DNA from: an uncultured Methanosarcinales archaeon
GTDB taxonomy: Archaea > Nanobdellota > Nanobdellia > Woesearchaeales > CAZYIM01
NCBI GenBank assembly: GCA_964647565.1
Contig: CAZYIM010000042.1
Span: 1 to 18,628, forward strand
Direction: 5' to 3'
Length of the DNA: 18,628 bases
Within the stretch, counting starts at the first letter, position 1. Each line of letters opens with the position of its first letter. Below, piece after piece: positions 1 through 18,628 of this stretch. The position numbers were made by a program, and so were the translations under genes. The notes beneath the pieces are model-generated. The model ran no database searches. It saw only the letters and a list, made by a program, of their open reading frames with translations, and had not been told where the DNA came from.

Positions 1-1353
1 GCAAAGGTTTACGAAAATAACAAAACTAGTAAGACTCAAATTAATATGAGCTTGTTTAGAGTCCAAAATCAGCAGCAGGTTGAACTATATCTAAGTAATA
101 AGAGAATCCCTTATATCAATCTCACACTAGAGAGAATTATTGAACTCGTAAATATTGAAAATCTAAATTTAATTGGTTTTTCCATTCTAAGTGTTGAATA
201 TCTTTTGCCTGCCTTATGTCTGAGTAAGAAGATTAAGGAAAAAAATCCAGATATTAAGGTGATATTCGGAGGACCTTTTTTAGACCAGAAAAAAACTAGC
301 AAAGAGATCTTGAAAGATTTTGATTTCATTGATTATCTTGTAAGAGGAGAAGGTGAACTCGCCCTGCTCAAACTTGTTCATTATTTAGAAGGAAAAGAAG
401 AACTGGCACAGGTTCCTAATCTAATCTATAGATCTAAAAATCAAGTTAAAGCTAACAAATCTGCCTGCCTAAATGCAGAGGAAATACCACCCCCTGATTA
501 TTCAGGTCTCAACCTTGCACTTTATGAAAAGGTCCCTTTTATCAGCTATTATATTGCAAAAGGCTGTATTAACAGATGCACTTTCTGTACTGGCTGGCTC
601 AACCATAAATTTGAAAGAAAATCAATTAACAAGGTCATAAAAGAACTTAAGTTATTGAAAGAAAAATATTCTGATTATATCAATTTTAATGACAACCTGC
701 TTAATTCAGATTATGACTATCTAACTGAGTTATGTGATAAGATGATATCAAACCATCTTAACCTGAAATGGGATTGTCTGCTTATGCCAAAAAATCTTGA
801 TAAGCCACTTTTACAAAAGATGATGGAGGCGGGTTGTCAGCGACTTCAATATGGTGTAGAAACCGGCAGTCCAGCAGTACTCAAGTACAAGGGTAAGACT
901 TTTAAGCCAGAAGAGGCGACCAAAATCATTCGCTGGACGGATGAGGTCGGTATCTGTGGCACAGTTAATCTTATTGCAGGATTTCCAACAGAAACTGAAC
1001 AAAACTTAAGAGAGACAATGAAATTCTTGAAAAACTCCTTATCTAATACCACACATATAACTATAAATCTTTTCATGTTCGGACTATCTAATGAGTCAAT
1101 TATTGAAAAAGTGCCTGAACGATTTAACATCTTAATCAAACATCCAAAAAAACAAGGGCTACTTGGGAATTATACCACTCCACCTATTTATATTAAACCT
1201 GGTATTGGGGATCCCTACCCTCAAAAACAAGACCATTACAGAAAAATAGTTGAATTTATCAAAAATAATAATCTTAAGTTCCAGAATGCAGGAGATGTAA
1301 GACGTATGCTTGAAATGATTAATGTGGACAATAAAAGAGCAAAGCTTAAATAA
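1..1353 (+). CDS. B12-binding-domain radical SAM protein (class B methyltransferase-like), 5'-partial
   Basis: Radical SAM motif KGCINRCTFC (CxxxCxxC); N-terminal cobalamin-binding-like segments LIGFSILS, KVIFGGPF and DYLVRGEGE; YGVETGS and LIAGFPTET motifs. The frame is open from base 1 (AKVYENNKTSKTQIN then M at 46), so the true start is probably left of the window. Confidence 0.85.
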   Translation, partial: AKVYENNKTSKTQINMSLFRVQNQQQVELYLSNKRIPYINLTLERIIELVNIENLNLIGFSILSVEYLLPALCLSKKIKEKNPDIKVIFGGPFLDQKKTSKEILKDFDFIDYLVRGEGELALLKLVHYLEGKEELAQVPNLIYRSKNQVKANKSACLNAEEIPPPDYSGLNLALYEKVPFISYYIAKGCINRCTFCTGWLNHKFERKSINKVIKELKLLKEKYSDYINFNDNLLNSDYDYLTELCDKMISNHLNLKWDCLLMPKNLDKPLLQKMMEAGCQRLQYGVETGSPAVLKYKGKTFKPEEATKIIRWTDEVGICGTVNLIAGFPTETEQNLRETMKFLKNSLSNTTHITINLFMFGLSNESIIEKVPERFNILIKHPKKQGLLGNYTTPPIYIKPGIGDPYPQKQDHYRKIVEFIKNNNLKFQNAGDVRRMLEMINVDNKRAKLK

Positions 1354-1380
1354 AAGTCCTGTCATAATTATGTTCGAGAG

Positions 1381-2304
1381 GTGAGTTTAATAGAGTTTTT
1401 AGGCTTAAATATAAATCTTGAATTTCTTACAAGAATAGCCATACCTATAGCAATACTTCTTTTTACATTTATTTTCGCAAAGCTTGCAAATCAAGTGTGG
1501 AAAAATATCTTTCAAAAGAGAAAGCAGTTTGGAAAAATGGATAGCACACAAATTATTTTTGTCAGGCGTTTTAGTATTGCTCTAATCTATCTTTTAGGTA
1601 TTGTTGCAGCTATGCTTCAGATACCTGCGCTAAGATCACTCTCACTTTCATTATTCGCAGGTGCAGGCATACTTGCTGCAATCATTGGTTTTGCATCGCA
1701 AAAAGCATTCTCAAACCTGATAAGTGGGATTTTTATTGCACTTTATGAACCGTTCAGGGTAGGTGATAAAATTCAGCTTAAGAATTATTTTGGTACTGTA
1801 ACCGATATAAACCTACGCCATACGACAATGAGAACAGTAGACCATAAGTTCATCATTGTCCCAAACTCTATTATGGGTGAAAATGAAATTGAGAATTTTT
1901 CGATTGAAGATCAGAGAATACTGAATTTTGTTGATATTCCAGTAAGTTATGAAGCAGATATTGACAAGGCAAGAATCATTATAGGCGAAGAAGCTAGAAA
2001 GCACCCATATTTCCTTGATTACAAATATGAACATGAACTTTTAGGAGCTGAAGAAAAGGTAAAAATCAAACTAACTGACTTCAAAGATTCTGCATTGAAT
2101 CTGAGGCTTTATATCTGGACTTCGAACTTTTCAAATGGCATCAAACTTAAAGAAGATTTAAATGAACACATTCGTAACAGGTTTGCAAATGAAGGTATTG
2201 AGATACCTTATCCTTATAGAAATATTGTATATAAAAGCAGTTCTGAAAAGAAAGGAAAGAAAAAAGCCTCAAAAAAGGTAAAGTATAAAAGAAAAAAAAG
2301 ATAA
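1381..2304 (+). CDS. mscS: Small-conductance mechanosensitive channel (MscS family)
   Basis: Three N-terminal hydrophobic helices; GFASQKAFSNLISGIFIALYEPFRVGDKI, GTVTDINLRHT, IVPNS and GIEIPYP motifs. GTG start; Lys-rich C-terminal tail. Confidence 0.92.
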   Translation: MSLIEFLGLNINLEFLTRIAIPIAILLFTFIFAKLANQVWKNIFQKRKQFGKMDSTQIIFVRRFSIALIYLLGIVAAMLQIPALRSLSLSLFAGAGILAAIIGFASQKAFSNLISGIFIALYEPFRVGDKIQLKNYFGTVTDINLRHTTMRTVDHKFIIVPNSIMGENEIENFSIEDQRILNFVDIPVSYEADIDKARIIIGEEARKHPYFLDYKYEHELLGAEEKVKIKLTDFKDSALNLRLYIWTSNFSNGIKLKEDLNEHIRNRFANEGIEIPYPYRNIVYKSSSEKKGKKKASKKVKYKRKKR

Positions 2305-2313
2305 CCAGTATAT

Positions 2314-2949
2314 ATGGAAGCTTTTTCTAAACTAAGAAAAGAGATGGTAGATTATCAAATAAGAAATAGAGGCATCACTAATAAAGGTGTTCTAGAAGCT
2401 TTAGAAGCAGTACCTAGAGAGGAATTTGTACTGGATCAGTTCTCTACTGAGGCTTATGATGACGGTCCATTGCCTATTGATTGTGATCAGACTATCAGTC
2501 AACCATATATAGTAGCAATTATGACAGAACTTCTTGAACCAAAAAAAACAGACAGGGTCTTGGAAATAGGTACAGGCTCAGGTTACCAGGCAGCAGTGCT
2601 ATCTCTATTGGTAAATGAGGTTTACACTCTTGAAAGACATAAATATCTTGTAAAGAAAAGTTCTGGACTGCTTAACAAATTGGGTTATAAAAATATTCAT
2701 GTGATTGAAAGGGATGGCACATGTGGCTACAAGAAGGGAGCGCCATATGACAAAATTGTGGTAACTGCCGCCACAAAAAAAGTTCCAAAACCATTAATTG
2801 AACAACTTAAAGAAGGGGGGATTTTAGTTGCTCCCGTAGGAGGTTCGTGGAGCCAGATTCTTCAGAAAATTACAAAAAAGAAAGGGAAAATCATTGTTGA
2901 AAATTTACTCGGCTGCAGGTTCGTACCTCTTATTGGCGAGCATAGCTAG
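2314..2949 (+). CDS. pcm: Protein-L-isoaspartate(D-aspartate) O-methyltransferase
   Basis: VPREEFV, AYDDGPLPI, QTISQPYIVA, SAM-binding VLEIGTGSGYQAA, APYDKIVVTAA and FVPL motifs. Confidence 0.95.
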   Translation: MEAFSKLRKEMVDYQIRNRGITNKGVLEALEAVPREEFVLDQFSTEAYDDGPLPIDCDQTISQPYIVAIMTELLEPKKTDRVLEIGTGSGYQAAVLSLLVNEVYTLERHKYLVKKSSGLLNKLGYKNIHVIERDGTCGYKKGAPYDKIVVTAATKKVPKPLIEQLKEGGILVAPVGGSWSQILQKITKKKGKIIVENLLGCRFVPLIGEHS

Positions 2950-2973
2950 TGCGAGAAAGTAAATCTCGACTAG
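2946..2973 (+). terminator. Hairpin overlapping the pcm stop codon (possible terminator or processing stem)
   Basis: CTAGT-g-CGAGA-aagtaaa-TCTCG-ACTAG: 10-bp stem with one bulge; no strong T-tract follows. Confidence 0.35.
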
Positions 2974-2983
2974 ATAATAATTA

Positions 2984-2998
2984 CAAATATTTAAAAAT
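2984..2998 (+). promoter_or_regulatory. Putative BRE/TATA promoter of ppsA
   Basis: caaata-TTTAAAAA-t; resembles the other purine-rich-plus-TTTA(T/A)A boxes in the window. Confidence 0.45.
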
Positions 2999-3073
2999 AG
3001 ACAGATCTAATTTAAAATAATAGTTAAATATGGTTGGGAAATTGAGGTGAGATAGTTTCTCGGAGGGAATTGA

Positions 3074-5491
3074 ATGGATAATTCAAATGAATTCATTTTA
3101 TGGTTTGACCAGATAGGTATTGAAGATGTTGGTGTTGTTGGAGGCAAAAATGCATCCTTAGGCGAGATGTATAGAAATCTCACCCAAAAAATGGTAAAGG
3201 TGCCAAACGGATTTGCTATCACGGCTCACGCTTATCGTTATCTACTTGAAAAAACCCATGCTAAAGATAAAATTGCTGATATACTTAAGGATTTGAATAC
3301 AAAGGACCTACACAATCTGGCTGATAAAGGCTCTAATGTGAGAAGTCTGATACGTAATCTGGAGTTTCCACCTGAATTGAGAGATTCAATTATCACAGCC
3401 TATAAAAATCTGGAAACCCAGTATGGAGAGAATGTCGATGTTGCTGTGAGGAGTTCTGCAACAGCAGAAGATCTTCCTGACGCATCATTTGCAGGTCAGC
3501 AGGAAACCTATCTAAACATCAAAGGCTATGATGAGATAATTGATGCATGCAAGAAATGTTTTGCATCCTTGTTCACCAATAGGGCAATCTCTTACAGGGA
3601 AGACAAGGGTTTTGATCATTTCTCAATAGCCTTAAGCATAGGAATCCAAAAAATGGTGCGGTCTGATATGGCATGCTCAGGAGTTATGTTCTCAATAGAT
3701 ACAGAATCAGGATTCAGAGATGCTGTATTTGTCACAGGATCATATGGTCTTGGAGAAAATGTAGTTCAAGGCGCTGTAAACCCGGATGAATTCTATATCC
3801 ACAAACCTACATTAAGAGAAGGCTTCAGATCAATTATAATGCGCAAGATGGGTGAAAAAGCCATTAAGATGATTTATACACAGGATCACAAGCACCCTAC
3901 TAAGAATGTCAATGTTGCCGCAGAAGACAGCGGAAGATTTTGCCTCACTGATGATGAAGTTCTTGAACTGGCCAGAATGGCTGTGACCATAGAAGATCAT
4001 TACTCAGATAAGGCTGCACATTTCAAACCTATGGACATGGAATGGGCAAAGGATGGACAAACAGGAGAGCTGTTCATTGTACAAGCCAGACCTGAGACAG
4101 TCCAATCCCAAAAGGATGTCAATGTCCTAAAGACATATGAACTGGAACAAAAAGGAGAAGTAATCATAACCGGTAAATCAGTAGGTTCACGCATAGGTCA
4201 TGGAAAAGCACATATTATCAAAGATGTGCATAATATCCATGACTTTCAAGAAGGCGAGGTGTTGGTAACTGACATGACTGATCCTGACTGGGAACCTATT
4301 ATGAAAATAGCTTCTGCCATTGTCACGAACAGGGGTGGAAGAACCTGCCATGCTGCGATTATCAGCAGAGAACTTGGAATTCCTTGTGTTGTTGGAACTA
4401 ACAATGCCACTGAAACAGCCCAAAGTAGTGAAGATATCACAGTTGACTGTTCACAAGGAGCACAGGGCTTTGTTTACAGAGGTATCCTTCCATTTAAGAT
4501 TAACGAAGTCAAATTGGATGAAATGCCAAAAACTAAGACCAAAATCATGATGAATATTGGCAATCCTGAACAGGCATTTGAACTCAGTTTTATCCCAAAT
4601 AAGGGGGTAGGTCTGGCCAGGGAAGAGTTCGTCATCAATTCATATATTCAAATACATCCTTTAGCTCTATTAAGATTTGATGAGCTGCATGATGAAGAAG
4701 CCAAGAACATAATACTGGAAAAAACCAAAGGCTATGAAAACAAGGCAGATTACTTTGTAGAAAAGCTTGCAGAAGGCATAGGTATGCTTGGAGCTGCATT
4801 TTATCCTAAAAAAGTAATCGTTCGACTGTCAGATTTTAAATCCAATGAATACGCAAGCCTGATAGGCGGTAAGCAGTTTGAACCAGTAGAAGACAATCCT
4901 ATGATTGGCTGGAGAGGAGCCTCAAGATATTATGATCCGAATTATAAGGAAGCCTTTGGACTAGAGTGTAAAGCATTCATCAAGGTCCGAAACGAGATGG
5001 GCTTAAAAAATGTCGAGGTCATGATCCCCTTCCCCAGAACAGTAGAAGAATGCAGGAAAGTTATAGATACCATGGCAGAGTACGGTCTAAAAAAAGGAGA
5101 ACATGGTCTAAGGGTGATTGGCATGTGTGAAATCCCTGCAAATGTGATTCTAGCAGAAGATTTCCTCGAAATAGTTGATGGTTTCTCTATCGGTACCAAC
5201 GATCTCACCCAATTGATATTGGGCATAGACAGGGATTCTGAACTAATAGCCCACATCTATGATGAACGGAATGATGCAGTTAAAAGGATGGTTAAATGGG
5301 TCATTGAGACTTGCAATCACAAAGGCAGATATATTGGTATTTGCGGCCAGGCGCCATCTGATTACCCTGAGTTTGCAGAGTTTGTTGTCAAATGTGGTAT
5401 TCAGTCAGTATCATTAAATCCAGATACAGTCATAAAAACAACTCTGGCAATTGCAGAATTAGAAAAAAACCTGGGCATTAATCCAGAATAA
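3074..5491 (+). CDS. ppsA: Phosphoenolpyruvate synthase (pyruvate, water dikinase)
   Basis: VGGKNASLGEM, VAVRSSATAEDLPDASFAGQQET, phospho-His motif GGRTCHAAIISRELG, NPMIGWRGASRY, FSIGTNDLTQ and GICGQAPSD. RBS GGAGGG at 3062-3067. Confidence 0.97.
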   Translation: MDNSNEFILWFDQIGIEDVGVVGGKNASLGEMYRNLTQKMVKVPNGFAITAHAYRYLLEKTHAKDKIADILKDLNTKDLHNLADKGSNVRSLIRNLEFPPELRDSIITAYKNLETQYGENVDVAVRSSATAEDLPDASFAGQQETYLNIKGYDEIIDACKKCFASLFTNRAISYREDKGFDHFSIALSIGIQKMVRSDMACSGVMFSIDTESGFRDAVFVTGSYGLGENVVQGAVNPDEFYIHKPTLREGFRSIIMRKMGEKAIKMIYTQDHKHPTKNVNVAAEDSGRFCLTDDEVLELARMAVTIEDHYSDKAAHFKPMDMEWAKDGQTGELFIVQARPETVQSQKDVNVLKTYELEQKGEVIITGKSVGSRIGHGKAHIIKDVHNIHDFQEGEVLVTDMTDPDWEPIMKIASAIVTNRGGRTCHAAIISRELGIPCVVGTNNATETAQSSEDITVDCSQGAQGFVYRGILPFKINEVKLDEMPKTKTKIMMNIGNPEQAFELSFIPNKGVGLAREEFVINSYIQIHPLALLRFDELHDEEAKNIILEKTKGYENKADYFVEKLAEGIGMLGAAFYPKKVIVRLSDFKSNEYASLIGGKQFEPVEDNPMIGWRGASRYYDPNYKEAFGLECKAFIKVRNEMGLKNVEVMIPFPRTVEECRKVIDTMAEYGLKKGEHGLRVIGMCEIPANVILAEDFLEIVDGFSIGTNDLTQLILGIDRDSELIAHIYDERNDAVKRMVKWVIETCNHKGRYIGICGQAPSDYPEFAEFVVKCGIQSVSLNPDTVIKTTLAIAELEKNLGINPE

Positions 5492-5516
5492 AAATCCATT
5501 TTAATAAATAAGGGGG

Positions 5517-5744
5517 TTGGCTTTGGAAAAAAAATCTAATAAACTGGATGAGGGTATAGAAAAAGAAGTCAATGACATGTCGAAACAAGAGTTAAGAGAG
5601 CTAGTTATGGTAAACACATACAAACTTGCCATGGCCAGAGCGCAGATTGAAGCAATGAAGGAAATTCTGATAAAAAAGAAAGTTACAACGTATGAAGAGA
5701 TTTGGAAGAAAACCAACGAAACATTTAAGAATTCTAGTGTTTAA
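5517..5744 (+). CDS. Small helical hypothetical protein (75 aa) between ppsA and gap
   Basis: Co-oriented ORF with a GGGGG RBS-like run at 5512-5516; start is TTG 5517 or TTG 5523; amphipathic segment IEAMKEILIKKKVTTYEEI. Confidence 0.7.
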   Translation: MALEKKSNKLDEGIEKEVNDMSKQELRELVMVNTYKLAMARAQIEAMKEILIKKKVTTYEEIWKKTNETFKNSSV

Positions 5745-5786
5745 CAGTCGAATAACATAAAATCAATGTTAATCTAGGGGGGAATA

Positions 5787-6885
<1,099 letters not shown>

Positions 6886-6893
6886 CTATAAAA

Positions 6894-7979
6894 TTATTTT
6901 TTATATTTTTCTTTAATATAATCATAAAGTAGCTTGCTGACTTCCATATGTGCAATCTCATTCGGGTGATGGTCAGACTTATGCACCCATAGTTCTTTAT
7001 CTTCATACGTATCTAGGATATCAAGGCTGTTGGTATATTCTATATCGTTGACATCACAAAAATCAATTAATGCATTGATAACATTAGAATAAGGATAATC
7101 CTGCAGTTGTATGAGCTCTGGAAAGACAAGAAGAATAAAATCTGACCCATCTTTTATAATATCTTCTTGCAGGACAAGAATATCATAAAAATTGCTCATT
7201 CCTGTATCGAGTTCCTGATTGGTCACCTTAATGATCTCATCAGATACTTTTTTTGTCTTGACTAAATGCCAAAGATAGCGTCCAACAGCACTCCATTTCA
7301 GCATTTCAGGCGGATCAAATGCAGAGACATAGTTACCATTTATCAACTTGAGATGGGCTTGGCTTATTGAAGACACAGGAAAATCATTGGTATTCCATTG
7401 GAGAATCACTAAATCAGGATCAAGATTTTCACCATATTCCCTATAGGTTTGATGCGCTTTCTTAGTGTCCGCACCCGCCTTGCCTAAATTAAGGACTTCT
7501 ATAAATTCAGAATCGAAATCCTCATTTTTTAATAACCATTCCAACCGTTCAACAAATGTGTCTTTCCTTAAAACACCCTCTCCAAATGTGAATGAGTCGC
7601 CAAGCACTATAATTCTAAAAACATTTTCGGGTTTAGTATAGTTTAGAGCAGGACTCCTAAAAAAATCAATATTAACAGAATGAGAAACACAATTATCCTT
7701 ATCAAAGTATCCTCTTTCATTGCTTGAATAACAGTATTTGAACTGAGCAGTTCCATCTAAATAATCCTTACCATATATACTCCCCGCCCAAATAGTTTTT
7801 CTGCCGTTTACAATAAAAGTTCTAGGTTGAGACAGGGCGATGTCAAATATCATAAAAAATAAATTAACAATAATTAAGAGCAGGAATATGGCTAGAATTA
7901 CTGTTAAAACTCTAAACATATAATATTTGGTAGATTTTTCTTTTTTTTGTTTTCTTTTGACCACTCTTCTAGTTCCCAA
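6894..7979 (-). CDS. Membrane-anchored SGNH/GDSL hydrolase family protein
   Basis: Block I IIVLGDSFTFGEG, block II NLGKAG, block III WNTND, block V DHHPNEIAH; N-terminal basic stretch followed by a TM helix. TTG start is uncertain but lies 29 nt from a minus-strand TATA. Confidence 0.85.
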   Translation of the reverse strand: MGTRRVVKRKQKKEKSTKYYMFRVLTVILAIFLLLIIVNLFFMIFDIALSQPRTFIVNGRKTIWAGSIYGKDYLDGTAQFKYCYSSNERGYFDKDNCVSHSVNIDFFRSPALNYTKPENVFRIIVLGDSFTFGEGVLRKDTFVERLEWLLKNEDFDSEFIEVLNLGKAGADTKKAHQTYREYGENLDPDLVILQWNTNDFPVSSISQAHLKLINGNYVSAFDPPEMLKWSAVGRYLWHLVKTKKVSDEIIKVTNQELDTGMSNFYDILVLQEDIIKDGSDFILLVFPELIQLQDYPYSNVINALIDFCDVNDIEYTNSLDILDTYEDKELWVHKSDHHPNEIAHMEVSKLLYDYIKEKYKK

Positions 7980-7997
7980 ATCTGTATTATTCTTCAG

Positions 7998-8014
7998 TAT
8001 TTATATAACTTTTT
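7998..8014 (-). promoter_or_regulatory. Putative BRE/TATA promoter of the SGNH gene
   Basis: Minus strand reads aaaaag-TTATATAA-ata; TATA start is 29 nt upstream of TTG 7979. Confidence 0.55.
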
Positions 8015-8035
8015 CTTCATTATTATGTCTTCTAG

Positions 8036-8050
8036 AATAACCTTTAAATA
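8036..8050 (+). promoter_or_regulatory. Putative BRE/TATA promoter of the EEP gene
   Basis: aataacc-TTTAAATA, 33 nt upstream of ATG 8076. Confidence 0.55.
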
Positions 8051-8075
8051 AAATGCCTCATCCCTGTTTAGTAGG

Positions 8076-8882
8076 ATGATATTCAAGATTATGGCGTATA
8101 ATATTGAAAGAGGTTTTCATACATGGGATCATGAACTAGAGAACAATCGTTTAAATGCGGCCCAGCAGGTTGTTAAGAATGTCAATCCAGACATACTCGC
8201 AATCACAGAGGCATGTTATGGGAGTCCTAATTCTCACAATATCTTAATGGATTATCAAGATCTCTTTGCATTTCCGTATGGCAAATATGGCTGCTATAGG
8301 GTGTTTGGGCCAAGAAAGGGAGATGAAGGGGGTAATTGCCTCCTATCAAAATATCCCTTGAAAGGTAAAACCATTGATTTTGAGTATAAGGGTGCTGTTA
8401 GGGGATTCATATCATTAGAGGGCAAAGTCCTGACTGTTGATGTTGTACATCCTTCGCATTCTGTGGATGATGCAGTAAAACTGGAGACCATAAAACCATT
8501 GGTTGATAATCGTTCAACACCATATATTCTTACAGGAGATTTCAACACAACACACCCTGATGATTCTTATGACTGGGAAAAAATAGCAGAGGAACTTCAG
8601 ACATTTGACCCAAAAAAAGCGGATCATCTGATTGACAATTGGCAAAAAGCTGATCTGGTATCCTGGATTTTAGAACAAGGCCTTGAAGATGCGTTTCCTC
8701 TAGAAGCCAGACAGTCGACCCTACCCACTTTCTACACACACAACAAGCACTCACATGGCATAAGGATGGATTTCTTTTTCAAGTCCAGGGATCTGAAAGT
8801 CAAGGAAGCATATGTTCTTAAGAATGACCTTACTGAAAATGCATCAGATCATTATCCGATTGTGGGCATATTTGAAACTTAA
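8076..8882 (+). CDS. Endonuclease/exonuclease/phosphatase (EEP) family protein
   Basis: MAYNI, PDILAITE, GNCLLSKYP, LTGDFN, RMDFFF and ASDHYPI are the canonical EEP motifs. Confidence 0.9.
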   Translation: MIFKIMAYNIERGFHTWDHELENNRLNAAQQVVKNVNPDILAITEACYGSPNSHNILMDYQDLFAFPYGKYGCYRVFGPRKGDEGGNCLLSKYPLKGKTIDFEYKGAVRGFISLEGKVLTVDVVHPSHSVDDAVKLETIKPLVDNRSTPYILTGDFNTTHPDDSYDWEKIAEELQTFDPKKADHLIDNWQKADLVSWILEQGLEDAFPLEARQSTLPTFYTHNKHSHGIRMDFFFKSRDLKVKEAYVLKNDLTENASDHYPIVGIFET

Positions 8883-8926
8883 TCCTAAACAATAACTTTT
8901 TATATTAGATTTTTTAAAGTACAAAT

Positions 8927-9766
8927 ATGGTTCTTGAAAAGATCTATGCTATTGACTTTATGAAGAGGAAGAAAACTGCAGCATTTTTATTGGGTCTAGC
9001 GTATTCAATCTTTGGCCTGTTTGGAGCACTATTGCTGTATCCTGAAAATCCTACGTTCGTAGCCTTAACATTCATCACCATCCTGCTCATCCCTTCATTA
9101 GAAAAACTACTCTCAGAAGGTGAAGAGGAAAAATACGATTTTACTAAACTTTGGAGAATCCATACTAAACGTAAACATATTTTCAGAATTTTCATTTTCA
9201 TTTTTCTTGGAATTGTAGTAGCATTTGCATTTTTTTCTGTAGTTATGCCCGAAAGCTCAGTCAGCCATCTTTTTAAGAATCAGTTAGATATCCTTAAATA
9301 TTCATCAACTGACTATGTCGGATCAGGATTTGGCAATATTACTTCTATCTTGTTCAATAACCTTTCTGTGCTCTTGGTTTGCTGTATTGTATCGTTCATT
9401 TATGGAATTGGTGGTTCATTGTTTGTTTTGATATGGAATGCTTCTGTATTTGGAACCATCTTTGGTTTTGTTGCACGACATGGTGCAGGAGCCCTTCACA
9501 TCACGCCTGTAACATACCTGATCATCATCTTAATAGCTGTGCTACCGCACATGATTCTTGAAGTCTTAGGATACTTCATGGGTGGTGTAGGAGGCAAGTT
9601 ACTATCAGATTATATTGTCCAGAAAAAACTTACAAAGAAGACATTATCTACAAAGGTCATTACTTTTTTCACTTTATTCCTATCTGCAGTTGTGCTGATT
9701 TTTATCTCATCCTATATAGAAGGATATTTTGCCCCATTCATCATCAGGTATATGGTCGGCATTTAA
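8927..9766 (+). CDS. Stage II sporulation protein M (SpoIIM/DUF95) family integral membrane protein
   Basis: Multiple TM helices; ILFNNLSV, WNASVFG and LPHMILEVLGYF motifs. TTTATA at 8899 lies 28 nt upstream, consistent with a leaderless mRNA. Confidence 0.8.
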   Translation: MVLEKIYAIDFMKRKKTAAFLLGLAYSIFGLFGALLLYPENPTFVALTFITILLIPSLEKLLSEGEEEKYDFTKLWRIHTKRKHIFRIFIFIFLGIVVAFAFFSVVMPESSVSHLFKNQLDILKYSSTDYVGSGFGNITSILFNNLSVLLVCCIVSFIYGIGGSLFVLIWNASVFGTIFGFVARHGAGALHITPVTYLIIILIAVLPHMILEVLGYFMGGVGGKLLSDYIVQKKLTKKTLSTKVITFFTLFLSAVVLIFISSYIEGYFAPFIIRYMVGI

Positions 9767-9769
9767 TAA

Positions 9770-9785
9770 CAAAACCTTTATAAAT
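9770..9785 (+). promoter_or_regulatory. BRE/TATA promoter of the Cys-rich lipoprotein gene
   Basis: caaaacc-TTTATAAA-t, followed by RBS GGTGA at 9808-9812 and in-frame ATGs at 9813 and 9819. Confidence 0.65.
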
Positions 9786-9812
9786 GATAGATTTCAGAAG
9801 TTAGATTGGTGA

Positions 9813-10511
9813 ATGCCAATGAAAAAAACAATTGTTATTCTTGTGGTTTTGATTTTTGTAGCTAGTCTGATAATGGGTTGTGTTTCAACAACAGGACAAG
9901 CCAAAGGTTGAAAACCCAAACCTGTCACGTACCAGTGTAACGACGGGACAGACAACGACGGCGATGGCACCTGCGATTTTGAAGGGTGTAATATAGGAAA
10001 AGGCAAGGACAAAATCCAGATGCCTGAGGATCCTGACTGTGCTAGTGCTGAAGATGACAACGAAGCACCTGAAGGACCAGTATGCGGAGACCAAAACTGC
10101 GAAGCAGGAGAAGACTGCAACAACTGCGAAGCTGACTGTGGAGCGTGCCCGCCTGTATGCGGCAATGGAGATTGTGAAGCAGGAGAAGACTGCAACAACT
10201 GCGAAGCTGACTGTGGAGCGTGCCCGCCTGTATGCGGCAATGGAGATTGTGAAGCAGGAGAAGATTGTGCCAGCTGTGTAGAAGATTGTGGTGAATGTGA
10301 CTCATGCAGTGATACTGATGGAGGCATTGTTGCTGAAGTCCAAGGCACAATTTATGGCTATGACGATGGAACCCCTTATAATAGCACAGATTTCTGCTTG
10401 AATAATGCAACACTTATGGAATATTGGTGCAGCGGAGTTAATCCTTCAAGCACTAACATTACATGTCTTGCAAACATGTCACAGGTCTGTGTAAATGGTG
10501 CATGCGTCTAA
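9813..10511 (+). pseudogene. Cys/Asp-rich secreted lipoprotein (surface protein) interrupted by an in-frame TGA at 9909-9911
   Basis: Frame reads MPMKKTIVILVVLIFVASLIMGCVSTTGQAKG*KPKPVTYQCNDGTDNDGDGTCDFEGC...DKIQ and continues in frame into the listed ORF 10020-10511. It has a signal peptide with lipobox-like LIMGC, a CxDGxDNDxDG motif, VCGxxxCExGEDC repeats and sequons NST/NAT/NIT/NMS. Confidence 0.8.
10101..10264 (+). repeat. Perfect 75-nt tandem repeat (2 full copies plus a partial third) encoding EAGEDCNNCEADCGACPPVCGNGDC
   Basis: 10101-10175 is identical to 10176-10250; the third copy begins at 10251 and diverges after 10264. Confidence 0.95.
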
Positions 10512-10514
10512 TTG

Positions 10515-10545
10515 ATTTATTTTTTTTATTTTTTTCTTAATTTAA
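10515..10545 (+). terminator. Oligo-T tract (archaeal-type terminator) after the Cys-rich gene
   Basis: Two long T runs directly after the TAA at 10509-10511. Confidence 0.55.
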
Positions 10546-10599
10546 CAGCTTAATTCTCAAACATAAAGTTTTTTAAATGATTTCTATATACCCTGCCTT

Positions 10600-11730
10600 A
10601 TGACTGAGAGGGTTGTTGTTAAGGAATGTCACGAGTATAATCCTAAGAAGATTAAACCGCTATTAGTCCAAGCGCTCAAAGATTTGGATTTTAAAATTCC
10701 TGTAAAAAAAACCGTTCTAATCAAGCCTAATCTGCTTATGGACAAGAACCCAAATCAGCATATTACAACACATCCAGATGTTGTTGAGGCAGCATGCATG
10801 ATCCTTAAGGATAAAGGCTGCAAGATCCTTATTGGTGAAAGCGTGGTTTTTGGGAAAAAAGATTTCCTCTTTGAAAGATGTGGTATGACCGAGGTTGCTA
10901 AAAAATATGGCGCCAAACTAGTTGCGTTTGAGGGGCAGGAACTAATAGAGTGCCACGGAGATTTCCTAAAGAAACTGTTTATTCCCAAATTGCTAAAGGA
11001 TGTTGATCTTATTATCAGCATACCCAAGCTAAAGACTCATATGTTCACTGAGTATACAGGCGCTGTCAAAAACCTGTTCGGGTGTATACCTGGCAGCAAG
11101 AAATCCGAATATCACGTCATAGGTCATAACCAACGAAGATTTGCTAAGATCTTATATGATATTTGGAAAAATGTTAAACCTGGTTTGACAATCATGGACG
11201 GCATTGTTGGTATGGAAGGAAATGGGCCGTCTGCAGGAACTCCAAAACATACTGGTTTGCTTTTTATCGCTGAAAATGCTTATGCAATGGATATTGTCGG
11301 TCTTCAGACAATAGGTTTTTACCCAAAAGAGAATGCGGTACTAAAGATCGGACTCCAGAAAGGAGCAACCAGTACCCAGGTTGAAATTCTCGGCACTATC
11401 AAGGAGATCAAGTACAAGCCAGCAGGTATGGCTAATATTATCAGGGAAAAAATGCCAAAATTTTTAATGAAGATTGCTTATGATATGATCAAACTCAAGC
11501 CATACTTCTCTAAACGCTGTGTACAATGTGGCGTCTGCAAAGAACATTGCCCACCCAAAGCAATTTCAGAAGAATATAAGATTAATAGAAAGAAATGTAT
11601 CATGTGCTATTGTTGTCACGAACTGTGCCCTCATAAAGCAATGGATGTAAGGCGTGGCTTTATCGGTACTATGGCACTAAAAACATATAAATTTTTCTTT
11701 GGAGGCAGAAAAAATGAAAACAATCACTGA
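10600..11730 (+). CDS. DUF362 family protein with C-terminal 2x[4Fe-4S] ferredoxin domain
   Basis: VLIKPNLL, TTHPDVV, IPKLKTH, TGAVKNLFG and DGIVGMEGNGPSAG; CVQCGVCKEHCP and CIMCYCCHELCP. TTTAAA at 10572 lies 28 nt upstream; TGA stop. Confidence 0.9.
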   Translation: MTERVVVKECHEYNPKKIKPLLVQALKDLDFKIPVKKTVLIKPNLLMDKNPNQHITTHPDVVEAACMILKDKGCKILIGESVVFGKKDFLFERCGMTEVAKKYGAKLVAFEGQELIECHGDFLKKLFIPKLLKDVDLIISIPKLKTHMFTEYTGAVKNLFGCIPGSKKSEYHVIGHNQRRFAKILYDIWKNVKPGLTIMDGIVGMEGNGPSAGTPKHTGLLFIAENAYAMDIVGLQTIGFYPKENAVLKIGLQKGATSTQVEILGTIKEIKYKPAGMANIIREKMPKFLMKIAYDMIKLKPYFSKRCVQCGVCKEHCPPKAISEEYKINRKKCIMCYCCHELCPHKAMDVRRGFIGTMALKTYKFFFGGRKNENNH

Positions 11731-12859
11731 TTTCACATTTAAGGGTAAAAGGGTGTTGATGCGTGCCAATCTCAATGTACCTATTGACAAATCAGGAGCT
11801 ATCACAGATGATATCCGAATCAGAAAAATGCTTCCCACTATCAAACAAATCCTACAGCAGGATTGTAAGCAACTGGTCTTGATGTGCCATTTCGGCAGAC
11901 CTGACGGCAAGTTCGATCCTTTACGTAAAACAGATGTGATTGCTGTAAGACTTATGAAACTGCTGGGCAGAACTGTGGTAAAGGTAGATGACTGCGTTGA
12001 TGTAGTTATTCCAGATGAAAAGATAGTACTTTTAGAAAATGTCAGGTTTCATCCAGAAGAGGAAGCTAATGATCCTGAGTTTGCTAAAAAACTGGCTGAA
12101 CATGGCGACATCTATGTCAATGAGGCCTTTGGAGATTATAGGGCCCATGCCTCAACTGTGGGCGTCATAAAATATCTTCCAAGCTGTATTGGTCCTCTTT
12201 TTGAAAAAGAGATCAAACAACTGGATCTTCGTAATGCTAAGAGACCTTTTGTTGTTATTATGGGCGGAAGCAAACTGTCCACCAAGTTCCCTATCCTAAA
12301 TAAGCTGATTCCTGATGTAGATTATCTTCTGTTAGGAGGTGCCATGATTTTCACCTTCTTTAAAGCCAAGGGTATTGAGATAGGTAAATCATTATGTGAA
12401 GATGACCAGATCATGACAGCCAGGATGCTGGCACATAACGAGAAGTTAGTCTTGCCTGAAGACATCGTGGTCGCATCAGAGATATCTGCAGATGCAGATA
12501 TAAAGACATTAGCGTTCGATAAAATACCTCCTACATATATTGGTCTGGATATAGGTGAAGCTTCTGTTGAGGAGTTCAAGGAGATCCTAAAGGCTGCCAA
12601 AACTATTTTCTGGAATGGCCCCCTAGGATATTTTGAGATCGATCAGTTCGCCAAAGCCACAAATGAAATTGCACAGTTCCTATCTGGGCTCGATGCTAAA
12701 ACCATTGTGGGTGGTGGCGACAGCGTCGCAGCTATCAGCAAACTGGATCTGGAAGACAAATTCGACCATGTTTCAACAGGAGGAGGTGCATCCTTGAAGT
12801 TCATTGATAAGGGTACTTTGCCTGTACTAGAAGCATTAAAAGAAAAATATCCCGATTAA
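11714..12859 (+). CDS. pgk: Phosphoglycerate kinase (divergent motifs)
   Basis: KRVLMRANLNVP, HFGRP, LLENVRF, RAHAS, GLDIG, FWNGPLG, GGGDS and HVSTGGGASL. Start reassigned to ATG 11714 behind RBS GGAGG at 11701-11705; overlaps the DUF362 gene by 17 nt. Confidence 0.93.
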   Translation: MKTITDFTFKGKRVLMRANLNVPIDKSGAITDDIRIRKMLPTIKQILQQDCKQLVLMCHFGRPDGKFDPLRKTDVIAVRLMKLLGRTVVKVDDCVDVVIPDEKIVLLENVRFHPEEEANDPEFAKKLAEHGDIYVNEAFGDYRAHASTVGVIKYLPSCIGPLFEKEIKQLDLRNAKRPFVVIMGGSKLSTKFPILNKLIPDVDYLLLGGAMIFTFFKAKGIEIGKSLCEDDQIMTARMLAHNEKLVLPEDIVVASEISADADIKTLAFDKIPPTYIGLDIGEASVEEFKEILKAAKTIFWNGPLGYFEIDQFAKATNEIAQFLSGLDAKTIVGGGDSVAAISKLDLEDKFDHVSTGGGASLKFIDKGTLPVLEALKEKYPD

Positions 12860-12869
12860 AAAAAGTTAT

Positions 12870-13307
12870 TTAGCTCTCTCTTCTTAGGAAATCTCCCCTG
12901 TCAAGAATATTTTTTACAAAAAGATCTTTTCCTTTTTGATATAATCTTCCATATCCAAGATTCTCATCATGTTCATTCTGGACCAATACCAATCCATCAT
13001 CCACATTTTTCCTGATAATCCCTTGTTCAAACACATCTCTTCCACAAAGAAATAGCCATTCTGATTTCTTGTTAAGGAAAACCTTACGAGTACTTTGTCT
13101 TGCCAGTATCTCAAGCAAGGCTAAACTAGGTATAAAGTTCCCGCTGTCTTCTCCTAGAAAAACTCCTATGGAAAACAAATCAGAACTTATATTATCAGAC
13201 ATTACCTGCAATTCAGGAGAAACGTCATAGTATTTCCTGCCATGTTTAACAACATTTTCCATCGCAATATTCGCGAATATGCTAATAAACTCATTAAGTT
13301 TTTTCAT
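12870..13307 (-). CDS. NIP7-like ribosome biogenesis protein (PUA-domain, UPF0113-like)
   Basis: GVFLGE, FLNKKSEWLFLCGRDVF, VLVQNEHDENLGYG and KNILDRGDFLRRE resemble archaeal Nip7. Start reassigned to ATG 13307 behind GAGGT, overlapping the end of the upstream gene. Confidence 0.75.
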   Translation of the reverse strand: MKKLNEFISIFANIAMENVVKHGRKYYDVSPELQVMSDNISSDLFSIGVFLGEDSGNFIPSLALLEILARQSTRKVFLNKKSEWLFLCGRDVFEQGIIRKNVDDGLVLVQNEHDENLGYGRLYQKGKDLFVKNILDRGDFLRRES

Positions 13308-14520
13308 CTGGTACCTCAATTCCCAATTCTTGGGTCAATTCCATGATTCTTTCCTTGATCTTATTTGGATCAGTTAACTCTAACTCTGTTTTCAGATTTT
13401 GTAACTCTCGTTCTAGAGCAACAATTTTCTGGTCAAGGTGCGCCAAAAGACTTTCTTCCTCTTCTATCTCCATAAGTATCATGTATTTTTTAATTTTTTG
13501 GGTTGTATCTTCAAGTTCAGTGTTTAATTGGATTATATCTTCTTTTTTCTTGGTCAAGAACTCCTTGTTAATAGACTTCAATGCGGCCCGCGTTTTTTGT
13601 TCTTTCTTATGATCAAGACCCAGTGTTGGAATAGCATCTTCTAATTTGGACAGAAGAGAAAGTATCTCCATATCTTTATCATTAATCAATGCTCTTAATG
13701 GACCATGAAGATAATCATCAACCAACTGTTCGTTCATGGATCCTCTTTTGTATTTCTTCATGGCTTTTTCCAAAGTTGAAAATAATAGTAGCATATCCTG
13801 AGCAGTCTTGTTTATTTGTCGAGGGATATCTTCTTGTTTCTTGAGAAGAGAGGTATATTCCTTCATCTTTGATCCCCCCTTTAAGCGAGATATTTTGTCT
13901 GAAGATTCGCTATGCTCCTGCTTAAGTTTTTTTATTGCTTCTTTGGATACTTTTACACTAACAAGACCGTCTTTTTTTGATAGTTTGGTTCGATGATACT
14001 TATCTAAAGCTTCATTTAGTTCCCCTAGTTGAGGTAAACCCATATTTTCCAGTCTTTTTTTCATTTTACTAAGATTATTCTCAATCTTTTTGATAGAAAG
14101 GGCAATATCTGATACTTCTTTGTCAAGAAACTCTTTTAGGACGAAATAATTCTTATGTGTCTCTTCACCTAGCACATCTAGTTTTTTTGAGAATTGTTCA
14201 CTAAAATCCATGAGCTCATTTGGATCTTCAGGGATCTCTAAACTGTCCAGAAAGCTATTGACTTTTCGTATATAGTTTTTACGATGGCCTTCCATTATCT
14301 GCTTGACTCTTACAGGAATATCCTCGTTTCTTAAGGCAGACTCCTCGAGAAAATCGAGTTTCTTTTTGGCGTCTTTGACAATCAGTTTTATATCTGCTCT
14401 AGCTTCTTTACTCAGTTGTTCTGCATCACCCCAGATCTTATTAGACTTAACCCAGTCTGGAAGGTGCTGAAAAGATACTGACTGATTCTGTTTTTTTTTG
14501 AAGATGTCAAAAAATCCCAA
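13294..14520 (-). CDS. Coiled-coil hypothetical protein (408 aa)
   Basis: Long ORF rich in K/E/L heptads with no Walker A motif; TTG start preceded by a GGGGG RBS-like run; overlaps the NIP7-like gene. Confidence 0.8.
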   Translation of the reverse strand: MGFFDIFKKKQNQSVSFQHLPDWVKSNKIWGDAEQLSKEARADIKLIVKDAKKKLDFLEESALRNEDIPVRVKQIMEGHRKNYIRKVNSFLDSLEIPEDPNELMDFSEQFSKKLDVLGEETHKNYFVLKEFLDKEVSDIALSIKKIENNLSKMKKRLENMGLPQLGELNEALDKYHRTKLSKKDGLVSVKVSKEAIKKLKQEHSESSDKISRLKGGSKMKEYTSLLKKQEDIPRQINKTAQDMLLLFSTLEKAMKKYKRGSMNEQLVDDYLHGPLRALINDKDMEILSLLSKLEDAIPTLGLDHKKEQKTRAALKSINKEFLTKKKEDIIQLNTELEDTTQKIKKYMILMEIEEEESLLAHLDQKIVALERELQNLKTELELTDPNKIKERIMELTQELGIEVPDEKT

Positions 14521-14560
14521 ACATATCCCCCAATTAAGACAACATAGGATAGTTTATATT

Positions 14561-14689
14561 ACTTTTGATTTTGAGGTAGCAAACCGAAAAATAAAAAGTC
14601 AAACACAAAAATGCTGCAACTTTTGATTTTGAGGTAGCAAACCGAAAAATAAAAAGTCAAACACACAAAGTGACGCAACTTTTGATTTT
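14561..14689. repeat. Tandem palindromic (REP-like) repeat: two identical 47-nt copies plus a 12-nt partial third
   Basis: acttttgattttgaggtagcaaaccgaaaaataaaaagtcaaacaca at 14561-14607 and 14619-14665; acttttgatttt again at 14678-14689. Each full copy contains a 39-nt imperfect inverted repeat. Confidence 0.93.
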
Positions 14690-14732
14690 ATAGCATCATA
14701 AAATATTTATATCCTAGTCATATAATCTAATT

Positions 14733-15050
14733 ATGGTTAAGAGAAAATACAGTAAAAAACCTCAAGAACAATTGGATATAGCTAAAAAAAGGATTTTAAA
14801 GTTGTTTTTACAGGCTGAACAGGTTTTCCCAGAGGATCCATTGCTAGCCAATAGATATGTTGAAATAGCCAGAAAAATCTCTATGAAGCTAAAGATGAGG
14901 ATTCCTTCAGAACTAAAAAAGAGGTTCTGTAAGAACTGTTATTGTTATCTGGTACCCTCTGTAAACTGTAGAGTGCGACTGCAGGACAAGAAGCTTGTCT
15001 ATTTCTGTAAAAATTGTAAGCATTTCATGAGATTTCCCTATAAAAAGTAG
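14733..15050 (+). CDS. rnp4: Ribonuclease P protein component 4 (Rpp21/Rpr2)
   Basis: IAKKRILKLF, LANRYVEIARKIS and zinc ribbon FCKNC...NCRVRL...CKNCKHFMRFPY. TTTATA at 14706 lies 27 nt upstream. Confidence 0.93.
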   Translation: MVKRKYSKKPQEQLDIAKKRILKLFLQAEQVFPEDPLLANRYVEIARKISMKLKMRIPSELKKRFCKNCYCYLVPSVNCRVRLQDKKLVYFCKNCKHFMRFPYKK

Positions 15051-15083
15051 TTTTTTTGTATGAAAAAACATCATACCTTTTTT
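15050..15083 (+). terminator. T-tract plus short hairpin/T-tract after rnp4
   Basis: T7 at 15051-15057, then GTATGA-aaaaaca-TCATAC (15058-15076) followed by ctttttt. Confidence 0.5.
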
Positions 15084-15142
15084 CAAAATCGTCCAAATTT
15101 GTGGTTTTTTACCCTTGATTTCGACCATACAAATATATATTT

Positions 15143-15181
15143 CTACTCCCGAGTAGTAAAAGAAACGAAACATTTATAAAT
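15143..15181 (+). promoter_or_regulatory. Palindrome CTACTC-cc-GAGTAG upstream of BRE/TATA (cgaaaca-TTTATAAA-t)
   Basis: Perfect 6-bp inverted repeat at 15143-15156; promoter box at 15166-15181; RBS GAGGTGA at 15220-15226. Confidence 0.55.
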
Positions 15182-15230
15182 AAATAATTTCTATACCACT
15201 TTAGAATAGTTAAATAAAAGAGGTGAGTTG

Positions 15231-15311
15231 ATGAAACTCGAAAAAGAAGTCGTCAAGGTCAAAACATCAGAAAAGATGATTGATGTGGACTACCTTTTAA
15301 GTGGCTTCTAA
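15231..15311 (+). CDS. Small peptide, 26 aa (MKLEKEVVKVKTSEKMIDVDYLLSGF), not in the ORF track
   Basis: Strong RBS GAGGTGA 4 nt before the ATG and a dedicated BRE/TATA; TAA at 15309-15311. Confidence 0.55.
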   Translation: MKLEKEVVKVKTSEKMIDVDYLLSGF

Positions 15312-15344
15312 CTCAAAAAAAACTTAACTGAAGAGACAAAAAAA

Positions 15345-15491
15345 ATGTTTAATGAAATAGATATAGAAGACGTAGAAAGTCAATTAGAAGAGATAAGGGG
15401 AACAAAAAAGAAAAAACATGATTTAAAGGATCTGAGTGATCCTAAGCTTTCATCAAGAGATATGGATGAGATATTCTGTGATTGGGATTAG
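15345..15491 (+). CDS. Small acidic protein, 48 aa (MFNEIDIEDVESQLEEIRGTKKKKHDLKDLSDPKLSSRDMDEIFCDWD), not in the ORF track
   Basis: Purine-rich, coding-like composition; same frame as 15231-15311; ends just before the bud32 promoter. Confidence 0.55.
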   Translation: MFNEIDIEDVESQLEEIRGTKKKKHDLKDLSDPKLSSRDMDEIFCDWD

Positions 15492-15532
15492 AATTTAATA
15501 ACTTTTATAAATATTCTAACAACACTTCTATT

Positions 15533-16111
15533 ATGAAAAAAATCGGTTCCGGAGCTGAGGCCGTAGTCTATAAGGATAAGAATCAGGTTATTAAAATCAG
15601 GCCAAAGAAAGGTTATAGAATCAGTGAGATAGATAGTGAATTAAGAAAATTTCGAACTAGAAGGGAAGCTAAAGTTATAGAAAAACTACCCGTCCCGGGT
15701 CCAAAACTTATCGATTGCGACAGAAAGGAAAAGTTGGTAATGAGCTATATCAAGGGTAATAAAGTCCGAGATATACTTGATAACCAGCCCAAACTCGCTA
15801 GAGATATAGGTCATAAGCTCAGTCTTATGCACGATGCAGACATAATCCATGGTGACTTGACCACATCCAACATGATATTTGATAAGGAGTTAAAGTTTAT
15901 AGACTTTGGACTCAGTTTTTTCTCATCCAGGATTGAGGATAAAGCAGTTGACATCCACCTTTTCAAGCAGGCCCTAGAAAGCAAGCATTTTAGAATTGAA
16001 AAAACAGCATATAAAGAATTTCTAAAGGGATATAAACGAGCCAGAGATTACGAATTGATCATCAGTAGGCTAGAAGAAGTAGAAGGTAGAGGGAGGTACA
16101 AAGGTAAATGA
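15533..16111 (+). CDS. bud32: KEOPS complex kinase/ATPase Bud32 (Kae1-associated)
   Basis: GSGAEA, KIRPKKGYR, RTRREAK, IIHGDLTTSNM, IDFGLS, EDKAVDIHL and terminal RGRYK. Start reassigned to ATG 15533, 29 nt after TTTATAAA at 15504. Confidence 0.95.
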   Translation: MKKIGSGAEAVVYKDKNQVIKIRPKKGYRISEIDSELRKFRTRREAKVIEKLPVPGPKLIDCDRKEKLVMSYIKGNKVRDILDNQPKLARDIGHKLSLMHDADIIHGDLTTSNMIFDKELKFIDFGLSFFSSRIEDKAVDIHLFKQALESKHFRIEKTAYKEFLKGYKRARDYELIISRLEEVEGRGRYKGK

Positions 16112-17877
16112 GAAGATTTATCCTCTTTATGTTGTTTTTCTTGATTATCATATCTGTACCTTGTGCGGCAACTAAAAAAAGCATAACTCTATTGACAATT
16201 TCCAAATCGGACGACGATTTCATCGGAGGAACTGCAGAAATGATTCTAGAGATAAAAGCAGGTTCGGGAAGAATATTCATTGATTCATTCCCCATCTCCA
16301 AGATGGATACCCAAATTTCTACCAGATTTGCAAATGATATGGCGTGCAACTTCCTCGAAAGAGATTGTTCTGCCTATGATTTTTTCTATACTATAAGGGC
16401 TAACAGTAATATTGTTGGCGGACCCAGCGCAGGAGCCGCCACAACAGTACTTACTATAGCGTCACTGGATAATTTAGATATTCAGGAGAATATAGCAATC
16501 ACTGGCACAATTAACTCAGGCGGGTTGATTGGGCCTGTCGGAGGGATAAAAGAAAAAATAGAAGCTGCCAAAGATGTAGGCATGGTTAAAGTGCTTATCC
16601 CTTCGCTAACCTTCCTGAACGATACCAATCTCTCTGATGTTGAGGATATTAATATAATAAAGGTGGGTAGTGTAGAGGATGCTGTTTTGGAGGTTACTGG
16701 TAAATTATATCCTAGTCACGAAGATCAGGGCGTATCCAAAGCATATTCAGTTAGAATGAATAAAGTCGCATCTGCTATCTGTGAAAGAACAGCTGGCCTC
16801 AAAACGAGACTATTGAATATAAATAGTTCTGCCTATAATGCCTCTGATGACAAACTAAACCTTTCAAGTCTTGCATTTGAAGAAGCCAAATACTATAGCG
16901 CAGCAAGTTATTGCTTCTCTACTAATGTCAGATTCAAGGAAAAAATTGTAGAGCAACTTGGCGAAGAAGAATGGCTCGATACAAAAGATAAAGCAGACAC
17001 CTCAATAAACGCCATCAATAAGTGGCTTGATAAGAAGAAACTGGAAACTATTCCAGATCTGGAAACCTATATGGTGGTCAAGGAACGACTTAGTGAAGCC
17101 AGAGACACTCTGAATAATACGAATTCATCTAATAATTCAACTTACGACATTGCTTATGCTTACGAAAGAGTACAGAGTGCTGTAGCTTGGTCTAAATTCT
17201 TTGGCCTGGAAGGACGACAATTTGTACTGGATGAACCTGCATTAAAGGAAGGTTGCCTAAAAAAAATCTCTGATGTCGAAGAAAGAATAGATTATTTCAA
17301 TCTCTATCTTCCTCTAGAGTTAAACAGTATCAGGGCAGTCTTAGATAAAGCTTATGCCGAATTAAAAAAGGAGAATTATGCTGTCTGTTTATTCAAAGCC
17401 AGCAAAGCAAAGGCTGAAATCGATGTTATTATATCGTCTATGAGTGTTAAAGAAGAATTGGTGCCAGAACTTATCGACCAAAAACTGAAGCTGGCAAAGA
17501 GAGTAATTCTTAAAGAACAGGCAAAGGATATTTTCCCCATCTTAGGATACAGCTATTTTGAATATGCACATTCCCTTAAGAATGAAAACCCATACTCATC
17601 TCTGTTGTTTGCAGAATATGCGCTTGAGCTCAGCAACCTCGATGTATATTTTCCTAAGAAAAGTGTCCACATCCCCATTGTAGAGCCCGAATATTATTAT
17701 ATCTTCATCCTAGGTATTCTGATTGGATTTATTGCAGGTATTTTAGTATATAGACATGCAACTTCAAAAAAAGAGATGAAAAAAGCTATAAAAAAGAATA
17801 CCAAGATCAGAATGAAAAGAGAAAAAACCCAAGAAGATTCCAAGAAAAGTCGGAATCTCCTCGGGAAAAAGAGGTGA
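16108..17877 (+). CDS. Secreted, membrane-anchored Lon-like (S16) serine protease (archaeal COG1750-type)
   Basis: N-terminal signal/TM; Ser-Lys dyad context GGPSAGAA and TGTINSGGLIGPVGGIKEK; long helical region; C-terminal TM and basic tail; no AAA+ domain. ATGA overlap with bud32. Confidence 0.88.
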   Translation: MRRFILFMLFFLIIISVPCAATKKSITLLTISKSDDDFIGGTAEMILEIKAGSGRIFIDSFPISKMDTQISTRFANDMACNFLERDCSAYDFFYTIRANSNIVGGPSAGAATTVLTIASLDNLDIQENIAITGTINSGGLIGPVGGIKEKIEAAKDVGMVKVLIPSLTFLNDTNLSDVEDINIIKVGSVEDAVLEVTGKLYPSHEDQGVSKAYSVRMNKVASAICERTAGLKTRLLNINSSAYNASDDKLNLSSLAFEEAKYYSAASYCFSTNVRFKEKIVEQLGEEEWLDTKDKADTSINAINKWLDKKKLETIPDLETYMVVKERLSEARDTLNNTNSSNNSTYDIAYAYERVQSAVAWSKFFGLEGRQFVLDEPALKEGCLKKISDVEERIDYFNLYLPLELNSIRAVLDKAYAELKKENYAVCLFKASKAKAEIDVIISSMSVKEELVPELIDQKLKLAKRVILKEQAKDIFPILGYSYFEYAHSLKNENPYSSLLFAEYALELSNLDVYFPKKSVHIPIVEPEYYYIFILGILIGFIAGILVYRHATSKKEMKKAIKKNTKIRMKREKTQEDSKKSRNLLGKKR

Positions 17878-17920
17878 GCTTAATGATAAATGTTAGAAAC
17901 CTCTTTGAACAACCCCCTTT
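17822..17920 (-). ncRNA. Candidate structured small RNA antisense to the protease 3' end
   Basis: Minus-strand BRE/TATA at 17957-17941; 8-bp stem AAAGAGGU/ACCUCUUU; 16-bp stem CCCGAGGAGAUUCCGA/UUGGAAUCUUCUUGGG with three G-U pairs, followed by U6. Family unknown; ends approximate. Confidence 0.5.
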
Positions 17921-17940
17921 AAGTCCTTTTTATGGGATTA

Positions 17941-17957
17941 ATTATTTAAACTTTTCG
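17941..17957 (-). promoter_or_regulatory. BRE/TATA promoter pointing leftwards with no protein gene to serve
   Basis: Minus strand reads cgaaaag-TTTAAATA-at, the same architecture as cgaaaca-TTTATAAA at 15166 and caaaacc-TTTATAAA at 9770. Confidence 0.55.
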
Positions 17958-18018
17958 ATTTTATCCATTTCATAATGGTAACAAATCGTAATCTATTGGT
18001 GACGATTTTGAGCACACA

Positions 18019-18546
18019 ATGACATGTAAAAAATGTACTAGAAAAAGCCAAGTGAGTTTAAGTTATGAAAAAGAAGGCTATTGTGAAGAATGCTTCCTAA
18101 AAACTGTTGAAAAAAGGATCAGAAAAGAACACAGGATTCAAAAAACTTTCAAACCAAAGGAAAAGATCTATCTATTAAACGACGGTTCAAAGGAATTTAG
18201 AGTCTCAAAATATTATTTGGAAAAAATATGGCCCCTGCTCAAGATAACTGAAGTAAAGAAAAAAATTAAACACGCCCAATATAAACTTGTAATTCCATCT
18301 AATCTGGATAGGGAGATAAACAAGAGATTCATGAGCCTGCTCACAAACAAGAAACTAGATAGTCAGCCAAAAAACCAGATATTATTCTTAAACAACCTTT
18401 TGGAAGAAGAAATAATCCACATCTGCCAACTAATGAGATTTAAGATCGGAAAAAAGGAAAAGAAAATTCCGTTCATAGAACAGCTTGAAACGGAACATCC
18501 AGGCACTAAATTCTCAATGATAAAGAGTTTTAATCTCATCCCTTAA
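18019..18546 (+). CDS. Short, degenerate TtuA/Ncs6(Ctu1)-like protein with N-terminal zinc finger
   Basis: CKKC...YCEECFLKTVEKRIRK resembles the TtuA N-terminus and LETEHPGTKFSMIKSF its C-terminal region, but the PP-loop SGGKDS is absent (LNDGSKE at the matching position) and the protein is only 175 aa. Confidence 0.6.
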   Translation: MTCKKCTRKSQVSLSYEKEGYCEECFLKTVEKRIRKEHRIQKTFKPKEKIYLLNDGSKEFRVSKYYLEKIWPLLKITEVKKKIKHAQYKLVIPSNLDREINKRFMSLLTNKKLDSQPKNQILFLNNLLEEEIIHICQLMRFKIGKKEKKIPFIEQLETEHPGTKFSMIKSFNLIP

Positions 18547-18609
18547 TCCGAAAACCTCCCGAATTATCTTCAATAAGTTTTATTAAACTAATTCTTGTAT
18601 GCTAAAAAC

Positions 18610-18628
18610 ATGAAATGTGTGTGGGTGT
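18610..18628 (+). CDS. Probable start of the next gene (MKCVWV...), cut by the window edge
   Basis: ATG about 30 nt after an AT-rich TATA-like box (ttttattaaa at ~18578-18587); only 6 codons visible. Confidence 0.3.

Follow-up and report, generated by a model that had tools for sequence, protein, structure and literature searches.

A predicted small RNA gene with a 16S-tail-like strand beside an S16 protease gene in a Woesearchaeota-type archaeon

The small RNA gene and its surroundings

Positions 17822 to ~17921 of the window (the whole stretch of 18,628 nt that was analysed) are, as read from sequence, a predicted minus-strand gene for a small non-coding RNA with a BRE/TATA promoter of its own, situated between two plus-strand protein genes:

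16108-17877, plus strand: gene of an S16 (Lon_C) membrane protease, convergent to the RNA gene
17817-17882, minus strand: entire unit, the extent of the match to covariance model R1 (71.8 bits)
17822-17827, minus strand: U6 run, likely 3' end or terminator and possible Lsm-binding tail
17828-17865, minus strand: stem 2, a 16-bp hairpin with CCC/GGG base and loop CUUUUC, from folding and covariation
17863-17878, minus strand: invariant single-stranded motif CUCACCUCUUUUUCCC, anti-Shine-Dalgarno-like, with invariant columns in alignments A1 and A2
17866-17878, minus strand: CUCACCUCUUUUU, taken from the sequence reading
17879-17921, minus strand: lineage-variable 5' extension, which can pair with the conserved motif in folds
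17899-17906, minus strand: AAAGAGGU (stem 1 strand), within the 5' extension
17913-17917, minus strand: G5 run, within the 5' extension
17917-17923, minus strand: predicted transcription start, ~20-26 nt past the TATA, placed by promoter spacing
17943-17958, minus strand: BRE/TATA tCGAAAAG-TTTAAATA, putative promoter of the small RNA gene
18019-18546, plus strand: p175, a miniaturised NcsA/TtuA-like protein, divergent neighbour and syntenic partner in many relatives

The promoter, stem 1, stem 2 (16 bp, three of them G-U) and the U6 run described in an initial annotation of this DNA were all found on the minus strand where it had placed them. The genome contains 111 sites of this BRE/TATA consensus, many of which lie 25-28 nt ahead of leaderless ATGs, and the transcription start was positioned according to the established spacing rule of archaeal promoters. 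Outside the protease gene no downstream minus-strand ORF of at least 60 aa was found, in keeping with the earlier statement that no protein gene lies downstream on this strand. Boxes upstream and downstream of the TATA resemble those at other promoters of the genome. An operator pair specific to the RNA gene (a box upstream of the BRE and a box after the TATA) was considered and rejected, similar palindromic boxes being present at other promoters. No RNA run covering 17000-18628 was found, and four sequencing runs from the same studies gave zero cover over 17600-18200, a blank that is uninformative either way.

Folded as a 110-nt RNA, the minus strand had a minimum free energy (MFE) of -34 kcal/mol (z = -3.5, equalled by 0 of 200 shuffles) with stems 1 and 2 both in the MFE structure, compared to -24 kcal/mol (z = -2.2) for the plus strand. 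With the predicted ends (17921-17822) the value was -33.7 (z = -4.05) and the 5' AAAGGGGGU paired with ACCUCUUUU, replacing stem 1; the structure of the 5' part is therefore ambiguous, and stem 2 is the constant element. By itself, stem 2 forms 16 pairs at -23.9 kcal/mol, and its antisense 12 pairs at -13.5.

A covarying RNA family in relatives

The same element recurs in related genomes as a family whose core consists of an invariant single strand, (A/C)UCACCUCUUUUUCCC, of 13-16 nt, followed by a covarying hairpin and GGGUUUU. Eleven units from eight genomes align with an invariant UCACCUCUUUU..C.C and a stem in which 8 of 12 pairs display compensatory changes. Among 62 distinct units, 98.6% of stem cells are paired and 10 of the 12 pairs are double-changed, in 185 cells as against at most 38 in slid controls, a large count obtained on an alignment fitted to the covariance model. 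GGGUUU(U) follows every aligned unit (alignments A1 and A2), and the base of the stem is conserved as CCC-NN-GNAR / YUNC-NN-GGG with an invariant A-U. The window copy has (A/C)UCACCUCUUUU(U)CCC directly 5' of the hairpin (17878-17863), a hairpin of 16 bp plus U6 where the family has 12-17 covarying bp on a CCC/GGG base and then GGGUUU(U), its own same-strand BRE/TATA upstream (17958-17943), and a placement convergent to the S16 protease and divergent from p175. Covariance model R1, built in this analysis, scores this copy at 71.8 bits (E from 1e-17 to 5e-19), which puts the feature beyond chance.

Hairpin stability is greater on the strand carrying the U run in 50 of 60 units, and G-U pairs make up 99 of 865 pairs on that strand versus 22 of 778 on the opposite one. 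The latter asymmetry marks the minus strand as the RNA strand and agrees with the selection on a minus-strand RNA that had been proposed from the window alone. A plus-strand reading, with the hairpin and GGGAAAAAGAGGTGA as the 5' leader and SD site of a 30-aa ORF (17884-17976), was rejected: relatives conserve neither a start codon nor an ORF past the motif antisense, and tandem units leave no room for it. As regards the parts of the RNA first described, the anti-SD-like strand, stem 2 and the U run turn out to be the conserved core, whereas the family does not conserve stem 1 or the G5 run. Conservation, covariation, synteny and the G-U asymmetry in relatives all support the original proposal of an unannotated, stand-alone minus-strand ncRNA of ~100 nt with its own promoter.

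The family is uncatalogued, being absent from Rfam 15. A search of the whole window at the gathering threshold, which the initial annotation had suggested as a check, gave 0 matches, and for 17700-18100 with E values up to 10 the best sub-threshold alignments reached at most 16 bits (E of at least 2.6), with nothing meaningful among them. No description of such an RNA in DPANN, Woesearchaeota or Nanoarchaeota was found in the literature; the main text of two 2026 preprints on intergenic elements contains no DPANN, Nanoarchaeota or Woesearchaeota term, and their supplements could list such a cluster.

R1 matched 138 of the 151 genomes sampled from the same order (Woesearchaeota-type), 135 of 148 when the unpublished G111, G120 and G131 are left aside, and 106 of the 115 high-quality ones; in the phylum sample it matched 136 of 151, among them 28 of the 34 genomes from other (sister) orders of the class. 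Families without a hit are f46, f114, f118 and f137. Among Woesearchaeota-type archaea and the sister orders of their class (Nanoarchaeia/Nanobdellia, DPANN) the RNA family is close to universal. Retention in about nine-tenths of the genomes of an order comprising more than 130 families, and in sister orders as well, suggests that the RNA is likely to matter for the biology of these organisms. DPANN archaea have very small genomes, and to our knowledge almost no regulatory RNAs have been described in them; R1 can be used to annotate the RNA gene in hundreds of MAGs.

Genomes carry one to six units, often in tandem. A BRE/TATA of the same type lies upstream of 51 of the 57 units examined in relatives, and in eight minimal units the TATA ends just 21-26 nt before CACC, a distance that would place +1 at the motif and make the motif the 5' end of the RNA. 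The 5' extensions of relatives measure from 0 to ~150 nt and differ in sequence, with GGGG or GAGG frequent among them. Across the MFE folds of 10 RNAs, pairing between motif and extension was seen in the window, L018, L034 and L040 and partially in L057, and the motif was free in L042, L030 and L063. Units are also conserved in a second location, at the 3' end of a TrmB-like regulator gene: in three families (the window's own genome, G000, together with G135 and G094) copies stand directly past the stop codon without a promoter of their own. The window's genome has only two copies in 2.68 Mb, and these are 95% identical, otherwise-variable stem included, which points to recent duplication or gene conversion.

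The protease gene and the RNA locus

The RNA locus is orthologous and syntenic in relatives, with orthologues of the protease and p175 flanking the unit in the order protease, RNA, p175. Anchored loci were found by scanning genome contigs with a protease alignment (a single protease query had found nothing); in 51 of 80 such loci the unit is convergent and at most 400 nt from the protease end, and in 10 of 80 it sits elsewhere in the locus, on either strand.

In the window the RNA and the protease CDS overlap over the final ~56 nt of the latter: its last ~18 codons and its stop (…KTQEDSKKSRNLLGKKR-stop) come from the antisense of the unit, and the closing G-K-K-R-stop is the antisense of the invariant motif. 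Protease orthologues align mostly just to residues ~540-547, and of 20 examined 13 end before the unit, 5 reach its edge and 2 continue through the hairpin. The overlap is unconserved, a by-product of the protease frame entering the RNA gene and not the conserved function of the RNA. The stable RNA overprinted on the protease tail, one of two alternatives offered at the outset, fits such an arrangement, most orthologous proteases ending before the RNA. Where a protease has an odd C-terminal tail (…GKKR-stop), its frame running on into an RNA gene can explain it, a point of use for gene callers. Full overlap with the protease was also observed in a few other genomes (L041, L027, L059 and L056).

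The other alternative, a cis-antisense regulator acting on the 3' end of the S16 protease mRNA via convergent overlapping transcription, could draw on the ~56-nt overlap in the window, on its full counterpart in those few genomes and on the common convergent placement (51/80 loci), but as a conserved role it is very unlikely: the overlap is lineage-specific, most orthologues stopping short of the unit and only two reading through the hairpin; 10 of 80 anchored loci have the unit at another place; second copies follow a different gene; and the protease is not needed to explain the conserved sequence. We give next to no credence to a small mobile or dispersed repeat (MITE/REP-like) without RNA function, a concern raised in the initial annotation. 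The near-identity of the genome's two copies, variable stem included, would suit it, but just two copies exist in 2.68 Mb, the unit keeps an orthologous position throughout the order, no terminal repeats were observed, and the stems covary with strand-asymmetric use of G-U pairs.

A 16S-tail-like strand and its possible role

The invariant 15-nt strand is a near-copy of the ribosome's mRNA-docking tail. The 16S rRNA of the same genome has GGAUCACCUCCU at its 3' end, then UUUU, and its pre-16S reads AUCACCUCCU-UUUUA where the RNA reads AUCACCUC-UUUUUC. The motif always has CCUCU where 16S has CCUCC(U), that is, one C fewer (columns of A1 and A2). A link of the RNA to the 16S gene itself was considered and dropped, as the 3' flank of the genome's own 16S has no such hairpin.

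The best explanation, to which we assign a probability of about 0.5, is an uncatalogued, promoter-driven sRNA family whose 16S-tail-like seed would act in trans on A-rich SD sites. The open pyrimidine strand, a near-copy of the 16S 3' tail, would serve as a seed pairing with A-rich SD regions (AAAAAGAGGUGAU) of mRNAs, and this pairing would compete with the 30S subunit and reduce initiation at SD-led mRNAs. The genome-encoded Lsm/SmAP could bind to the U stretch, hairpin and U tail, and in lineages with a 5' extension, the window included, a G-rich SD-like stretch may mask the seed. As read directly from the units, a U-rich site comes after the seed, then the terminator hairpin and the U tail. 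The RNA probably controls where translation starts, and for uncultured archaea it supplies a defined candidate regulator that would act globally on translation initiation or on the maturation of the 30S subunit.

Potential pairing sites are plentiful. AAAAGAGGTGA(A/T) is the commonest extended SD context (9 of 148 crudely called gene starts), several genes have sites with at most three mismatches to the motif complement just ahead of the start codon, and generic AAAAAGAGGTGAT-type sites are numerous before starts. Of three GAGGTGA sites named earlier as complementary to the RNA, those near 15220 (the SD site of a small ORF) and at 3044 exist, while at 17871 the sequence is the antisense of the RNA itself. 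No conserved specific mRNA target was identified among sites matching the motif complement, and since that complement is a generic strong ribosome-binding site, it does not account for target specificity. The constant CCUCU suits SD contexts rich in A but makes a pure '16S mimic' less convincing. The window's genome has an Lsm gene (G000, C3:25627-25866), as do 140 of 151 genomes, all 13 RNA-less ones among them, so there is no co-occurrence signal. Archaeal termination usually needs at least five U, and the many units that end in just U3-U4 fall short of this.

Class-wide invariance of 15 nt is unusual for a regulatory sRNA and may reflect a protein or ribosome partner instead. Near-universal conservation of this kind, which suits a housekeeping partner better than an mRNA regulator, favours a decoy of the (pre-)16S 3' end, whereby the RNA would titrate or deliver a tail-acting protein (the D-site endonuclease Nob1, or a different factor in small-subunit maturation or in initiation) with no mRNA pairing. 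The resemblance of the pre-16S end to the RNA and the conserved stem base with its invariant A-U, suggestive of protein recognition, point the same way, but one C of the 16S tail is always absent from the motif and no factor is linked by synteny or co-occurrence, and we consider the decoy improbable. Distinctly improbable is a specialised terminator or 3'-end protection module, in which U run, hairpin and U run would end transcripts and stabilise them, the 'gene' being a mere promoter running into a unit that may insulate convergent genes. One to six units per genome are far too few for a general terminator, tandem units exist, the invariant 13-nt upstream strand is unnecessary for termination, and 51 of 57 units have a dedicated promoter and nothing else to transcribe. 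The position between convergent genes, the U run found everywhere after the hairpin and the promoter-less copies past the TrmB-like stop codon in three families would all suit such a module, but upstream of the window copy there is no minus-strand gene, a promoter standing there instead; only the second copy, behind the TrmB-like gene, is placed as a terminator would be. A bolder version of the 16S likeness, rather unlikely in our judgement, takes the RNA for a '16S-tail twin', a housekeeping-grade RNA that would be a global competitor or decoy at SD sites or a stand-in for the pre-16S 3' end. Occupation of SD sites would shift translation from SD-led to leaderless mRNAs; alternatively, the RNA would take the place of the pre-16S 3' end as the partner of a factor for maturation or initiation. 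Its partner might be the adjacent, catalytically stripped NcsA/TtuA-like p175, or Lsm. If true, this would amount to a new general layer of translation control in minimal-genome organisms.

As a trans-acting sRNA with a 16S-tail-like seed, the reading we prefer, the RNA would resemble bacterial Hfq-dependent sRNAs of the RybB type, in which a 5'-terminal seed is combined with a U-rich stretch, terminator hairpin and U tail forming the Hfq-binding module. Shared with these are a short, conserved single-stranded seed close to or at the RNA's 5' end, then a U-rich stretch, a stable hairpin and a 3' U run, as well as presumed pairing at ribosome-binding sites and a genome-encoded Sm-fold protein (Lsm/SmAP). 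The differences are the archaeal promoter and host, the lack of any sequence relationship, the possible tandem arrangement of units, and a seed that is a near-copy of the 16S tail and invariant across the class. Archaeal sRNAs that mask ribosome-binding sites are exemplified by sRNA41, sRNA154 and sRNA162 of Methanosarcina mazei, which, compared by description, are likewise intergenic and promoter-driven with C/U-rich anti-SD stretches. Theirs are restricted to Methanosarcina and have the anti-SD in loops, whereas in the present RNA it stands free on the 5' side of one hairpin and is conserved throughout an entire DPANN class. Among Gram-positive sRNAs, Staphylococcus aureus RsaE and RNAIII also have a pyrimidine-rich seed complementary to the SD (C-rich UCCC), but are bacterial, with seeds in hairpin loops and without identity over the length of the 16S tail. 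The genome's own 16S 3' tail shares with the RNA AUCACCUC and then a pyrimidine/U run; the RNA differs from it by one missing C (CCUCU versus CCUCCU), by being a separate predicted transcript of ~60-100 nt with its own promoter, and by a hairpin that lies 3' of the motif, whereas helix 45 lies 5' of the 16S tail.

The RNA gene in the window

The features of the RNA gene, as read from the sequence, and of its two protein-coding neighbours are as follows:

17958-17943, minus strand: BRE/TATA, tCGAAAAG-TTTAAATA
17917-17913, minus strand: run of five G, ~22 nt after the BRE/TATA
17906-17899, minus strand: AAAGAGGU
17878-17866, minus strand: motif strand CUCACCUCUUUUU
17865-17828, minus strand: 16-bp hairpin (stem 2)
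17827-17822, minus strand: U6
16108-17877, plus strand: S16 (Lon_C) protease gene
18019-18546, plus strand: gene for a 175-aa protein (p175)

The promoter, hairpin and U6 that the initial annotation had placed on the minus strand were all located where it proposed them, and no credible gene lies downstream on this strand in the window, as it had also held. A 110-nt minus-strand RNA folded at -34 kcal/mol (z -3.5, 0 of 200 shuffles equally good), while the plus strand of the same stretch was weaker (-24 kcal/mol, z -2.2). With the predicted RNA ends (-33.7 kcal/mol, z -4.05) stem 2 was the same, and in the 5' part AAAGGGGGU paired with ACCUCUUUU; of the two stems initially suggested, stem 2 is therefore constant, whereas stem 1 was replaced in this fold and is optional in relatives. 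The suggested comparison with Rfam 15 gave no match in the whole window at gathering thresholds, nor around the site at E up to 10.

A conserved, separately promoted RNA

The unit, comprising the anti-Shine-Dalgarno-like motif strand, stem 2 and the U run, has a second copy in the genome itself (2.68 Mb, 86 contigs, 87% complete), in which the window makes up the entire contig C42; this copy (C10:50007-50071) is 95% identical to that of the window over 55 nt. A DNA search of 40 relatives from the same order, each from another family, returned weaker matches in a common order: (A/C)UCACCUCUUUUUCCC, a hairpin of differing sequence, then GGGUUUU. Alignment of 11 units gave 19 invariant columns and a consensus fold of 12 pairs, 8 of which had compensatory double changes.

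A covariance model built from units (R1) matched 138/151 genomes of the order at E 1e-3 or better (106/115 high-quality genomes; 135/148 with the unpublished G111, G120 and G131 removed), with 1-6 matches per genome, often two <100 nt apart. In a phylum-wide sample 136/151 genomes had a match, including 28/34 that belong to the same class but to other orders; genomes searched in families f46 (0/3), f114, f118 and f137 (0/2 each) had none. Among 62 distinct units from protease-anchored loci, in an alignment fitted to R1, 98.6% of cells were paired, 10/12 pairs had double changes, and 185 cells were changed on both sides, versus at most 38 in slid controls and 47.6 in shuffles. Chance folding does not account for the hairpin unit, which is a conserved RNA motif. 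Many single units (loci L033, L034, L038, L039, L066, L069, L029) read on from the U run into AUAAUCA(C/U), resembling the start of another unit; this may point to a tandem array in the ancestor or to a 3' extension that is conserved.

Of 60 units (one unit being left out of this count), 50 had a hairpin that was more stable when read on the U-run strand; in 1 the two strands were equal, and in 9 the U-run strand was the weaker. G-U pairs made up 99/865 on that strand and 22/778 on the opposite one, so that the G-U argument for a minus-strand RNA, originally made for the window alone, holds family-wide. A BRE/TATA was found upstream on the same strand in 51/57 last-in-array units, and L056 and L067, which belong to the remaining six, have a TATA-like sequence by eye; the unit RNA is conserved, structured and separately promoted. 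The distance from TATA end to CACC ranges from 21 to ~180 nt. In eight units (L052, L070, L039, L053, L065 twice, L069, L054) it is 21-26 nt, the usual archaeal spacing between TATA and transcription start, so transcription would begin at the motif itself, giving a minimal RNA of ~55-65 nt whose free 5' end is the motif.

The 5' extension is ~45 nt in the window and varies in length and sequence in relatives, GGGG or GAGG being frequent. Among 10 RNAs folded by minimum free energy, it paired with the motif in the window, L018, L034, L040 and partly L057, the motif was free in L042, L030 and L063, and L065 and L070 are minimal RNAs lacking it. Stem 1 and the G5 run are thus optional and lineage-specific, and may mask the motif.

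Semi-palindromic boxes of the type GTTAC(C/T)A(C/T)T…A(A/G)TGG were observed ~6-20 nt upstream of the BRE and a second time between TATA and +1 (17965-17982, minus strand; e.g. 15115-15135 and 15160-15185, plus strand). The two boxes of one promoter co-vary between genomes, and similar ones precede a subset of the genome's 111 consensus promoters; a widespread transcription factor may use them as its operator.

Genomic neighbourhood

In most loci fetched by tblastn with the window proteins, the unit faces the protease orthologue in convergent orientation and diverges from the p175 orthologue. Of 80 protease-anchored loci, all from named public MAGs, 51 have the unit convergent and no more than 400 nt from where the protease match ends; in 10 it sits elsewhere in the locus, and in 19 (three with short flanks) it was not found. 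It adjoins the protease downstream on the same strand in L117, L128 and L145 and lies upstream on the same strand in L094, L126, L136 and L142; these 7/80 loci indicate that synteny was rearranged several times. The second copy in the genome (L002 1497-1561) is promoter-less; it begins immediately behind the stop of a TrmB/TrmBL2-like regulator gene, with a convergent AstE/AspA-like gene beyond. The same arrangement recurs in G135 (L062; protein 59% identical) and G094 (L072; same C-terminal peptide), so the 3' end of the regulator mRNA is another place where the unit is conserved.

p175, whose synteny with the RNA gene extends to many relatives, is predicted by profile matches (6scy, E 5e-17; PH0300, E 2e-15; chain residues 4-269, ~90 residues deleted) to be related, in miniaturised form, to the tRNA thiolases NcsA/TtuA. 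The N-terminal CxxC…CxxC finger and a Rossmann-like core (AF2 pLDDT 88.6) are retained; the segments that align with the Fe-S cysteines are absent, and the PP-loop is degenerate. The protein is probably not an active enzyme, and may serve as an RNA-binding partner.

Possible modes of action

The 3' end of the genome's own 16S rRNA is GGAUCACCUCCU followed by UUUU, and the RNA strand AUCACCUC-UUUUU is a near-copy of this tail minus one C. Among extended Shine-Dalgarno contexts the motif complement AAAAAGAGGUGAU is the most frequent (AGGTGA in 9/148 crude gene starts), and several genes have near-perfect motif complements just upstream of their start codon. Bacterial Hfq-binding sRNA modules run from a seed through a U stretch and a hairpin to a U tail, and the unit has the same layout. 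An Lsm gene is present in the genome; Lsm is near-universal and gave no co-occurrence signal with the RNA. The 16S-like strand, the complementary sites and the Hfq-module-like layout favour an RNA that would act in trans through an anti-Shine-Dalgarno seed, competing with 30S subunits at A-rich Shine-Dalgarno sites. We give this reading as a whole a probability of about 0.5, within which the existence of a real RNA gene is near-certain.

The resemblance to the 16S tail would also suit a decoy for a maturation or initiation factor, which we consider unlikely, and a specialised terminator or 3'-end module appears slightly less probable still. Cis-antisense control of the protease, raised in the initial annotation, is less likely again, and cannot be the conserved function because most orthologues stop before the unit: 13/20 examined end ahead of it, 5/20 inside its edge, and only L041 and L027 (2/20) read through the hairpin as in the window, with further overlaps in L059, L056 and L058. 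Least credible of all is a mobile repeat. At the C-terminus, orthologous proteases have a transmembrane helix and then a short tail rich in Lys/Arg, and most are alignable only to window residues ~540-547. The motif antisense, GGG AAA AAG AGG TGA, encodes G-K-K-R-stop, the exact end of the window and L041 proteins; the tail KTQEDSKKSRNLLGKKR is therefore read-through into the RNA gene, tolerated as still basic, and the earlier idea of an RNA overprinted on the protease tail accounts for it.

Literature searches on DPANN or archaeal structured or anti-Shine-Dalgarno RNAs gave no account of such an RNA, nor did the main texts of two preprints when checked for key terms. By analogy it would work like known anti-Shine-Dalgarno seed sRNAs, from which it differs in being near-universal class-wide, in its invariant, 16S-tail-like 5' strand, in its tandem modules and in its second home at a regulator 3' end.

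Two short plus-strand reading frames were noted. A 30-codon ORF (MINVRNLFEQ…, 17884-17976), starting 6 nt after the GAGGTGA of the motif antisense, was not conserved in relatives and is probably a chance frame. A 26-codon ORF (MKLEKEVVKV…, ~15233-15313), between the Rpr2 gene and a RIO/Bud32-like kinase gene, has a complete promoter and an exact AAAAGAGGTGAG Shine-Dalgarno site, its RBS being among the best motif complements in the window, and may encode an unannotated small protein. Elsewhere in the genome (contig C15, ~2830-2960, minus strand), what looks like a tRNA gene with an insert follows the 16S gene (3022-4591) and a U/A-rich spacer.
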